In this document: piece after piece, positions 1 to 57,037 of the stretch
Layout of the letters: the number at the start of each line of letters is the position of its first letter
How positions within the stretch are numbered: the stretch's first letter is position 1
Assembly: GCA_005881175.1 (NCBI GenBank)
Contig: VBEN01000015.1
Location: forward strand, 1 to 57,037
From: Chloroflexota bacterium
GTDB lineage: Bacteria > Chloroflexota > Dormibacteria > CF-121
Reading direction: 5' to 3'
DNA: 57,037 nucleotides
Program-made: the position numbers and the translations under genes
The notes under the pieces: generated by a model
Seen by the model: only the letters and a program-made list of their open reading frames with translations
Told to the model about the DNA's origin: nothing
Database searches by the model: none

Positions 1-35
1 TCGAACATCTTTTCGAGTTCCCGCCGCACCAGCGT

Positions 36-41
36 TATAAT
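36..41 (+). promoter_or_regulatory. Putative -10 box (TATAAT) upstream of ku. An AAAGGAGG Shine-Dalgarno lies at 56-63.
   Basis: Exact TATAAT at 36-41 and a strong SD 8 nt before ATG 72. The -35 is weak (TTCGAG at 12-17). Confidence 0.3.
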
Positions 42-71
42 CCGGGCAACTCAGTAAAGGAGGCCATCAGG

Positions 72-950
72 ATGGCCCGGTCTATGTGGCGAGGCGCGAT
101 CAGTTTCGGGATGGTGGCGATCCCCATAAGGATGTACCTTGCCACCGAGGCGCACAGCGCGGTCTCCTTCCGCCAGCTCTGCCCCCACTGCCAGCTGCCG
201 ATCAAGCAGCAGCGCCATTGCCCCACCGACGACCATGTGGTGGCTTTCAATGAGGTGTTGAAGGGATACGAGGTCGGAAAGAACCAGTTCGTCATCATCG
301 ACGAAGAAGACCTGGACAAGCTGCCGCTCAAGACCACCAAGACGATCGACATCGTGGAGTTCGTCGAGCGCAACGAAGTCCCGCTCGGTCTGTACGTCAA
401 GAGCGCCTACTACCTCGAGCCGGAGGATGTGGGGGTCAAACCGTTCTTTCTCTTGAAGAGGGCGCTCGAGGATACCAATAAGGTGGCAGTCGCCAAGATA
501 GCCCTGCGCGATCGAGAGCATCTCTCCCTGATCCAGGTCGAAGGCGACACCCTGCTCTGCAACACGCTCAACTGGCCCGACGAGATCCGCTCGACGCAGG
601 AGCTCAATCTGCCGCAGAACGTCAAGATCAGTGACAAGGAGGTCGCGATGGCCACCTCTCTGATCGACAACCTGACGGATAGTTTCAAGCCGGAACGCTA
701 CACCGACGACTACAAGGCCGCCTTCCAGCAGATCGTCGACCAGAAGATGAAGGGGCTCCAAGTCGTGACGCCAACCCCCGCCGAGGAGCCACGGGTGATG
801 GACCTGATGGCTGCCCTGAAGGCGTCGGTCGAGGCGACCAAGCAAGGGAAGAAGCCGGCCGCCCGGCCGGCCGCGTCGAAAGCCGCGAAGGTGAAGGTGG
901 CTGCCAAAACGTCGGCGGCCCGGCCCGCGGCCCGACGGCGCACGGCCTAG
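72..950 (+). CDS. ku: Ku protein (bacterial NHEJ DNA end-binding) with a Lys/Ala-rich basic C-terminal tail
   Basis: N-terminus MARSMWRGAISFGMVAIPIRMYLATE is the bacterial Ku signature. It is followed by KGYEV...IIDEEDL, and the tail is KQGKKPAARPAASKAAKVKVAAK. Confidence 0.9.
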   Translation: MARSMWRGAISFGMVAIPIRMYLATEAHSAVSFRQLCPHCQLPIKQQRHCPTDDHVVAFNEVLKGYEVGKNQFVIIDEEDLDKLPLKTTKTIDIVEFVERNEVPLGLYVKSAYYLEPEDVGVKPFFLLKRALEDTNKVAVAKIALRDREHLSLIQVEGDTLLCNTLNWPDEIRSTQELNLPQNVKISDKEVAMATSLIDNLTDSFKPERYTDDYKAAFQQIVDQKMKGLQVVTPTPAEEPRVMDLMAALKASVEATKQGKKPAARPAASKAAKVKVAAKTSAARPAARRRTA

Positions 951-975
951 GACGTCGTAGTACATTCCGGCTAGT

Positions 976-2034
976 ATGCCGTCGCGTTCGCAAACGGTTG
1001 AGCTCGACCTGCCCTTCGAGCGGGTGCTACCCGACCGACTTCGGCCGATGCTTCCGATGACGGCGGCCGCGCCCTTTGACTCCTCCGAATACGCCTTCGA
1101 TGTCGCCTGGGATGGCGTGCGCGCGCTGGCCTCGGTCGACCGTGACCGGGTTGGCCTGTGGGGTCGAACGCTGCTGGACCTGACGGGACGATACCCCGAG
1201 GTTCAAGTGCTGGCCAATCTGCTCCCGCCTGAAACCATTGTCGACGGCGAGCTGATCGTCGCCGACCCAGAGGGTCGGCCGGATGCCGTAGCGCTGGCCA
1301 GGCGGCAGCAGACGGCGCACCCGGAGGCGGTGGCCCGAGCCGCCGCCGCGCAGCCCGTCACCTATGTCGTCCACGACCTCCTCTACTTGCGCGGCCGGTC
1401 CTGGCTGAGAGAGCCGCTGGTCCGCCGCCGTCCCCGACTGAACGACGTGCTGCAATCTTCCGGCCGGATCTATGTCGTGGAACCGGTTGCCGACGACGGA
1501 CTGGCATTTTTCGACGCGGCTCGGGAAAAGGGCCTGGAGGGGGTGATCGCCAAACGGTTCGACAGTCCCTACCGGGCGGGCCAGCGCCACCCGGATTGGC
1601 TGCTGATCGAAGCGGTGCGCCGCCAGGATTTCGTCGTCATCGGTTTCATACCCCAGGCCGGTGATCCGCTGCTCGAGGCACTGATCGTGGGGACCCACGA
1701 TGGGCGAACGATCCACCCCGCCGGTCGTGTTGGTGGCGGCTTCGACAACGCCACCTCCCAGCGCTTGCGCAAGGCGCTGGATGCGCTGGCCGGTAGCGCC
1801 GGCCCGGACGATTCGCGGTGGATTGATGACCGGATCTGCTGGGTCCAGCCAAAAATCGTGGTGTCGGTCAAATTCAGCGAGTGGGATCTCAAGGGACAGC
1901 TACGCTTTCCGATCTTCAGCCGGTTACGGCCCGAAGTCGCGCCCGAGGAATGCGTGCGCACGCCGATGGTCGAACCCCCGCTGCGGTCGAGACCACGACT
2001 CGTCGACATTCAGCTTCCGCGCCTGCCGCTCTAG
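976..2034 (+). CDS. ATP-dependent DNA ligase-like protein (LigD/LigC ligase-domain family). The motif I lysine is absent, so it is possibly catalytically dead.
   Basis: Motifs III (VDGELIV), IIIa (VVHDLLYLRG) and IV (LEGVIAKR) plus an OB-fold tail are present. Motif I reads AWDGVR instead of KxDGxR. Motif V reads WLLIE instead of WxKxK. Confidence 0.8.
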   Translation: MPSRSQTVELDLPFERVLPDRLRPMLPMTAAAPFDSSEYAFDVAWDGVRALASVDRDRVGLWGRTLLDLTGRYPEVQVLANLLPPETIVDGELIVADPEGRPDAVALARRQQTAHPEAVARAAAAQPVTYVVHDLLYLRGRSWLREPLVRRRPRLNDVLQSSGRIYVVEPVADDGLAFFDAAREKGLEGVIAKRFDSPYRAGQRHPDWLLIEAVRRQDFVVIGFIPQAGDPLLEALIVGTHDGRTIHPAGRVGGGFDNATSQRLRKALDALAGSAGPDDSRWIDDRICWVQPKIVVSVKFSEWDLKGQLRFPIFSRLRPEVAPEECVRTPMVEPPLRSRPRLVDIQLPRLPL

Positions 2035-2065
2035 AGCCGGGGCTCGCAGCCCGTAAAGTAGGGGC

Positions 2066-2551
2066 GTGTCGATCGCGGACAAGGTGGTGGTGCGCCTTCG
2101 CGTCAATGGCGAAGACACCGCGATCATGGCGCCGCCCTATAAAACCCTGCTCGAGGTCCTTCGCGAAGATCTGGGCCTGACCGGCACCAAGCACGGCTGC
2201 GAGTTGGGAGAGTGCTCGATGTGCGGGGTGCTCGTCGACGGTAAGCCTTTTCTGTCATGCCTGGCGATGCCGCTCGACCTGGAAGGCCGCGAGGTGACGA
2301 CCATCGAAGGCATGCCGCGAGGCCGCGAGCTGCATCCCCTCCAGGTTGCGTTTGCCGAGCTCGGGGCCGCGCAATGCGGCTACTGCACGCCCGCCATGCT
2401 GCTGACCGCCAAGGCCCTGCTCGACCGCGAGCCGCGGCCGTCGCGCGAGGCGATCAAGGATGCCCTCTCGGGGGTTCTCTGCCGCTGTACCGGGTACCTG
2501 AAGATCTTCGAGGCGGTCGAGCTGGCAGCGTCGAGAGCCACACGTGGCTGA
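2066..2551 (+). CDS. (2Fe-2S)-binding small subunit of a xanthine dehydrogenase/CoxS/HcrC-family molybdenum hydroxylase
   Basis: Contains GCELGECSMCGV, CGYCTPAM and CRCTGY cysteine motifs. At 161 aa it is followed by the Mo subunit with an 8-nt overlap. Confidence 0.9.
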   Translation: MSIADKVVVRLRVNGEDTAIMAPPYKTLLEVLREDLGLTGTKHGCELGECSMCGVLVDGKPFLSCLAMPLDLEGREVTTIEGMPRGRELHPLQVAFAELGAAQCGYCTPAMLLTAKALLDREPRPSREAIKDALSGVLCRCTGYLKIFEAVELAASRATRG

Positions 2552-4895
2552 GTTTTCCGTCGTCGGCAAGCCGCTGACCAAGCCCGACGCCTACGCCAAG
2601 GTCAGCGGCCAGACAAAGTTTGCCGACGATCTGTCGCTGCCGCGCATGCTCTACGGCCGGATTCTGCGGAGTCCCTACCCGCACGCCCGGATCCTGCGGG
2701 TTGACCCATCACGCGCGCAGACCCTTCCCGGAGTGCTGGCCGTGCTGACCGGCGATGATCTCCCGGTGAAGTTCGGCATCCTCCCGGTCAGCCAGGACGA
2801 GGAGGCGCTCGCCCGCGACAAGGTTCGGTACGTGGGCGATCCGATCGCGGCAGTGGCCGCCACGGACGAGTGGGTCGCCGATGAAGCGCTGGACCTGATC
2901 GACGTGCAGTTCACCGAACTGCCGCATTTCATGTCGATCCCACAGGCACTGGCCGGCGAGGGTGAGCCGATCCACGGCACCTCGAACGTGCACAAGGCCG
3001 TGGCCCTCGAGTTCGGTGATACCGAGGCCGCAATGCGGGCCGCTGATCACGTGCGAGAAGACGTCGTCTTCTTCGAAGGCAACACACATCTCCCGATGGA
3101 GCAGCACGCCGCGCTCGCCCAGTATGCGGCCGACGGCAAGCTCACCCTCTGGACCTCATCGCAGACCCCGCACTACGTGCATCGCGCGCTGGGCAAGGTG
3201 CTCGACCTACCGATGAGCCGGATCCGCGTGATCGCCACGCCGAATGGCGGCGGATTCGGTGGCAAGAGCGACATCTTCTCGCACGAGCTCGTCGCCGCCA
3301 AGCTCGCCATCGCCACCGGGCGGCCGGTGAAGATCACCCTCACGCGCGAGGAAGTCTTCTATGCCCACCGCGGACGCCACCCGGTGCTGATGAAGGTCAG
3401 GACCGGGTTCACGCGCAGCGGGCGGATTACCGGCATGCAGTTTCAGAGCTTCCTCGATGGCGGCGGTTACGGCAGCTACGGGGTCGCGAGCACCTACTAC
3501 ACGGGCGCGTTGCAGGCCACGACCTACGCCATCCCGCGATACCGGTTCGAAGGCGTGCGGCTCTTCACGAACAAGCCGCCCTGCGGTCCCAAGCGCGGGC
3601 ACGGCACGCCGCAGCCGCGGTTTGCGCTGGAAGTCCATCTCGACAAAGTCGCCGAAGAACTGGGACTCGATCCCGTCGAGATTCGCCGCCGCAATTTGCC
3701 GAAGTCCGACTCGCGCACGGTCAACTGGTTGCGGATCACGAGCTGCGGACTTACGGACTGCATTAATAAGGTTGTCGAGGGCTCCCGCTTCCTGGAACGG
3801 CGAACCTCGATGCCGCGGGGGCGTGGCCTCGGCTTCGCGGTCAGCTCCTACCTGAGTGGTGCCGGCACCGCCATTTACTGGAACGACATGCCCCACTCAG
3901 AGGTCCAGCTGAAGCTCGACCGCAATGGCGGGGTCGCGCTACTGTGTGGGGCGATCGACATCGGCCAGGGCTCGGACCACATCCTGGCGGCGATCGTCGC
4001 CGAAGTCCTTGGAGTCGCGATCGATGACATCCAGCTGACAACCGCCGATACCGACTTGACCCCGATCGATCTGGGCAGCTACTCGTCACGGGTCACCTTC
4101 ATGGCGGGCAATGCTGCGAAGGCTGCCGCGGAAAACGTTCGCGACCGGCTGTTTGCCGTAGCTGCGACGGCTCTGCATTGTGATGCGGAGGAGCTCGTCG
4201 CGCGCGACCGCCGAATCTTCCGCCTCAACCGGCCGGCCGACGGGCTGTCCTTCGCCCAGGTGGTGCAGCTTGCCGAGGGGGAAGGCGGGGTGGTCACTGG
4301 TAGCGGGAGCTACACCCCGCCGAAGCTCGCCGGGCCGTACAAGGGAGCCGGGGTTGGACCGAGCCCCGCCTACTCCTATTCAGCGGCCGTCGTCGAGGTC
4401 GATTGCGACCTCAAGACCGGCGAGGTGAAGGTTCCCGAGGTCTGGATCGCCCACGACATCGGACGCGCCATCAACCCCATGCTGGTGATCGGCCAGGTGG
4501 AGGGCAGCGTCTACATGGCGTTGGGCGAGGCGCTGATGGAGGAACAGACATTCCGTCTCGGACTGCACAAGTTTCCTTCGCTGCTCGAGTACAAGAGTCC
4601 GACGGCGCTGGAGGCGCCGGTGATGCACACGTACCTGGTCGAAACGATCGATCGCGAGGGCCCGTTTGGCGCAAAGGAAGCGGGCCAGGGACCGCTGCTG
4701 CCGGTCATCCCGGCCGTGGCCAACGCCATCTACAACGCGCTTGGGATTCGCATCGATGAGATTCCCATTACGCCCGACAAGGTGCTGAAGGCGCTGAACG
4801 CCCGCGACAAGCGTGTCGGGCCGAAAACGGTGCCGGCCTTCGCGTTTCCGCCGCTGATAAAGGCCGAGGTCCCACCAGAGTGGAAAGGTAAGTAG
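2544..4895 (+). CDS. Molybdopterin-binding large subunit, xanthine dehydrogenase/aldehyde oxidase family (HcrA/CoxL-like; not a CO dehydrogenase)
   Basis: 783 aa with the a/b-hammerhead N-terminus (KFADDLSLPRMLYGRILRSPYPHARI), GGGFGGK and a PFGAKEAGQGP C-terminal motif. Confidence 0.9.
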   Translation: MAEFSVVGKPLTKPDAYAKVSGQTKFADDLSLPRMLYGRILRSPYPHARILRVDPSRAQTLPGVLAVLTGDDLPVKFGILPVSQDEEALARDKVRYVGDPIAAVAATDEWVADEALDLIDVQFTELPHFMSIPQALAGEGEPIHGTSNVHKAVALEFGDTEAAMRAADHVREDVVFFEGNTHLPMEQHAALAQYAADGKLTLWTSSQTPHYVHRALGKVLDLPMSRIRVIATPNGGGFGGKSDIFSHELVAAKLAIATGRPVKITLTREEVFYAHRGRHPVLMKVRTGFTRSGRITGMQFQSFLDGGGYGSYGVASTYYTGALQATTYAIPRYRFEGVRLFTNKPPCGPKRGHGTPQPRFALEVHLDKVAEELGLDPVEIRRRNLPKSDSRTVNWLRITSCGLTDCINKVVEGSRFLERRTSMPRGRGLGFAVSSYLSGAGTAIYWNDMPHSEVQLKLDRNGGVALLCGAIDIGQGSDHILAAIVAEVLGVAIDDIQLTTADTDLTPIDLGSYSSRVTFMAGNAAKAAAENVRDRLFAVAATALHCDAEELVARDRRIFRLNRPADGLSFAQVVQLAEGEGGVVTGSGSYTPPKLAGPYKGAGVGPSPAYSYSAAVVEVDCDLKTGEVKVPEVWIAHDIGRAINPMLVIGQVEGSVYMALGEALMEEQTFRLGLHKFPSLLEYKSPTALEAPVMHTYLVETIDREGPFGAKEAGQGPLLPVIPAVANAIYNALGIRIDEIPITPDKVLKALNARDKRVGPKTVPAFAFPPLIKAEVPPEWKGK

Positions 4896-5926
4896 TGCTG
4901 CGGCTGCCGCGGCTTCAATACCTACGGCCACGATCGGTTAGCGAGGCCTGCGACATGGCGGCATCGCAGCCCGGAGCCATGTTCATCGCCGGCGGCACCG
5001 ACCTGGTGCCGAATCTGAAGCGCCGGCAATTCGATGTGCCGGCGCTGATCAGCCTCAGCGCGCTTTCGGGCATGCGGCTGATCGCCGGCGACGCCAAAGA
5101 CGGGCTGACGATCGGGGCGGGGGCGACGCTCGATGAACTGGCGCACCATCCCGCGCTGAACGGCCCGTATCGCGCGCTCGCCCAGGCGTGCGACCTGGTG
5201 TCAACTCCCCAGGTTCGCTGCATGGGGACGCTGGGCGGCAATCTTCTGGTCGACCCTCGCTGCAACTACTACAACCAGACCTACAGCTGGCGAAAAGCCG
5301 TCGGGTTCTGCTTGAAGAAAGACGGCGACATCTGCCTTGTGGCCCGCAGCTCGCCGCGGTGCTGGGCGGTGTCATCATCGGACAGCGCGCCGGTGGCGCT
5401 GGCCCTGAACGCGACCGTGGTATTGCACGGCGTTGGCGGCGAGCGTCGCATTCGCGCCGACGACCTCTATAAGGATGACGGCATCGACTACACAACCAAA
5501 CGTGCCGATGAGGTCATCACCTCGCTGCACGTCCCAGCGTCGAAAGAAAGGATGACGAGTGCCTACTGGAAGCTGCGTCGCCGGCCGGCCTTCGACTTCC
5601 CAATCCTCGGCGTGGCCGTTGCGCTGAGCTGGGACGATGGGATGGTGCAGACCGCACGCGGTGCGCTCGGGGCCGTTGGGTCGCGCCCGGTCGACATCAC
5701 CCCATTTCTCGGGCCTTTAACCGGAAGCCGCCCTGATGACAGGCTGATTGCCGAGGTGGCGGACGGGGCCGATAAACCGGCGCGGCCGCTGGATAACACC
5801 GACCTCAGCCACTACTGGCGCAAACGGATGACACGGGTCTACATCGAGCGGGCGCTGCGAGACGCCTGCGGTCTCCCGCCGGTCGAGGGACGACTCAGCG
5901 CCCAGGTCAAGGCGAGCTCAATGTAA
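4895..5926 (+). CDS. FAD-binding medium subunit (CoxM/HcrB-like) carrying a 4-Cys insertion
   Basis: Shows the FAD-binding PCMH pattern (FIAGGTDLVPNLK). The insertion is CNYYNQTYSWRKAVGFCLKKDGDICLVARSSPRC at nt 5261-5362. Its start overlaps the stop of the large subunit. Confidence 0.85.
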   Translation: MLRLPRLQYLRPRSVSEACDMAASQPGAMFIAGGTDLVPNLKRRQFDVPALISLSALSGMRLIAGDAKDGLTIGAGATLDELAHHPALNGPYRALAQACDLVSTPQVRCMGTLGGNLLVDPRCNYYNQTYSWRKAVGFCLKKDGDICLVARSSPRCWAVSSSDSAPVALALNATVVLHGVGGERRIRADDLYKDDGIDYTTKRADEVITSLHVPASKERMTSAYWKLRRRPAFDFPILGVAVALSWDDGMVQTARGALGAVGSRPVDITPFLGPLTGSRPDDRLIAEVADGADKPARPLDNTDLSHYWRKRMTRVYIERALRDACGLPPVEGRLSAQVKASSM

Positions 5927-5976
5927 CGCTCCGTCCAGAACGTCAGGCCGGGAGGCGGGCCGCGTTATATCTACCG

Positions 5977-6303
5977 ATGAAGCACATCCCCGCGCTCTTG
6001 ATCCTGGCCGGCTTATTGACAGCATGCGCCGGCACGGCGACCATCTCCGGGTCCAGTGTCAAGGGCGTCCGCACGGATGCCGGCTCGAGCTACGCGCCCG
6101 TGAACAGCGGCTCGAATAGCGCATCTGGGATCGAAGACCTCGCCCGCGTCAACCCCGCGATCCAAAAGCGTACGGAACGATCGGTGGCTCCCGTTAGCGC
6201 GCCCGCCCCGGCGCCGAGGGTTCAGGTCCGGCCCGGTGCTGGCGATGGCTGCGGTGGCGGCACCGGCGTTGGAAAAGCGCAGCCGATGTGTGCTGTCGAA
6301 TAG
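5977..6303 (+). CDS. Small lipoprotein, unknown function
   Basis: Signal peptide with a lipobox (MKHIPALLILAGLLTAC-AG). Followed by a terminator hairpin. Confidence 0.55.
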   Translation: MKHIPALLILAGLLTACAGTATISGSSVKGVRTDAGSSYAPVNSGSNSASGIEDLARVNPAIQKRTERSVAPVSAPAPAPRVQVRPGAGDGCGGGTGVGKAQPMCAVE

Positions 6304-6332
6304 CCGAAGCCGATAACCACGAAGTAACAAGA

Positions 6333-6359
6333 AAAGAGGGTGCCGACGGCACCCTCTTT
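6333..6359. terminator. Bidirectional intrinsic terminator hairpin between convergent genes
   Basis: The sequence aaagagggtgcc-gac-ggcaccctcttt forms a 12-bp perfect stem with a 3-nt loop. It is flanked by an A-run upstream and a T-rich run (ttctctttctg) downstream. Confidence 0.6.
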
Positions 6360-6379
6360 CTCTTTCTGCCTGGTTGGTT

Positions 6380-8338
6380 TTACCTTGCAGGAACCGATTG
6401 GGCGGCAATGTAGACGTTCTGATCGTTGACGGGCACTCCGTCAGGAGTAATCGCGCCGCAGACCGAAGGCGGCGTGGCGATTGTCCCGGGGCTTGCACCT
6501 GGGCATGCGAACAGGTCAGGGTCACGCGTATCCGACCAGAAGGGATACGCGTTGTCGACGGCAGACAGCCCGGCATAGTCACCCCAGAAGGTGCTGTAGG
6601 TGCCTTCGGGGAACTGAGTCGGAATGGGCATGGAAGAGCTGCTCACTCGCTGAATGCCAAAGGTTGTGAAGGGAGCCGAGCCACCCGAGATGCTTACGTC
6701 CGAGTATCCGGTCACTTCATCGGTTCCATACTGGCGGTCGTAATAGGACGTGGCGAGCTTCCCGTTCTTGGTGAAGGCGATCCACTGGAACCACTGATCG
6801 GTCGTCGCCTGCCCGGGCTCCTGGGTTGCGCTTGTCAGCGCTCGCGGGTCGGTCGTGGTCCCCGTGAACGTCTGGCCGCCGTCGTTTGAGACGCTCAAGA
6901 GGATGTCGTCGTTGCAGGCCCCCGGCGTTTTAACGCCGGTGAAGAGGTTCTGGCCCGTAACCGGGCTGGTGCCCGTCGGCGTGCAGCCGTTCGACTCCTT
7001 TGAATGCTGGTTGATATACGAGCCGAACGCGACGACCACCTGGTTCGGGTTCGTGGGGTTGACCGCGCCCGATCCGTAGTTCGTCGCCCGGAAGATCGAA
7101 TTGTTGGTCGCAGCTTTCTCCGGGACGCAGGCTCGGAAATTGTCGTGGCCACCCTGGTATGTGGCGCAGTCCGGCAGGTCGTAGAAGTCGGTGACCTTGA
7201 CCAAGCCGCTGAAGGTCACTCCGCCGTCGATGGACCTGGCCAGGAGAATCTGGTTGCGGTTGTCCGGTCCACCGAGCGTTTGACCATTATTGAAGTTGTT
7301 GAAGATAACGTACAGCACGCCGTCAGGACCAACGAAAGGTTGCGAGAACTGGTTCTCATTGCAGCCGCCGACGGCCAATCCGTAGTCGTTGACGCAGAGC
7401 GGGCTGTTGAGGCTGACCAGGTGGCGCGGTGAGAAGTGCTCGCCGTAGTCCGACGAGTACGCCTCGTAGATGAACGCCGTCCCATTGGGGGCAAACTCCG
7501 TCCAGGTGACGTAGATGCGATCCTGGAACGGGGTGCAGCTCGCTCCCGGCGTGGCGACCGTGGTACCCGCAGCGCAGGCGTTTGCGTTGTTGTCGACCGC
7601 CATGAACTGCTTGTCTTGAAGCGGAAGAAAGTTCCCGGTTGTGTTGTTTGATTCGATCACTGGCCGGCCGGGGAAGTTGAACGAGGCACCAAAGTTCTGG
7701 GTGGAACGGAAGACATACAGACCGTTGGATTGATCGATGTCACCAGTCGTGGCCCGGCCACGCTTGAACATCTGACATGACAAATAGGCGTTGCCCTTTG
7801 AGTCCCAAGCCACTGACGTATCGCCCGAAGCCTGGAAATACTCGCGCGGCCGCTGGATGAACGTACCGCGAACGAAGTTATTGGGCACGGTTGTCTCATT
7901 CCAGGTCCGACCCTTGTCGAGGCTGTAGGAGACTCCACAGGTCGCGTCGCCACGGCGATAGTCGTTGTAGCTGGCGATCAGATGGTTCGGCTGATTCGGG
8001 TCCTGAGCGACGTAGGTTTCGTTCTGGGCCTGGCTACGTCCCTGCAAATCTGGATCGCTAAGGTTCAGGCAATTCTGGTTGACCTTGATGTTCGAGCTCT
8101 GGTTGACCGGACAGGCGTCGCTTCCGCGTGGGAAGTAACTCGTCGGCTTTGAACCTCCGTCGCTGCCGTTGGACCCCAGCTCGTGAGAAGCGAACCCCGA
8201 GATGATCCTGGCCTGGATGTCATTGAGCTCGTCATCGATCTGCGGCACGGTCGCCTGTACGTTGCTCAGGCCCGGCTGGAATATCAAAAGACCCGCCACC
8301 GGCAGCGCCGTAATTAGCCGAAGCAAGCGCGACTTCAT
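6380..8338 (-). CDS. Secreted BNR/Asp-box repeat protein (sialidase-superfamily beta-propeller-like)
   Basis: Signal peptide MKSRLLRLITALPVAGLLIFQPGLSNVQA. Asp-boxes are SLDKGRTW, SIDGGVTF and SNDGGQTF. The protein is Asn/Ser/Thr-rich with many paired Cys. Confidence 0.8.
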   Translation of the reverse strand: MKSRLLRLITALPVAGLLIFQPGLSNVQATVPQIDDELNDIQARIISGFASHELGSNGSDGGSKPTSYFPRGSDACPVNQSSNIKVNQNCLNLSDPDLQGRSQAQNETYVAQDPNQPNHLIASYNDYRRGDATCGVSYSLDKGRTWNETTVPNNFVRGTFIQRPREYFQASGDTSVAWDSKGNAYLSCQMFKRGRATTGDIDQSNGLYVFRSTQNFGASFNFPGRPVIESNNTTGNFLPLQDKQFMAVDNNANACAAGTTVATPGASCTPFQDRIYVTWTEFAPNGTAFIYEAYSSDYGEHFSPRHLVSLNSPLCVNDYGLAVGGCNENQFSQPFVGPDGVLYVIFNNFNNGQTLGGPDNRNQILLARSIDGGVTFSGLVKVTDFYDLPDCATYQGGHDNFRACVPEKAATNNSIFRATNYGSGAVNPTNPNQVVVAFGSYINQHSKESNGCTPTGTSPVTGQNLFTGVKTPGACNDDILLSVSNDGGQTFTGTTTDPRALTSATQEPGQATTDQWFQWIAFTKNGKLATSYYDRQYGTDEVTGYSDVSISGGSAPFTTFGIQRVSSSSMPIPTQFPEGTYSTFWGDYAGLSAVDNAYPFWSDTRDPDLFACPGASPGTIATPPSVCGAITPDGVPVNDQNVYIAAQSVPAR

Positions 8339-8540
8339 ACACCCTCCTTGAGTAGCCGAGAAGACGACAGCAATGGACCGCCGTGCCGGGGCGCCTGGCC
8401 TTTTTCCCTCCCCAAGGAAAACTAACGAATGGTTAACCCCCTGTAAAAGCGGGACCGCTCCAATACTGATCTTGCGATACGAGAAGTGTCAAGCCCCGGC
8501 CGCTGTCAGGTCCTTGGCGAGACTCACGTAAGCTGAGTGC

Positions 8541-10853
8541 GTGGCCTTCGCCTACGGCTTGGGGGCGCGGGTGCGCCGTCGCGAAGACCCTCGGTTGATC
8601 ACCGGCGCCGGCACCTACCTCGACGACCTGCGCCCGGCCGGCCTCTGCCACCTGGTCTTCGTGCGCAGCTATCTGCCGCACGCCAACATTGAGGCGATCG
8701 ACCTGGCCGCCGCCCGCTCGGCGCCCGGGGTGATCGCGGTGGTCACGGCCATCGACATGAAGGGCGCTCCGACCTTCCCGGTGAGCGGGCCGAAGGGCAG
8801 CCGGCTCCCGGAACGTCCCCTTCTCAACGGCGATCGGGTGCGCTTCAGCGGCGACCTGATCGGTTTCATCATCGCGGAAACGCGGGAGCAGGCGCGCGAC
8901 GCGGCCGATCTCATCGCGGTTGAGCTCGACGCGCGTCCGGTCGTCACCGACCCGCTGGCCGCGGCCGACCCGGGCACCGCGCTTATCCACGAGGGCCTTG
9001 GAACGAATATCGCCGATGAATCGACCCGGATCTGGGGTGATGTCGAGGCGGCGTTTAGGGGTGCCCACCGTGTCGTGCGGGCTCGCATTCGCAATCAGCG
9101 TCTGGCCGGCATACCGATCGAGACTCGCGGCGTGGTTGCCACCGCCAACCGCTGGGAGCCGTCGGTCACAGTCTGGTCGGCGACACAGATTCCGCACGGC
9201 GTCCGCGACGAGGTTGCGACCTTCCTCGGCCTGCCCCAGTCCGCGGTACGGGTGATCGCGCCTGAAGTCGGCGGCGGCTTCGGCGCCAAGTTGTCGGTCT
9301 ATCCCGAGGAACTCCTCGTGCCCTGGGCCGCGATGCGATTGGCTCGCCCGGTGAAGTGGGTCGAGGACCGGAGCGAACACTTGCAGGCAACCACTCACGG
9401 CCGCGACCAGATCCACGATGCGGAACTGGCGGTGAGTGCCGATGGAAGCCTGCGCGGGCTCAAGGTGCGGCTGACCGCTGACCTGGGCGCTTACCCAATG
9501 GGCGTCGGACTCCCCCGATTGACCCGCCGGCTTCTGTGCGGCTGTTACCGCCTGCCGGCCCTGCAGGTGGACATCCGGAGTGTGTACACGAACAAGACAC
9601 CGATCGCGGCCTATCGCGGCGCCGGCCGGCCGGAGGCGATCTTCCTGATCGAGCGGATGATCGATCTCGCCGCCCGTGAACTGGGCATCGATCCCGCTGC
9701 CATGCGCCGGCGCAACCTGCTTCCCGCATTTGACGAGCCGACCGCCACCATCAGCGGCGAGCTGTACGACAGCGGCAACTATCCAGCCGTCCTGGAGCGA
9801 GCCCTCACGGTCGCCGGCTACGACCAGCTCCGCGCCAACCAACAGCAGGCTCGCCAGGCAGGTCGGCTCGTCGGCATTGGGGTCTCGTCCTATGTCGAGA
9901 TGGCGGGCTTCGGTCCCGAAGGTGAGCTTTTCGAGAGCGCCACTGTTCGGGCGAATGCGGACGGCGGGATCACGGTCGTCACCGGGACCTCGCCGCACGG
10001 CCAGGGCCACGAAACCGCCTGGTCGCAACTCGTGGCTGTGGAGCTCGGCGTTGCGCCGGATCAGATCATGGTCATGCACGGCGACACCGCAACCGTGCCG
10101 ATCGGCGTCGGCACATTCGGCAGCCGGAGCGCGGCAGTCGGCGGCACGGCGGTCCACCTCGCGGCGGGCGACGTCCGAGATAAGGCGCGCCTCCTCGCAG
10201 CCCATCTGCTGGAGGCGGCGCCGGCCGATATCGTTCTGAACGATGGACAGTGGCAGGTTCGCGGCGTGCCGGGGCGGGCGGTAACGTTTTCGGCGATCGC
10301 GAAGGCGGCGTATGGCGGCGCCCGGCCGGCGGGGATGGAGGCCGGCCTGGAATCCACTCGGTATTTCCAGCCGCCCGGCATGGTTTTCCCCTTCGGGGCG
10401 CACGTGGCCGTCGTCGAAGTCGACCCGGAGACGGGCTCGGTCACGCTGCAGCGCTACATCTCAGTCGATGACTGCGGCCGCGTGCTCAACCCGTTGCTGG
10501 TCGAAGGCCAGGTCCACGGCGGGCTGGCGCAGGGCATCGCGCAGGCCCTCTACGAAGAGGTCGCCTATGGCCCCGACGGATCGCTGCTCAGCGGGAACCT
10601 GACAACCTACATGATCCCGACCGCGCCAGACCTGCCGAGTTTTACTCTGGACCGAACCGTCACGCCAAGTTCGGTCAACCCACTGGGCGTCAAGGGCGTG
10701 GGTGAGAGCGCCACCATCGGCTCGACGCCGACCATCGTGAACGCGGTCGTCGATGCCCTGGGGCCACTGGGGGTGCTGGAGATTGATCCACCCTGCTCGC
10801 CCGAGAAGGTATGGCGCGCCATCGAGTCGGCGCGAAAGCGGCTCGAGCGTTGA
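8541..10853 (+). CDS. Stand-alone xanthine dehydrogenase-family Mo-binding subunit, form-II CoxL-like
   Basis: N-terminus RRREDPRLITGAGTYLDDL. The AYRGAGR active-site loop is at nt 9609-9629. No adjacent 2Fe-2S or FAD subunit genes. Confidence 0.9.
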   Translation: MAFAYGLGARVRRREDPRLITGAGTYLDDLRPAGLCHLVFVRSYLPHANIEAIDLAAARSAPGVIAVVTAIDMKGAPTFPVSGPKGSRLPERPLLNGDRVRFSGDLIGFIIAETREQARDAADLIAVELDARPVVTDPLAAADPGTALIHEGLGTNIADESTRIWGDVEAAFRGAHRVVRARIRNQRLAGIPIETRGVVATANRWEPSVTVWSATQIPHGVRDEVATFLGLPQSAVRVIAPEVGGGFGAKLSVYPEELLVPWAAMRLARPVKWVEDRSEHLQATTHGRDQIHDAELAVSADGSLRGLKVRLTADLGAYPMGVGLPRLTRRLLCGCYRLPALQVDIRSVYTNKTPIAAYRGAGRPEAIFLIERMIDLAARELGIDPAAMRRRNLLPAFDEPTATISGELYDSGNYPAVLERALTVAGYDQLRANQQQARQAGRLVGIGVSSYVEMAGFGPEGELFESATVRANADGGITVVTGTSPHGQGHETAWSQLVAVELGVAPDQIMVMHGDTATVPIGVGTFGSRSAAVGGTAVHLAAGDVRDKARLLAAHLLEAAPADIVLNDGQWQVRGVPGRAVTFSAIAKAAYGGARPAGMEAGLESTRYFQPPGMVFPFGAHVAVVEVDPETGSVTLQRYISVDDCGRVLNPLLVEGQVHGGLAQGIAQALYEEVAYGPDGSLLSGNLTTYMIPTAPDLPSFTLDRTVTPSSVNPLGVKGVGESATIGSTPTIVNAVVDALGPLGVLEIDPPCSPEKVWRAIESARKRLER

Positions 10854-11767
10854 GGCTCTGCACCTACTCGGTCGAACCAGGAGGACCTCGCCTCGGGGCG
10901 CAGTGCGGCAACGCCGTCCTTGATCTGGCTCGCTACTCGCACCTGCATGACGGGTTGCGCCTCCCGCCGGACATGCAGGGCTTGCTCGACGCCGGGGCGG
11001 CGGCCTGGCGCCACGCCGCCGATCTTTGCCGCCGCTTCATCGCCGAACTCGACAGCCATGACCTGGCGCAGGACGCGGAGGCCGGCCTCGCGTATCCGTC
11101 CGAGCGGGTCCGGTGGCACGCGCCCATTCCGCGGCCGCGGAAGGACGTCTTCTGTCTCGGTCAAAACTATGCCGCACACGCCGCGGAATCCGGCAGTCCT
11201 CCACCGCCGGCGCCGATTTACTTCACAAAGCCGCCCACGACCATCATCGGACCCGGCGAGGCGATCCCTTATCCGCAGGGCCTGACCACGCGGCTCGACT
11301 GGGAAGTCGAGCTGGGCGCCATCATCGGAGTCGGGGGAAGGGACATCCCCGAGGCGCGCGCCCTTGATCATGTCTTCGGCTACACCGTCGTCAATGACGT
11401 CTCCGCCCGCGAGCTGCAGTTCCGCACCTCGCAATGGTTCAAGGGGAAGAGCCTTGATGGCAGCTGTCCGATGGGCCCCGTGATCATCACCGCCGATGAG
11501 ATCCCGGATCCGCAACGACTGCGGCTCCGGCTGGCCGTGAACGGCGTGGCCAAGCAGGACAGCAACACCAGCGACATGATCTTCTCGGTTGCGCGGATCG
11601 TCGCCGATCTCTCTGCGGGAATGACGCTCGAGCCGGGAGACTGCATCTCAACCGGGACACCACAGGGCGTGGGTGACGGCCGAAAACCTCCCGAATACCT
11701 CCACCCGGGCGACGTGGTGGAAGCCGAAATTGAGCGGATCGGCGTGCTGACGAATCCGGTTCGCTAA
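10850..11767 (+). CDS. Fumarylacetoacetate hydrolase (FAH) family protein
   Basis: Contains DWEVELGAIIG, VVNDVSAREL and STGTPQGVG. I prefer TTG 10850, which overlaps the upstream stop as TTGA and gives MRLCTY. ATG 10811 is the longer alternative. Confidence 0.85.
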   Translation: MRLCTYSVEPGGPRLGAQCGNAVLDLARYSHLHDGLRLPPDMQGLLDAGAAAWRHAADLCRRFIAELDSHDLAQDAEAGLAYPSERVRWHAPIPRPRKDVFCLGQNYAAHAAESGSPPPPAPIYFTKPPTTIIGPGEAIPYPQGLTTRLDWEVELGAIIGVGGRDIPEARALDHVFGYTVVNDVSARELQFRTSQWFKGKSLDGSCPMGPVIITADEIPDPQRLRLRLAVNGVAKQDSNTSDMIFSVARIVADLSAGMTLEPGDCISTGTPQGVGDGRKPPEYLHPGDVVEAEIERIGVLTNPVR

Positions 11768-12531
11768 GGCTGCAGCTTCCAGTCCTTGAGCATGTCGATC
11801 GCCGGATAGGCGGTCAGATCGTACTGCACCGGCGTGATGGAAACATAGCCGTCGCTCACCATGGCGGCATCCGCCTCGTTCTCCGGCTCCTGCAACCGAA
11901 ACGTGCCATCCAGCCAGTAGTAGGTCTGGTTTCGCGGGTCGGTCCGTTTTTCGAACCGTTCTTCGACGCGCGACTCACCCTGTCGCGTGATCGCGACACC
12001 CTTGATCTTGTCCTCGGGCAGGTTGGGGATGTTGACGTTGAGCAGGGTCTTGTCGGGCAGCCCTTTCGCCAGCACGGCCGCGGCCAGTTTTCGGGTGAAC
12101 CTTGCCGCATAGCTGAAGTCCGGATGCGTAAAGGTTGCCAGCGATACGGCGATCGAGGGAATGCCGAGGATGCGCGCCTCGGTGGCGGCGCTCACCGTGC
12201 CCGAGTAAATGACATTGGTGCCGGTGTTCGCTCCCAGGTTGATCCCGGAGACGACCAGGTCAGGCGGCCTTGGCAGGATCGCCTTGACGGCGATCTTCAC
12301 GCAGTCGGCGGGCATGCCGTTTACCGCGTAACCGAAACGGGTATTGCGCCGCACGACCTCCTTGGTGCGGAGTGGAAGCAGCAGCGTGATGGCGTGTCCG
12401 ACGGCGCTGCGCTCCGCATCCGGAGCGACCACTTCCACCTCGCCGATCTTTCGCAGCTCTTGCCATGCGGCAAGGATGCCCTGGGCATAGATGCCATCGT
12501 CGTTGGTCAGCAGGATCAGCGGCCTGGGCAT
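11764..12531 (-). CDS. surE: 5'/3'-nucleotidase SurE
   Basis: N-terminus MPRPLILLTNDDGIYAQGI, with GINLGANTGTNVIYSGTVSAA. Confidence 0.9.
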   Translation of the reverse strand: MPRPLILLTNDDGIYAQGILAAWQELRKIGEVEVVAPDAERSAVGHAITLLLPLRTKEVVRRNTRFGYAVNGMPADCVKIAVKAILPRPPDLVVSGINLGANTGTNVIYSGTVSAATEARILGIPSIAVSLATFTHPDFSYAARFTRKLAAAVLAKGLPDKTLLNVNIPNLPEDKIKGVAITRQGESRVEERFEKRTDPRNQTYYWLDGTFRLQEPENEADAAMVSDGYVSITPVQYDLTAYPAIDMLKDWKLQP

Positions 12532-12576
12532 GATTTCGCCCTCAATGATGCCGCTTTATACTGGACCTGCGCGACG

Positions 12577-12921
12577 ATGGAAGATCCCATCCTGGAGTTT
12601 CTACGATCCCAGGCTCGGAACTATCGCTGCCGGGTGTGCGGCAGTAACCACAAGGGTTCCCAGCTGCGCAAGATCGGCAATCACAACAACAAATTGATCG
12701 TCCAGGTGACCTGTGGCCGCTGCCGAGATTCCTTCTTCTTGCATGTCGAGTTCGCCGGCTCAATCGTGAATGCCGTCGAAGAGGTTACCCGGGTGGCGGC
12801 CGCCTCGCCCCGCGACACGGATGAGACCGACGGCGATCCGCTGACCCATGACGAGGTGCTTGACGCTCATCAGCGGCTCGCGGCCTTCAACGGTAAGCTG
12901 ACCGACCTGCTGAACGAGTAA
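12577..12921 (+). CDS. Small zinc-ribbon protein, unknown function
   Basis: Has CRVC...(26 aa)...CGRC. This is the internal ATG of track ORF 12124-12921; the 5' part of that ORF is antisense to surE. No strong SD was seen. Confidence 0.5.
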   Translation: MEDPILEFLRSQARNYRCRVCGSNHKGSQLRKIGNHNNKLIVQVTCGRCRDSFFLHVEFAGSIVNAVEEVTRVAAASPRDTDETDGDPLTHDEVLDAHQRLAAFNGKLTDLLNE

Positions 12922-12936
12922 GCCGAAGCCCGGCGG

Positions 12937-13455
12937 TCAGCCGTGCAGGCGCCGGTAGCCGCTTCGGTAGTAGATCAGCGGCCCATCTTCAGAGACGATC
13001 TCCAGGGCGATCACCTGGCCGACGATGACCGTGTGATCGCCGGCCGCCAACGTGCTGTACACGGTGGCTTCGAGGTAACCGGTGGCCTCGTTGAGGATGG
13101 GGGCGCCGGTGGTTCCCACGCGGTAGCCGCCCTCGCGGAATTCTGGCACGGTCAGCCGGGCGTTATCGGCGAAGAACCGCGAGGTCGCCTCGCCGGCCTC
13201 GCCCAGGATGTTGACCGCGAACGCCTTGCTCTCCATCACCAGCCGATGCATGAGCGTCGCCCGCTCGACCACGACCAGAAGCAGCAGCGGCTCCAGCGAC
13301 ACGGAGGCGAAGGCGCTGACCGTCATTCCGTGCAGCCGGTCCGCCACCGCTGTGGTCATCACTGTGACACCGCTCGCGAAGTGCCCCATGGCGTAACGGA
13401 ATGACGTCCTGTCCGGAGGTGTATTCGCGGCGAAGGGCGGTCCGGACACGGGCAA
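12937..13455 (-). CDS. Flavin reductase-like FMN-binding domain protein
   Basis: FRYAMGHFASGVTVMTT...HGMTVSAFASVSLEPLLLLV is typical of the flavin reductase family. Confidence 0.85.
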   Translation of the reverse strand: MPVSGPPFAANTPPDRTSFRYAMGHFASGVTVMTTAVADRLHGMTVSAFASVSLEPLLLLVVVERATLMHRLVMESKAFAVNILGEAGEATSRFFADNARLTVPEFREGGYRVGTTGAPILNEATGYLEATVYSTLAAGDHTVIVGQVIALEIVSEDGPLIYYRSGYRRLHG

Positions 13456-13506
13456 AGGTTACGAGAACGTCAACTTCTAGGCCGGAGTTCGGCTATACTT
13501 TGAATG

Positions 13507-13525
13507 TCCGACTAGTCCAGTCGGA
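13507..13525. promoter_or_regulatory. Inverted repeat TCCGACT-n5-AGTCGGA, a candidate Rrf2 operator in front of the suf operon
   Basis: Perfect 7-bp arms with a 5-nt spacer, ending 5 nt before the Rrf2 ATG (13531). A TATACT -10-like box lies at 13494-13499. Confidence 0.45.
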
Positions 13526-13530
13526 GATCT

Positions 13531-13956
13531 ATGAGATTCTCCACCCGATCGGAATACGGCATCCGCGTGCTGGTGCGGATGGGCCGGGGCTACGGCAATG
13601 GGCCGCTGCCGCTCAATGAGCTCGCCGAGCAGGAAGGGCTTCCCCTCTCCTACCTCGAGCAGATCGCCGGCCAGCTTCGCCGCGCGGGGTTGATAACCAG
13701 CCGGATGGGCGTCAAAGGGGGATACGCGCTGGCCCGCCGGCCGGAGGCGATCTCGATGGCGGACATCGTGCGCAGCCTGGAGGGGTCACTCGCCCCCGTG
13801 AGCTGCCTCGCCGAGGGTGGTGGGCCGGGTGAATGTACCCACGCCGATACACCCTGCTCCGCGCACGCCTTCTGGGAGCAGCTGCAGGGGACCATCACGT
13901 CCACGCTCGAGTCGGTCTCCGTCGCCGACCTGATGAAGGAGGGGCAGCCGGCATGA
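13531..13956 (+). CDS. Rrf2-family transcriptional regulator (IscR/SufR-like)
   Basis: MRFSTRSEYGIRVLV with a wHTH. Cys residues at CLAEGGGPGECTHADTPC are candidate Fe-S ligands. Confidence 0.9.
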   Translation: MRFSTRSEYGIRVLVRMGRGYGNGPLPLNELAEQEGLPLSYLEQIAGQLRRAGLITSRMGVKGGYALARRPEAISMADIVRSLEGSLAPVSCLAEGGGPGECTHADTPCSAHAFWEQLQGTITSTLESVSVADLMKEGQPA

Positions 13957-15188
13957 TCCAGACTCGCACGCTGAACGCCGAAGCCGCGCGGGCCGACTTT
14001 CCGATCCTGGGTCGGCGTATCAACGGCAAGCCACTGGTCTACCTCGACAGCGCGGCTACCTCCCAGAAGCCCGCGGTGGTGATCGACACCATGGACGACT
14101 ACTACCGGCGCTACAACGCCAATCCCCATCGCGGCGTTTACGCCATCAGTGAGGAAGCGACTGCGGCCTACGAGTCGGCACGGCAGCGGGTGGCGACCTT
14201 CATCAATGCGGCCTCGCCAAAAGAAGTGATCTTCACCCGAAACACGACCGAGGCCATCAACCTGGTTCGCTACAGCTGGGGCCGGGCAAACATCCGGTCC
14301 GGCGACCGCATCCTCCTGACTGAGATGGAGCATCACAGCAATCTGGTTCCCTGGCAGCTGCTGGCCCAGGAGGTTAACGCCACGCTCAGCTTTCTGTGCA
14401 TCGATGATGACGGCCTGCTCGAGCTCGAGCAGCTGGACCGCCAGCTCGAGGGTGTGCGGTTGCTCGCCATCACCCACCAGTCGAACACGCTCGGGACCAT
14501 CAATCCAATCAAGGCGGTGGCCGAGGCGGCGCACCGGGCCGGCGCGCTGGTGCTGGTTGACGGTGCCCAGGCGGTGCCACACATGCCGGTCGACGTCCAG
14601 GAGCTCGGGGCCGACTTCTACGCCTTCAGTGGCCACAAGATGTGCGGTCCGACGGGGATCGGCGTCCTCTGGGCCCGACGGTCGTTGCTCGAGTCGATGC
14701 CGCCCTTCCTCGGAGGGGGCGACATGATCAGGCGGGTCAGACTCAACGAGGCGACATGGAACGACCTCCCGTGGAAGTTCGAGGCCGGCACGCCGAGCGT
14801 CGCCGAAGGGATCGGCCTGGGCGCGGCCGTCGACTACCTGACCCAATTTGGCATGGATCGGGTTCGATCCCATGAGCGGACGCTGGTCGATTATGCGATG
14901 GAAAAGCTGCAGGAGGTCCCCGGTATCACCATCTACGGCCCGCGTGACTCCGAGATCCATGGTGGCGCGATTTCGTTCACGCTTGCCAACATCCACCCAC
15001 ACGATCTCGCTACCCTGGTCGACCGCGAGGGGATCGCGGTCCGCGCCGGTCACCATTGCACCCAGCCTCTGATGGACCGGCTGGGCGTGGCGGCGACCAC
15101 GCGGGCGAGCTTCTACATCTATAACCGCGTCGACGAGGTCGACCACCTTGTCAGCGGAATTCAAAAGGCACAAAAGGTGTTCGCATAA
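13953..15188 (+). CDS. sufS: Cysteine desulfurase, SufS type
   Basis: Contains YLDSAATSQKP, the PLP-Lys motif SGHKMCGPTGIG and the catalytic Cys motif RAGHHCTQP. The start forms an ATGA overlap with the Rrf2 stop; the longer track start at 13833 was rejected. Confidence 0.9.
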   Translation: MIQTRTLNAEAARADFPILGRRINGKPLVYLDSAATSQKPAVVIDTMDDYYRRYNANPHRGVYAISEEATAAYESARQRVATFINAASPKEVIFTRNTTEAINLVRYSWGRANIRSGDRILLTEMEHHSNLVPWQLLAQEVNATLSFLCIDDDGLLELEQLDRQLEGVRLLAITHQSNTLGTINPIKAVAEAAHRAGALVLVDGAQAVPHMPVDVQELGADFYAFSGHKMCGPTGIGVLWARRSLLESMPPFLGGGDMIRRVRLNEATWNDLPWKFEAGTPSVAEGIGLGAAVDYLTQFGMDRVRSHERTLVDYAMEKLQEVPGITIYGPRDSEIHGGAISFTLANIHPHDLATLVDREGIAVRAGHHCTQPLMDRLGVAATTRASFYIYNRVDEVDHLVSGIQKAQKVFA

Positions 15189-15190
15189 CC

Positions 15191-15574
15191 ATGAGTGACG
15201 ATCTCTACCGGGAGCAGATCCTCGAGCACTACAAGAACCCGCACCACTTCGGGGAGCTACCTGATGCCGACATCACCCAGGAGGGCGACAACCCACTTTG
15301 CGGCGATGTCATCACCTTCTACCTGAAGCTCGACGATGGGCGGCTGGGCGATGTGCGCTTCCGCGGCCGAGGCTGCGCGATCAGCCAGGCGTCGGCCTCG
15401 ATGCTGACCGACCTGATTGTCGGCAAACCGCTCCAGGAGTTGAAGACCTTTCCGACTAAGGACCTGCTGGAGGAGCTCGGGATCCAGATCAGCCCCGCTC
15501 GCATGAAGTGCGCCACGCTCTCGGTCAATACCCTGCGGGTTGCGCTCAATGGCGATGCGCCGGAGGAGGACTGA
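15191..15574 (+). CDS. sufU: SufU/IscU-like Fe-S cluster scaffold / sulfur acceptor
   Basis: Contains YKNPHHFG, NPLCGD, GRGCAISQASAS and KCATL. Confidence 0.85.
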   Translation: MSDDLYREQILEHYKNPHHFGELPDADITQEGDNPLCGDVITFYLKLDDGRLGDVRFRGRGCAISQASASMLTDLIVGKPLQELKTFPTKDLLEELGIQISPARMKCATLSVNTLRVALNGDAPEED

Positions 15575-15617
15575 ATTGGCTTTGAATTCGGCAGCCGTGG
15601 GTAAACTGACAGAGGTT

Positions 15618-16409
15618 ATGGCAGATTTCGAGATCAAGGATTTGCGCGTGAGCGTCGAGGGCCGCGAGATCCTCAAGGGCGTTTCACTGGCCGTCAACAA
15701 GGGCGAGGTGCACGCGGTCATGGGCCCGAACGGCTCGGGCAAGAGCACGCTCTCGCACACCTTGATGGGTCATCCGAACTACAAAGTATTGGGCGGCCAG
15801 GTGCTCTTCAAAGGGAAGGACATCCTGACGTTGCCGACCGAGCAACGAGCCAAGCTCGGCATGTTTCTCGCCCTGCAATATCCGGTGGTCGTCCCCGGCA
15901 TCACGATGTCGAACTTCCTCCGGACCGCCATCAACGCCAAGCGTGGATTCGACGGCAAGGACAAGTCCAAATCTATCAATGTCAAGGAATTCCGCGCCCT
16001 GCTGAAGAATGAGATGTCCGTGCTTCGGATGGACGATTCCTTCCTCTCGCGCTACGTCAACGAAGGGTTCTCCGGCGGCGAGAAGAAGCGGGCTGAGATC
16101 CTCCAGATGGCGGTGCTCAAACCCGAGATCGCCATCCTGGATGAGACGGACTCCGGACTGGACATCGACTCGATCAAGTTCGTCAGCGACGCCGTCAACA
16201 AGATGCGGGGCCCGGAGCTGGGGGTGCTGATCATCACCCATTACACCCGCGTCCTCAAGTTCATCAAGCCGGACTACGTGCACGTCCTCGTAAACGGGGA
16301 GTTCGTTCGGTCCGGCGGGCCGGAGCTCGCCGACTGGTTGGAGGCAAAAGGCTATTCGGAATGGGTCAAGGAGCCGGACAAGGCGCCGGCGGCCCTGGAG
16401 GCAAGGTAA
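15618..16409 (+). CDS. sufC: Fe-S cluster assembly ATPase SufC
   Basis: Walker [10 protein letters not shown], signature FSGGEKKR and Walker [14 protein letters not shown] 15618 was chosen over the longer track start. Confidence 0.9.
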
Positions 16410-17821
16410 TGGCAACCGTCATCCCGCGGATCGACGTTGGCGACAACTACAAGGAGAAGTACGGCTTCTTCGATCCGGAGAAGTTCGTCTTCAAGGCCAA
16501 GCGTGGCCTGAACGCCGATGTCGTGAAAGAAATCTCCTGGATGAAGAACGAGCCGGAATGGATGACGAAATTCCGCCTGCGCGCGCTGCAGACCTTCGAG
16601 AAGAAGGAGATGCCCACCTGGGGCGCCGATCTGTCGGTGATCGACTTCCAGAACATCTATTACTACTTGAAGTCGACGGAGAAGCAGGGCAAGACCTGGG
16701 ATGACGTTCCGGCCGACATCAAGAACACGTTTGACCGGCTCGGGGTGCCGCAGGCCGAGCGGAAGTTCCTGGCCGGTGTGGCGGCCCAGTACGAATCGGA
16801 AGTGGTCTATCACTCCCTGCACAAGGAACTGGAATCGAAAGGCGTGATCTTCACCGACACCGATAGCGCCCTGCGCCAGTACCCGGACCTCTTCAAGGAG
16901 TACTTCGGTACCATCATTCCGCCAGCCGATAACAAGCTGGCGGCGCTGAACAGCGCCGTGTGGTCCGGCGGGTCCTTCATCTACGTGCCCAAGGGCGTCA
17001 AGGTCGAGATCCCGCTCCAGGCCTATTTCCGGATCAATGCCGAGAACATGGGGCAGTTCGAGCGGACCCTCATCATCTGCGATGAGGACAGCTTCGTCCA
17101 CTACATCGAGGGCTGCACGGCCCCGATCTACACCACCGACTCTCTGCACTCGGCAGTGGTCGAGATCATCGTCAAGCGGGGCGCCCGCTGCCGCTACACG
17201 ACGGTGCAGAACTGGTCGACCAACGTCTATAACCTGGTGACCAAGCGTGCGGTCGCCTACGGCGACGCCACCATGGAGTGGGTCGACGGCAACCTCGGGT
17301 CGCAGATCACGATGAAGTACCCGTCGATCTATCTGATGGAGCCGGGCGCGAAGGGCGATGTGCTGAGCGTGGCGTTCGCCGGCAAGGGTCAGCACCAGGA
17401 TGCCGGGGGCAAGGCGGTGCACGTAGCACCGAATACCAGCTCCAACATCGTCTCGAAGTCGATCTCGAAGAACGGCGGGCGAACCTCCTACCGCGGACTG
17501 GTAAAGGTCTATCCCGGCGCGAAGAACTCGAAGTCCTTCGTCCGATGCGACGCATTGCTGCTGGACGAGCAGTCGCGTTCAGACACGTATCCCACGACCG
17601 AGGTCGATGAGCCCCAGGTCCGGATCGGACATGAGGCCACGGTCAGCAAGGTCTCGGACGAGCAACTCTTCTATCTGCAGAGCCGGGGCATCACCCGAGC
17701 CGAAGCCGAGACAATGATCGTCAACGGCTTCATCGAGCCATTCACCAAGGAACTGCCGATCGAGTATGCCGTCGAGCTGAATCGCTTGATCCAGCTCGAG
17801 ATGATCGGCTCCGTCGGGTAG
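16409..17821 (+). CDS. sufB: Fe-S cluster assembly protein SufB
   Basis: Contains [19 protein letters not shown] and the [14 protein letters not shown]-terminal motif. The start overlaps the sufC stop as TAATG. Confidence 0.9.
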
Positions 17822-19096
17822 ATGGCGTTTACGAAAGCGGCCGTTGAAGAGCTCAGCGCTCTTCACGGCGAACCCGCGTGGCTGCGCGCACGCCGCCTGG
17901 ATGCCTTCGGCGTGTTCGAGGGCATGAGCCTGCCGGATACGAGGCGCAACGAGGACTGGAAACAAGTCGACCTGAAGACCCTGAATCTCGAGGCCTACGC
18001 GCCGTTCCAGCAGCCGAACGGCGTGGCTCCGGCTGGGGCCCTGGAAAATGTCGGCGCGACCCTCTACCAGCGGGGGACCACCCCGGCGGTTGCGTCCGTC
18101 GCGCCAGACCTCACCCAGCGCGGCGTGATCCTCATGCCGCTGGCGGCCGCCGCCTCCGCGCATCCCGAGCTGGTCCAGCGCTACTTGTTCAGCGCCGTCA
18201 AGCCGGAGCGGGATAAGTTCGCGGCCCTACACGCCGCCCTGTTCAGCGGCGGCACCTTCCTGTATGTCCCCGAAGGGGTGACGGTCGAGCAGCCGCTGGT
18301 CAGCCAGTTCTGGTCGGCCGGCTCGGGCGCCGCCGTGCTGCCTCACTCGCTGGTGATCGCCGGCAGGGGTTCCCGGTTCCAGTACGTCGATGAATTTCTT
18401 AGCAGCAGTCGCGATGAGACCTCTCTGGCAAGTGGGTCATCCGAGATCTTTCTCGAGGAGGGCGCAAACGTCGGCTACGTCGCCCTTCAACAGTGGGGGA
18501 TCCAGACCTGGCAGTTTGCCAATCAACGCTTTCACCTGGGGCGCGACTCGCACCTCCAGATGGTCGACGTTGCCCTCGGCGCCCGGATGGCGCGGCTCCG
18601 TGTCGAGGCGATGCTCGAAGGGCCTGGCTCGAGCGCGGACCTGAAGGGTCTGTTCTTCGGGACGGGCGACCAGGCCTTCGACTTTCGAACCTTGCAGGAC
18701 CATATCGGACCGCACACGACTTCCGACCTGCTCTTCAAAGGTGCCCTGCGGGACCGGGCGAAGAGCGTCTACGTCGGCGTAGTGCGAGTGGAAGCCGCCG
18801 CCCGCGGCAGTTCATCCAACCAGGCCAATCGCAATCTGCTCCTCTCGGAGAAGGCCAGGGCGACGTCCGAGCCCATCCTCGAAATCCTCAACAACGACAT
18901 CTTGCGCTGCAGCCACGGCGCAACGGTCGGCCCGGTGGACCCGGAGCATCTGTTCTACCTGGAGAGTCGCGGCATTCCGCGGCCGATTGCGGAGCGGATG
19001 CTGGTCCAGGGGTTCCTGGGCGAGGTCCTGGATCGACTGCCGGTCGCCCGGGTGCGCGACGCCGTCGACCAGGAGTTGTCTGCGCGCATTGACTAG
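17822..19096 (+). CDS. sufD: Fe-S cluster assembly protein SufD
   Basis: SufB/D beta-helix homology (HGATVGPVDPEHLFYLESRGI). Begins immediately after sufB. Confidence 0.85.
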   Translation: MAFTKAAVEELSALHGEPAWLRARRLDAFGVFEGMSLPDTRRNEDWKQVDLKTLNLEAYAPFQQPNGVAPAGALENVGATLYQRGTTPAVASVAPDLTQRGVILMPLAAAASAHPELVQRYLFSAVKPERDKFAALHAALFSGGTFLYVPEGVTVEQPLVSQFWSAGSGAAVLPHSLVIAGRGSRFQYVDEFLSSSRDETSLASGSSEIFLEEGANVGYVALQQWGIQTWQFANQRFHLGRDSHLQMVDVALGARMARLRVEAMLEGPGSSADLKGLFFGTGDQAFDFRTLQDHIGPHTTSDLLFKGALRDRAKSVYVGVVRVEAAARGSSSNQANRNLLLSEKARATSEPILEILNNDILRCSHGATVGPVDPEHLFYLESRGIPRPIAERMLVQGFLGEVLDRLPVARVRDAVDQELSARID

Positions 19097-19145
19097 CGTG
19101 ACTCGCCAGAGAGTCGCATCGACGAGTGAGCTTCCCAAGGAGTCG

Positions 19146-19412
19146 ATGATGCGTGTGGAGGTCGACGGCGAGCCGGTCTGCTTGGTGCACGCGGAAGACG
19201 ACAACTTCTATGCCATCGGCGACACCTGCACGCACGAGGAGTACTCGCTTTGCGAGGGCGAGCTCTGGGAGATGTCGGTCGAGTGCCCGCGGCACGGTTC
19301 GCGCTTCGACGTCCGCACCGGCAAGGTGACCGGCTTGCCGGCGGTGATCCCCGCGAAGACCTTCCCGGTAACGATCGAGAACGGCGATCTCTTCATCGAG
19401 GTGCCGGACTAA
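19146..19412 (+). CDS. Rieske (2Fe-2S) ferredoxin-like protein within the suf operon
   Basis: Contains CTHEEYSL and CPRHGSRF boxes. An AAGGAG SD precedes ATG 19146. GTG 19098 is an alternative start. Confidence 0.8.
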   Translation: MMRVEVDGEPVCLVHAEDDNFYAIGDTCTHEEYSLCEGELWEMSVECPRHGSRFDVRTGKVTGLPAVIPAKTFPVTIENGDLFIEVPD

Positions 19413-19415
19413 GAT

Positions 19416-19760
19416 TTGACTATGGCGGACATCATGGAAACGACCCAGGCACCGGCTTCGGGCGATCTGCGCCAGCAGGTCGAGGCCCAGCTCGCGACCT
19501 GCCGCGATCCGGAGATCGGGCTGGACATCATGTCGCTGGGCCTGGTTTACGAGATCAACATCGACGAAGGCAACGTCCTGGTCAAGATGACGCTGACCGC
19601 GATCGGCTGCCCCTGGGCCCAGGACCTCTTCGACGAGGTGAAGGTGAAGGTCGAAGAAGTCCCGGGCGTCAACGCGTGTACGGTTGAGCTCGTGTACTCG
19701 CCGCCCTGGAGCGCCGACATGATGAGCGACGACGCCAAGATGGAGCTTGGCTTCCTCTAA
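19416..19760 (+). CDS. DUF59/SufT-like (MIP18 family) Fe-S assembly protein
   Basis: DPEIGLDIMSLGLVYEI...MTLTAIGCPW is typical of the DUF59 family. ATG 19422 is an alternative start. Confidence 0.8.
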   Translation: MTMADIMETTQAPASGDLRQQVEAQLATCRDPEIGLDIMSLGLVYEINIDEGNVLVKMTLTAIGCPWAQDLFDEVKVKVEEVPGVNACTVELVYSPPWSADMMSDDAKMELGFL

Positions 19761-19767
19761 CGGCCGG

Positions 19768-19908
19768 CTAGAACAAGAACGACGCGGCCAGGAACGCCAG
19801 GCCACCGGGCAGTAGACCGAACGGCGCCCTGAACTTCATGCGGCCGGCGAGCGCGTCGAGGATGAAGCAGATCAGCGCAATGATCAAAAAGATCTTGGAT
19901 AACGACAT
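19768..19908 (-). CDS. Possible 46-aa hydrophobic micro-protein (not in the ORF track)
   Basis: My own translation gives MSLSKIFLIIALICFILDALAGRMKFRAPFGLLPGGLAFLAASFLF. There is a GGGAGG about 10 nt upstream and two predicted TM segments. Confidence 0.35.
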   Translation of the reverse strand: MSLSKIFLIIALICFILDALAGRMKFRAPFGLLPGGLAFLAASFLF

Positions 19909-20115
19909 CTAAATGCGACCTCCCAGAAAGTTGGTGCCTTCCCAGCAAATCGGAATCCGTCCCCTATTCCTGCGAATTCGAAGTCACCACCACTGTCAGT
20001 AGCTGTGGCAGCTGTGCCATCGGCCTGTTACCCGCACGCAGTTTGGTTCGTAAGGCTCGCTACGTAGCATTCGGCTCGGTTCGCCAATTCAAACGAACTG
20101 GGGGTAAAGAACCGC

Positions 20116-21858
20116 TTGTCGCTGCTCGAACGTATTCAGAAATCCCAGGGCGAACCCGGATCGCCGCCCCCGGCCCCCAAGGCGCCCGCACGGCCGAGCC
20201 AGCCCCCCGCCGCGCCTTCGGGTCCGCCAGCCCGGCAGAACCCGCCCTCACCGCCGCCCACACGGTCAGCCCCCTACAGCCCGCCGCCAGGCCAGTTGCC
20301 AGCCCAGGCCCGGCCCCCGGTCCAGGTCCGGCCAGCCGTCCCGCCAGCGGCGCCGCGGCCGATCGTGCCCAGACCCCCGGTTTCGGTGCCGGCTTCGGCC
20401 CCGCGGCCGGTCGTCGTGCCAGCTCCGCCACCGGCTGCGACGCCCGCCCCAAGGCTCGCCGACCGGGTGGCGGCCGCCCGCCCAGCGCCAGCTCCGGTGG
20501 AGGCCAAACCGGCGCCCGCCAACGCCAACCTCAGCGACTTGCCAGAGGCCGAGCGGCTGCACCGGATCAAGGCCGCGGTCCATGACCGGATCATCGGCGA
20601 ACTCGGTGAACGGGCGAACGAGCTCGACCGTGAGGCCATCAGCCAGCGGGCGACCGAGGTGCTCGACGCCTACCTGAGCGCCCGCCGGGTCACGCTGACT
20701 ACCCAGACCCGCGACCGGCTGCTGGGGGCACTCCTCGCCGACATCCTGGGCTTCGGCCCGCTCGACCTGTTGCTGGCGGACGAGACGATTTCCGACATCA
20801 TGGTCAACGGTCCCAACAAGGTCTACATCGAGCGCGGGAACAAGATGCAGCGGGCGGCCATCAAGTTCGACAGCGATGCCCACCTGATGCAGATCATCTC
20901 GCGCATCGTTACCGGAGTCGGCCGGCGAGTCGACGAAAGCTCGCCGATGGTCGACGCCCGTCTTCCAGACGGTTCCCGAGTCAATGTGATCATCCCGCCG
21001 CTGGCGGTGAGGGGCGCATCGATGACGATCCGCAAGATGCGCCGGGACCCACTCCAGATCACCGACCTGATCAAGAATCAGACGCTGACCGACGAGATGG
21101 CGGTCTTTCTCAAAGCTTGCGTCAATGCGCGAATGAACATCGTGGTGGCCGGCGGCGGTTCGTCGGGAAAGACCACGACGCTCAACGTGCTCTCCAGCTT
21201 CATCCCCTCCGACGAGCGCATCATCACCGTTGAGGACGCTGCCGAGCTGCAGCTGCGTCAGATCCACGTGATCAACCTGGAATCGCGGCCCAACAACGTA
21301 GAAGGCAAGGGTGGGGTCAGCATTCGCGACCTGGTCATCAACACCCTCCGAATGCGGCCCGACCGGATCGTCGTGGGAGAGGTCCGCAGCGGCGAGGCCC
21401 TGGACATGCTCCAGGCCATGAACACGGGTCATGATGGGTCGCTGACCACGGTTCACTCGAACACGCCGCGGGACACGATTTCCCGGCTCGAGACGCTCGT
21501 CCTGATGGCCGGCATGGAACTGCCGTCCCGCGCCATCCGGGAGCAGATCGCGTCGGCGATCAACATCATCATCCAGCAGAACCGGTTGCGAGACGGCACC
21601 CGGAAGATCACCTACATCTCCGAGGTGATGGGGATCGAGGGCGATCAGATCTCTCTGCAGGACATCTTCGTCTACAAGCAGACCGGTTACGAGAACGGCA
21701 AGGTCACCGGAATGCTCACTGCGACCGGGGCAATCCCGCGGATCATGGAAGTGCTCGAGTCGACCGGCAACGCGGTGCCGCTTAGCTATTTCGACCCGGC
21801 CCCGGACAGCGGTTTCGTCCGGCCGAAACGGCTGAAGGTCGTCCCGAACGCGGCCTAG
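20116..21858 (+). CDS. cpaF: CpaF/TadA-family secretion (type IV pilus/Tad) ATPase with a long Pro/Ala-rich N-terminal extension
   Basis: Walker [15 protein letters not shown], with [30 protein letters not shown]. The first ~135 aa are a low-complexity P/A-rich segment. TTG start. Confidence 0.85.
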
Positions 21859-22250
21859 GCCTGAGGCGACGGCATCCGCGGCTTCTGGCGCTCCTGGTAC
21901 CGCACGTCGCCCCTCAGGTGGAGCGAGGTGAGCATCGACAGGAATGCACCCGCGAATCCCGCAGCCCCGGTGGTGAGATAGCTCACGCCCAAAACTGGGT
22001 CGTAACGAGCGCCCTCCAGAAGCAGGCCTGAAAGAGCGATCAGGTCGACCAGCAAGACCCCGAGGTCATTGAGAACGAGCGCGAGGCCGTTCTTTCGAAC
22101 GTCCTCCGGTGTCGCGGGAAGCTTGCGGCGAAAGGGGTAGCGGACGAGGCGGCCGGTTCTGAACTCATATAACGCGCTTGCGATCGCAGCAAGGCTGATT
22201 ACTGCGCCGACCGCAATGAGGACGAGTACGACCTGTCGAAGCTGCTCCAT
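21855..22250 (-). CDS. Integral membrane protein, unknown function
   Basis: 131 aa with 3-4 hydrophobic segments. Convergent with cpaF, overlapping it by 4 nt. Confidence 0.6.
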   Translation of the reverse strand: MEQLRQVVLVLIAVGAVISLAAIASALYEFRTGRLVRYPFRRKLPATPEDVRKNGLALVLNDLGVLLVDLIALSGLLLEGARYDPVLGVSYLTTGAAGFAGAFLSMLTSLHLRGDVRYQERQKPRMPSPQA

Positions 22251-22359
22251 CTCCCTCTATATTCAGGCTGTGCCCGCCAAAGAGGCAACACCGTTCTCTG
22301 CCACCGCTGCGCCTTGAGGAACCCGGGAATCTGGTCAAACGCTAAAATCAGCGCTGGTC

Positions 22360-24231
22360 GTGCCTACTGAACTCAGCCGCCGGGAACTGTCCTGGGTCAT
22401 CGGCGGTCCTCAGGGTGGAGGCATCAATGCCTCGGCCGAGATCTATGCCAAAGCGCTGATGCGCGGTGGCCTGCATGTCTTCGCCAATATCGAGTTCCAC
22501 TCGAACATCATGGGGAAGCACAGCTACTACCGGGTCACGGCGGCGCCGGTGCCGGTCCGCTCGCATATCGACGAGATCCACATGCTGGTGGCGCTCGACC
22601 AGGAAACCCTCTTCGGCGATGCCCAGGAACGCAAACACTATCCCAGTCACACCGGCCATGTCCATCGGGTCTCGCCCGGAGGTGGCATCGTCTACGACGC
22701 CGACCTCAAGATCGATCCGGCGCAATTCCAGCGGAACGACGTCCACCTCTACCCGATCCCGTTCTTCGAGGTCCTCGAGGAGGCCCTCAAGCAAGTCGGA
22801 AAGGGTGGCCAGTCGCGCAAGTACATCGTGATGCGCAATACAGTGGCCCTGGGCGCCTCGATCGGCCTGGCCGGCTACGACGATGAGCTCGTCTTTGACG
22901 CCATCCGTCACGAGTTCAAGGGACGCAAGGCCGAGGCCGCCGAGATGAATGTGCAGGCGGTCAAAGCCGCAGCCGACTATGCACGAAGCCACTTCAGCGC
23001 GCGGCCCGCGCGGCAATTGTCTGCATTGCCTGCCGAGCAGCGCCAGAAGCGAATCCTGATCAAAGGCGTCCAGGCAGTTGGGATCGCCAAGCTAAAAGCC
23101 GGGCTCGGGCTTCAGACCTACTACCCGATCAGCCCGGCCACCGACGAGAGCGTGTACCTGGAGGCCAAAGGCCCCCAGTACCAGCTGACCGTAGTGCAGG
23201 CCGAGGACGAGATCAGCAGTATCAATATGGCCATCGGGGCGGCTCACATGGGGATTCGGGCGGCCACCTCCACCGCCGGTCCCGGCTTTGCCCTGATGTC
23301 GGAGGGATTCGGATTCGCGGCGATCACCGAGGCGCCCGGCCCGGTGGTCTTCCTCTGGCAGCGTGGCGGTCCCTCAACCGGGCTGCCCACCCGAACCGAG
23401 CAGGCCGACTTGCAGTTCGCCCTCCATCCCGCCCACGGTGATTTCCCGCACATCGTGATCGCGTCCGGCGACATCGAGGAGGCCTTCAATGACAGCTTCG
23501 AGAGCTTCAACTGGGCCGACCGCTACCAGGTGCCGGTAATCGTGCTGCTGGAAAAATTCCTGGCCTCCTCGTTGTTCACGACCGACAGGCTCGACACCAG
23601 CACGCTCAAGATCGATCGGGGCCTCGTGTACCAGCCGGTCAGCCCCGAAAAGAATGGCTACCGGCGCCACGCCATCACGCCGGATGGCATCAGCCCGCGC
23701 GCGCTGCCCGGAACGGCGGGCGGTATCTTCTCGACCACCAGCGATGAGCATGACCCCGAAGGCCATATCACCGAAGGCATCGAGAACCGGATCACCATGA
23801 TGCGCAAGCGGATGGTCAAGCTGCAGACCGCCGCCCGCGAGATCCCGGAGTCCTTCAAGTTCAAGCTGCACGGCCCGAGGCGCGCGGACCTGACCCTGGT
23901 CGGCTGGGGTACCACGAAGGGCGCAATCCTCGATGGAATGACCGAGCTCGAGCTGGACGGCTTCTCGGTGAATTTTCTCCAGGTGCGCCTGATGCGGCCG
24001 TTCCCGGCCCAGGAAGTCGAAGCTATGCTCCGGGATGCCAAGCGCGCCGTGCTGATTGAAGCGAACTATTCGGGGCAGCTTGGCGCGCTCATCCGGGAGC
24101 AGACCGGCATCGCGCTCGATCATCGGGTCCTGAAATACGACGGCCGGCCGTTCTCGCGGAACGAGATCGTCGGCGGAGTCCACGAGGTGTTGTCGGAACG
24201 GACAAAGGAGGTCATGGTTTCGCATGCCTGA
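22360..24231 (+). CDS. korA: 2-oxoacid:ferredoxin oxidoreductase, alpha (fused gamma-alpha) subunit
   Basis: 623 aa with YPISPATDE and GPGFALMSEG motifs. Overlaps the beta subunit gene. Confidence 0.9.
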   Translation: MPTELSRRELSWVIGGPQGGGINASAEIYAKALMRGGLHVFANIEFHSNIMGKHSYYRVTAAPVPVRSHIDEIHMLVALDQETLFGDAQERKHYPSHTGHVHRVSPGGGIVYDADLKIDPAQFQRNDVHLYPIPFFEVLEEALKQVGKGGQSRKYIVMRNTVALGASIGLAGYDDELVFDAIRHEFKGRKAEAAEMNVQAVKAAADYARSHFSARPARQLSALPAEQRQKRILIKGVQAVGIAKLKAGLGLQTYYPISPATDESVYLEAKGPQYQLTVVQAEDEISSINMAIGAAHMGIRAATSTAGPGFALMSEGFGFAAITEAPGPVVFLWQRGGPSTGLPTRTEQADLQFALHPAHGDFPHIVIASGDIEEAFNDSFESFNWADRYQVPVIVLLEKFLASSLFTTDRLDTSTLKIDRGLVYQPVSPEKNGYRRHAITPDGISPRALPGTAGGIFSTTSDEHDPEGHITEGIENRITMMRKRMVKLQTAAREIPESFKFKLHGPRRADLTLVGWGTTKGAILDGMTELELDGFSVNFLQVRLMRPFPAQEVEAMLRDAKRAVLIEANYSGQLGALIREQTGIALDHRVLKYDGRPFSRNEIVGGVHEVLSERTKEVMVSHA

Positions 24232-25177
24232 GACGGCCACCCCACCCAAGAAATTCAGCCTCCAGGAGTACAAGACCGAGGTCCACGTCGACTGGTGTCC
24301 GGGCTGCGGGGACTTCGGGATCCTGAGCTCGATCCAGCAGGCGTTCTTTCAGCTGCAGATCCCGCCGCATCGAATCGCCATGATTTCGGGCATCGGCTGT
24401 TCGGGGAAGACGCCCCACTACGTCGATACCTATGGCCTGCACACGCTGCATGGCCGGGCGCTACCGGTGGCAACCGGCGCGAAGCTCGCGAACCATCAGC
24501 TGACGGTGGTCGCGGTTGGAGGCGATGGTGATGGCTATGGCATCGGTGCCGGGTACTTCGTCAACAGCGGCCGCCGGAATCTCGACATGACCTATATCGT
24601 CTTCAACAACGGCGTGTACGGACTTACCAAAGGGCAAGCCTCACCAACCCTGGGCAAGGGACTGCAGACCAAGTCCATGCCCGATCCCTCGATCCAGGAA
24701 GGCGTCAATCCGCTGGCGGTGGCGCTGGGCGCCGGCTACACATGGATCGGCCGCGGCTATGCCCTCGATGTGAAGTCCCTCGTCTCCTTGATCGTGCAGG
24801 CCATCCAACATAAAGGCACCTCCTTCCTCGATGTCTTCCAGACTTGCCCGGTGTACAACGACCTGCGAACCAAGGAGTGGTACGCCGGGGAGGACATCGG
24901 TCGAACGCGGCTCCGCCGGTTGGATGCCGATGCCGGCTGGGACCCGGTCGTCAGGGATCCCGGCAACCTCGACGAGGTGGTGCAGAAGAAGACCCGGGCG
25001 CTGCAGACGTCGTACGAGACCGGCGACAGCCTGGCCGTCGGCCTCTTCTACAAGATCGACCTTCCGACCTATGACGAGCAGCTCGCCGACAAGGTTCCGG
25101 CGCTCAAGGACCACCCCTTGATCGACCTGCCGTTATACCAGCGCGATGTCACGCCGCTCTTCGACGAGCTAGCGTAA
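24224..25177 (+). CDS. korB: 2-oxoacid:ferredoxin oxidoreductase, beta (TPP-binding) subunit
   Basis: Contains WCPGCGDFGI, GIGCSGK and GGDGDGYGIG. Confidence 0.9.
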   Translation: MPETATPPKKFSLQEYKTEVHVDWCPGCGDFGILSSIQQAFFQLQIPPHRIAMISGIGCSGKTPHYVDTYGLHTLHGRALPVATGAKLANHQLTVVAVGGDGDGYGIGAGYFVNSGRRNLDMTYIVFNNGVYGLTKGQASPTLGKGLQTKSMPDPSIQEGVNPLAVALGAGYTWIGRGYALDVKSLVSLIVQAIQHKGTSFLDVFQTCPVYNDLRTKEWYAGEDIGRTRLRRLDADAGWDPVVRDPGNLDEVVQKKTRALQTSYETGDSLAVGLFYKIDLPTYDEQLADKVPALKDHPLIDLPLYQRDVTPLFDELA

Positions 25178-25245
25178 GCACCCGCGTCGCGGTCGTCCGA
25201 GCCGCAGGCAGACTCGCTGGACTCCGTTACTCACTCATATCGTCG

Positions 25246-26535
25246 ATGGCAAGCGGCGTTTGGCGACATGTCCTGAGGAGACGGGCGATCGTGCCGTTGT
25301 TTATCGCCGCGGCTGCGGTTCTGCTCGCCGTCTGGGGCGCAAGCCGCCTTGGGCTGGGTAAGACGGCTGGCCTCGACAGGCCGGGTGTCCCAGCGTCGAC
25401 AGCGTCGCCCTCACTAAGCTCGACGGGAGTTGTCGAGGCAATTCGCTTCGTTTCGCCAGACGCTGGGTGGGTGGTCGTCGGCTCCATGCATGCCGATCAA
25501 ACGGTTTCCCGCCGCCTGCTTCACACCAGCGATGGGGGCCGGCATTGGAGTTCGCAGCTGGCCTGGTCGGCACAGCCGCGAGCCACCGTTCCGGGGAATG
25601 AGGTGCGTCTGCTCTTCGTCGACGAGACTCACGGACTTGTGCTCAACCGCGCGGGCAGCGACGGCAAGCCGGTCCTCTACCGGACGACCAGTGGCGGAAG
25701 CAGCTGGCAGGCGTTGGCGCTCCCAGGTATCCCCGCGCCCGGATCGCCGGTCAGCTTCATTGATGCGCAGCACGGTTGGTTGCTCGCTGACGTTAACGCC
25801 GCGATGAGCCAGTCCACGGCCACCATCTTTCGAACCAATGATGGTGGCTCGACCTGGCTCCAGGTGGCCCACGTAGACCTCAACAGCGCTTCGCCTGGCT
25901 TGACCATGAACGGCGACAAGGACAGTCTCGCTTTTAGCGACGCCGACACCGGCTGGCTGGTGGCCGATAGCGCCGGAGGCAATGCCATCCTTTGGGTGAC
26001 CCACGACGGTGGTTTGACATGGAAACAAGGGACGTTACCAGCGCCGGCGGGCGTGTATGTCAGCGGCAACGCGGCCCCTGGTGGACCACAGTTCTTTGGA
26101 CCAGGCCAGGGCGTGTTGCCGATGGAGATCACCCTTGTACCGCAACCGAGCGGCGGCCCGCAGACGGTGCCTGCAGAAGGGTATCCACTGGTGCTTTTTG
26201 CCTATCTTTCAGACGATGGCGGCCGCTCGTGGAGCGAAATCCGGCTACCCGCGACCGGGAGCTTCCGCCAACCGCTGACATGGCAATTTCTGAATCGGCA
26301 GGATTGGTGGATCGCGAGTGGTGGCGATATCTTCGTCACCCATGACGGTGGACGCTCCTGGGCTCGACATTCGCTCAGCCTCGGCCAGCGCTCCGTACTC
26401 GTGCTCGATTTCATAACCGCCCAGTCCGGTTGGATCATCGCCGGCACGTGGTCCGCGGGCGACGGGCAAGCAGAGGAGAGTGCGCTGGCTCAAACGGTCG
26501 ACGAGGGAGAGCACTGGGAGATGCGGACGCCATAG
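25246..26535 (+). CDS. Membrane-anchored/secreted beta-propeller protein with 6-7 DGGxxW (BNR/Ycf48-like) repeats
   Basis: Repeats are TSDGGRHW, TSGGSSW, TNDGGSTW, THDGGLTW, SDDGGRSW and THDGGRSW. There is an N-terminal signal anchor. Confidence 0.75.
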   Translation: MASGVWRHVLRRRAIVPLFIAAAAVLLAVWGASRLGLGKTAGLDRPGVPASTASPSLSSTGVVEAIRFVSPDAGWVVVGSMHADQTVSRRLLHTSDGGRHWSSQLAWSAQPRATVPGNEVRLLFVDETHGLVLNRAGSDGKPVLYRTTSGGSSWQALALPGIPAPGSPVSFIDAQHGWLLADVNAAMSQSTATIFRTNDGGSTWLQVAHVDLNSASPGLTMNGDKDSLAFSDADTGWLVADSAGGNAILWVTHDGGLTWKQGTLPAPAGVYVSGNAAPGGPQFFGPGQGVLPMEITLVPQPSGGPQTVPAEGYPLVLFAYLSDDGGRSWSEIRLPATGSFRQPLTWQFLNRQDWWIASGGDIFVTHDGGRSWARHSLSLGQRSVLVLDFITAQSGWIIAGTWSAGDGQAEESALAQTVDEGEHWEMRTP

Positions 26536-26670
26536 ACAGAGGCGGGTACTAGCCGTTTCACCGGCCGCTGACGTCTCTACCGGGAGCTCGGTTGGCTCAC
26601 GCAAAACACGTCCTGGTCTCTTCCGCTCTTCGACGAAATGGGGTAGCGAAAGCCCTCGCGAAAGACTCCG

Positions 26671-27219
26671 TTGTTCGTTCGTTCAGCGTTCTTGATACCG
26701 ACGTCGAGCCGGCTGCCGTACCGAAGGACGGCCTACCCGGTGCTTCTCGGAATTGTTGCGCTGCTGCTGCTCGCGTGGGGCGCCAACCGCCTTGGCGTTG
26801 GCAAGACCTCCGTGGCGGCTCTCTTTGACTACCCGCCTGATTACCCGGGCTACACGTGGACGCGGAATGGGCAAGCCGTGTCACCGCAAGAGCTCGACGT
26901 CTCGACAGGTGGAAAGCACTGCAACTGGCAGTCCGTTACGTTTCTCACCGTGGGCTGGCCGCCAGGTAACCACTGGGTGGGCTCGAGCCAGGCTCGCCAG
27001 TACGTCCGGGACCCCGACGGCGTGGTCAAGAGTGGTTACATCAGTGAGAAGCTTGTTCTTCGGGCGACCCTTCCTGGGGACGCCTTACCAACCGGATACC
27101 AGCACGGGTCGGTTCAGCTTTTCCTGAGTCCTTCCGACGACGACCTCGCCATCTATGTGGTGGGTCCGGACGCGACGGAACGTTGGCCACGAAGCAACCC
27201 CATGACTGGTTGTATCTGA
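26671..27219 (+). CDS. Membrane-anchored hypothetical protein sharing its N-terminal anchor motif with the upstream propeller protein
   Basis: TM segment followed by WGANRLGVGKT. The start (TTG 26671) is uncertain. Confidence 0.55.
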   Translation: MFVRSAFLIPTSSRLPYRRTAYPVLLGIVALLLLAWGANRLGVGKTSVAALFDYPPDYPGYTWTRNGQAVSPQELDVSTGGKHCNWQSVTFLTVGWPPGNHWVGSSQARQYVRDPDGVVKSGYISEKLVLRATLPGDALPTGYQHGSVQLFLSPSDDDLAIYVVGPDATERWPRSNPMTGCI

Positions 27220-27227
27220 CCAATTGG

Positions 27228-27545
27228 CTATGAGACTTCGGTCTTGCGCTTCTCAGGGTAGGCAGCGTTGATCTCCGCCCGTACCCGAGCCTTGTCCTCG
27301 TCGCTCTTGAAGTAGTCGAAATTCCAGGGAATGAACCGCTTCATCTCGGCGGGCACCTCGTCCTCGGGATAAATCGCGGCTACCGGACAGGGATCGACGC
27401 AGGCTCCGCAATCGATGCACTCATCCGGGTTGATGACCAGCATCCGGTCCTCGGCGCCGCCGTCGATGATGCAGTCGACGGGGCAGACATCGACACAGGA
27501 CCTGTCCTTCAGGTCGACGCAGGTTTCGGTGATGATATAGGCCAT
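27228..27545 (-). CDS. fdxA: 7Fe-type ferredoxin ([3Fe-4S][4Fe-4S], FdxA-like)
   Basis: Contains MAYIITETCVDLKDRSCVDVCPVDCI and CIDCGACVDPCP. Confidence 0.9.
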   Translation of the reverse strand: MAYIITETCVDLKDRSCVDVCPVDCIIDGGAEDRMLVINPDECIDCGACVDPCPVAAIYPEDEVPAEMKRFIPWNFDYFKSDEDKARVRAEINAAYPEKRKTEVS

Positions 27546-27563
27546 TTCTTTTAAGGAAAATTC

Positions 27564-27572
27564 ACTCTAGCA
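27564..27572 (-). promoter_or_regulatory. Putative extended -10 (TGcTAGAGT) for the ferredoxin gene
   Basis: The minus strand reads tgtgcTAGAGTgaattttccttaaaagaaATG, giving a short AT-rich leader with no obvious SD. Confidence 0.25.
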
Positions 27573-27705
27573 CAGGGTTGCGCACGTCCCGAGCGACGAT
27601 CGCCGCCAGCGTCACCTCGGTTGACGCTCCGCCACAGGACCGTCACAGATCGGTGCGTCGGCGTTTGAGGGCGGTGGGCAAGAGCAGGCTTACGGCCCGC
27701 GTTAC

Positions 27706-28620
27706 TTGTTCGTGGCCCTCCCAAGACCGGCTCCGGCACGCCGAGTGTTCCGGCCGGCCCGCCGGGTCTCGTGGGGCACACGGATCTTTGCCTTGCTCGT
27801 CTTCCTGGTAGCCGTGGGTGCCATCGGTGCCTTCCTGGAAGTCCTGCTGCCGCAACAGGTCGCCAAACTGGCCCAAATGGAAGCCAATGAGCTGGTCCTG
27901 GCTAGAACGGGGACGACCGAGGTTAATACCGCGGTTGCCGGGCTCTGGGCCGACCTCTCGCCAAAAGGCGCCATGGGTCTGAGCCCAGATCGCCTGTCGG
28001 CGGACCTGGCGCTGGCGAAGCGCACCGAACGGTCGGCGGACGACGCGCTCAGCCACGTGCAGGCCGCCCAGGCCTACATGGCGCAGGCGGATGGCCTGCC
28101 GTTCCAGTTTCACGCCCCGACATTCATCGCCCCGGATCGGGCCGCCGCGCAGCACCTCGAAAAAGCGCTGACCACGTCCATCAAGCTGTCCCACGCGGCC
28201 ACCTTGCAACTGACGCTCGCCGAGCATATGAGCCAGAACTCGCAGAGCCTCGCCAGCATGAACGCGAGCCTCAGCGCCCGAGACTGGACCAACGCAGCCC
28301 GGACGGCATCGACGATCACGACCGATCTCAAGTCCCAGCAGAGTCCATCAGGCGACCCGGAGGCCCTCCTTGATCCGCTCTGGACCAAATGGGTCGATGC
28401 CATGCTGGGCGTCTCCATCGCCGCGCAGCAGTACAGCCTCGCCTCGGCCGCCAACCAGGCGCAGCAGGCTCAGCAGGTAGGCCGGACGCTGGCCTCCGCC
28501 CGTGACCAGCTGGCCGCCAGTTTCGCGGCCGGCCAGAGCGGCGCCGCCGCCTGGCAGGCAAAGACGGTCCAGCCGATCCTCGATACCGTCGCCCGGGAAA
28601 CGACCGCCGGCAGCGCCTGA
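27706..28620 (+). CDS. Membrane-anchored Ala/Gln-rich hypothetical protein
   Basis: Has one TM segment (IFALLVFLVAVGAIGAFLEVLL) followed by a predicted helical A/Q/L-rich region. The start is uncertain. Confidence 0.5.
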   Translation: MFVALPRPAPARRVFRPARRVSWGTRIFALLVFLVAVGAIGAFLEVLLPQQVAKLAQMEANELVLARTGTTEVNTAVAGLWADLSPKGAMGLSPDRLSADLALAKRTERSADDALSHVQAAQAYMAQADGLPFQFHAPTFIAPDRAAAQHLEKALTTSIKLSHAATLQLTLAEHMSQNSQSLASMNASLSARDWTNAARTASTITTDLKSQQSPSGDPEALLDPLWTKWVDAMLGVSIAAQQYSLASAANQAQQAQQVGRTLASARDQLAASFAAGQSGAAAWQAKTVQPILDTVARETTAGSA

Positions 28621-28645
28621 CGCGTACGCGCCGGGACGCGCTCCG

Positions 28646-29785
28646 CTAGGGCCCTGCCAGCAGGTCCGGGGTCAGCTCGTCGAGACGGCGGACGCCAAGC
28701 AGGCTCATCGAGACAGCGATCTCCTCCCGCAAGATCTCGAGGAGACCGCGGACGCCGTCACCGCCGCCAACCGCGAGCGCCCACAAGTAGGGACGACCGA
28801 TCATGACACTTCGGGCCCCGAGCGCAAGCGCCTTGAGCACGTCGGTCCCCCGTCGGATGCCACCGTCGACTAACACCGGCACGTCGCCGCCGACCTCGTC
28901 GACGACCGCCGGCAGCGCGTCCAGGGTGGCGATCGAGTAGTCCAGCTGGCGGCCACCGTGGTTGCTGACGATGACGCCCCGGGCTCCGGCGCTGACGCTA
29001 CGCCGGGCATCGTCGGCCCGCACCACGCCCTTAACCAGTACCGGGAGGCGGGTGTGACCGGCGAGCCATTCGAGATCCTTAAACGTCAGGGCGTGATCCA
29101 GCTGGAAGCTGAAGTACTGGGCGAGCGCGGACTGCCCCAGATCCGCCGGCCCAGCTCTGGCGAGGGGCCCCACCAGGTTCTCGTACTGAAAACCTGCCGG
29201 CATGCCGAAGGCATTGCGCAAGTCACGCTCGCGCCGTCCCAAAATCGGCGTGTCGACCGTCAGGGCGATCGCCTGGTAGCCGGCGGCGGCGGCCCGGTCG
29301 ACCAGCTCGGTCGTGATGCCGCGGTCTTTAAACACATAAAGCTGGAACCAGCGCACGCCCGCGGCGCTGGCGACCGTCTCCATCGATGTCGTGGACAGCG
29401 TGCTCAGGCAGTAGACCACGCCGGCAGCCGTCGCGGCCTTTGCCGCGCCCAGCTCCCCATCTGGATGGGCCATCTTCTGAGTGGCGGCCGGGGCCAGTTG
29501 GACGGGCATGGCGAAGCGCTGGCCGAGCAATTCCAGGCTGAGATCGGGGTCTGACGCACCCGTCAGCACCCGGTACCGAAACCGCCAGCGCGCAAAGGCC
29601 GCCCGATTCCCGGCGAGGGCGGCTTCATCCTCGGCGCCCCCGGCAAAATAGTCGTAGATCCCTTTGGGCAGGATCGCGCGCGCCGCGACTTCGAAGTCCT
29701 CGGCCCGGACCGGAGGCGCATCGATGGCCGCTGCCGGCGTCGTCGACTCTGCCATGCCCCGCCAATTGTGGCGCGCCGAAGCCAC
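28646..29785 (-). CDS. FMN-dependent alpha-hydroxy-acid oxidase/dehydrogenase (L-lactate/glycolate oxidase family)
   Basis: Contains VSNHGGRQLD and GGIRRGTDVLKALALGA. Divergent from the lactate permease gene. Confidence 0.85.
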   Translation of the reverse strand: MASARHNWRGMAESTTPAAAIDAPPVRAEDFEVAARAILPKGIYDYFAGGAEDEAALAGNRAAFARWRFRYRVLTGASDPDLSLELLGQRFAMPVQLAPAATQKMAHPDGELGAAKAATAAGVVYCLSTLSTTSMETVASAAGVRWFQLYVFKDRGITTELVDRAAAAGYQAIALTVDTPILGRRERDLRNAFGMPAGFQYENLVGPLARAGPADLGQSALAQYFSFQLDHALTFKDLEWLAGHTRLPVLVKGVVRADDARRSVSAGARGVIVSNHGGRQLDYSIATLDALPAVVDEVGGDVPVLVDGGIRRGTDVLKALALGARSVMIGRPYLWALAVGGGDGVRGLLEILREEIAVSMSLLGVRRLDELTPDLLAGP

Positions 29786-29836
29786 AATATGTAACCCTTA
29801 GGTGGAACCGAAGCGGGGGAAGGAGGTACCCTCGTC

Positions 29837-31756
29837 ATGAACGAGGCGCTTGCGGTCCTCGCGTTTCATCAGGTCTACGATCCGGTCGGCGGCAATATCG
29901 CGCTGTCAGCGTTGATTGCTGGGGTCCCGCTCTACATCCTGTTCATCATGCTGGCCGTGCTGCGTCTGCCAGCCTGGATTTCGGCACTGGTGGCGATGCT
30001 CTCCGCGGCTGTGCTCGCTGCCCTGGTCTGGGGGATGCCGCTCGGTCTCGATGCCTCGGCCACCACCGAGGGCATGGCAAATGGCTTGTGGCCAATCAGC
30101 TGGATCGTCCTCAACGCCGTCTTCTTCCACAACCTGACCATTGCCAGTGGCGACTTCGATGTCATCCGGCGCTCTCTCACGCGTTTGACGGAAGACCGGC
30201 GTGTCCAGGCCCTGCTGGTGGCTTTCTGTTTCGGTGCTCTCATGGAAGGCATCGCCGGTTTCGGCGCCCCGGTCGCCATCTCAGCGGCGATCCTGGCCAG
30301 CCTCGGATTCGAGCCCATCAGCGCGGCCGTGCTCGCCCTGCTTGCCAATACCGCGCCGGTGGCGTTTGGATCCATCGGCATCCCGGTCGTCACCCTCGGG
30401 CTGCTGACCGCCCCCATCATCGGCCACGGCGCCGCGGATCAGACGCCTGTGACGCTGGCGCTCTCGGCCATGGTTGGCCGGCAACTCCCGGTGTTCTCCA
30501 TCATCATCCCGGCCTTCTTGATCGTCGTCCTCGCCGGCTGGCGGCGAATGCTCGAAGTCTTGCCGGCCGTGCTAGCGGCCGGGGTTGTCTTCGCCATCGT
30601 GCAATTCCTGGTCTCGAATTTCATCGGCCCCGAGCTCACCGATGTGCTCGCCGCGCTGGTGTCGATGGCGGCCGTCGCCCTGTTACTTCGGGTCTGGAAG
30701 CCGCGGACGCTCTGGGGCTTCGCCGCCGATCGCGACGCGGCGGCGGCCGGCGGCACGGCCCGGCTTCGAAGCGTCGGCGCCGCGGTTGCCCAGGCCGTCG
30801 ATCCGCCGGGCCGGATCGTGCGCGCCTACATGATGTACGTCATCCTGGTGGTGGTGATCTTGATCGGCCAGATGGGCAACCTGCCATTCTTTTCCGGTAG
30901 TCCACCCGGCAATGTCAAGAACGCGCTGCACACCCCGGCGAACATCACCGCCGACTTCAAGTGCGGCCAGCCGGCATACAAGCTTTGTCCCAATCCATGG
31001 ATCGGCCCCAGTCCGACGAAGGACGCGGGCGCCTTCAAGTTTCCGTTCTGGCGGTTCCAGTGGCCCGGCAGCTACAGCGGCACCTCGGCCAAGCCCAAGC
31101 CCGAGATTTTCCAGGAACCGAAGATTGTCACCAAGTCCACGCCATATCCCGTCACCTTCACCTGGGACTTCCTGTCGGCGGCCGGTAGCCTGGTGCTCTT
31201 TGCGTGCATCTTCGCCTTCATCGTGATGGCGATCCGAGGTGCGCCGTTGCGGCTGTTCTTTACGACCTATGGACGCACGCTGCGCCAGCTGGCCCTCCCC
31301 ATCATGACCATCGCGTTCATCCTGGGGATTGCCGCGGTCATGAACTTCTCCGGCATGACGTCCACCCTTGCGTTACTGATGGCGAATGCTGGCGGATTCT
31401 TCCCCTTCTTCTCTGCCGTCATCGGCGCGCTGGGCGTCTTCTTGACCGGGAGCGACACCGCATCGAACACGCTGTTCGGCCCGATGCAGGCGATCACCGC
31501 CAAGCAGATCGTGATCGGCGGGCACCACCTCAACCCAATCCTGACCGCCGGGACGAATTCCTCCGGTGGCGTGATGGGCAAAATGATCAGCCCCCAGAAT
31601 CTGTCCGTCGGGGCGGCGGGTGTCAACCGGGTAGGCGCGGAGGGCGAGATCTTCCGCCGCACTATCGGCTATAGCCTGATCCTCACGGCCGCCGTCGGCA
31701 TCGTCGCCATGATCGAGGTCTACCTGATCCCGGGGATCATCCCAACGCTCAGTTAG
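29837..31756 (+). CDS. lctP: L-lactate/glycolate permease (LctP family)
   Basis: 639 aa polytopic protein with GFGAPVAI and a TGSDTASNTLFG motif. It is longer than I recall for typical family members. Confidence 0.9.
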   Translation: MNEALAVLAFHQVYDPVGGNIALSALIAGVPLYILFIMLAVLRLPAWISALVAMLSAAVLAALVWGMPLGLDASATTEGMANGLWPISWIVLNAVFFHNLTIASGDFDVIRRSLTRLTEDRRVQALLVAFCFGALMEGIAGFGAPVAISAAILASLGFEPISAAVLALLANTAPVAFGSIGIPVVTLGLLTAPIIGHGAADQTPVTLALSAMVGRQLPVFSIIIPAFLIVVLAGWRRMLEVLPAVLAAGVVFAIVQFLVSNFIGPELTDVLAALVSMAAVALLLRVWKPRTLWGFAADRDAAAAGGTARLRSVGAAVAQAVDPPGRIVRAYMMYVILVVVILIGQMGNLPFFSGSPPGNVKNALHTPANITADFKCGQPAYKLCPNPWIGPSPTKDAGAFKFPFWRFQWPGSYSGTSAKPKPEIFQEPKIVTKSTPYPVTFTWDFLSAAGSLVLFACIFAFIVMAIRGAPLRLFFTTYGRTLRQLALPIMTIAFILGIAAVMNFSGMTSTLALLMANAGGFFPFFSAVIGALGVFLTGSDTASNTLFGPMQAITAKQIVIGGHHLNPILTAGTNSSGGVMGKMISPQNLSVGAAGVNRVGAEGEIFRRTIGYSLILTAAVGIVAMIEVYLIPGIIPTLS

Positions 31757-31769
31757 CAGACACGTTGCT

Positions 31770-31806
31770 CCCTCCCCCCTTGCGGGGGAGGGTCGGGGTG
31801 GGGGGG
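31770..31806 (+). other. GC hairpin (9-bp stem) overlapping a four-tract G-run, between lctP and glcD
   Basis: The hairpin is ccctccccc-cttgc-gggggaggg. The G-run motif is GGGGG-A-GGG-TC-GGGG-T-GGGGGGG at 31784-31806. There is no U-tract. Confidence 0.4.
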
Positions 31807-31811
31807 TAGGC

Positions 31812-33299
31812 TTGAACAGGATGGATGCGGCCACTCGCGAGCGACTGCTGGGCCGGCTTCGCGCCGTCGTCGGCGACCGCTACGCCTTTGCCGATCCCTA
31901 TGAAGTCCGGCTCTACCAGTACGATGCCAGCCCCGAGACGGCGCTGCCTGACGTTGTCGTGATTCCTGGAACGGCCGCCGAGGTGGCGCAGGTAGTCAAG
32001 ATCTGCGCCGATGCGGAGGTGCCGATCACCGCCCGCTCCGCCGCCAGCAGCCTGGCCGGCGGGACGGTGCCGGTCCAGCGCGGTGTCGTGATCACCTTCG
32101 CCAGGATGGATCGGATCCTGGAGATCGACGCCGACAATCTACGCGCGGTGGTGGAGCCCGGCGTCGTCAATCTATCCCTGAGCCAGGCGCTGCGGCCGCA
32201 CGGCTATTACTACGTTCCGGACCCATCCAGCCAGGGCGCCTGCACCATCGGCGGCAACGTCGGTACCAACGCCGGGGGTCCCCATACCCTCCTCTATGGC
32301 GTCACCGTCAACCACGTGACCGGGCTCGAGCTTGCATTGGCGTCTGGCGAACTCGTCCAGGTCGGCGGACGCAAGGCCGGTAGCGCGAGCGGATACGACC
32401 TGACCGGATTGTTTGTCGGGTCGGAGGGCACCATGGGGATCGCTACCAAGATCTGGGTCAAGATCCAGCCGCTCCCGCCGGTGCAGAAGACGCTGATGGC
32501 GGTGTACCCGGATGTCGAAACCGCCAGTAACGCCGTTTCCGCCATCGTGCGGAGTGGCATCCTTCCAGCAGCCATCGAGATGATGGACAAACTCTCGATC
32601 CAGGCGATCGAGGCCGCCTCCCATGCCGGCTATCCACTGGATGCCGGCGCCGTCCTCCTCCTGGAGGTCGATGGCATTCCAGAGCTGGTCGAGGAATTGG
32701 GGGAGCGGATGGCGAAGGTCTGCCGCGAGAGTGGGGCGAGTGAGGTTCGCGTCGCCAAGGACGAGGCTGAGCGCCAGGCACTGTGGAAGGGACGCAAAGG
32801 AGCGTTCTCGGCGATGGGCCGGTTATCGCCGGACTTCTACGTCATGGACGGCGTCGTGCCCCGCACCAAGTTGCCCGAAACGCTGGCAAAAATCGATGCC
32901 ATCAGTGCCCGTACCGGCTACAAGATCTGCAACGTCTTTCACGCGGGCGACGGCAACCTGCATCCCCTCGTGCTGTTCGACGCGTTCAAGCCCGGCCAGT
33001 ACGAGGCCGTCCTTCGGATCGGCGACGAGATCTTGAAGCTGTGCGCGGACGCCGGCGGATCGGTGACCGGGGAGCACGGAATCGGGCTGGAGAAGCGGGA
33101 GAACATCCGATACATCTTTTCGGACGATGATCTCGAGGTGATGGATCGGATCCGCCATGTGTTCGATCCCCACGGCCTGATGAATCCAGGAAAAGTCTTC
33201 CCGGGCGAAGTGGTCGAGGGCTCGGCGCCATCGAGAGCGCCGGACCATGCACCACGACGGGCGGCCAACGTCGCGGGCGGGGACGAAATATGGGTCTGA
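31812..33299 (+). CDS. glcD: Glycolate oxidase / D-lactate dehydrogenase FAD-linked subunit GlcD
   Basis: FAD-binding PCMH domain plus a FAD-oxidase C-terminal domain (GGSVTGEHGIGLEK). ATG 31821 is an alternative start. Confidence 0.9.
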   Translation: MNRMDAATRERLLGRLRAVVGDRYAFADPYEVRLYQYDASPETALPDVVVIPGTAAEVAQVVKICADAEVPITARSAASSLAGGTVPVQRGVVITFARMDRILEIDADNLRAVVEPGVVNLSLSQALRPHGYYYVPDPSSQGACTIGGNVGTNAGGPHTLLYGVTVNHVTGLELALASGELVQVGGRKAGSASGYDLTGLFVGSEGTMGIATKIWVKIQPLPPVQKTLMAVYPDVETASNAVSAIVRSGILPAAIEMMDKLSIQAIEAASHAGYPLDAGAVLLLEVDGIPELVEELGERMAKVCRESGASEVRVAKDEAERQALWKGRKGAFSAMGRLSPDFYVMDGVVPRTKLPETLAKIDAISARTGYKICNVFHAGDGNLHPLVLFDAFKPGQYEAVLRIGDEILKLCADAGGSVTGEHGIGLEKRENIRYIFSDDDLEVMDRIRHVFDPHGLMNPGKVFPGEVVEGSAPSRAPDHAPRRAANVAGGDEIWV

Positions 33300-34552
33300 A
33301 CGCGCGCGTGGCGGCACTGCCCGGGCATGAGATCACGGTCGAAGAACAGCAACCGTTTCGTGTCGACGATCTGCTGCCGTCCAGGGTGGTGCGTCCGGCT
33401 GATGCGCAGGACGCGGCGCGCGGACTGCGGCTCTGTGACCTGGCCCCCACCGCCGTCGTGATCTGGGGCGGCGGAACGCAGATGCGGCTTGGCGCCGCGC
33501 CGCGACGCTATGAGGTCGCCCTCTCGACGGAACGGATGAGCCGCTTGCTGGAGTATGAGCCCGCCGACCTTACCTGCCGGGTCGAGGCTGGTATGCGACT
33601 GCGAGACTTGCAGGAGGCGCTGCTGGCGCAGGGGCAGCGTCTTCCGCTGGAGCCGCCTCATCCGGATCGCGCCACGGTCGGTGGGATGCTGGCGGCGAAC
33701 GCCAATGGGCTCGGGCGCGCGCGCTACGGCACAGTCCGCGACTGGGTGATCGGGATTGCGGTCGCCTATCCGTCGGGAAAGCTGGCCCGAGCCGGTGGCA
33801 AGGTGGTGAAGAACGTCGCCGGCTATGACCTGATGAAGCTGCACATCGGCGCGCTTGGCACGCTCGGCGTCATTGCTGAGGTGAACTTCAAGGTTCAGAC
33901 TCGACCGCAGGTCGAGGCGACGCTCATCGCCCACCTCGACACTCCGGCAGCCGCAGTCGACACGGGAACAGCGCTGGCACGCCAGTATCTCGCGCCGGCG
34001 GCCGCCGTGGTGCTCGACCAGAGCGCGCTGAAGGATTGCGGGATGACCGCTGACTGGCGATGGACACTCGCCCTAAAGTTCGAAGGGTATGCCCGCGAAG
34101 TCGAGGCGGCGCGGGACAAGGCCACCAGCCTCATCCGCGCGGCCGGGGGCCGAGTGGAGGGCGACGACGTTCCGTCGCGCTTTTGGCACGCTGCCCGGGA
34201 CTGGTCGGCGCCCGATGGGGACCTGGTCGTCGTGCGCGCCATCGTTCCCTTGACGGCCATCCACGCGATCTTCGGTGTTCTGCCGGAGGATTCCCAGGTG
34301 ATGGCCCAGCCTGCCGCAGGCCTGGTCGACGTGCGGGTCCCGGCGGCTTTCGCAGCATCGATCCTGCGGCGGCTGCGAACCGCTGGCGGCGACCAGGGCC
34401 AGGTCATCGTGGCGGCGGCGCCGGCCGCGGTCAAAAAGGAACTCGACGTCTGGGGACCGCCCCCGCCAGGCTTTCCGATCATGCGCGCGCTCAAACAGGC
34501 CCTTGACCCGAACGGCATCTTGAACCCCGGGCGGTTCGTTGGTGGGATCTAA
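33290..34552 (+). CDS. glcE: Glycolate oxidase FAD-binding subunit GlcE
   Basis: Second PCMH-type FAD domain (KNVAGYDLMKLHIGALGTLGVI). Overlaps the glcD stop. Confidence 0.8.
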   Translation: MGLNARVAALPGHEITVEEQQPFRVDDLLPSRVVRPADAQDAARGLRLCDLAPTAVVIWGGGTQMRLGAAPRRYEVALSTERMSRLLEYEPADLTCRVEAGMRLRDLQEALLAQGQRLPLEPPHPDRATVGGMLAANANGLGRARYGTVRDWVIGIAVAYPSGKLARAGGKVVKNVAGYDLMKLHIGALGTLGVIAEVNFKVQTRPQVEATLIAHLDTPAAAVDTGTALARQYLAPAAAVVLDQSALKDCGMTADWRWTLALKFEGYAREVEAARDKATSLIRAAGGRVEGDDVPSRFWHAARDWSAPDGDLVVVRAIVPLTAIHAIFGVLPEDSQVMAQPAAGLVDVRVPAAFAASILRRLRTAGGDQGQVIVAAAPAAVKKELDVWGPPPPGFPIMRALKQALDPNGILNPGRFVGGI

Positions 34553-34558
34553 CCACCG

Positions 34559-35917
34559 ATGACCGAGCTGGCCACCCTCGATTTCAAGCGGCAAATCGAC
34601 CGCGACGGTGTACCGAGCCCGGCGGCGGGCATCGACATGGACCTGGTGCGCGACTGCATCCACTGCGGACTCTGCCTCCCGAAATGTCCTACCTTCCGAA
34701 TCCTGCATCACGAGGGCGACAGCCCGCGCGGACGCATGTGGCAGATCAAAGAAGCCGCGCTCGGGTTGGTGGCCTTCGACGACCCGCGATTCCAGGCGCA
34801 CGTCTATCAATGCTTTAACTGTCGAGCCTGCGAGACGGCCTGCCCTTCGGGTGTCCAGTTCGGATCGGTGATGGAGATGGCCCGCGCGCTGACCCCGCCA
34901 CAGAACCGACGGGATCGGATGGTGCGAGCCATCCTCCTCAACGGATTGTTGCCGCATCCCCGACGCCTGCGGGTCACCGGCTGGTTCTACCGCGCGGCGC
35001 GCGCGGCGCGCCTTCCGGGTCTGTTGCGCCGCACCGGCGCCTGGAAGGTGCTACCGCTCGGCAAGTTCGCGGCGTTCCCGCCGGTCGGCGACAGCGCGCC
35101 GCGCCAGCCGCGGTTGCCGGCGTTGACCCCGGCGGAGGGAACACGCCGCGCCCGCGTCGGCCTGCTGACCGGGTGCATCCAGGACGAGATGTTCCATGGC
35201 ACGAATCGGCGCACGGCACTGGCCCTGGCGCGCAACGGTTGCGACGTGGTCGTGCCGGACGCGCGGCTCTGCTGCGGTGCCCTGGCTTCGCATGCTGGCG
35301 AGGCGCAAACGGCGGAGCGGCTCGCGGCGCGTACCATGGATGCCTTTACCGGCCTGCAGCTCGATGCCGTCGTCGTCAACGCCGCGGGCTGTGGCTCGAA
35401 CATGAAGGAGTACGAGCTCCAGCTCCGCAATGACGCGCAGCGGCGCGAGGCGGGCGCCGCTTTCTCGCGAACGGTCAAAGATGCCTCGGAATTCCTCGTG
35501 GAGCTGGGTCTCCGCCCGCCCGCCCGACGGATCACATTGCGGGTCGCTTACCAGGATCCGTGCCACCTGGTGCACGGCCAGAAGGTGCATCAACAGCCGC
35601 GTCAGGCGTTGACGATAATCCCCGGCCTCGAGCTGGTGGAGATGAAGGAGTCCGACTGGTGCTGCGGCTCCGCCGGGGTCTACAACCTGACACACCCTGA
35701 GATCTCCGAGGCGGCGCTCGCCTCGAAGGTGGGGCATATCATCGACTCGGGCGCGCAGGTGATCGCCTCAGCCAATCCCGGCTGCATCCTGCAGATTTCG
35801 ATGGGACTGCAGCGGGCCGGCCGCGACATCCCCGTCGTGCATGTCATGGACCTGCTCGGTTGGGCCTACGGCGACGAGGGGCAGGAGCCGCCCATCGTCC
35901 GCCGGGCCATGGCGTGA
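34559..35917 (+). CDS. glcF: Glycolate oxidase iron-sulfur subunit GlcF
   Basis: Contains CIHCGLCLPKCP and CFNCRACETACP, plus two CCG domains (RLCCGAL, DWCCGSAG). Confidence 0.85.
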   Translation: MTELATLDFKRQIDRDGVPSPAAGIDMDLVRDCIHCGLCLPKCPTFRILHHEGDSPRGRMWQIKEAALGLVAFDDPRFQAHVYQCFNCRACETACPSGVQFGSVMEMARALTPPQNRRDRMVRAILLNGLLPHPRRLRVTGWFYRAARAARLPGLLRRTGAWKVLPLGKFAAFPPVGDSAPRQPRLPALTPAEGTRRARVGLLTGCIQDEMFHGTNRRTALALARNGCDVVVPDARLCCGALASHAGEAQTAERLAARTMDAFTGLQLDAVVVNAAGCGSNMKEYELQLRNDAQRREAGAAFSRTVKDASEFLVELGLRPPARRITLRVAYQDPCHLVHGQKVHQQPRQALTIIPGLELVEMKESDWCCGSAGVYNLTHPEISEAALASKVGHIIDSGAQVIASANPGCILQISMGLQRAGRDIPVVHVMDLLGWAYGDEGQEPPIVRRAMA

Positions 35918-37097
35918 GTGGGGCCGCCCTCGCCGAGCCCCGTCCGTTCGAAGATCCCTGGCTGGACGATCTGGCCGGTCAGATCTGGTCGAAGCCGGAG
36001 TTCTCGATGGTGCCGATCGATTACGAAGCCGTGCCCCGGGGACCATACAGCGGCGCGCGACTCGACGAGCGCGGGCAACGCGTTGTCTTCTGCGGAATCC
36101 CGTCCGATTACGGCACCGCATTCCTGCTGCACCTGATCGGGAAACGCGTCAACATCGTGGCGGCCGTCTGTAGCACACGATGGCAGCGAACCCACCCCAA
36201 GACGGACCTGATCGCGCGAATTGCCGGCCACCTCGGCCGTCCCGTCGAGATCACGGCCAATGCCAATGCCGAAACCTTTGTGCGTTCGCTGCGCGCCTAT
36301 CAGCCTGACCTGGTCGTGATGGCCAGCTTCGACCAGATCCTGGCATCGGACACACTCGCCGTCCCGTCTCGGGGATGGTTGAATATCCATCCCTCGCTCT
36401 TGCCTCGGTGCGCGCCTATCAGCCTGACCTGGTCGTGATGGCCAGCTTCGACCAGATCCTGGCATCGGACACACTCGCCGTCCCGTCTCGGGGATGGTTG
36501 AATATCCATCCCTCGCTCTTGCCTCGGCACCGGGGGCCCGAGCCCATTTACTGGACGATCGCGAACGGCGACCGCGAGGCGGGGATCACCGTCCACCTCA
36601 CGGAGCCTCGGATCGATGCCGGTCCGATCCTTGCGCAGCGCCGTGTGGACGTTTTCGACGGCGAGACCGCTGGCAGTCTCAGCAAGCGGCTGGTTGCGGA
36701 AGGCCTGTCGGCGCTTGACGAGACGCTCGATGGCGTGAGCTCGGGTGGGGCAAAGCCAGTCGCGAATGAATCTGAAGCCGCGAGCTACGAAGGTCCCGTT
36801 CGCCAGATTGGAATCGACTGGGATCAGCCGTTCGCGCAGATCGATCGCCTGGTGCGTGCCGGCCATCCCGATCAGCCCCCCTACTTCACCTATCGCGGTC
36901 GTCGCCGGTACATCTACGCGGTTCGACGTGTCAAGTCGGATGCCATCAGCGAAGCGACTGGGGCAGGGCCCCGAGCGCCGGCCCCGTGGGTGGGCGGGCC
37001 CGGGGACGAGATGCTGGCCATCGTCCGTTACAACTCGAAAGCACCGGCCGCGGCTGCGACCGGCCGTATAATGGGTCTCACATGGCTCAGGAAATGA
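35914..37097 (+). pseudogene. Formyltransferase-family gene (Fmt-like N- and C-terminal domains) frameshifted by a 119-bp tandem duplication
   Basis: Track ORFs 35860-36438 and 36375-37097 both encode RAYQPDLVVMASFDQILASDTLAVPSRGWLNIHPSLLPR. Deleting one repeat copy gives one 1065-nt (354-aa) ORF from GTG 35914, which overlaps the glcF stop as GTGA. The NIHPSLLPRHRG catalytic motif is present. Confidence 0.8.
36290..36527. repeat. Perfect 2 x 119-bp head-to-tail tandem duplication
   Basis: Segments 36290-36408 and 36409-36527 are identical base-for-base on manual comparison. The flanking bases differ at both ends. Confidence 0.97.
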
Positions 37098-37474
37098 TCG
37101 AACAGGATACCCAGCTGATCAGCATCTCCGACTCCGCCCTGACCCAGCTACGCGATCTCCTGCAGAAGCAGGGGCGGCCGGAGATGGGCTTGCGCGTCTT
37201 CGTCCAACCGGGCGGCTGCTCGGGCATGTCGTACGGAATGGGCTTCGAGGATCGGCCCGAGGAAGGCGATGCCATCAGCGATGTTGGCGGCGTACGGCTG
37301 TTCGTCGACTCGGTCAGCGCCCGCTATATCAAGGGGGCCGAGATCGACTTCGTGGACAGCCTGATGGGTGGCGGTTTTACCGTCCACAATCCGAACGCGG
37401 TCTCGAGCTGCTCATGCGGTAGCTCGTTCGACACCGGCGGTGACGCCGGCACCGCCCGCGGCTGCAGCCACTAG
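37082..37474 (+). CDS. iscA: HesB/IscA-family Fe-S cluster insertion protein
   Basis: Contains LRVFVQPGGCSGMSYGM and the C-terminal CSCGSSF. ATG 37082 overlaps the end of the formyltransferase-like ORF. Confidence 0.85.
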   Translation: MAQEMIEQDTQLISISDSALTQLRDLLQKQGRPEMGLRVFVQPGGCSGMSYGMGFEDRPEEGDAISDVGGVRLFVDSVSARYIKGAEIDFVDSLMGGGFTVHNPNAVSSCSCGSSFDTGGDAGTARGCSH

Positions 37475-37607
37475 GCAAGCGCACACGGCGAAGGGCGGCG
37501 TGGCCGCTGGTAGCTCTCCTTAGCGCAACAGCCTGCGCGAAAATGCCTGATGGCCTGCGTCGAAACATGAGTGCGGTCCGCCGCGGTTTGTCCCCCTAAA
37601 CGATGGC

Positions 37608-37636
37608 TTGACCGTGACGCGCTTCCAGATTACGCT
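37608..37636 (+). promoter_or_regulatory. Putative sigma-70-type promoter, TTGACC-17nt-TACGCT
   Basis: The hexamers and 17-nt spacer were read directly. It sits about 20 nt upstream of an AAGGGAG SD and ATG 37657. Confidence 0.3.
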
Positions 37637-37656
37637 GAAGCCCCTCAAGGGAGCCT

Positions 37657-38082
37657 ATGCCAACCCAACCCCGCGTCCTCATGGTTGAAGATCATCCGGA
37701 TATTGCCGACCTCTACCAGCTGAAGTTGCAGCTCGAAGGGTACCGAGTCGCGGTGGCATCAAACGGCATGACCGGCCTGCAGTTGGCCCGCGAGCTCAAA
37801 CCTGATGTCGTCTTGCTCGATGTTCACGTCCCCGTGCTGGATGGGCTGCAGCTCCTGGCTGCGCTTCGGGCCGATGAGGGGACCCGTGACACCCCGGTCG
37901 TCGTCTGTAGCGAGGACGACAATCCGCAACTGATCCAGGAGGCTCGGCGGCTGGAGGCCGCCGCATATCTGGTCAAGGCGCGGCTGCTGCCCAGCGGGCT
38001 GAGCCAGAAAATCGGCGAGGTGCTGCGTCATCGCGGTGCCTTCCTGGCCGACGCTCGCGCCGACGCCCTGCAAGCGTCCTGA
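37657..38082 (+). CDS. Single-domain (CheY-like) response regulator
   Basis: REC domain with VLMVEDHPD, acceptor Asp in VVLLDVHVP, and a conserved K in YLVKA. No output domain. Confidence 0.85.
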   Translation: MPTQPRVLMVEDHPDIADLYQLKLQLEGYRVAVASNGMTGLQLARELKPDVVLLDVHVPVLDGLQLLAALRADEGTRDTPVVVCSEDDNPQLIQEARRLEAAAYLVKARLLPSGLSQKIGEVLRHRGAFLADARADALQAS

Positions 38083-38132
38083 CGCCGAAAGTCTTAGCGC
38101 CTTCTTAACTCGGCGTCATCTGCTTATGAGAC

Positions 38133-38993
38133 TTGGTGCGCGATGATGGGTTCGTGGCCAGCGAACCGCTTTCCCTGGAAGCGCCGCCGCCGCCTGCTCC
38201 ACCGCCTGCGGGCGGTCGCGAACGTCGGCGCGCTCCGGTCGCGCTGGCCGCGGCGCTGGTGGTCGTCGGCGGCCTCGCCGGCGGGGCACTCGGCGCGGAG
38301 GTGATGCTCAGTCGCACGGCCGCGCCGGTTGCCGCAACCAGCCCTGCATCGAGCGCCACCGTCGCCCCGGCGCAAACGCCAACCTCCGCCGCGGCCCTCT
38401 ACAAGCAAGCGGTCCCCGGCATCGTCACGATCACGACAGAGGTCGCGCGTCGTGGGCAGGTGGGGGAGGGCACCGGCTCCGGCATCGTGCTGGACCAGAA
38501 CGGCGACATCCTGACCAATGCGCACGTGGTCGCCGGCGCCAACCAAATCCAGGTAACCTTCAACGACGGCCGCAGCGCGGCGGGGACGCTCGTGAGCGCC
38601 AATTCCAAGGCGGACCTGGCGGTGGTTCGGGTGTCGGTGGCGGCCGCCAGCCTGCATCCAGTGCCGCTGGGGAATTCCGACACCGTCCGGGTCGGCGACG
38701 CCGTTTATGCCATCGGGGCACCCTTCGGGCTGGCCGGCTCGATGTCGGCCGGGATTGTCTCCGGCCTCAACCGGACTGACCAGGGGTCAGGACGCAGCGG
38801 CCTCATCCAGACCGACGCCCCGATCAATCCTGGCAACTCGGGCGGTGCGCTGCTCAACACCCAGGGCCAGGTCGTCGGCGTCAACGACTCGATCGAGAGC
38901 CCGGTTGCCGGTAATGTCGGCGTCGGCTTCGCCATCCCGGTCAACGTCGTCAAGCAGCTGCTCGCCTCCCTGGAGGGCGGCGCGAACCAGTAA
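38133..38993 (+). CDS. Membrane-anchored trypsin-like serine protease (S1C, HtrA-like, no PDZ domain)
   Basis: Catalytic triad context is TNAHVV, ADLAVVRV and GNSGGALL. There is an N-terminal TM segment. TTG start. Confidence 0.85.
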   Translation: MVRDDGFVASEPLSLEAPPPPAPPPAGGRERRRAPVALAAALVVVGGLAGGALGAEVMLSRTAAPVAATSPASSATVAPAQTPTSAAALYKQAVPGIVTITTEVARRGQVGEGTGSGIVLDQNGDILTNAHVVAGANQIQVTFNDGRSAAGTLVSANSKADLAVVRVSVAAASLHPVPLGNSDTVRVGDAVYAIGAPFGLAGSMSAGIVSGLNRTDQGSGRSGLIQTDAPINPGNSGGALLNTQGQVVGVNDSIESPVAGNVGVGFAIPVNVVKQLLASLEGGANQ

Positions 38994-39002
38994 CTCGGTC
39001 GT

Positions 39003-39527
39003 CTACGGCTCGAGAACGTGGACGGCGCTCAGGTTTCGATACAGTTCGTCAAAATCGAGCCCGTAACCGACGACGAACTGATTGGGAATATCGAAGCCCT
39101 TGTAGGCCATCGGGACCGGTGTGATCCGTCGGTCCTGCTTGTTCAGTAAAACGCAGAGCTTCAGGGACGCGGGTCGGTGGCGTTGCACATGCTCAAACAA
39201 GAATGACGTGGTCAAACCCGTGTCGATGATGTCCTCGACCATCAGGACGTCACGTCCGGCGACGTCCATGGTCAGGTCCTTCAGAAGCTGAACGTGTCCC
39301 GATGACTCGGTCCCGGCGCCATAGCTGCTGACCGCGACGTAATCGAAGTTCACTGGCACCGTGATGTGGCGGCTGAGGTCGGTGGCGAAGCAGACAGAGC
39401 CTTTGAGCACAGGCAGAAGGATCAACGGCCGGCTGATGCCGGCGTAGTCTCGGGATATGTCCGCAGCCATCTCCAGGACGCGCCGCTGGATGGCGTCGGC
39501 GCTGACCAACTCCCGCCCCAGTTTCAA
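39003..39527 (-). CDS. hpt: Hypoxanthine phosphoribosyltransferase
   Basis: PRPP-binding motif VLMVEDIIDTGLT. 174 aa. Confidence 0.9.
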   Translation of the reverse strand: MKLGRELVSADAIQRRVLEMAADISRDYAGISRPLILLPVLKGSVCFATDLSRHITVPVNFDYVAVSSYGAGTESSGHVQLLKDLTMDVAGRDVLMVEDIIDTGLTTSFLFEHVQRHRPASLKLCVLLNKQDRRITPVPMAYKGFDIPNQFVVGYGLDFDELYRNLSAVHVLEP

Positions 39528-39555
39528 TTCGGTGAGAACGATGGCATGTCCAACT

Positions 39556-40071
39556 CTACCCGGTCGGGGCCACCAGGAAGATCCAGATATCCCAGGTGAC
39601 GTGGCTGATGATAAGGGGGGTCAGGCGGCCTTCGCGCGCGTAAAGCGCACCCCAGAAGAGGCCGGCGGTGGCGGCCGCCCCGGTCAGCGTCAGGTTCTTC
39701 GATACTAGATGAACACCGCCGTAGAACGACGAGGTCATCAGCATCCCGCGCAGCCGGCCGAATTTGCGCTGCAAAGTGTGCTGGATCAGGCCGCGCCAGA
39801 AGAGCTCTTCGCCCGGTCCGATCACGAGCGCCAGCGCCGCGGCGATGGCCGGTCGGGAAGAGGCCGTTCGCAGCGCGTAAATCCCGGCAATCTCGCCCGC
39901 CCCGCCCGGCATGATCCGACGAGCCATCGGATCGCCCACACGAAAGATTCCGTAGAGCGCCGCGGCCGAGCCGAAGCCTATCGCAAGGTCACGCCCGCGC
40001 GGCCGTTCGAGCCGCAGCGCCGGTTCACGCAGGAGCGCGTAAGCACCGAGGCCGCCAACGCCGAGCGTCAT
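39556..40071 (-). CDS. CPBP-family intramembrane glutamic endopeptidase (CAAX protease-like)
   Basis: Contains GPGEELFWRG, FYGGVHL and HVTWD. ATG 40071 was chosen because the longer track ORF runs into the upstream gene, so the N-terminus may be under-called. Confidence 0.7.
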   Translation of the reverse strand: MTLGVGGLGAYALLREPALRLERPRGRDLAIGFGSAAALYGIFRVGDPMARRIMPGGAGEIAGIYALRTASSRPAIAAALALVIGPGEELFWRGLIQHTLQRKFGRLRGMLMTSSFYGGVHLVSKNLTLTGAAATAGLFWGALYAREGRLTPLIISHVTWDIWIFLVAPTG

Positions 40072-40154
40072 CCGGAGCCAGAATTGGGAACGGGGACCGC
40101 GAAAGGCGGCTGTCCAGACCGCCGCCGCCAGGGCGAGTCCGCCGAGGACTCGCC

Positions 40155-42143
40155 TCAGCGGAGTCCCGACCCTGCCACCAGGCCGACGAGCAGCAACGCG
40201 CCGAAGGCGCTGTGCAGCCGGGCGGTCATCAGGTCGATCATCGCGATGGCCCGCAGGTGACCCTCGGCCCCGCGCTCGGCGTCTCGCAGGATCCAGGCCA
40301 GCAGCGGCAGGCTCAGCAGGGTCAGGAGCGCGAGCTTGGGCAGTGCGCCGACCATCACCGCCAGGCCGACCGCGACGTACGCCCCCAGCACCAGCATGAC
40401 ATAGACCCAGTGGGCGGCGTCCCGGCCGACCTGGGCGGAGAACGTGGTGAACCCGTGCCGCGTATCCTCGGCGACGTCCCGCCACTCGTTGCCGTGCAGG
40501 ATCGCGGTGACCAACAGGCCGACCGGCACCGATACCACGAGAAGATTGGCATCGAATGTCCCCGTCACGGCGTAGTAGGCCCCACCCACCATCACCGGAC
40601 CCATGAGAACAAAAACCAGGGGCAACCCCAGGGCTCGGTACTTGTACTGAAATGGCGGCGCGGTATAGAAGTAGCCGCCGATGAAACCGATCAGGCCGAG
40701 AAGCACGATCGGCCAGCCGCGATGCAGCGTCAGGAAGATGCCCATGATCAAGGCCAGGATGAAGCCCGACCAGGCAACTAGGAATGCGCCACGTTCACTG
40801 ATCCGGCCCTTGAGGATGGCCATCGACATTCGCGGCGATGTAATGGAGTCGATCCCGTGACGCACATCGTAGATCTCGTTGATGACGTTCGTGCCAATGT
40901 GCAGACCGAGGCCACCGAGGAGTGCCGCCACAAATAGCGGCCAGTGCATGCGTCCCTGGCCTAAGGCGATGGCGCCGCCAACCGATACCGGCAAGAGCGA
41001 TGCCGTAAAGCTGAATGGCCGGACCACTTCCCAGGCGCCTTGCGCCCGGCGGGCAATCGTCGTCCCCACGCGGCCTGCCTCCAGCGGATGTGGGGCAGTC
41101 GCGCCGACTTCGACAGCTTCAGCGGACGGAGGCCGCGCAACCCGCGTGCCGTAAAGGACGGCGGCGTCGAGCACGGCGTTGACTTGGGTCTCCTCCTGAA
41201 GGATCGGCTGCAACAGGGGCACGTCCATTCCGGCGTCATCGTGATAGGCGTTGGCGCGAGCCGCGACTTGGTCGACAGTGCCGCAGAGAATGAAGGCATC
41301 GAGCAGCTCATCGGGAATGAGCTCGCCGGCACGATGGTAATCCTCGGCCCGCCAGGCGGTGGCAATCTGGGTGCGCAGCTGCGGGTCGAAGCCGGCGCGC
41401 TTCAGCGAGATGTCGCTCAGCACAGAGATCATGTAGATCACGAAGGGCTCGCGCTTCGCCCGATTCAAGGCCTCCCGCCGGCTGTCGTCGAACAGACACA
41501 GTAGATAGCCCCGAAAGTCGATATCGCCGCCGGCGCGTCCCTGGGCGGCGGCGCGCTCGAGGATGCGATGACGCATCTTTTGGTAGGCCGGCAGCGATTC
41601 GGCCGGCCGGCCCAGGTAACCGTCAGCCTTCTCGGCGCACAGGTCGAGAAACGCGGTCCGGTATGCCGCGACGTAGATGGGAATCCGATGCGGAGGCTGG
41701 AACATCGGTTGCAGCGGGGGGACTTTGTCATTGAGCTTCAATGGCTCGCCCCGCCACAGCGTCCGTATCTGATCGATCGACTCGGAGACGCGAGCGACGG
41801 TATCGTCGTAGGGAATCGCCATCTGGGAGAGCCTGAGCGGTAATCCGCTGCCGAGGGCCAGGGTGCATCGACGGGGCGCCAGATCATCGAGCGCGGACAT
41901 CGTCATCGCCAAGACGACGGGGTGGCGGGTATACGGATTCAGCGCGCCGGCGCCCAGGCCGATGCGCCGCGTCATCTGACCAATTGCGGTGAGGTACGTG
42001 ATCGGGTCGCGCTCGAAGTAGCTGTCGTGGACCCAGACGGAATCGAGGCCAAGGTCTTCCGCCCGGCGTGCCCAACCCGCGACATCCTTGACGTCGCCGC
42101 GGGCGGCCAGCCCCAGCCCCACCGGGCGTGCCAGGTCGGTCAT
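40155..42143 (-). CDS. Fusion protein: N-terminal luciferase-like (LLM-class, flavin/F420-type) oxidoreductase plus C-terminal MenA-like UbiA-family prenyltransferase
   Basis: Residues 1 to ~335 carry LLM TIM-barrel motifs (LGLDSVWVHDSYF, GLGAGALNPYTRHP). Residues ~375-662 are polytopic, with NVINEIYDVRHGID and HGNEWRDVAEDTRHG Asp-rich motifs. It is a single uninterrupted 662-aa ORF. Confidence 0.85.
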   Translation of the reverse strand: MTDLARPVGLGLAARGDVKDVAGWARRAEDLGLDSVWVHDSYFERDPITYLTAIGQMTRRIGLGAGALNPYTRHPVVLAMTMSALDDLAPRRCTLALGSGLPLRLSQMAIPYDDTVARVSESIDQIRTLWRGEPLKLNDKVPPLQPMFQPPHRIPIYVAAYRTAFLDLCAEKADGYLGRPAESLPAYQKMRHRILERAAAQGRAGGDIDFRGYLLCLFDDSRREALNRAKREPFVIYMISVLSDISLKRAGFDPQLRTQIATAWRAEDYHRAGELIPDELLDAFILCGTVDQVAARANAYHDDAGMDVPLLQPILQEETQVNAVLDAAVLYGTRVARPPSAEAVEVGATAPHPLEAGRVGTTIARRAQGAWEVVRPFSFTASLLPVSVGGAIALGQGRMHWPLFVAALLGGLGLHIGTNVINEIYDVRHGIDSITSPRMSMAILKGRISERGAFLVAWSGFILALIMGIFLTLHRGWPIVLLGLIGFIGGYFYTAPPFQYKYRALGLPLVFVLMGPVMVGGAYYAVTGTFDANLLVVSVPVGLLVTAILHGNEWRDVAEDTRHGFTTFSAQVGRDAAHWVYVMLVLGAYVAVGLAVMVGALPKLALLTLLSLPLLAWILRDAERGAEGHLRAIAMIDLMTARLHSAFGALLLVGLVAGSGLR

Positions 42144-42211
42144 GCCGGTATCACCGTACTCCTGCGGCCCGGGGGCCGCAATCGGGGGTCCACCTGAAGA
42201 CCCAGCCCACG

Positions 42212-42928
42212 ATGTCGGAAGATAATCGTTGGGTGGGGCAGGAAGCGCGGGCCGAACAGATCCGGCAGATGTTCGACCAGATCGCGCCCGGCTACGACGT
42301 CCGCAATCGGTTGTTCAGCTTTGATCGTGACCGCGCCTGGCGGCGCCGGGCGGCAGAGCGTGCCGACCTGCACCCGGGCGAGATCGCGCTGGACCTCTGC
42401 ACCGGCACCGGCAAGCTAGCTCATGAGCTGCTCTCGTATACCCGCCCGGGTGGCCGCGTCATTGGCGTTGATTTCTCGGAGGCGATGCTGGAGCAGGCCC
42501 GCAAACTCGAGCCGGAGGTCGAATTCCGTCTCGGCGACGTCAGCCGGCTGAGTGACCCCGACGCCGGCATCGACGCGGTGACCATCGGCTTCGGCCTGCG
42601 CAACCTGGTTGATCGCGAACAGGCGCTGCGTGAGATTCACCGCGTGCTGAGGCCGGGCGGTCGGCTGGTCATTCTCGAGTTCGCGCCGCCACCCTCTGGC
42701 CTGCTAATGCGCGCGTATCGCTTCTATCTCACGCGTGTGATGCCCGCCATCGCCGGCCGCTTCAGCGCCGGCGAGCGCCAAGCCTATCGCTACCTGGCGC
42801 AGACCGTGCAGGACTTTCCGCCTTCAGCAGCACTATCGGCGCTACTCGACCGCATCGGTTTCGCCGTAGCGGTCGAACCATTGACGTTCGGTATCGTGGC
42901 GCTGCACGTCGCGGTTCGGCGGAGCTGA
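42212..42928 (+). CDS. menG: Demethylmenaquinone/ubiquinone methyltransferase (UbiE/MenG)
   Basis: Contains MFDQIAPGYDVRNRLFSF, SAM motif LDLCTGTG and VTIGFGLRN. ATG 42212 was chosen. Confidence 0.85.
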   Translation: MSEDNRWVGQEARAEQIRQMFDQIAPGYDVRNRLFSFDRDRAWRRRAAERADLHPGEIALDLCTGTGKLAHELLSYTRPGGRVIGVDFSEAMLEQARKLEPEVEFRLGDVSRLSDPDAGIDAVTIGFGLRNLVDREQALREIHRVLRPGGRLVILEFAPPPSGLLMRAYRFYLTRVMPAIAGRFSAGERQAYRYLAQTVQDFPPSAALSALLDRIGFAVAVEPLTFGIVALHVAVRRS

Positions 42929-42935
42929 TACCGCC

Positions 42936-43577
42936 GTGCCATCGCTGTTGGCGGCGCCCAACCTGCTGAGCTTCTCCCGGATCCTGGTCGCTCCCATCAT
43001 CTATGCGCTGGTGGTTTCCGGCGGCCGCTATGGATTCGTGATCGCGGCGGTCCTCTTCGTCGCCGCGTCGGTCACCGATACTCTCGACGGGGAGATCGCT
43101 CGGCGTCGTCATCTGGTCTCGCCGCTTGGCATCTACCTCGACACGACGTCCGACAAGGTGCTCGTCACGGTCCTTCTGGTCGCCCTCGCGGTGGCGCGCG
43201 TCGCGCCGGGCTGGATGGCTGCCGTCATCATCGCCCGCGAGTTCCTGGTGACGGGCCTTCGCAGCTACGCCGCCGCGCTTGGCGTCGTCATCCCGGCGGG
43301 CGGCTGGGGCAAGGCGAAGACCGTGATCACGATCGTTGCCTTGCTGCTGGTTTTGCTGGAGGGTGACGCGCGCCAGGGCGGGTGGCTGACGGGTCAGTCA
43401 ATGCCCGGGAGTGCGCTGCTGAGCCCGCTGGGGCCTTACACCTTGCCGGTCTGGTCGCTCCTGATCGCCGTCGTGTGGACGGTCGGCTCGGGTGCGGAAT
43501 ACATCCGTGAGGCGATACCGTTACTGACTCGTCCGACGGTGACCGACGCGCTCAGCCGCTCGGAGAACGAGCCTTAA
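42936..43577 (+). CDS. pgsA: CDP-alcohol phosphatidyltransferase (PgsA-like)
   Basis: Has the DTLDGEIARRRHLVSPLGIYLDTTSDK signature. GTG start. Confidence 0.85.
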   Translation: MPSLLAAPNLLSFSRILVAPIIYALVVSGGRYGFVIAAVLFVAASVTDTLDGEIARRRHLVSPLGIYLDTTSDKVLVTVLLVALAVARVAPGWMAAVIIAREFLVTGLRSYAAALGVVIPAGGWGKAKTVITIVALLLVLLEGDARQGGWLTGQSMPGSALLSPLGPYTLPVWSLLIAVVWTVGSGAEYIREAIPLLTRPTVTDALSRSENEP

Positions 43578-44173
43578 CCGCCGCGGCCCGCAGCACCTCA
43601 GCGCATTGGCCATTCGCCCGCCATTTGCCGTCGGCCCCGCGCTGCGCCTGGAGATGATCCCGAGCATCGCTGATCCTCTCGTCGCCAGCCAACCCGGCCT
43701 CCGTGATAGCCCGCAGTCCCTGCAGGACGTCGTAGTGCAGTAGGCTGGCCAGTGCAGCTGCAGCCACTCGGGGTCGATCACGTTGTCAGTGGACTCTGAC
43801 CGGTACATCCGGTGCCGCAGAAAAAAATCCGCTGCGCATGCCACCACTTTTGGGAAGCCGCCAAAGGCCGCCAGGCCGCGCAGGGGGGCCAGTGATTCGT
43901 GAAACGAGGAGTGTGTAACGGGTGGGCGCGGGTCACAATTCCACCCGCCGTCTGGCCACTGCCAGGCCGTTAGGCGTGTGGCCAGCTTTCGGTCTTTCGA
44001 TGCGCACTGGCGATGGCGGCCCGCCACCCGTGGCGTCTTGCGCGATCGTCGTCCTGGGTAACGCCAAGCTCAACCAGGCTTAGCAGCCGCCAATGAGCGC
44101 CCTGCCACTTCTTGTAGGGATGGCCGGGATATTCCCGAAACAGGGCCTCGATCCGGGGATCTGGGGTGGTCAC
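43552..44173 (-). pseudogene. Frameshifted remnant of a prenyltransferase/terpenoid-cyclase-repeat-like protein
   Basis: One homologous reading is spread over three minus-strand frames (track ORFs 43970-44173, 43521-44027 and 43552-43767). Motifs are WQWPDGGWNCD, HYDVLQGL and RGADGKW. LHWPAY|CTTT versus LLHYDVLQ suggests a 1-nt deletion near 43747. Confidence 0.6.
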
Positions 44174-44181
44174 GGCACGCC

Positions 44182-45141
44182 TCAGCGCTCTTCGCGCACG
44201 TAGGGGACCCCCAGCGCGGCCGGGGCGCCGAGCCGTCGCCGACCCCAGCCGCTTGATACCAGCACGAGCACAACAATCGTCATCAAGTACGGCAATGAAG
44301 AAAAGACTTCGGGCGGTAGATGCACCTGGCGCGCCTGCAGCGTGAAGGCCAGGCTGCTGAAGGCGCCGAACAGGTAGGCGCCGACCAGCGCCAGCTCCGG
44401 ACGCCAGAAGGCAAAGATCACCAGGGCGATAGCGATCCAGCCGGCGCCCGAGGTCATGCCATCGAGCCAGAATGGGGTGATCGCCAGGCTGAAGAAGGCG
44501 CCCCCGACCCCCGCCAGGGCGCCGCCGAGCATCGTGTGGATGTAGCGATACGCTGTGACATTGATGCCCATGGCATCCGCCGTCGCCGGTGACTCTCCAA
44601 CCGCCCTCAGGTGAAGACCTGGTCGGGTCCGGTACAGATACAGGAGGATCAGGCCGACCAGCGCCCAGGAAGCGTAGGTCAGGGCATTCTGATGGAAGAG
44701 GATCGGGCCGATGAAGGGCGCGTCACCCAATCCCATGACATCGATCGCGGTGAACTCGTGGTGGGCCGGCTTCCCGCTCAGGTTGGCGACGTGGCCGATG
44801 TACGACGAGAGGCCGGTCGCCCCGGCAAAGATGGTCAGCGCGAGTCCAGACACGATCTGGCTGGCGCGGAGGGTGATGGTAAGAAACGCGTGGATCAGCG
44901 ACGTTGCCGCCGCTACCAGGGCGGCCACCGCGACCCCGCTCAGCAAGCTGAGCCAACCAGGCCCACCAAAGGTTTGTACTGCCCAGAAGCCGCTGACGGC
45001 GCCCATCAGCATCATGCCTTCGACGCCCAGGTTGAGCACCCCTGAACGCTCGGCTAGCAGCTCGCCGAGGGCCGCGAAGAGAAGCGGCGTGCCGTAAAAG
45101 ATGGCGGAGGCCACGATCACGACCAGGAGGCTGTTGTTCAT
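44182..45141 (-). CDS. ABC transporter permease (BMP/nucleoside-type, YufQ-like)
   Basis: Polytopic protein with LGELLAERSGVLNLGVEGMM. ATG 45141 overlaps the upstream stop as ATGA. Confidence 0.85.
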   Translation of the reverse strand: MNNSLLVVIVASAIFYGTPLLFAALGELLAERSGVLNLGVEGMMLMGAVSGFWAVQTFGGPGWLSLLSGVAVAALVAAATSLIHAFLTITLRASQIVSGLALTIFAGATGLSSYIGHVANLSGKPAHHEFTAIDVMGLGDAPFIGPILFHQNALTYASWALVGLILLYLYRTRPGLHLRAVGESPATADAMGINVTAYRYIHTMLGGALAGVGGAFFSLAITPFWLDGMTSGAGWIAIALVIFAFWRPELALVGAYLFGAFSSLAFTLQARQVHLPPEVFSSLPYLMTIVVLVLVSSGWGRRRLGAPAALGVPYVREER

Positions 45142-46268
45142 GCCGCGCCGACGCGGGCGGCGTCGGCCGGCTTGTGTGACACCCCTGCGGGGCGCCCCAG
45201 CCGGATCTTGTAGTGCACCAGTAGTTCGCCGGCCAGGGCGCAAAAAAGAATAAGTCCCTGGAGGGTCCCCACCAGTCCTGCCGGGAAGTCCGCTCCCTGC
45301 AAGCTGAAGCCGCCGTTGGAAAGACCGCCGAGCAGCAGCGCCACCACGATCACGGCGAACGGGTTGAGGCGTGCCAGGGCGGCGACTACGATGCCGCCAT
45401 AGCCGAAGCTCGCCTGTTGCAGGCCGCGCGGATCGAGGACGTGACGAAAGTCACCGATCTCGCTGGCGCCACCCAGCCCAGCGAACGCTCCGGAGAGCGC
45501 CATCACGGCGACGATCTTCCGTCGGGTCCGGATGCCGGCATAGTGCGCCGCCGAGCGAGAGTCGCCGATGACGCGCGCCTCGAAGCCGAAACGGGTTGAT
45601 CGATACAACATCCAGAGGCCGGCCGCGGCAAACATCCCGATGAAAAAGCCGAACGGCACCCCGATGCCGGCGATCTGGAGGCTCGGCCAGGCGGCCGACG
45701 GCGACAGATATTTGCCCTGTGGAAAGACCCGCGAGGTAAAGGTCGACAACTCGCGCCAGTAGGAATGGCTGTCGAAGATGAGGTAGGTGATCAGCAGACC
45801 CCCGACATAGTTGAGCATGAGCGAGGTGATGATCTCGTTGGTGCGGAAGAACGCCCGCAGCGCACCCGGGATGGCCGCCCAGGCGGCTCCGGTCACCAGT
45901 CCAGCCAGGACCATCGCCGGGATGACGAGGGCAGCCGACTGGCTCTGCAAAGCGATGGCGATTCCCGAGGCACCCACCGCTCCCAGGTACAGCTGCCCTT
46001 CAGCGCCGATGTTCCAGGTTTGCATGCGGAAGGCGGCGGCAGCGGCGAGGCCGGTCAGCAGCAGCGGCGTAGCCTGTACCAGGGTCGCGCTGAACGCCCC
46101 TTCGGAGAAGAAGCCGCGCTCCAGCAGACGCTGCCACGTCGCCAGCGGATCATGCCCGGTCGCCAGCAAGATGATGCTGGAGAGGATCACGGCGCCGATC
46201 AGCGATCCGATTGGAACCGCCACCACCAACCAGCGGGACTCACGAAGGCGACGCTCAATCCGAATCAC
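45138..46268 (-). CDS. ABC transporter permease (BMP/nucleoside-type, YufP-like)
   Basis: Polytopic 376 aa with TWNIGAEGQLYLGA. Overlaps the ATPase gene stop. Confidence 0.85.
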   Translation of the reverse strand: MIRIERRLRESRWLVVAVPIGSLIGAVILSSIILLATGHDPLATWQRLLERGFFSEGAFSATLVQATPLLLTGLAAAAAFRMQTWNIGAEGQLYLGAVGASGIAIALQSQSAALVIPAMVLAGLVTGAAWAAIPGALRAFFRTNEIITSLMLNYVGGLLITYLIFDSHSYWRELSTFTSRVFPQGKYLSPSAAWPSLQIAGIGVPFGFFIGMFAAAGLWMLYRSTRFGFEARVIGDSRSAAHYAGIRTRRKIVAVMALSGAFAGLGGASEIGDFRHVLDPRGLQQASFGYGGIVVAALARLNPFAVIVVALLLGGLSNGGFSLQGADFPAGLVGTLQGLILFCALAGELLVHYKIRLGRPAGVSHKPADAARVGAA

Positions 46269-47818
46269 GCTGCGCCCGCCATCATCAGGCCGAGCTCTTC
46301 TACCACCGCCTTCTGGCGTTCCACCACGCCCATGATGCGGCCGCCGTACAACACGGCGATCCGATCGGCCAGCGCCAAGATCTCATCGAGGTCTTCACTG
46401 ATCAGAAGGATGGCGACGCCCCGCGCAGCAGCCTCGAGCAGCAGGCCACGCACCGCGTCGGTGGCCGCCACGTCAAGGCCGCGGGTGGGGGAGGCGGCAA
46501 CGAGCACCTTGGGACGGCTCGAGAGCTCCCGCGCCAGCAGGACCTTTTGTACATTGCCGCCGGACAGCAATCGAGTCGGCGTCTGTGGGCCGGGCGCGCT
46601 GATGTTGAAGCGGCGCATCAGGTCGACTGCGTTTGCCCGGATCCGGCCAGCGCGAAGCCAGCCCTGGGGCGAGATGGGGGCTCTCCGGTAGGACTTGAGC
46701 ACAAGGTTGTCGGCAATGCTGAGCGAGGGCGCGACGCCGGTTCCCATGCGGTCTTCGGGGACATGGCTGACGCTCTGCTGGATTGCGGCCAGGGGATCGC
46801 CGGAACGCATCGCCCTTCCCGCAATCGAGACTGTCCCGCTCGTCAGCCGCCGCATGCCGGTGATGACTTCGGCCAGCTCGCGCTGGCCGTTGCCGGCGAC
46901 CCCGGCAATGCCGACGATCTCACCCGCGTGGACGGTCAGGTCGACCTTCTGCAGGGCGAGCGTGCCGAGATCGCTCAAGGCGGTTACCCCACGGAGATCG
47001 AGGACCACGTCTCGCTCCGTCTGGGCGACAGCCTCCTTTTTTTGCGTGAAGACAACGTCACGCCCAACCATCATCCGGGCCAGTTGTCGCGGATTGGTCT
47101 CCTTGGTCAGAACCGTCCCGATCAGCTTTCCCTGACGGAGGACGGTCACGCGGGTGGAGACCGCCATCACCTCTTCGAGCTTGTGCGAGATAAAGATCAC
47201 GGTCCGGCCTTCGGCGACCATCAGACGGAGGGTCTCGAAGAGGTTCTTGGACTCCTGCGGCGTGAGCAAGGAGGTCGGTTCATCGAGGATCAGGATGCGG
47301 GCGCCGCGGTACAGCGCTTTAAGGATCTCGACTCGCTGCTGTTCGCCAACCGACAGCTGCCACACGCGGGCGCCGGGATCGACGGGCATCCGGTAGCGCC
47401 GTGCCAACTCGGCAACCCTGCCCTGGATCACCCGTGGTTCGAGCAGGAAGCCGCGATCGGCGGCGTCGCGGTGGCCAAGCACGAGGTTCTCCGCCACCGT
47501 GAACGACGCCGCCAGTCGGAAATGCTGATGCACCATGCCGATACCGGCCTCGATGGCATCGCGCGGGGAGTGAAAGGCGACCGGGTTACCCCTGACGAGG
47601 ATCTCGCCCTCGTCGGGCCGATATAACCCGGTCAGGATGTTGGACAGGGTCGACTTACCGGCTCCATTCTCGCCAAGCAGCGCGTGAATTTCGCCTTCCA
47701 GCGCTTCGAAATCGACCTGCTCGTTGGCGACGACGCCGGGGAACCGTTTGGTGATTCCCCGCATCGTCACGGCTGGGACCGGCCCAGCCGTGACGGATTC
47801 AGGGTCGATGGGGATCAA
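46265..47818 (-). CDS. ABC transporter ATP-binding protein with duplicated ATPase domains
   Basis: Contains GENGAGKST, LSVGEQQRVEI and ILDEPT, plus second-half GVAGNGQ and LSGGNVQKV. Confidence 0.9.
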   Translation of the reverse strand: MIPIDPESVTAGPVPAVTMRGITKRFPGVVANEQVDFEALEGEIHALLGENGAGKSTLSNILTGLYRPDEGEILVRGNPVAFHSPRDAIEAGIGMVHQHFRLAASFTVAENLVLGHRDAADRGFLLEPRVIQGRVAELARRYRMPVDPGARVWQLSVGEQQRVEILKALYRGARILILDEPTSLLTPQESKNLFETLRLMVAEGRTVIFISHKLEEVMAVSTRVTVLRQGKLIGTVLTKETNPRQLARMMVGRDVVFTQKKEAVAQTERDVVLDLRGVTALSDLGTLALQKVDLTVHAGEIVGIAGVAGNGQRELAEVITGMRRLTSGTVSIAGRAMRSGDPLAAIQQSVSHVPEDRMGTGVAPSLSIADNLVLKSYRRAPISPQGWLRAGRIRANAVDLMRRFNISAPGPQTPTRLLSGGNVQKVLLARELSSRPKVLVAASPTRGLDVAATDAVRGLLLEAAARGVAILLISEDLDEILALADRIAVLYGGRIMGVVERQKAVVEELGLMMAGAA

Positions 47819-47822
47819 GCAA

Positions 47823-48917
47823 TCAGCCGCCTTTCGGGCTGCCGATCACTCCTTGCACGAACCAGTCCATGGACAGGATCTGCGCTAACGTCATCTTGGT
47901 CCCGGCGGCAATCTTGACCGCGCCCGACTGGTCCTTTAGTGGCCCGGTGAACTCGTAAAAGCTCCCACTTTTGAGAGCCTCCTTCTTCGCATTGATCTGG
48001 TCCCGGACCGATTGCTGGACCGACTGCCCGAAGGGGGCGATGTCGATCATGCCGTCGCCGATATTTCCGTAGTAACTGCCGGTTTTCCAGCTGCCATTCA
48101 TCGCTTCCTTGACTCGCTTCACGTAGTAGGGTCCCCAGTGGTAGACGGTACCGGTCAGCCAGATGTCTGGGGCAACGTTTGACTGATCCGAGTCGTACCC
48201 ACTCCACTTGACCCCGACCGCCTTCGCCGCTTCCCCGGTGGCGGGGCTGTCCTGCCCCTGGCCGATGGCGTCCACACCCCGGCTGAGGAGACTCTGCGCC
48301 GCCTGCTTCTCTTTGGTGGGGTCGAACCAGGTGTTGGTCCAGACGACCTGCACGGTCGCACCAGGATGCGTCGTCTGGGCGCCCAACGCGACGGCGTTGA
48401 TCTCGCGGATGACCTCGGGGATGGGGAAGGGCGCGACGAAGCCGATCTTGCCTTTCTTGCTGGCCGCGCCTAAGGCCATGCCCGTCAGGTAGTCGGCGTC
48501 TTCGGCGGCGCCGAAGTACTCGGCAAGATTGCTGGCGGTCTTGAACCCGGTGGCCTGCTCGAACTTGACGTCGGGATGCTTGGCCGCCTCATTCGCCATC
48601 GCGTCCTGGAAGCCGAATGACGTGGCAAAAATGATCTTGTTGCCGTCACGGACCAGGTCTTCGACCACCTGCTCGACCTGTGGCCCTTCGGGAACGTTCT
48701 CCTTGAACGTCGTCTTGACCCCAGTCCCCAGCTGCTGTTCGACCAGCTTCCGTCCATCGTCATGTGCCTGCGTCCAACCATGATCGCCGGCGGTTCCCAC
48801 GTAGATCCAGGCTGCCTTGAACGGTTGGCTCGTTGACGTCGTCGAGTTTGTCGTGCCGCACGCTCCGAGCACCGCGGCGGCCAGCATGGTCGCGGCCAGT
48901 CGAACGGGTTTCTTCAT
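47823..48917 (-). CDS. BMP-family (PnrA/Med-like) ABC substrate-binding lipoprotein
   Basis: Lipobox MLAAAVLGAC-G and a BMP fold pattern (GDHGWTQAHD, VIFATSFGF). Confidence 0.9.
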   Translation of the reverse strand: MKKPVRLAATMLAAAVLGACGTTNSTTSTSQPFKAAWIYVGTAGDHGWTQAHDDGRKLVEQQLGTGVKTTFKENVPEGPQVEQVVEDLVRDGNKIIFATSFGFQDAMANEAAKHPDVKFEQATGFKTASNLAEYFGAAEDADYLTGMALGAASKKGKIGFVAPFPIPEVIREINAVALGAQTTHPGATVQVVWTNTWFDPTKEKQAAQSLLSRGVDAIGQGQDSPATGEAAKAVGVKWSGYDSDQSNVAPDIWLTGTVYHWGPYYVKRVKEAMNGSWKTGSYYGNIGDGMIDIAPFGQSVQQSVRDQINAKKEALKSGSFYEFTGPLKDQSGAVKIAAGTKMTLAQILSMDWFVQGVIGSPKGG

Positions 48918-48996
48918 CTAGCTGCTCTCCCTCCCGAAAACCCCCTATTCCAACGGAGAATTCTATCGTCTGCGCTCGGCGCCCACCGCAGCGGGT

Positions 48997-50067
48997 TTAT
49001 AAGCGGATCGCGGTTCGAAGCAGTGTCTTGAGCCGATCTGGCTGACGCCGGTAGCGTTCCCATTCCGATGGTATCTTCGTCGACTTTTCCAGGATGGCCC
49101 AGAGCACCGAGTTGACCGGAGTCGGCACGTCGTAACGCCGTCCGGCGTCGACCACCGCCCCGTTCAAGTAGGCCGCCTCGGTTTTCCCTTTGGCACGACT
49201 GAGGTCCCACCAGAGAGAGGGCATCTTGTTGCCACGGGCGCGGCCCAGCCGCGGTTCCAGCAGCATTTGAGCCAGCAGCGGCGGAAGGTTCATGGCGCGC
49301 CGCAGGCTGGGCGCGGGGAGGCCCGGAAGCGCGACCACCGGCAGCTGCATTCTCTGCATGACGGTGACCGCCTCTAAAAACGCGGCGCGCTCGTAGCGGA
49401 AGAGCTCGCTGTCGGCGAAGACATGGCTGGGCGGAAGGTCCAGGATCGCGCTTTGCGCGTTCCCGATGATATTGAACAGCAGCTTCGACCACTTCATGGC
49501 TCGGAAGTCCGCATATCGGCGGGCCTTCAGGCCGGCATCGCCCAGCTTACGGACGAGCGGCGCCACGTTGACCTCCGGCGAAACCGGAGCCAGCGCCACA
49601 CCGCCGCGTCGCGAGTGCAGCTGAATGGTCCCGGGCTCGTCCAGGCTGACCGGAACGGTCAGGCTTCCGGCTACCAACGCCTGCTCCGGGAGCGCCATGT
49701 TAATGGCTTCCTCATTGCCCACCCCGTTCTGGAAACTTCCCAGGATGGTGCCCGGACGGAGCACCATCTGCAGCTGGTCGATGGCATCCAGCGTGTCATA
49801 GCCCTTGACGGTGAGGAACACATAGTCGAACGGTCCGCCGGCTTCGGCGATGCTTGGCCGCGCGGCCAGCACCGACTGGTTGCTAACCTTGCCGGCCACC
49901 ACCATGCGCACGCCATCGCGGGCGACCGCGTCCACGTGGGGGGGCCGGCCGATCAGCGTCACTTCGCTGCCGGCCTGCGCGAGTCTGGCGCCCAGCAGCG
50001 ATCCGACCGCCCCGGCGCCAAAGAACAGAAATCTCAACGGCGGCGCGGGCGCCGCTCGGGGGGGCAT
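48997..50067 (-). CDS. panE: Ketopantoate reductase family protein (PanE/ApbA)
   Basis: Rossmann motif FLFFGAGAVGSLLGARLA and an ApbA C-terminal domain. The start overlaps the plsY stop as TGATG. Confidence 0.8.
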   Translation of the reverse strand: MPPRAAPAPPLRFLFFGAGAVGSLLGARLAQAGSEVTLIGRPPHVDAVARDGVRMVVAGKVSNQSVLAARPSIAEAGGPFDYVFLTVKGYDTLDAIDQLQMVLRPGTILGSFQNGVGNEEAINMALPEQALVAGSLTVPVSLDEPGTIQLHSRRGGVALAPVSPEVNVAPLVRKLGDAGLKARRYADFRAMKWSKLLFNIIGNAQSAILDLPPSHVFADSELFRYERAAFLEAVTVMQRMQLPVVALPGLPAPSLRRAMNLPPLLAQMLLEPRLGRARGNKMPSLWWDLSRAKGKTEAAYLNGAVVDAGRRYDVPTPVNSVLWAILEKSTKIPSEWERYRRQPDRLKTLLRTAIRL

Positions 50068-50690
50068 CAGTTAGCGGTGATCTTCAGCTCTCGGCCGGTG
50101 GCGAGTCGTCCGATGTTGCTCCGGTGCCGGTAGAGCACGAGCCCGACGAGAGCCACACCAAGGATGACCACGGGCCATCCCACGGGGCGCCACACCTGCC
50201 AGCCAACGAGATGAAGCGCGATCAAGCTGACGAAGCCGACCGCGACCGCGATCAGCGATGAGAGCGACGCCAGCCGGGTAAGACGCACGACCAGGAACCA
50301 ACTCAGCAGGGCGAGGATCAAGGCCACCGGGGCGAGTGCCAACAGGATCCCGCCCGACGTCGCGACACCCTTACCGCCGCGGAAGCCCAGGTAGAGCGAC
50401 CAGGAGTGGCCCAGCACGGCGGCAAGACCGATGACAACGAGCGCGATTTCCTGGTCGGCCAGGCCGAGCGCGATGCCCAGCATCACTGGAATGAAGCCCT
50501 TGAGGCCGTCGGCGATCAGGGTGGCGGCAAAGGCCCCCGGGCCGCCGGCGCGGAACACATTCGCGGCCCCGATATTGCCACTGCCGAGCTTGCGGACATC
50601 CTGGTTCCGGTAGACCTTCATCACCAGCCAGCCAGAGGGAACGGAACCCAGCAAATACGCGAAGGCCGCCAGCGCGAGCACTTTGGGCAT
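50067..50690 (-). CDS. plsY: Glycerol-3-phosphate acyltransferase PlsY
   Basis: Contains YLLGSVPSGW and GSGNIGAANVFR. Confidence 0.9.
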   Translation of the reverse strand: MPKVLALAAFAYLLGSVPSGWLVMKVYRNQDVRKLGSGNIGAANVFRAGGPGAFAATLIADGLKGFIPVMLGIALGLADQEIALVVIGLAAVLGHSWSLYLGFRGGKGVATSGGILLALAPVALILALLSWFLVVRLTRLASLSSLIAVAVGFVSLIALHLVGWQVWRPVGWPVVILGVALVGLVLYRHRSNIGRLATGRELKITAN

Positions 50691-50756
50691 GTAGGGTCCT
50701 CGAGGGACGCCTCAACTATAGAGCGGCGGCTTTCCGCTTGTCACTCAAAGCCGGTA

Positions 50757-51941
50757 TCAGGTTCTCGGCGGCTGCCCGGGGCGGGCGGTGATGTTGCGGG
50801 GCAATTCGAGGGTGAATTCGCTGCCCACCCCTGGCCGGCTATCGACGAGGACCTGGCCGCCATGGGCGTTGGCAACCTCCTGCACGATGTACAGGCCGAT
50901 GCCGAGGCCGACCAGGTGCCTGGTCGCCTCGCTCTCGATGCGGGTGAAGCGCTTGAAGAGCTGGCCCTGGTGCTGTGGGTCGATACCAAAGCCGTCATCG
51001 AGCACGCTGATGGTCCAGCTGGCGCCAGACCGGGCAAGGGTGACGTCGATCCGTCCGGTTGGTCCGGGACGAAAGCGAATGGCGTTGTCGAGTAACTCGC
51101 GAACCGCCAGGTGCAGCCAGTACGGGTTGCCCGTCAAGGGCGCCGCCAGGACGTCCAGGCGCAGGTCGATGGCAAGGTCGGCATAACGACGCTGCTGTTC
51201 TTTGACCATCGGCTCGATCAGGGCGGCGAGGTCGAGGTCCTCTTTAGCCATCGCCGACCCCAGCTCGTCGAGCCGGCCGACCAGGCTCATGTCCATGATC
51301 AGGCGGCTCAGCTGGCGGGCCTTCTCGTAGATACGAGCCCCGGCCAGCTTCTGGTGCTCCGCGTTCAGTCCGCCCTGGGCGAGCAAGGAACCATAGCCGA
51401 GGATCACGCTCAAGGGCGTGCGCAACTCGTGTGCGGCCAGGTTCAGGAACTCCGTCTTTGCCGTGCTCATCTCGCGCAATCGCGCCACGTCTACATCCAG
51501 TGGAGCCGCGGGCTGGGCAACCATGCCGGTTAGAAGGTGCTCCACGGTGCGGCCCTCGCCCTTCAGCGGCCGAATGAACCACTCCCAGGTTTGCCCATCG
51601 ATCACGATCGTCGCGTTGTGCGCCCGACCCTTGACGGAGACGGAGCGATAGGGACGCGGGTCGGACAGCGGATGGGCCGGCGGAAGCAAGGCCGAAATCG
51701 TCATCCCGGCGGCATCGGGCCGGTGGAAGAGCCGTGCCATCAGTTCGTTCAGCGCGAGCACCCGAAGGTCCGTAACCTGGACCACCGCCACCGGGATGGG
51801 GGTCGCCTGGAGGAGCTCGATGACCGGCGTGGCGAAACGTTCTGAGAGCGCCGTTTCAAGCAACTGCGCCAGCGCCTCCGAGCGTCGGTCCAATACGGAT
51901 TCCCTCCAAATCGGCTGATAGACTGGTCGAAGGCCGTGCAA
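50757..51941 (-). CDS. Cytoplasmic sensor histidine kinase (PAS-like N-terminus, HisKA, HATPase_c)
   Basis: H-box AAHELRTPLSVILGY and G-box GLGIGLYIV. The start is uncertain: TTG 51941 was chosen because the longer ORF (to 52103) overlaps the divergent thioesterase gene. Confidence 0.75.
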   Translation of the reverse strand: MHGLRPVYQPIWRESVLDRRSEALAQLLETALSERFATPVIELLQATPIPVAVVQVTDLRVLALNELMARLFHRPDAAGMTISALLPPAHPLSDPRPYRSVSVKGRAHNATIVIDGQTWEWFIRPLKGEGRTVEHLLTGMVAQPAAPLDVDVARLREMSTAKTEFLNLAAHELRTPLSVILGYGSLLAQGGLNAEHQKLAGARIYEKARQLSRLIMDMSLVGRLDELGSAMAKEDLDLAALIEPMVKEQQRRYADLAIDLRLDVLAAPLTGNPYWLHLAVRELLDNAIRFRPGPTGRIDVTLARSGASWTISVLDDGFGIDPQHQGQLFKRFTRIESEATRHLVGLGIGLYIVQEVANAHGGQVLVDSRPGVGSEFTLELPRNITARPGQPPRT

Positions 51942-52409
51942 GACCCCGACAAACTCAATGATGAAACCACATACCAACGCTGTTTTGCCTGCGGCCACCG
52001 GAACGAATCCGGGCTCAAGCTGACCTTTCGGCGGGACGGCGAGCGCATCGTCGCGGACTACACACCCGCCGAGCGCTACCAGGGCTTTCCCGGTGTCCTT
52101 CACGGGGGCATCCTGGCGACGATGCTCGATGAAACGATGGGCCGCACGGGCGCTCTGCGTCAGGAATGGCTGATGACCGGCAAGCTGGACATCCGCTATC
52201 GACAGCCGGCGCCGATCGACCAGCCGCTTCGCGTCTGGGGCGAGATCGCCCGCGAGCGCAATGGCGCCATCGATGCCATCGGAGCTGTGGAGCTGCTGGA
52301 CGGTACCGTGCTGGCGGATGCGCGCGGCATGTTCGTGCGCCTGCCCGAACCCCTGGCGAGCGCGACCGTCGATCAGTACCCGGAGTTCATCAACTACTGG
52401 CGAACGTAG
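51936..52409 (+). CDS. Hotdog-fold (PaaI-like) thioesterase
   Basis: Contains CFACGHRNESGLKL and GVLHGGILATMLDETMG. GTG start. Confidence 0.7.
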   Translation: MQDPDKLNDETTYQRCFACGHRNESGLKLTFRRDGERIVADYTPAERYQGFPGVLHGGILATMLDETMGRTGALRQEWLMTGKLDIRYRQPAPIDQPLRVWGEIARERNGAIDAIGAVELLDGTVLADARGMFVRLPEPLASATVDQYPEFINYWRT

Positions 52410-53479
52410 CCACGCCGCGTTCGCATCTCTTTGCGCCGGACCACGAGGAATTCCGTGGGACCGTGCGCCGCTTCATCGAGAAGGAGGTTCGACCCCACGT
52501 CGATGAGTGGGAGTAGGCGCAGCAGTTTCCGCGAGAGCTCTTCCGTCGCTGCGGGGCGCTCGTGGCCCGGTGTGGCTCCGGTGGAGGCGCCGCCGGGATC
52601 GGGGCCCACGTCGCCATCGCCACGCCGCCGATCAATGACTTCGGAAACGATGCTCAGCGTCAACGCTGGCTGGCGCCGGCCATCAAGGGGGAAAGGATCG
52701 TCGCGCTAGGCGTGACCGAGCCGTCGGGCGGCTCGGACATCGCGCACGTGCAGACCATGGCCGCTCGCCAGGGTGATGCCTACGTGGTGAACGGCGCCAA
52801 AATGTTCATCACCAACGGCGTCAACGCCGACCTTGTGGTCATCCTCGCGCGTACCAAACCGGAGGGCGGCCATCACGGGTTGTCGCTGCTGGTGGTGGAA
52901 CGGGGGACGCCAGGCTATACCGTCGGACGCAAGCTGGACAAGCTGGGATGGCGGGCGTCCGATACCGCGGAGCTGGTCTTCCAGGACTGCCGGGTGCCGG
53001 TCGAGAACCGCCTCGGCGAGGAAAACAACGGCTTCAAAATGGCCGTCGCCAACTTTCAGTGGGAGCGCCTCTGGATCGCGATCTCAGCCGTGGCATCGGC
53101 GCAGCGAAGCTTGGAGCTGGCTGTCGATTACGCATCGAACCGGGTGCAGTTCGGCAAGACGCTGACGGCGATGCAGGTGATCCGGCACGAGATCGCCAAC
53201 ATGGCGCTGCGTGTCGAGCAAGCGCGGCAACTGACCTACTACGCCCTGTGGCTGCATTCGCAGAATCTGCCCTGCACCAAAGAGGTTTCGATGGCGAAGA
53301 TCGCCGCCACCGAGGCGGACGTGAGCGTGGCCGACCGGGCGTTGCAGATCCACGGCGGCTACGGCTACATGATGGAGTACCCGATCCAGCGTGCCTGGCG
53401 TGATGCACGGCTTGGCCCGATTGGGGCGGGGACGAACGAAATCATGCGCGAAATCATCGCCAAAGAACTCGACTTATAG
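52406..53479 (+). pseudogene. Acyl-CoA dehydrogenase interrupted by an in-frame TAG, with no credible start codon
   Basis: LFAPDHEEFRGTVRRFIEKEVRPHVDEWE-TAG(52514-52516)-AQQFPRELFRR continues in the same frame into track ORF 52562-53479 (GVTEPSGGSD, EYPIQRAWRDARL). Confidence 0.75.
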
Positions 53480-53908
53480 GCTCGATGAAGCGTGACCGGG
53501 CGTCGATGTGACCTCTATCAGATGAGGGGCGTCCCATGTTTGGTCCCATGGGTACGCCAGTAAATCCTGGGCGGTTACCCTGGCACGGACGGGGGGCTTG
53601 CCCTCGTCTCCCTGCCAGGCTGCAAGCAGGACAACGCTGGCTTCGCCGCGAACGACCCCATCGACATACTCACAAAGCCTCCGCCGTGAATCCTCGGCGG
53701 CCTGATCTTGAGGATCACCCAACTCGTCCAATATGAAGCCACACCCGCACCCCTCGTGTGATCCAAGGATGTAAGCATTGGCACCCGCGAGATTGCGCAG
53801 GAATTTTTCCTTGCGCTTCAGATGGTGGACATTGAATGCCGGCTGTCTCTTATCCCAACGGAGTTCAGGCAGATTCGCGTCGGTGACGAGGTAAATGTAA
53901 AGACACAT
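53474..53908 (-). CDS. Hypothetical protein (144 aa)
   Basis: ORF with a GSHEGCGCGF motif and no family I recognise. Its 3' end overlaps the ACAD stop by 6 nt. Confidence 0.5.
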   Translation of the reverse strand: MCLYIYLVTDANLPELRWDKRQPAFNVHHLKRKEKFLRNLAGANAYILGSHEGCGCGFILDELGDPQDQAAEDSRRRLCEYVDGVVRGEASVVLLAAWQGDEGKPPVRARVTAQDLLAYPWDQTWDAPHLIEVTSTPGHASSSL

Positions 53909-54006
53909 CCCGTGGCGTCACGAACAAGAACGGCTTCGACAGGCGAACCTTACGCTCGGCTTCCGAAACCTGTTTCCGCATGACGAAGTGTGGCTAGACT
54001 CATAGC

Positions 54007-56097
54007 GTGCCATTCGAGCTCACTTTGCCGTTTTCGACGATCGTCGGTCAAGAGCAGATGAAGAGGGCGCTCCTGCTCAATGCCATCGACCCGGCGATCG
54101 GCGGCGTGCTGATCCGCGGCGATCGGGGTACCGCGAAGTCGTCGGCCGTGCGCGCCCTGGCCCGGCTGCTGCCCGAGTACGAGGCTGTCGACCAGTGTCC
54201 ATACCGATGCGACCCGGCGATCCCCTCGCGCTATTGCGACGATTGCCGGCGCCGGGCGAACGTCGGGCCATTACCTTTGGTCCGGCTGCCGATGCGGATC
54301 GTGGAACTGCCGATCAACGCGTCGGAAGATCGGCTGGTCGGCTCGATCGACATCGAGGCGGCGGTCAGGGCCGGGACGCGGCGGTTCCAGCCCGGCGTGC
54401 TGGCCGAGGCCAACCGCAACCTTCTATATGTGGACGAGGTCAACCTGCTCGACGACCATCTCGTCGACGTTCTGCTGGATGCCGCGGCGATGGGGATCAA
54501 CGTCGTCGAACGCGAGGGCATGTCAGTTGTGCACCCGGCGCATTTCATCCTGGTGGGGACGATGAATCCGGAGGAGGGCGAGCTTCGCCCCCAGCTGCTC
54601 GATCGGTTTGGGCTCTGCGTCGAGGTGACGACCCCTACCGACATCGACCAGCGGCTTCGCGTCATGGAGCTCGAGCGGAAATTCATCGACAACCCGCAGG
54701 CGGTTCACCGGGACGCGACACCGCAGGAGATCGAGCTCCGTCGCCAGCTGCAGGCGGCGGCGGCGCGCCTCGACAGTGTGCAGATTCCGGACGCGATCCG
54801 GGCGTTGGTTGCCCGGCTCTGCCTGGATGGTTCGGTCGCCGGCCACCGGGCTGACCTGGTCGTGGCCCGCACGGCTCGGGCGATCTGCGCCCTTCGGGGC
54901 ATGCCGCTGGTTGAGCTCGCCGACGTGCTCGAGGCGCTCGAGCTCGCGCTGGCGCACCGTCGCCGCGAGCCGGTCTCGGACAAGCAGGATCCGGCGCAGG
55001 AACTGGCCACGCGTGCCGCGGAGCAACTAGCCCAGATCCAGGCCACCACGCCGACCGAAACCGCGGAGGCCGCTCGGGGCGAGGCCACCCATCAGGAAGG
55101 CGCCTCCGGGGGAGAGTCGAATGAAGGCTGGACCACCGCCGAAGCGCGCGAGTCACCCAGCACCGAAGCGGTCGAGGTTGAGCCCGACACCGTGATCCAG
55201 CTGCGCACCTTCGCGGTCAAGAAGCTCGACCTGCCACGCGAGCGCCAGGCTCGGCGCGCGGCAGGCAAGCGTACCTCCACGAAAAGCGAGACCAAACGCG
55301 GTCGCTACGTGCGCAGTTCGCAGACGGAGAAGGTCACCGACGTCGCCTTTGATGCCACCGTCAGGGCGGCGGCCCCGCATCAGCTGCGCCGGCGGCAGGC
55401 CACACCCAACGCCCCGAATCAACTGCAGCTCGAGAGCCAGGATCTGCGCCAGAAGGTCCGCGAGCGCAAGACGGGGAATTTGATCGTCTTCGTGGTGGAC
55501 GCCTCTGCATCGATGGATGCGGAGCAGCGAATGCTGGCCACGAAAGGAGCCATCCTCTCGCTGCTCCGGCATGCTTACGTCCGCCGCGACAAGGTGGCCC
55601 TGGTCGCCTTCAGCGGGCGCAACGCGCGGGTGGTGCTGCGTCCAACCTCCAGCGTCGACCTCGCCGAGCGCCGCCTCGAGCGCCTCAACATCGGCGGCAC
55701 CACGCCGCTGACACACGGCCTTATGACGGCGTTGAAATTGATCAAGACCGAGCGACTGCGCGACCCGCGGGTCTATCCGTTGCTGGTCTTGATCAGTGAC
55801 GGCCGCGGCAACATCAGTCTCTTCGGTGAGGAGCCACTGCTCGAGGCGCAGCGCACGGCCGGTCAGATCAAGCAGGAAGGCATCCGCGCCATGGTGATCG
55901 ATTCGACGCGCGACTTCAGCAGCCAGCCCGGTTATCCCCGAAACCGCGTGACCAGTCTCTACGGCGCATATGCCTTCAACGTCTGTGGCGACCTGGCCGA
56001 GCGCCTGGGTGGTCGGTACTACGGCCTCTTCGACCTATCGCAGAGCGCGATCGTCGACAGCGTCCAGCGTGAGATGCTTAGGACGGGTTCCGCCTGA
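54007..56097 (+). CDS. chlD: ChlD/BchD-like chelatase subunit (AAA+ module with degenerate P-loop, acidic linker, vWA/MIDAS domain)
   Basis: The P-loop reads GDRGTAKS at 54118-54141. Walker B is [13 protein letters not shown]. The acidic Pro/Glu linker is followed by vWA with [13 protein letters not shown]. Confidence 0.85.
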
Positions 56098-57037
56098 TGG
56101 AGCGTTTTGTCTATCCCTTCAGCGCGATTGTCGGGCAGGACAAGATGAAGCTCGCGCTCATCTTGAACGCCATCCATCCGGCCATTGGCGGTGTGCTGAT
56201 CCGCGGCGAGAAGGGCACGGGCAAGTCGACGGCGGTGCGTGCGCTGGCCCGACTGCTGCCGGAGCTCACGGTCGTCGCTGACTGTCCTTACCGATGCGAT
56301 CCGGACGCCCCTGAGGCCCTCTGCTCGGATTGTCAGGACCGGCTGGCTGGGGGTGAGACGCTTCCCCGAGGGCGCCGGCGGATGCGAGTCGTTGAGCTGC
56401 CGATCAATGCCTCGGAAGACCGGGTAGTTGGCGCCATCGACATCGAAGCCGCGATCAAGAGCGGCGAGCGCCGCTTCGAGCCGGGCGTGCTGGCGGAGGC
56501 GAATCGCAACATTCTGTATGTCGACGAAGTCAACCTGCTCGATGACCACCTGGTCGACGTCCTGCTCGATGCTGCAGCGATGGGGGTCAACGTGGTCGAA
56601 CGCGAGGGTATTTCGATCTGGCACCCGGCACGTTTCATCCTCGTAGGCACGATGAATCCTGAAGAAGGCGATCTACGGCCACAGCTGCTGGATCGATTTG
56701 GACTGACAGTGGACGTGGAGGGCATCAAGGACATCGGCCAGCGGGTCCAGATCGTTGAGCGCCGGGAGGAATGGGAATCCGATCCCGCATCATTCAGCCA
56801 GCGGTTCGCCGAAGAGGATGCGGAGATCGGGATCCGGATCGCGGAGGCGATCGTGCGCTTCCCCCACGTCGTGATGCCGGCCGGCATCCTCAGGGCGCTC
56901 GCGGAATTGAACGTCAGCCTCCAGGTTGACGGCCACCGGGCAGACCTGGTCGGCCGCAAAGCGTCCCAGGCGCTGGCCGCGTACCGCGGCATCGCGGAAG
57001 TCGGCGTTCCCGAAGTCAACGAGGTGGCGGACATGGT
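56097..57037 (+). CDS. chlI: ChlI/BchI-like AAA+ chelatase ATPase subunit (3'-truncated by the window edge)
   Basis: My own translation gives [26 protein letters not shown]. Canonical Walker A is GEKGTGKST (56205-56231) and Walker B is [13 protein letters not shown]. The start overlaps the chlD stop as TGATG. Confidence 0.85.

Follow-up and report, generated by a model that had tools for sequence, protein, structure and literature searches.

A Ku-paired LigD-type ligase-domain protein without catalytic lysines in soil Candidatus Dormibacteraeota, a putative non-catalytic partner of Ku

In a soil lineage of Candidatus Dormibacteraeota, the gene that directly follows ku encodes a LigD-type ligase-domain protein lacking the AMP-accepting lysine of motif I as well as both lysines of motif V. 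This lysine-less (K-less) gene is kept intact by purifying selection and is not decaying. We favor the interpretation, with a probability of roughly 0.6, that it is a pseudo-ligase, a catalytically dead LigD ligase-domain paralogue, which has been retained as a non-catalytic Ku partner; its binding of DNA, its binding of Ku, and its lack of adenylylation are inferred.

Bacterial NHEJ is usually described as a system of two components, Ku and the catalytic LigD. If the pseudo-ligase interpretation is true, a conserved, Ku-paired, and naturally non-catalytic protein with a ligase fold would represent a third kind of NHEJ component and would provide natural evidence for a structural job of the ligase body in end joining. 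To our knowledge, a structural role of a ligase has so far not been shown outside of engineered lysine mutants of Lig4 and LigD. A naturally lysine-less Ku-paired ligase appears to be undescribed in the open-access literature searched, in agreement with the original prediction, which was made from the sequence alone and knew of no such protein. No description of a lysine-less, inactive, or pseudo-enzyme bacterial ligase was found in that literature, and K-less ligases are not mentioned in a LigD structural review, a ligase diversity review, a comparative NHEJ survey, a Streptomyces NHEJ paper, or an Antarctic DNA-repair metagenome paper, all of which were searched within. Genome-based inference of NHEJ in Dormibacteraeota and related soil phyla may overcount working ligases.

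The window, i.e., the whole stretch of 57,037 nucleotides that was analyzed, contains the following features:

72..950, + strand: ku gene (292 aa), encoding a bacterial Ku with a Lys-rich C-terminal tail
976..2034, + strand: lysine-less LigD-type ligase-domain gene (352 aa; PF01068 and PF04679)
1000..1017, + strand: N-terminal short linear motif E9-L-D-L-P-F14, in an extension predicted to be disordered (pLDDT ~28)
1105..1122, + strand: motif I, AWDGVR in place of KxDGxR, with Ala44 at the position of the AMP-accepting lysine
1159..1179, + strand: motif Ia region WGRTLLD, Arg64 kept
1243..1260, + strand: motif III DGELIV, with Asp90, Gly91, and Glu92 kept
1363..1389, + strand: motif IIIa YVVHDLLYL, where the usual Phe is Tyr or His in the K-less family
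1537..1554, + strand: motif IV EGVIAK, with an invariant Lys193; Glu188 is present in the window protein
1597..1611, + strand: motif V, WLLIE in place of WxKxK, both lysines gone
1903..1938, + strand: motif VI equivalent in the OB domain, RFPIFSRLRPEV, without the usual R-x-D-K ending
2014..2031, + strand: C-terminal short linear motif L347-P-R-L-P-L352, at the extreme end of the disordered tail

The two genes lie on the same strand with ku directly upstream, separated by a gap of 25 nt. The ku product matches PF02735 (1.2e-40) and TIGR02772 Ku_bact (278 bits, cutoff 150). The adjoining 352-aa protein is composed of an NTase domain (residues ~25-215; PF01068, 3.9e-26), an OB domain (~216-325; PF04679, 2.1e-17), and disordered N- and C-terminal tails, without any Pol or PE domain. 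It scores 214.8 bits against TIGR02779 NHEJ_ligase_lig, which is under the equivalog cutoff of 227.75. The AF2 model reaches a pLDDT of 85-93 in the domains, so that the fold is intact by prediction, and a Foldseek search with this model returned archaeal ATP-dependent ligases and the ligase domain (LigDom) of M. tuberculosis LigD as best matches (probability 1.00). A promoter and terminator scan of positions 1-2600 yielded nothing informative, and PADLOC gave no match to anti-phage defence for either Ku or the ligase-like protein.

Whether another complete LigD or LigC is encoded had been left as a check by the original prediction. When full LigD and LigC-like proteins were used as tblastn queries, no PE, Pol, or second ligase was found in the 57-kb window, and none was detected within 6 kb on either side of the window-type loci of 10 related species. 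The sole co-occurrence found of a window-type K-less gene (L019) with a full PE-Lig-Pol LigD (L089) is in the MAG DASQAY01, and it rests on a metagenomic bin. A second ATP-dependent ligase in the organism of the window has not been demonstrated, and it is possible that the K-less protein is the only Ku-linked "ligase" of this lineage.

The loss of the motif I lysine is read directly from the sequence: nt 1105-1122 are GCC TGG GAT GGC GTG CGC (A-W-D-G-V-R), with the Ala44 codon at nt 1105-1107. In phmmer comparisons with the M. tuberculosis LigD ligase domain structures 1vs0, 6nhx, and 6nhz (E 1e-33 to 1e-32), "afdvAWDGVRal" aligns with "afegKWDGYRll", which places Ala44 on the nucleophile K481. 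It was further observed with hmmalign that this column is K in 129/129 representatives of K-containing clusters and never K in 120 orthologues. A mis-registered motif is ruled out by these two alignments, and the profile alignment, which had been set beforehand as a check, placed no lysine at motif I.

In motif V, nt 1597-1611 (TGG CTG CTG ATC GAA) encode W-L-L-I-E opposite the M. tuberculosis "WVKDK". The two lysines of this motif are 98% and 86% conserved in the K-containing relatives. L, Q, or A occupies position 210 across the K-less family, and a conserved acidic residue (E in 50%, D in 47%) has taken the place of the second lysine at position 212. The whole 352-aa protein holds 6 Lys against 41 Arg, with the earliest Lys at residue 185. 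As the adjoining Ku has 25 Lys, this shortage is not merely an effect of high GC content. A relocated lysine was also rejected, since, K193 aside, the frequency of Lys within the K-less family does not exceed 84% at any position.

Several other conserved residues are kept. R64 of motif Ia, an arginine that contacts a DNA phosphate in canonical ligases, is found in 100% of the K-less family and 98% of the K-containing relatives. Motif III retains D90 and G91 without exception and E92 in 99% of the K-less family. The Phe of motif IIIa, which usually stacks on the adenine, is present at position 133 in all K-containing relatives (100%) and is replaced by Y (83%) or H (16%) in the K-less family. 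R49, the motif I Arg, is 100% conserved, as is K193 of motif IV, which is the sole invariant lysine of the K-less family; the nucleoside-contact residues R49, E92, Y/H133, and K193 are thus all retained. Two acidic residues behave differently. The Asp of motif I and the Glu of motif IV take part in catalysis in canonical ligases. D46 is present in the window protein and in 81% of the K-less family versus 95% of the K-containing relatives, and its position varies among D, H, E, Q, and N. E188 is 99% conserved in the K-containing relatives, whereas the K-less family has E (55%), G (23%), S (10%), or D (8%), and Q also occurs.

Among the 48 positions with a conservation of at least 85% across the 129 K-containing relatives, the K-less family clearly departs at K44, F104, K210, K212, G253, and T304. 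D46 and E188 are relaxed, and F133 (Y/H) and D320 (E) are conservative swaps. All Gly, Pro, Trp, and Arg fold sites are kept, together with R49, R64, E92, and K193. His205 is found in 100% of the K-less family, where the K-containing relatives have Ser or Thr. The loss of the R-x-D-K ending of motif VI is common to a K-containing sister family.

Most of what the original prediction had stated about the motifs held: motif I reads AWDGVR with a GCC Ala codon in place of Lys, motif V reads WLLIE, the first ~180 residues are free of lysine, and the ORF (976..2034, 352 aa) is uninterrupted. Its statement that motifs III, IIIa, and IV and the OB domain are intact holds for the window protein; across the family, the Glu of motif IV varies. 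Both this Glu and the motif I Asp, which it had taken as intact, are family-variable, and this strengthens the reading as a pseudo-enzyme.

The lysine-less state, comprising motif I and both motif V positions, is found in 120/120 orthologues from Candidatus Dormibacteraeota, with 63-99% identity, lengths of about 325-353 aa, and an origin in independent assemblies in ENA, JGI, NCBI, and Logan. The Ala44 codon varies synonymously among them between GCC and GCG, and is TCC (Ser) in one. Identical K-less sequences occur on at least four independent contigs. A sequencing error or chance can be excluded because the same state recurs in 120/120 orthologues with synonymous variation of the Ala codon. 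All 11 complete loci (10 species-representative loci and L001) have intact ORFs of 348-352 aa, and the order GCH1-DUF72-Ku-ligase-CoxS is conserved in 10/10 complete species-representative loci. The K-less gene directly follows ku in every window-type locus that retains its upstream flank, lineages with saturated dS included.

For the two unsaturated pairs, dN/dS (NG86) was 0.114 (dS 0.55) and 0.115 (dS 0.27), and the NTase domain alone gave 0.055-0.13. The values of the two unsaturated pairs are inside the range of the catalytically intact sister family. Ku is 77-97% identical across all window-type loci and has a dN/dS of 0.02-0.05 in close pairs; the K-less protein evolves 3-5 times faster than Ku. 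The evidence for expression is thin: Logan contigs from four soil metatranscriptome runs span positions 1035-1828 piecewise, motif I included, at 95-100% identity and a depth of ~2, and DNA carry-over is possible. The claims that the K-to-A change is not a single-base error (three base changes are needed) and that the gene is a pseudo-enzyme rather than a random pseudogene are supported by these data, as relaxed selection was not seen among the orthologues; the suggested role as end-binding or scaffold partner of Ku remains inferred.

The window family is not the only group of this kind. Other K-less LigDom-like proteins carry K→R (P0123, L046, L050, and L057), K→N (P0125/L007), K→A (P0124 and L081), or K→L (P0129 and P0152) replacements. 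They share the fold and the missing motif I lysine, those examined lack intact motif V lysines, and they are Ku-linked wherever the locus was examined. Several group with the window family in a neighbor-joining (NJ) tree, where the clade of A, R, and N types has a bootstrap of 67. They are, however, 37-45% identical to the window family, several also lack the motif III Glu, and their genes adjoin a canonical LigD or PE-Lig gene, which is not the case for the window family. A 2.47-Mb Dormibacteria contig has the order Ku - K-less(N) - full LigD, L046, L050, and L057 have Ku - K-less(R) - PE-Lig, and in a Chloroflexia MAG the K-less(A) gene adjoins a Ku-LigD pair. The related K-less genes thus adjoin a canonical LigD-type ligase gene, and three arrangements place them directly between ku and that gene.

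The nearest K-containing relative of the window family is the P0122 family (~343 aa; including Candidatus Nephthysia bennettiae JAEKNP01), a Ku-linked standalone ligase of other Dormibacteraeota, which shows 43-45% identity and branches as its sister clade in the NJ analysis, with a joint bootstrap of 87. Like the window gene, the P0122 gene directly follows a ku gene, and both families have in common the RFPIF...RPEV variant of motif VI, a correspondingly placed N-terminal motif, and a hydrophobic-Pro C-terminal ending. They differ in that most P0122 members retain every catalytic residue (K, D, R, E, E, K, K, K) and in that P0122 genes are found in another genomic context with another Ku (52-57% identity). 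No assembly with both P0122 and window types was found in a genome-contig scan covering the best 80 of more than 580 matches. Seven members of the P0122 family keep K44 yet lack the motif III Glu or a motif V Lys, and one shows K→R. That this Ku-linked sister family has repeatedly lost catalytic residues suggests that catalysis is dispensable for the role under selection. If the pseudo-ligase interpretation is correct, the repeated and independent decay in this Ku-linked subfamily would offer a natural mutational series for experiments.

Compared with the LigDom of LigD (M. tuberculosis LigD ~450-759; 1vs0, 6nhx, and 6nhz; TIGR02779), the window protein has the same NTase and OB architecture at ~31-38% identity, conserves the motif Ia Arg, the DGE of motif III, motif IIIa, the motif IV Lys, and the Gly and Arg of motif I, and is likewise encoded beside ku. 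In contrast to LigDom, it lacks the motif I and motif V lysines, its family varies at the Asp of motif I and the Glu of motif IV, no Pol or PE domain is fused to it, it falls under the TIGR02779 cutoff, and it carries extra conserved terminal peptides. With the bacterial Ku-LigD NHEJ module, the window locus shares a ku-adjacent, co-oriented gene of the ligase family; Pol and PE are neither fused nor nearby at window-type loci (tblastn), whereas they are present beside the related K-less genes.

From the absence of the AMP-accepting and motif V lysines, together with the drift at the Asp of motif I and the Glu of motif IV, it is inferred that the protein cannot self-adenylylate and hence cannot perform the three-step ligation. 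The pseudo-ligase would bind DNA ends or nicks held by Ku and act there as a structural or bridging factor, its conserved terminal peptides possibly recruiting partners. Formation of the phosphodiester bond would fall to a different ligase, for instance a full LigD whose gene lies elsewhere, a LigC-like enzyme, or LigA; for the organism of the window this sealing is inferred and no more than possible. Laboratory mutants provide the closest comparison. The inactive human Lig4 K273A promotes repair as well as joining by Lig3 (PMC9638927). For M. smegmatis LigD K484A, the repair efficiency is stated to remain comparable (PMC12848934), and LigC reportedly performs the sealing in the mycobacterial lysine-mutant case (Aniukwu et al. 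2008). In both cases end joining is still supported by a ligase that has lost its nucleophile, with the sealing left to a second ligase, and the pseudo-ligase would be the natural counterpart of these mutants. Lig4 K273A and LigD K484A are, however, engineered point mutants of otherwise complete enzymes, whereas the loss in the window family is natural, ancient, multi-residue, and lineage-fixed, and its function is inferred.

Several other explanations were weighed. A dead ligase sitting on Ku-bound ends or nicks could block or delay their sealing or processing and thereby act as a negative regulator or end-protection factor, for example, by restraining mutagenic NHEJ during growth instead of promoting joining. 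The facts that speak for a scaffold (retained fold and motif Ia Arg, lost catalysis, and an operon with Ku) speak equally for this option, a substrate-binding dead enzyme is a natural competitive inhibitor, and no catalytic ligase is encoded nearby in the window-type lineage. It is nevertheless regarded as unlikely: related K-less genes are placed, co-oriented and with short gaps, between ku and a canonical LigD-type ligase gene, a layout that fits co-operation better, and the LigD and Lig4 lysine mutants made in the laboratory help joining instead of blocking it. It is also conceivable that the protein is still an enzyme, either by means of a non-canonical nucleophile (Lys193 or His205) or by catalyzing a late step only on pre-adenylylated DNA; lysine mutants of the Chlorella virus ligase are reported to close a pre-adenylylated nick (Shuman-lab work). 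The conserved adenosine contacts (R49, E92, Y/H133, and K193), the family-wide His205, and the strong constraint on the NTase domain are in favor of this view. Yet both motif V lysines have given way to hydrophobic and acidic residues, the Asp of motif I and the Glu of motif IV differ among family members, which is unexpected for a working active site, His205 lies in a loop with a pLDDT below 50, and Ser occupies position 205 in the related K-less groups of the R, N, and A (P0124) types. This explanation is likewise considered improbable. The kept adenosine contacts also count against the favored pseudo-ligase interpretation, as they could indicate a function that is nucleotide-dependent and not purely structural; the faster evolution relative to Ku and the lack of a demonstrated second ligase in the organism of the window count against it as well.

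Re-purposing outside of Ku and end joining, e.g., as a nucleotide- or nucleic-acid-binding regulator whose position beside ku is a historical leftover, is less likely still. In its support, Pol or PE genes are absent nearby, and the synteny block also contains GTP cyclohydrolase I, DUF72, and CoxSML-like genes; as the block includes such unrelated housekeeping genes, co-location alone is no proof of a common function. On the other hand, the direct adjacency of ku and the ligase gene, with a gap of ~25 nt, recurs in at least three genomic contexts (window-type, P0122-type, and R/N-type), which argues for a functional pair and not for chance. Least tenable is the option that the gene is in decay or stems from a sequencing or assembly artefact. 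In its favor, essential catalytic residues are missing, the TIGR02779 cutoff is not reached, and the label "hypothetical protein" is used in some records. This option is all but excluded by the 120/120 orthologous clusters from independent assemblies, the length-conserved intact ORFs, the dN/dS of ~0.11, the identical copies on at least four independent contigs, and the three base changes that K→A requires.

Beyond the pseudo-ligase interpretation, a bolder reading can be formulated, which we consider possible but less likely than not: bacteria would have evolved, more than once, a dedicated dead ligase as a structural subunit of Ku end joining, which would hold the ends while its terminal peptides (ELDLPF and LPxLP[ILF]) recruit a catalytic ligase or the beta sliding clamp. 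By analogy, it may be viewed as a counterpart of the non-catalytic synapsis role of the eukaryotic Lig4-XRCC4. Both peptides are strongly conserved. In 63 full-length orthologues, the E, L, D, and L of ELDLPF are 100%, P is 98%, and F is 92% conserved, and the sister family P0122 has DQLQIEL at the matching position. In the C-terminal motif, which lies within residues 332-352 (pLDDT below 50), P348 and L350 are 100% and L347 is 90% conserved, and the final residue is I, L, or M.

The window opens with ku, directly followed by an ORF for a LigD-type ligase-domain protein without the adenylylation lysine of motif I (hereafter K-less).

Features of the window
72-950 (+): ku (PF02735, 1.2e-40; TIGR02772, 278 bits against a cutoff of 150)
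976-2034 (+): uninterrupted K-less ligase-like ORF, 352 aa, starting 25 nt past the ku stop codon
1000-1017: N-terminal ELDLPF (residues 9-14), 92-100% conserved per position, in a predicted disordered tail
2014-2031: LPRLP[ILM] at the extreme C-terminus, P348 and L350 at 100%, in a predicted disordered tail
2066-5926: CoxS/CoxL/CoxM-like molybdenum hydroxylase operon (Fer2/Fer2_2; Ald_Xan_dh_C and MoCoBD; FAD_binding_5)
6380-8338 (-): 652-aa ORF with a signal-like hydrophobic N-terminal segment, no confident Pfam family
8541-10853: second large-subunit gene, 2.6 kb beyond the operon, then an FAA-hydrolase gene

The 352-aa protein has the two domains of an ATP-dependent DNA ligase, adenylation (PF01068, 3.9e-26) and OB (PF04679, 2.1e-17). 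Among NCBIfam models it best matches the NHEJ ligase-domain equivalog TIGR02779, scoring 214.8 bits, slightly below the cutoff of 227.75. No NCBIfam model captures K-less proteins above cutoff, and in public records they are annotated as 'LigD', 'DNA ligase', or 'hypothetical protein'. Among solved structures, the top phmmer match was the ligase domain of Mycobacterium tuberculosis LigD (6nhx, 1vs0, 6nhz; E 1e-33 to 1e-32), with 'afdvAWDGVRal' of the window placed over 'afegKWDGYRll' in motif I and 'dWLLiEav' over 'sWVKdKhw' in motif V. The corresponding codons are GCC TGG GAT GGC GTG CGC (nt 1105-1122) and TGG CTG CTG ATC GAA (nt 1597-1611). This protein has neither the AMP-accepting lysine nor the two lysines of motif V, and contains 6 Lys versus 41 Arg, the earliest Lys being residue 185; the adjacent Ku has 25 Lys. 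The original prediction, made from the sequence alone, had claimed an uninterrupted ORF at 976-2034 with Ala at the motif I lysine, WLLIE in motif V, and no lysine in the first ~180 residues. All of this held, its motif coordinates were exact, and neither phmmer nor the HMM alignment placed a lysine at motif I.

The K-less protein is no isolated accident but one of a conserved family. Searching 5.8 billion proteins yielded 475 matches at E<=1e-10, the best 120 of which were taken as orthologues (63-99% identity; 293-353 aa, most 324-353; from ENA, JGI, NCBI, and Logan assemblies). Where named, these stem from Candidatus Dormibacteraeota MAGs, the older ones labelled 'Chloroflexi bacterium'. 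The motif I lysine is found in 0/120 (A 89%, S 7%, T 3%, V 1%), as is either motif V lysine, position 210 being L/Q/A and position 212 E/D. At least four independent metagenome contigs encode a protein identical to that of the window. In one 635-aa protein from a single ENA contig (P0301), the gene call joins Ku in frame to the K-less ligase via the spacer; the probable cause is an indel in the Lys-rich tail of Ku, whether genuine or introduced during assembly, and this lone case provides no evidence for a natural Ku-ligase fusion.

In a scan of GTDB species-representative genomes, taking the best 80 of >580 matches, the family was found in at least ten species (L011-L020, 56-88% identity). 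Nine of these ten loci are complete; together with locus L001 and the window, 11/11 carry an intact ORF of 348-352 aa. Two pairs have unsaturated dS, and their Nei-Gojobori dN/dS is 0.114 for the window versus L011 (dS 0.55) and 0.115 for L018 versus L019 (dS 0.27), with 0.055-0.13 for the NTase domain alone. Since Ku shows 0.02-0.05 in the same pairs, the K-less gene evolves 3-5 times faster than Ku, yet is clearly constrained. In the sister family with intact catalytic residues, values for close pairs span 0.02-0.2, so relaxed selection is not indicated. Synonymous variation across species is seen in the Ala44 codon (GCC/GCG), non-synonymous changes in those for Asp46, Glu188, 210, and 212.

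To locate the changes, the 120 orthologues were placed in one HMM alignment with 129 K-containing cluster representatives, and the 48 positions conserved at >=85% in the latter were compared. Nearly all are retained by the K-less family, including every Gly, Pro, Trp, and Tyr fold position, the catalytic-motif residues Gly47 and Arg49 (motif I), Arg64 (motif Ia), Asp90-Gly91-Glu92 (motif III), and Lys193 (motif IV), and likewise Arg204 and Arg310. K44, K210, and K212 are lost; D46 (D 81%, otherwise mostly H, E, or Q) and E188 (E 55%, G 23%, S 10%, D 8%) are relaxed; F104 is variable, F133 is replaced by Y or H, and G253, T304, and D320 also depart from the consensus. Judged by these positions, the losses hit nucleotidyl-transfer residues and spare the scaffold, the motif Ia Arg, and the residues that contact adenosine. 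The claim that motif IV looks intact holds for the window protein, but Glu188 is present in only 55% of the family. K193 is the sole invariant lysine, and no relocated one was found across the alignment; invariant residues peculiar to the family include His205, Trp62, Tyr166, and Asp304. An AlphaFold2 model (72-sequence alignment) shows the NTase and OB domains with high confidence (pLDDT per block mostly 85-93) and the tails as disordered (residues 1-31 and 332-352), and Foldseek matched it to archaeal ATP-dependent ligases and M. tuberculosis LigD with probability 1.00.

All window-type loci share the order GTP cyclohydrolase I, DUF72, Ku, K-less ligase, and CoxS/L/M-like genes, and their Ku is 77-97% identical to that of the window. 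The order up to CoxS persists where synonymous sites are saturated (L011-L019; L003, 5749-9566). The DUF72 gene (PF01904) always lies immediately upstream of ku in these species, and window 1-71 is just downstream of it. The CoxS/L/M-like operon begins only 31 nt past the K-less stop; its domain calls were taken from L003, where the ligase gene is identical and the genes are spaced alike. The 652-aa ORF is conserved in position on contigs identical to the window, its L003 equivalent showing only a faint Reelin_subrepeat-B match.

Within 6-10 kb on each side of window-type loci, and throughout the 57-kb window, neither a Pol nor a PE domain nor another ligase was found. On the proposed check for another complete LigD or LigC, one window-type MAG (DASQAY01) has the K-less gene (L019) and a complete 878-aa PE-Lig-Pol LigD (L089) on separate contigs, which is bin-level evidence only and comes from a genome other than the window's own. 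Other K-less genes directly adjoin catalytic ligases. On a 2.47-Mb contig of the Candidatus Dormibacteria MAG GCA_054639015.1 (L007), Ku is followed by a K-less gene with Asn and an 896-aa full-length LigD (LigD_N (PE), ligase, Prim-Pol), with a 346-aa LigC-like standalone ligase 8 kb upstream. Three ligase-family genes thus surround a single ku within 21 kb (1855-2895 and 11073-13763). L046, L050, and L057 show Ku, a K-less gene with Arg, and a canonical-lysine ligase gene, which in L046, the locus run against Pfam, encodes a 538-aa PE-Lig protein; in a Chloroflexia MAG, a K-less gene with Ala adjoins a Ku-LigD pair. Several SMAG_U* MAGs (e.g., L019/L089 DASQAY01, L048, L057, L059, L064, L074) carry near-identical Dormibacteraeota-type Ku-ligase loci under unrelated taxa (Eisenbacteria, Verrucomicrobiia, Solibacter, Acidoferrum, Nitrosotalea); either these names appear unreliable or the bins are mixed.

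With the library clustered at 50% identity, the entire window family collapses into one representative. The nearest clusters (41-45% identity) are P0122 from Dormibacteraeota, which has the lysine, P0123 (K to R), P0124 (K to A), and P0125 (K to N); the top 150 also include the K-less P0129 and P0152 (L), P0131 (R), P0135 (A), and P0171 (M). Members of the P0122 family are present in at least ~50 Dormibacteraeota species of GTDB, Candidatus Nephthysia bennettiae among them. Their ligase gene also directly follows ku, but their Ku is only 52-57% identical to that of the window and the gene context differs; no assembly prefix in the scan contained both types. In a neighbor-joining tree (100 bootstraps), the window family clusters with P0124 and the R and N types (support 67), with the P0122 family (support 100) as sister (joint clade 87). 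Further independent lysine losses are indicated by the separate K-less group of P0129, P0152, and L081 (support 98) and by L062 (K to R, further losses), which nests inside the P0122 family. Seven P0122-family species (L051, L056, L063, L066, L068, L069, L075) keep K44 yet lack the motif III Glu and/or the motif V lysines; catalytic decay has therefore recurred in this Ku-linked standalone subfamily.

In the covalent nucleotidyltransferase mechanism, step 1 depends on the lysine of motif I, and that of motif V assists AMP reorientation between steps (PMC8656161, PMC7470946). The K-less protein would be incapable of self-adenylylation, its ligase body may be retained for a useful task with Ku at DNA ends, and a different ligase would perform the sealing. 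We consider it likely (roughly 0.6) that this conserved, Ku-paired gene encodes a dead paralogue of the LigD ligase domain with a structural or bridging role at DNA ends held by Ku, function and catalytic inactivity both being inferred. As precedents, the human Lig4 mutant K273A promotes cellular repair and stimulates joining by Lig3 (PMC9638927), and M. smegmatis LigD K484A is described as showing repair efficiency comparable to a polymerase mutant, with lower fidelity (PMC12848934). LigC is reported to be a back-up ligase in M. smegmatis (Aniukwu et al. 2008). Natural lysine-less LigD-type proteins were not described in the full-text literature searched (LigD and ligase reviews, a comparative NHEJ survey, and metagenome ligase surveys; subscription-only papers were outside reach), in line with the original prediction. 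The finding would surprise specialists and makes the structural role of the NHEJ ligase a testable question in a natural system; the function is so far inferred.

Several other readings need to be weighed. That the gene is a pseudogene or artefact is refuted by the 120/120 K-less orthologues, the 11/11 intact ORFs, and dN/dS of ~0.11. A negative regulator or end-capping factor is also compatible with these sequence data, and computation cannot tell it apart from a positive scaffold. Catalysis that persists via a non-canonical nucleophile (K193 or H205), or is restricted to step 3, is unlikely, with the acidic residues drifting and the motif V lysines gone, though sequence alone does not exclude it. 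A function unrelated to Ku is disfavoured because the ku-ligase adjacency recurs in three different genomic contexts. Of the originally proposed Ku-partner pseudo-enzyme, the catalytic-residue loss held, as did its not being a random pseudogene; the K-less state proved to be conserved, without relaxed selection, and the role with Ku is inference only.

ELDLPF and LPRLP[ILM] resemble docking motifs, a tentative reading inferred from conservation without binding data. The K-containing sister family has D-Q-L-Q-I-E-L and a TRFPF ending instead. The beta-clamp hexapeptide is QLxLxL (QLSLPL in Hda), to which ELDLPF is similar, which is a lead only. RQ[RQ]LPxL forms the C-terminus of several full-length LigDs from the scan.

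Metatranscriptome contigs from four soil runs, of the same study as the DNA, map at 95-100% identity to ku (303-591) and to the K-less gene (1035-1304, 1140-1290, 1312-1462, 1543-1721, and 1584-1828). Their depth is ~2, and DNA carry-over cannot be excluded. The contig at 1035-1304 spans motif I, where its sole change is a synonymous T to C at 1113.

What the first reader, a model, noticed from the sequence alone, without database searches (positions are those of the whole stretch)
36290..36527. Perfect 119-bp tandem duplication splits a formyltransferase-family gene
Segments 36290-36408 and 36409-36527 are identical at every base, and the flanking bases differ, so the unit is exactly 119 bp. 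Because 119 is not a multiple of 3, the duplication shifts the frame. ORF 35860-36438 ends in out-of-frame residues (CAPISLTWS*). ORF 36375-37097 re-encodes the same 38 residues (RAYQPDLVVMASFDQILASDTLAVPSRGWLNIHPSLLPR) and continues with the catalytic HRGPEPIY segment. Removing one copy restores a 1065-nt ORF. Zero divergence between copies implies either a very recent duplication, possibly reversible by recombination or slippage so that it acts as an on/off switch, or an assembly artefact. The duplicated block includes the N-x-H active-site region.
Basis: seen in the sequence. Interest (0 to 1): 0.7.

Follow-up and report, generated by a model that had tools for sequence, protein, structure and literature searches.

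The report
Duplication is probably an assembly error
The perfect 119-base duplication that splits this soil bacterium's formyltransferase-like gene is really in the deposited contig, but it is most likely a stitching error made when the genome was assembled from mixed strains, not a biological on/off switch.

Summary
Window 36290-36408 and 36409-36527 are identical and are the only tandem repeat in the window. They split a Formyl_trans_N/C gene into 174-aa and 240-aa ORFs.

The duplication is one of three coupled anomalies within 740 bp:
- the +119-bp duplication, with no junction microhomology;
- a ~390-bp block (36632-37024) that switches to a different strain haplotype;
- a 122-bp deletion at that block's right edge, which removes the gene's last 26 codons, its stop codon and 40 nt of spacer.

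The net length change is only -3 bp, so deleting one copy does not restore the native 1077-nt gene.

Ten independent metagenome contigs that are 99.8-100% identical in the flanks carry one copy. The eight of them that reach the gene's 3' end carry it intact. The intact allele is on record on 23 contigs. The duplication junction has no match in JGI metagenomes or in GTDB representative genomes.

The gene and its glcDEF / Fe-S neighbourhood are conserved intact across more than 30 Dormibacterota species. 119 equals k-1 for k=120, a step of the IDBA-UD runs used on soil from the probable source site, and is also a MEGAHIT default k. Another assembly of this population (L006) carries its own private 99-bp duplication at a haplotype switch.

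Best reading: a small strain-variant contig was misplaced during scaffolding (about 0.78). Rival: a real strain-private pseudogene (about 0.17).

The parts
36290..36408 (+). Copy 1 of the 119-bp unit. It encodes RAYQPD...GWLNIHPSLLPR, including the N-x-H active-site residues and the SLLP motif.
   Evidence: Identical to copy 2. Present exactly once, with 0 mismatches, in all 10 S1-type loci.
36409..36527 (+). Copy 2 of the 119-bp unit. Inferred to be the untrimmed start of a separately assembled piece.
   Evidence: The junction 28-mer has no match in JGI metagenome contigs or GTDB genomes.
35914..36438 (+). 5' fragment ORF (174 aa) of the formyltransferase-like gene. Its GTG start overlaps the glcF-like stop, as in the intact homologues, and it ends in 9 out-of-frame residues.
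   Evidence: Annotated protein P0141. The start position matches the 358-aa genes in L001-L010.
36375..37097 (+). 3' fragment ORF (240 aa). It lacks the first ~125 residues of the formyltransferase domain, and its last 22 residues are read-through caused by the 122-bp deletion.
   Evidence: P0121.
36528..36631 (+). Stretch after the duplication that is still 100% identical to the majority (S1) haplotype.
36632..37024 (+). Foreign-haplotype block. It is ~85% identical to S1 and a mosaic of S2a (L011) / S2b (L099) / S2a with one private SNP.
37023..37027 (+). Deletion junction (GTCCG microhomology). Relative to S1, 122 bp are missing here: the last 26 codons plus stop of the gene and 40 nt of spacer.
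   Evidence: The tail is present in all 8 S1 loci that reach it and absent from the window.
34559..35917 (+). Upstream glcF-like Fe-S subunit gene (CCG + Fer4 domains). Used as the anchor to find independent assemblies.
37082..37474 (+). Downstream HesB/IscA-type Fe-S biogenesis gene. The window's read-through ORF overlaps its start by 16 nt.

Best explanation
This is a local misassembly in a metagenome-assembled contig, not a property of a living genome. The gene's central and 3' region is a strain-diversity hot spot in a mixed soil population of Candidatus Dormibacterota, so short-read assemblers fragment there. A small piece of about 616 bp (window 36409-37024), which carries a different strain haplotype, truly overlapped the end of the left contig by 119 bp. 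It was joined end-to-end without merging that overlap, and this created the perfect tandem duplication. Because the piece was laid about 120 bp too far to the right, its far end collided with the right-hand contig and about 122 bp were lost there. The region's total length therefore stayed almost unchanged (-3 bp). Shown: the three anomalies, their coupling, their absence from every independent assembly, and the conservation of the intact gene. Inferred: the specific software step, namely an unrecognised k-1 overlap at a scaffold join.
For: (1) Ten independent contigs (ENA IDBA-style scaffolds, ENA k141 MEGAHIT contigs, JGI assemblies) encode the identical GlcF and are 99.8-100% identical to the window over most of 31001-36408 and over 37023-39914 (L005 is 99.1% on the left flank; L006 has a 95.9% block at 32895-34335). 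All ten carry one copy of the unit. Seven of them have an intact 358-aa gene called. In the other three the gene call is cut by the contig end, and one of those still reaches the 3' tail. (2) The intact S1 allele is on 23 contigs (P0143 13, P0144 10). The split products occur only on the 57,037-bp contig. (3) The duplication junction and the S1-to-S2 switch sequence have no match in 241 M JGI metagenome records or in GTDB representative genomes. (4) The duplication is coupled to a haplotype switch that starts 104 bp downstream of it and to a 122-bp deletion at the block's other edge, for a net change of -3 bp. One misplaced piece explains all three. (5) The duplication junction has no microhomology, as expected for concatenation. 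(6) Independent MEGAHIT contigs break in this same region: L008 ends 6 nt past the deletion junction and L009 ends inside the variable block. (7) 119 = k-1 for k=120, a step of the IDBA-UD series (30-200 step 10, or 40-200 step 20) used for the Angelo grassland soil MAGs to which the closest genomes belong (PMC6784897). It is also a default MEGAHIT k (my own knowledge). (8) Chen et al. 2020 (PMC7111523) describe this class of error: local assembly errors that are prominent in IDBA-UD, and duplicated sequence at scaffold joins where an overlap was not recognised. (9) Another assembly of the same population (L006) has its own private 99-bp tandem duplication (97/99) at a haplotype switch in the glcE-like gene. 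(10) The gene is intact and syntenic in more than 30 Dormibacterota species.
Against: No reads are available, so the junctions cannot be tested directly. The assembler and sample of this particular contig are not known to me, so the k-1 = 119 match is suggestive only. There are no Ns at either join, whereas the published description of the IDBA-UD error has Ns between the duplicated ends. The overlap is perfect, so a scaffolder that checked for overlaps should have merged it. The right-hand junction lies in a 5-bp microhomology (GTCCG), which has only about a 0.6% chance at a random join and is typical of real deletions. The haplotype switches inside the block occur across shared stretches of only 23-25 nt, too short for path switching in a de Bruijn graph with k>=30, so the mosaic itself may be a real recombinant haplotype.
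Confidence: 0.78

Rival explanations
1. The structure is real but strain-private: a pseudogene created by one complex recombination event. DNA from a diverged co-resident strain (S2-like) was imported. The event was anchored by homologous crossover on the left and resolved illegitimately at a GTCCG microhomology on the right, which deleted 122 bp (homology-facilitated illegitimate recombination). A template switch during repair synthesis produced the 119-bp duplication. The gene is dead in this strain.
For: The S2-like block and the 5-bp microhomology at the deletion junction fit illegitimate recombination. Mosaic alleles of this gene are common in the population (P0002, P0142, P0084, P0130). 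High recombination is reported for these meadow populations (PMC7305173). The short 23-25-nt shared stretches at the internal switches are hard to produce by graph path switching at k>=30.
Against: It needs two large indels (>100 bp) plus an import within 740 bp, while 8 kb of flanks differ from sister contigs by 0-10 SNPs. The duplication has no microhomology and is not explained by the recombination model. The near-exact length compensation (+119/-122) has no biological rationale, because the deletion lies beyond the frameshifted region. The structure is seen in no other assembly. The gene is otherwise conserved intact across the phylum.
Confidence: 0.17
2. The duplication is a reversible genetic switch. 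A recent tandem duplication turns the formyltransferase-like gene off, and RecA-mediated or slippage-mediated loss of one copy turns it back on, giving population heterogeneity.
For: Two perfect 119-bp copies would recombine readily. The duplication is frame-shifting and includes the N-x-H site.
Against: Removing one copy does not regenerate the native gene. The conserved C-terminal 26 residues (…DAVVAVRWQPVGHTHAVRPLAKQQFP) and the stop codon are deleted. The two-copy state does not recur in any of the 10 near-identical contigs or the 23 contigs carrying the intact allele, nor in JGI or GTDB scans. No relatives carry the duplication (no comparable repeat in the homologous gene in 98 loci).
Confidence: 0.03

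Closest known systems
Duplicated sequence at a scaffold join where the assembler did not recognise an end overlap (local assembly errors of IDBA-UD and other short-read assemblers; Chen et al. 2020, PMC7111523)
   Same: A perfect duplicate of a contig-end overlap. The length equals a k-related value (119 = 120-1). It lies in a strain-variable region, is private to one assembly, and breaks a gene into two CDS that then reach public databases.
   Different: The published description has Ns between the duplicated ends, and here there are none. Here the error is paired with a compensating ~122-bp loss at the other end of the misplaced piece.
Strain-chimeric contigs from mixed populations in metagenome assembly
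   Same: The flanks follow one haplotype (S1) and an internal ~390-bp block follows others (S2a/S2b). Independent assemblies break at the same place.
   Different: The shared stretches at the internal switches (23-25 nt) are shorter than typical k values, so part of the mosaic may be a genuine recombinant allele.
Homology-facilitated illegitimate recombination (HFIR) in naturally transformable bacteria (recalled from my own knowledge of the field)
   Same: A foreign-haplotype block with a homologous anchor on one side and, on the other, a short GC-rich microhomology with loss of recipient DNA.
   Different: HFIR does not produce a perfect tandem duplication 104 bp before the crossover. No independent observation of this allele exists.
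Methionyl-tRNA formyltransferase (Fmt) / ArnA-type formyltransferases (Pfam PF00551 + PF02911)
   Same: The affected gene has the Formyl_trans_N fold signature, N-x-H, a downstream Asp, the SLLPRxRG motif and a weak Formyl_trans_C match.
   Different: It scores 131-135 bits against the 201.5-bit cut-off of the Fmt equivalog. It has a ~55-residue N-terminal extension and a conserved position between glcDEF-like and Fe-S biogenesis genes. Its substrate is unknown.

Membership tests
Assembly artefact: unmerged contig-end overlap at a scaffold join | The two copies are identical and directly abutting | tested here: met
   119/119 identical, adjacent, no Ns.
Assembly artefact: unmerged contig-end overlap at a scaffold join | The junction is absent from independent assemblies of the same population | tested here: met
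   All 10 near-identical contigs carry one copy. The junction 28-mer has no match in JGI metagenomes or GTDB genomes.
Assembly artefact: unmerged contig-end overlap at a scaffold join | The duplicate length equals k or k-1 of the assembler used | tested here: inconclusive
   119 = 120-1, and k=120 is in the IDBA-UD series reported for the site's MAGs (PMC6784897). 119 is also a default MEGAHIT k (my own knowledge). The assembler of this contig is not known.
Assembly artefact: unmerged contig-end overlap at a scaffold join | A change of haplotype or source sequence accompanies the join | tested here: met
   An S1-to-S2 switch starts 104 bp after the duplication and returns to S1 at a 122-bp deletion. 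The net length change is -3 bp.
Assembly artefact: unmerged contig-end overlap at a scaffold join | No sequencing read supports the junction | not testable with these tools
   No reads are available.
Reversible duplication switch (phase variation by gain or loss of a tandem copy) | Loss of one copy restores a functional native gene | tested here: not met
   After one copy is removed, the ORF still lacks the native last 26 codons and reads through into the spacer and the next gene.
Reversible duplication switch (phase variation by gain or loss of a tandem copy) | Both states recur in the population or in relatives | tested here: not met
   The two-copy state is found only in this contig.
Formyl transferase family (PF00551/PF02911) | N-terminal formyltransferase domain above the Pfam gathering score | tested here: met
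   109.4 bits against a 26.1-bit cut-off for the one-copy reconstruction.
Formyl transferase family (PF00551/PF02911) | Catalytic Asn-x-His, downstream Asp, and SLLP motif | tested here: met
   Read directly from the sequence: WLNIHPSLLPRHRG and RIDAGPIL.
Methionyl-tRNA formyltransferase proper (NCBIfam TIGR00460 equivalog) | Score above the curated equivalog cut-off | tested here: not met
   135.3 bits (reconstruction) and 130.8 bits (intact P0143) against a 201.5-bit cut-off.
Homology-facilitated illegitimate recombination product | Foreign block with a microhomology join and loss of recipient DNA at one end | tested here: met
   S2-like block. GTCCG occurs at both deletion end-points, 122 bp apart in S1.
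Homology-facilitated illegitimate recombination product | The model accounts for all lesions at the locus | tested here: not met
   It does not explain the 119-bp duplication, which has no microhomology.

The most novel reading that the evidence does not exclude
The structure is real. One strain of an abundant soil Dormibacterota population has just inactivated a phylum-conserved formyltransferase paralogue through a single complex event (import of diverged DNA, a template-switch duplication and a microhomology deletion). This would capture gene loss by illegitimate recombination in the wild. In the most ambitious version, the perfect 119-bp duplication is a recombination-reversible null allele.
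Probability: 0.15. Interest if true: 0.35.

Novelty: not a real feature. Interest (0 to 1): 0.08.

Why it matters
The main value is as a caution. The deposited MAG contig carries a broken gene that has already entered NCBI nr as two 'proteins' (174 aa and 240 aa). A sequence-only reader could take a perfect frame-shifting duplication for a genetic switch. The case gives a practical recognition rule for this kind of artefact: a perfect tandem duplicate of k-like length, next to a haplotype switch, paired with a compensating loss nearby, and private to one assembly. If it were nevertheless real, it would be a modest example of strain-level pseudogenisation of a conserved but uncharacterised formyltransferase paralogue linked to glycolate-oxidase-like and Fe-S biogenesis genes.

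Tried and rejected
(1) Exact look-ups of the two split products in the gene-position index found nothing. The cluster look-up shows they exist only on the 57,037-bp contig. This gives no independent support and shows the index does not hold the source contig.

(2) I scanned for the window's S1-to-S2 switch (41-mer) in GTDB genomes and JGI metagenomes, hoping to find a 'clean' version of the same mosaic strain. There were no hits, so I cannot say whether the mosaic haplotype exists intact. ENA and Logan assemblies cannot be scanned by DNA pattern.

(3) I scanned for the duplication junction in both collections and found no hits. All metagenome scans are now used.

(4) I considered an exact 'overwrite at shifted coordinates' model. 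I rejected it as exact, because +119 and -122 differ by 3 bp and the block has no net indels relative to S1.

(5) I considered that the piece's start is set by the first S1/S2 SNP under k=120. I rejected this, because the first differing site (36632) lies 223 nt after the piece's start.

(6) I considered graph path switching as the cause of the internal mosaic. It is doubtful, because the shared stretches are only 23-25 nt, so the mosaic may be natural.

(7) I tried to decide whether this gene or the 37-43%-identical second group is the housekeeping Fmt. Both score below the equivalog cut-off, so this is undecided.

(8) I ran TRF over all 98 fetched loci looking for other long-period duplicates. 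Only the L006 case turned up.

Full report
**Observation.** Window 36290-36408 and 36409-36527 are identical at all 119 positions. The bases on both sides differ (36289 C vs 36408 G; 36409 T vs 36528 C), so the unit is exactly 119 bp and the junction has no microhomology. Tandem Repeats Finder reports this as the only tandem repeat in the 57,037-bp window, and the repeat finder agrees. The duplication splits a formyltransferase-family gene. The 5' ORF runs from the GTG at 35914 (or the TTG at 35860) to 36438 and ends in nine out-of-frame residues. The 3' ORF, 36375-37097, re-encodes the unit in frame and continues. After one copy is removed, the protein matches Pfam Formyl_trans_N (109 bits) and, weakly, Formyl_trans_C (24 bits). 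Its best NCBIfam match is the Fmt equivalog, but at 135 bits against a cut-off of 201.5, so it is a family member and not demonstrably the housekeeping Fmt. The window is an entire NCBI MAG contig, and the two fragments are deposited as separate proteins (P0141 174 aa, P0121 240 aa, each on a contig of 57,037 bp).

**What independent assemblies show.** The upstream glcF-like protein (34559-35917) is encoded, identical in sequence, on at least 22 other contigs. Ten were fetched: ENA scaffolds named CRIT18-1_SAMN..., ENA k141 MEGAHIT contigs and JGI assemblies. They are 99.8-100% identical to the window over most of 31001-36408 and over 37023-39914. The exceptions are L005, at 99.1% on the left flank, and L006, which has a 95.9% block at 32895-34335. 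Every one of the ten carries the 119-bp unit exactly once with 0 mismatches. In seven of them a 358-aa (1077-nt) gene is called, starting at the GTG that corresponds to window 35914. In the other three the gene call is cut by the contig end. I call this majority haplotype S1. The intact S1 protein is on record on 23 contigs (P0143 13, P0144 10). The split products are on record only on the window's own contig. A 28-mer across the duplication junction has no match in 241 million JGI metagenome records or in the GTDB representative genomes.

**The duplication is not alone.** I aligned the window, with one copy removed, to S1 (L001), to a second co-occurring haplotype S2a (L011, carrying P0001, about 90% identical to the window in the flanks) and to S2b (L099, carrying P0131). 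The pattern is as follows.
- The window is S1 up to 36631.
- From 36632 to 37024 it is only about 85% identical to S1. Instead it is S2a-like (36632 to about 36710, with one private SNP), then identical to S2b (about 36735-36827), then identical to S2a (36828-37024).
- At 37023-37027 it returns to S1 across a deletion of 122 bp relative to S1.

The two deletion end-points share GTCCG. The deleted stretch holds the last 26 codons (DAVVAVRWQPVGHTHAVRPLAKQQFP), the stop codon and 40 nt of the spacer. All eight S1 loci that reach this point have the tail, and the window has none. Its last 22 residues (YNSKAPAAAATGRIMGLTWLRK) are read-through that overlaps the start of the downstream Fe-S biogenesis gene at 37082. 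The net length change of the region is +119 - 122 = -3 bp.

**Context.** The closest genomes are Candidatus Dormibacterota MAGs, many labelled Chloroflexi bacterium CF_xx, from Angelo Coast Range Reserve grassland soil. The gene order glcD-glcE-glcF-like, formyltransferase-like, HesB/IscA-type Fe-S protein, response regulator is conserved. An intact gene of about 345-360 aa sits between glcF and the Fe-S gene in more than 30 species, down to about 60% identity. The gene is therefore under long-term purifying selection, and the window's version is an outlier. The central and 3' part of the gene is a diversity hot spot with many mosaic alleles (P0002, P0142, P0084, P0130). This fits the high recombination reported for these meadow populations (PMC7305173).

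**Most likely explanation.** One misplaced piece explains all three anomalies together. A piece of about 616 bp (36409-37024), carrying a minority haplotype, truly overlapped the left contig by 119 bp but was appended without merging the overlap. That duplicated the overlap. Being about 120 bp too far to the right, the piece's other end collided with the right-hand contig and about 122 bp were lost there, so the total length was nearly preserved.

Support for this:
- The duplication junction has no microhomology.
- Independent MEGAHIT contigs terminate in this same region. L008 ends 6 nt past the deletion junction, just before an S1/S2 SNP, and L009 ends inside the variable block.
- The MAGs from this site were assembled with IDBA-UD using k = 30-200 in steps of 10, or 40-200 in steps of 20. 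Both series include k = 120, whose neighbouring contigs overlap by 119 (PMC6784897). That IDBA neighbours overlap by k-1 is my recollection; Chen et al. give n or n-1.
- 119 is also a default MEGAHIT k (my own knowledge).
- Chen et al. 2020 describe local assembly errors unsupported by any read as prominent in IDBA-UD, and describe duplicated sequence at scaffold joins where an overlap was missed (PMC7111523).
- A different assembly of the same population (L006, JGI) has its own private 99-bp tandem duplication (97/99) in the glcE-like gene, at a point where its haplotype changes. Its junction occurs in no other locus.

**What speaks against it, and the rivals.** I cannot see reads, and I do not know which assembler made this contig. 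There are no Ns at either join. The overlap is perfect, so an overlap-aware scaffolder should have merged it. The deletion junction has a 5-bp microhomology, which has under a 1% chance at a random join and is typical of real deletions. The internal haplotype switches cross shared stretches of only 23-25 nt, too short for path switching at k>=30, so the mosaic block may be a genuine recombinant allele.

A real alternative is a single complex recombination event in one strain: import of S2-like DNA with a homologous anchor on the left, an illegitimate microhomology join on the right, and a template-switch duplication. It would leave a strain-private pseudogene. It requires two indels of more than 100 bp and an import within 740 bp, while the 8 kb of flanks differ from sister contigs by 0-10 SNPs. 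It does not explain the duplication or the length compensation. I give it about 0.17.

The on/off switch reading is poorly supported, at about 0.03. Loss of one copy would not restore the native gene, and the two-copy state is seen nowhere else.

**Verdict.** The sequence feature is real in the deposited record. The best-supported explanation is a local misassembly at a strain-variable locus (0.78). It is of low biological interest but is a useful example of how such artefacts look: a perfect tandem duplicate of k-like length, an adjacent haplotype switch, a compensating loss, and presence in only one assembly. Read mapping across 36408|36409 and 37024|37025 would settle it. PCR across the whole region would not, because the two forms differ by only 3 bp. 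Separate amplicons around the duplication and around the deletion are needed.

Noticed in passing
L006:1328-1525 (corresponds to window 34222-34320, glcE-like gene): A JGI contig of the same population carries its own private, in-frame 99-bp tandem duplication (97/99 identical), which makes the glcE-like product 453 aa instead of 420 aa. Left of the junction the contig is identical to the window for about 570 nt. Right of it there are 3 SNPs within 130 nt. The junction is found in no other locus. It is probably the same kind of assembly artefact (99 is a common assembler k).
   Followed up: partly
window 36632-37024, and proteins P0002, P0142, P0084, P0130: The central and C-terminal part of the formyltransferase-like gene is a haplotype-mosaic hot spot. 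At least three haplotypes (S1, S2a, S2b) and several recombinant combinations occur in independent assemblies, while the N-terminal half and the flanking genes are much more uniform.
   Followed up: partly
window 54007-56097 and 56094-57037: Two tandem paralogous genes for ChlD/BchD-like AAA+ (Mg-chelatase) proteins; the complete first copy also has a VWA domain. They are 76-80% identical at the DNA level (repeat families D1/D2, spacing about 2090 bp). The contig ends inside the second copy, a typical assembly break at a repeat.
   Followed up: partly
window 37064-37084: A perfect TATAAT lies only about 12 nt upstream of the ATG (37082) of the HesB/IscA-type Fe-S gene. The motif is identical in S1, S2a and S2b. 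This suggests a very short or absent leader. It survives the 122-bp deletion.
   Followed up: no
protein P0006 (383 aa, JGI): A related allele is frameshifted near its C-terminus and reads through the spacer. It ends in ...ARYNSKTPDGAATRRIMSVTWLRK, the same read-through frame and tail type as the window's 3' ORF. This is another probable sequencing or assembly error, or a pseudogene, at this locus.
   Followed up: no
loci L053-L098: Dormibacterota genomes carry a second formyltransferase-family group that is 35-43% identical to this gene. It also scores below the Fmt equivalog cut-off (118.7 bits for the L059 copy). Which of the two groups, if either, is the housekeeping Met-tRNA formyltransferase is unresolved.
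   Followed up: partly
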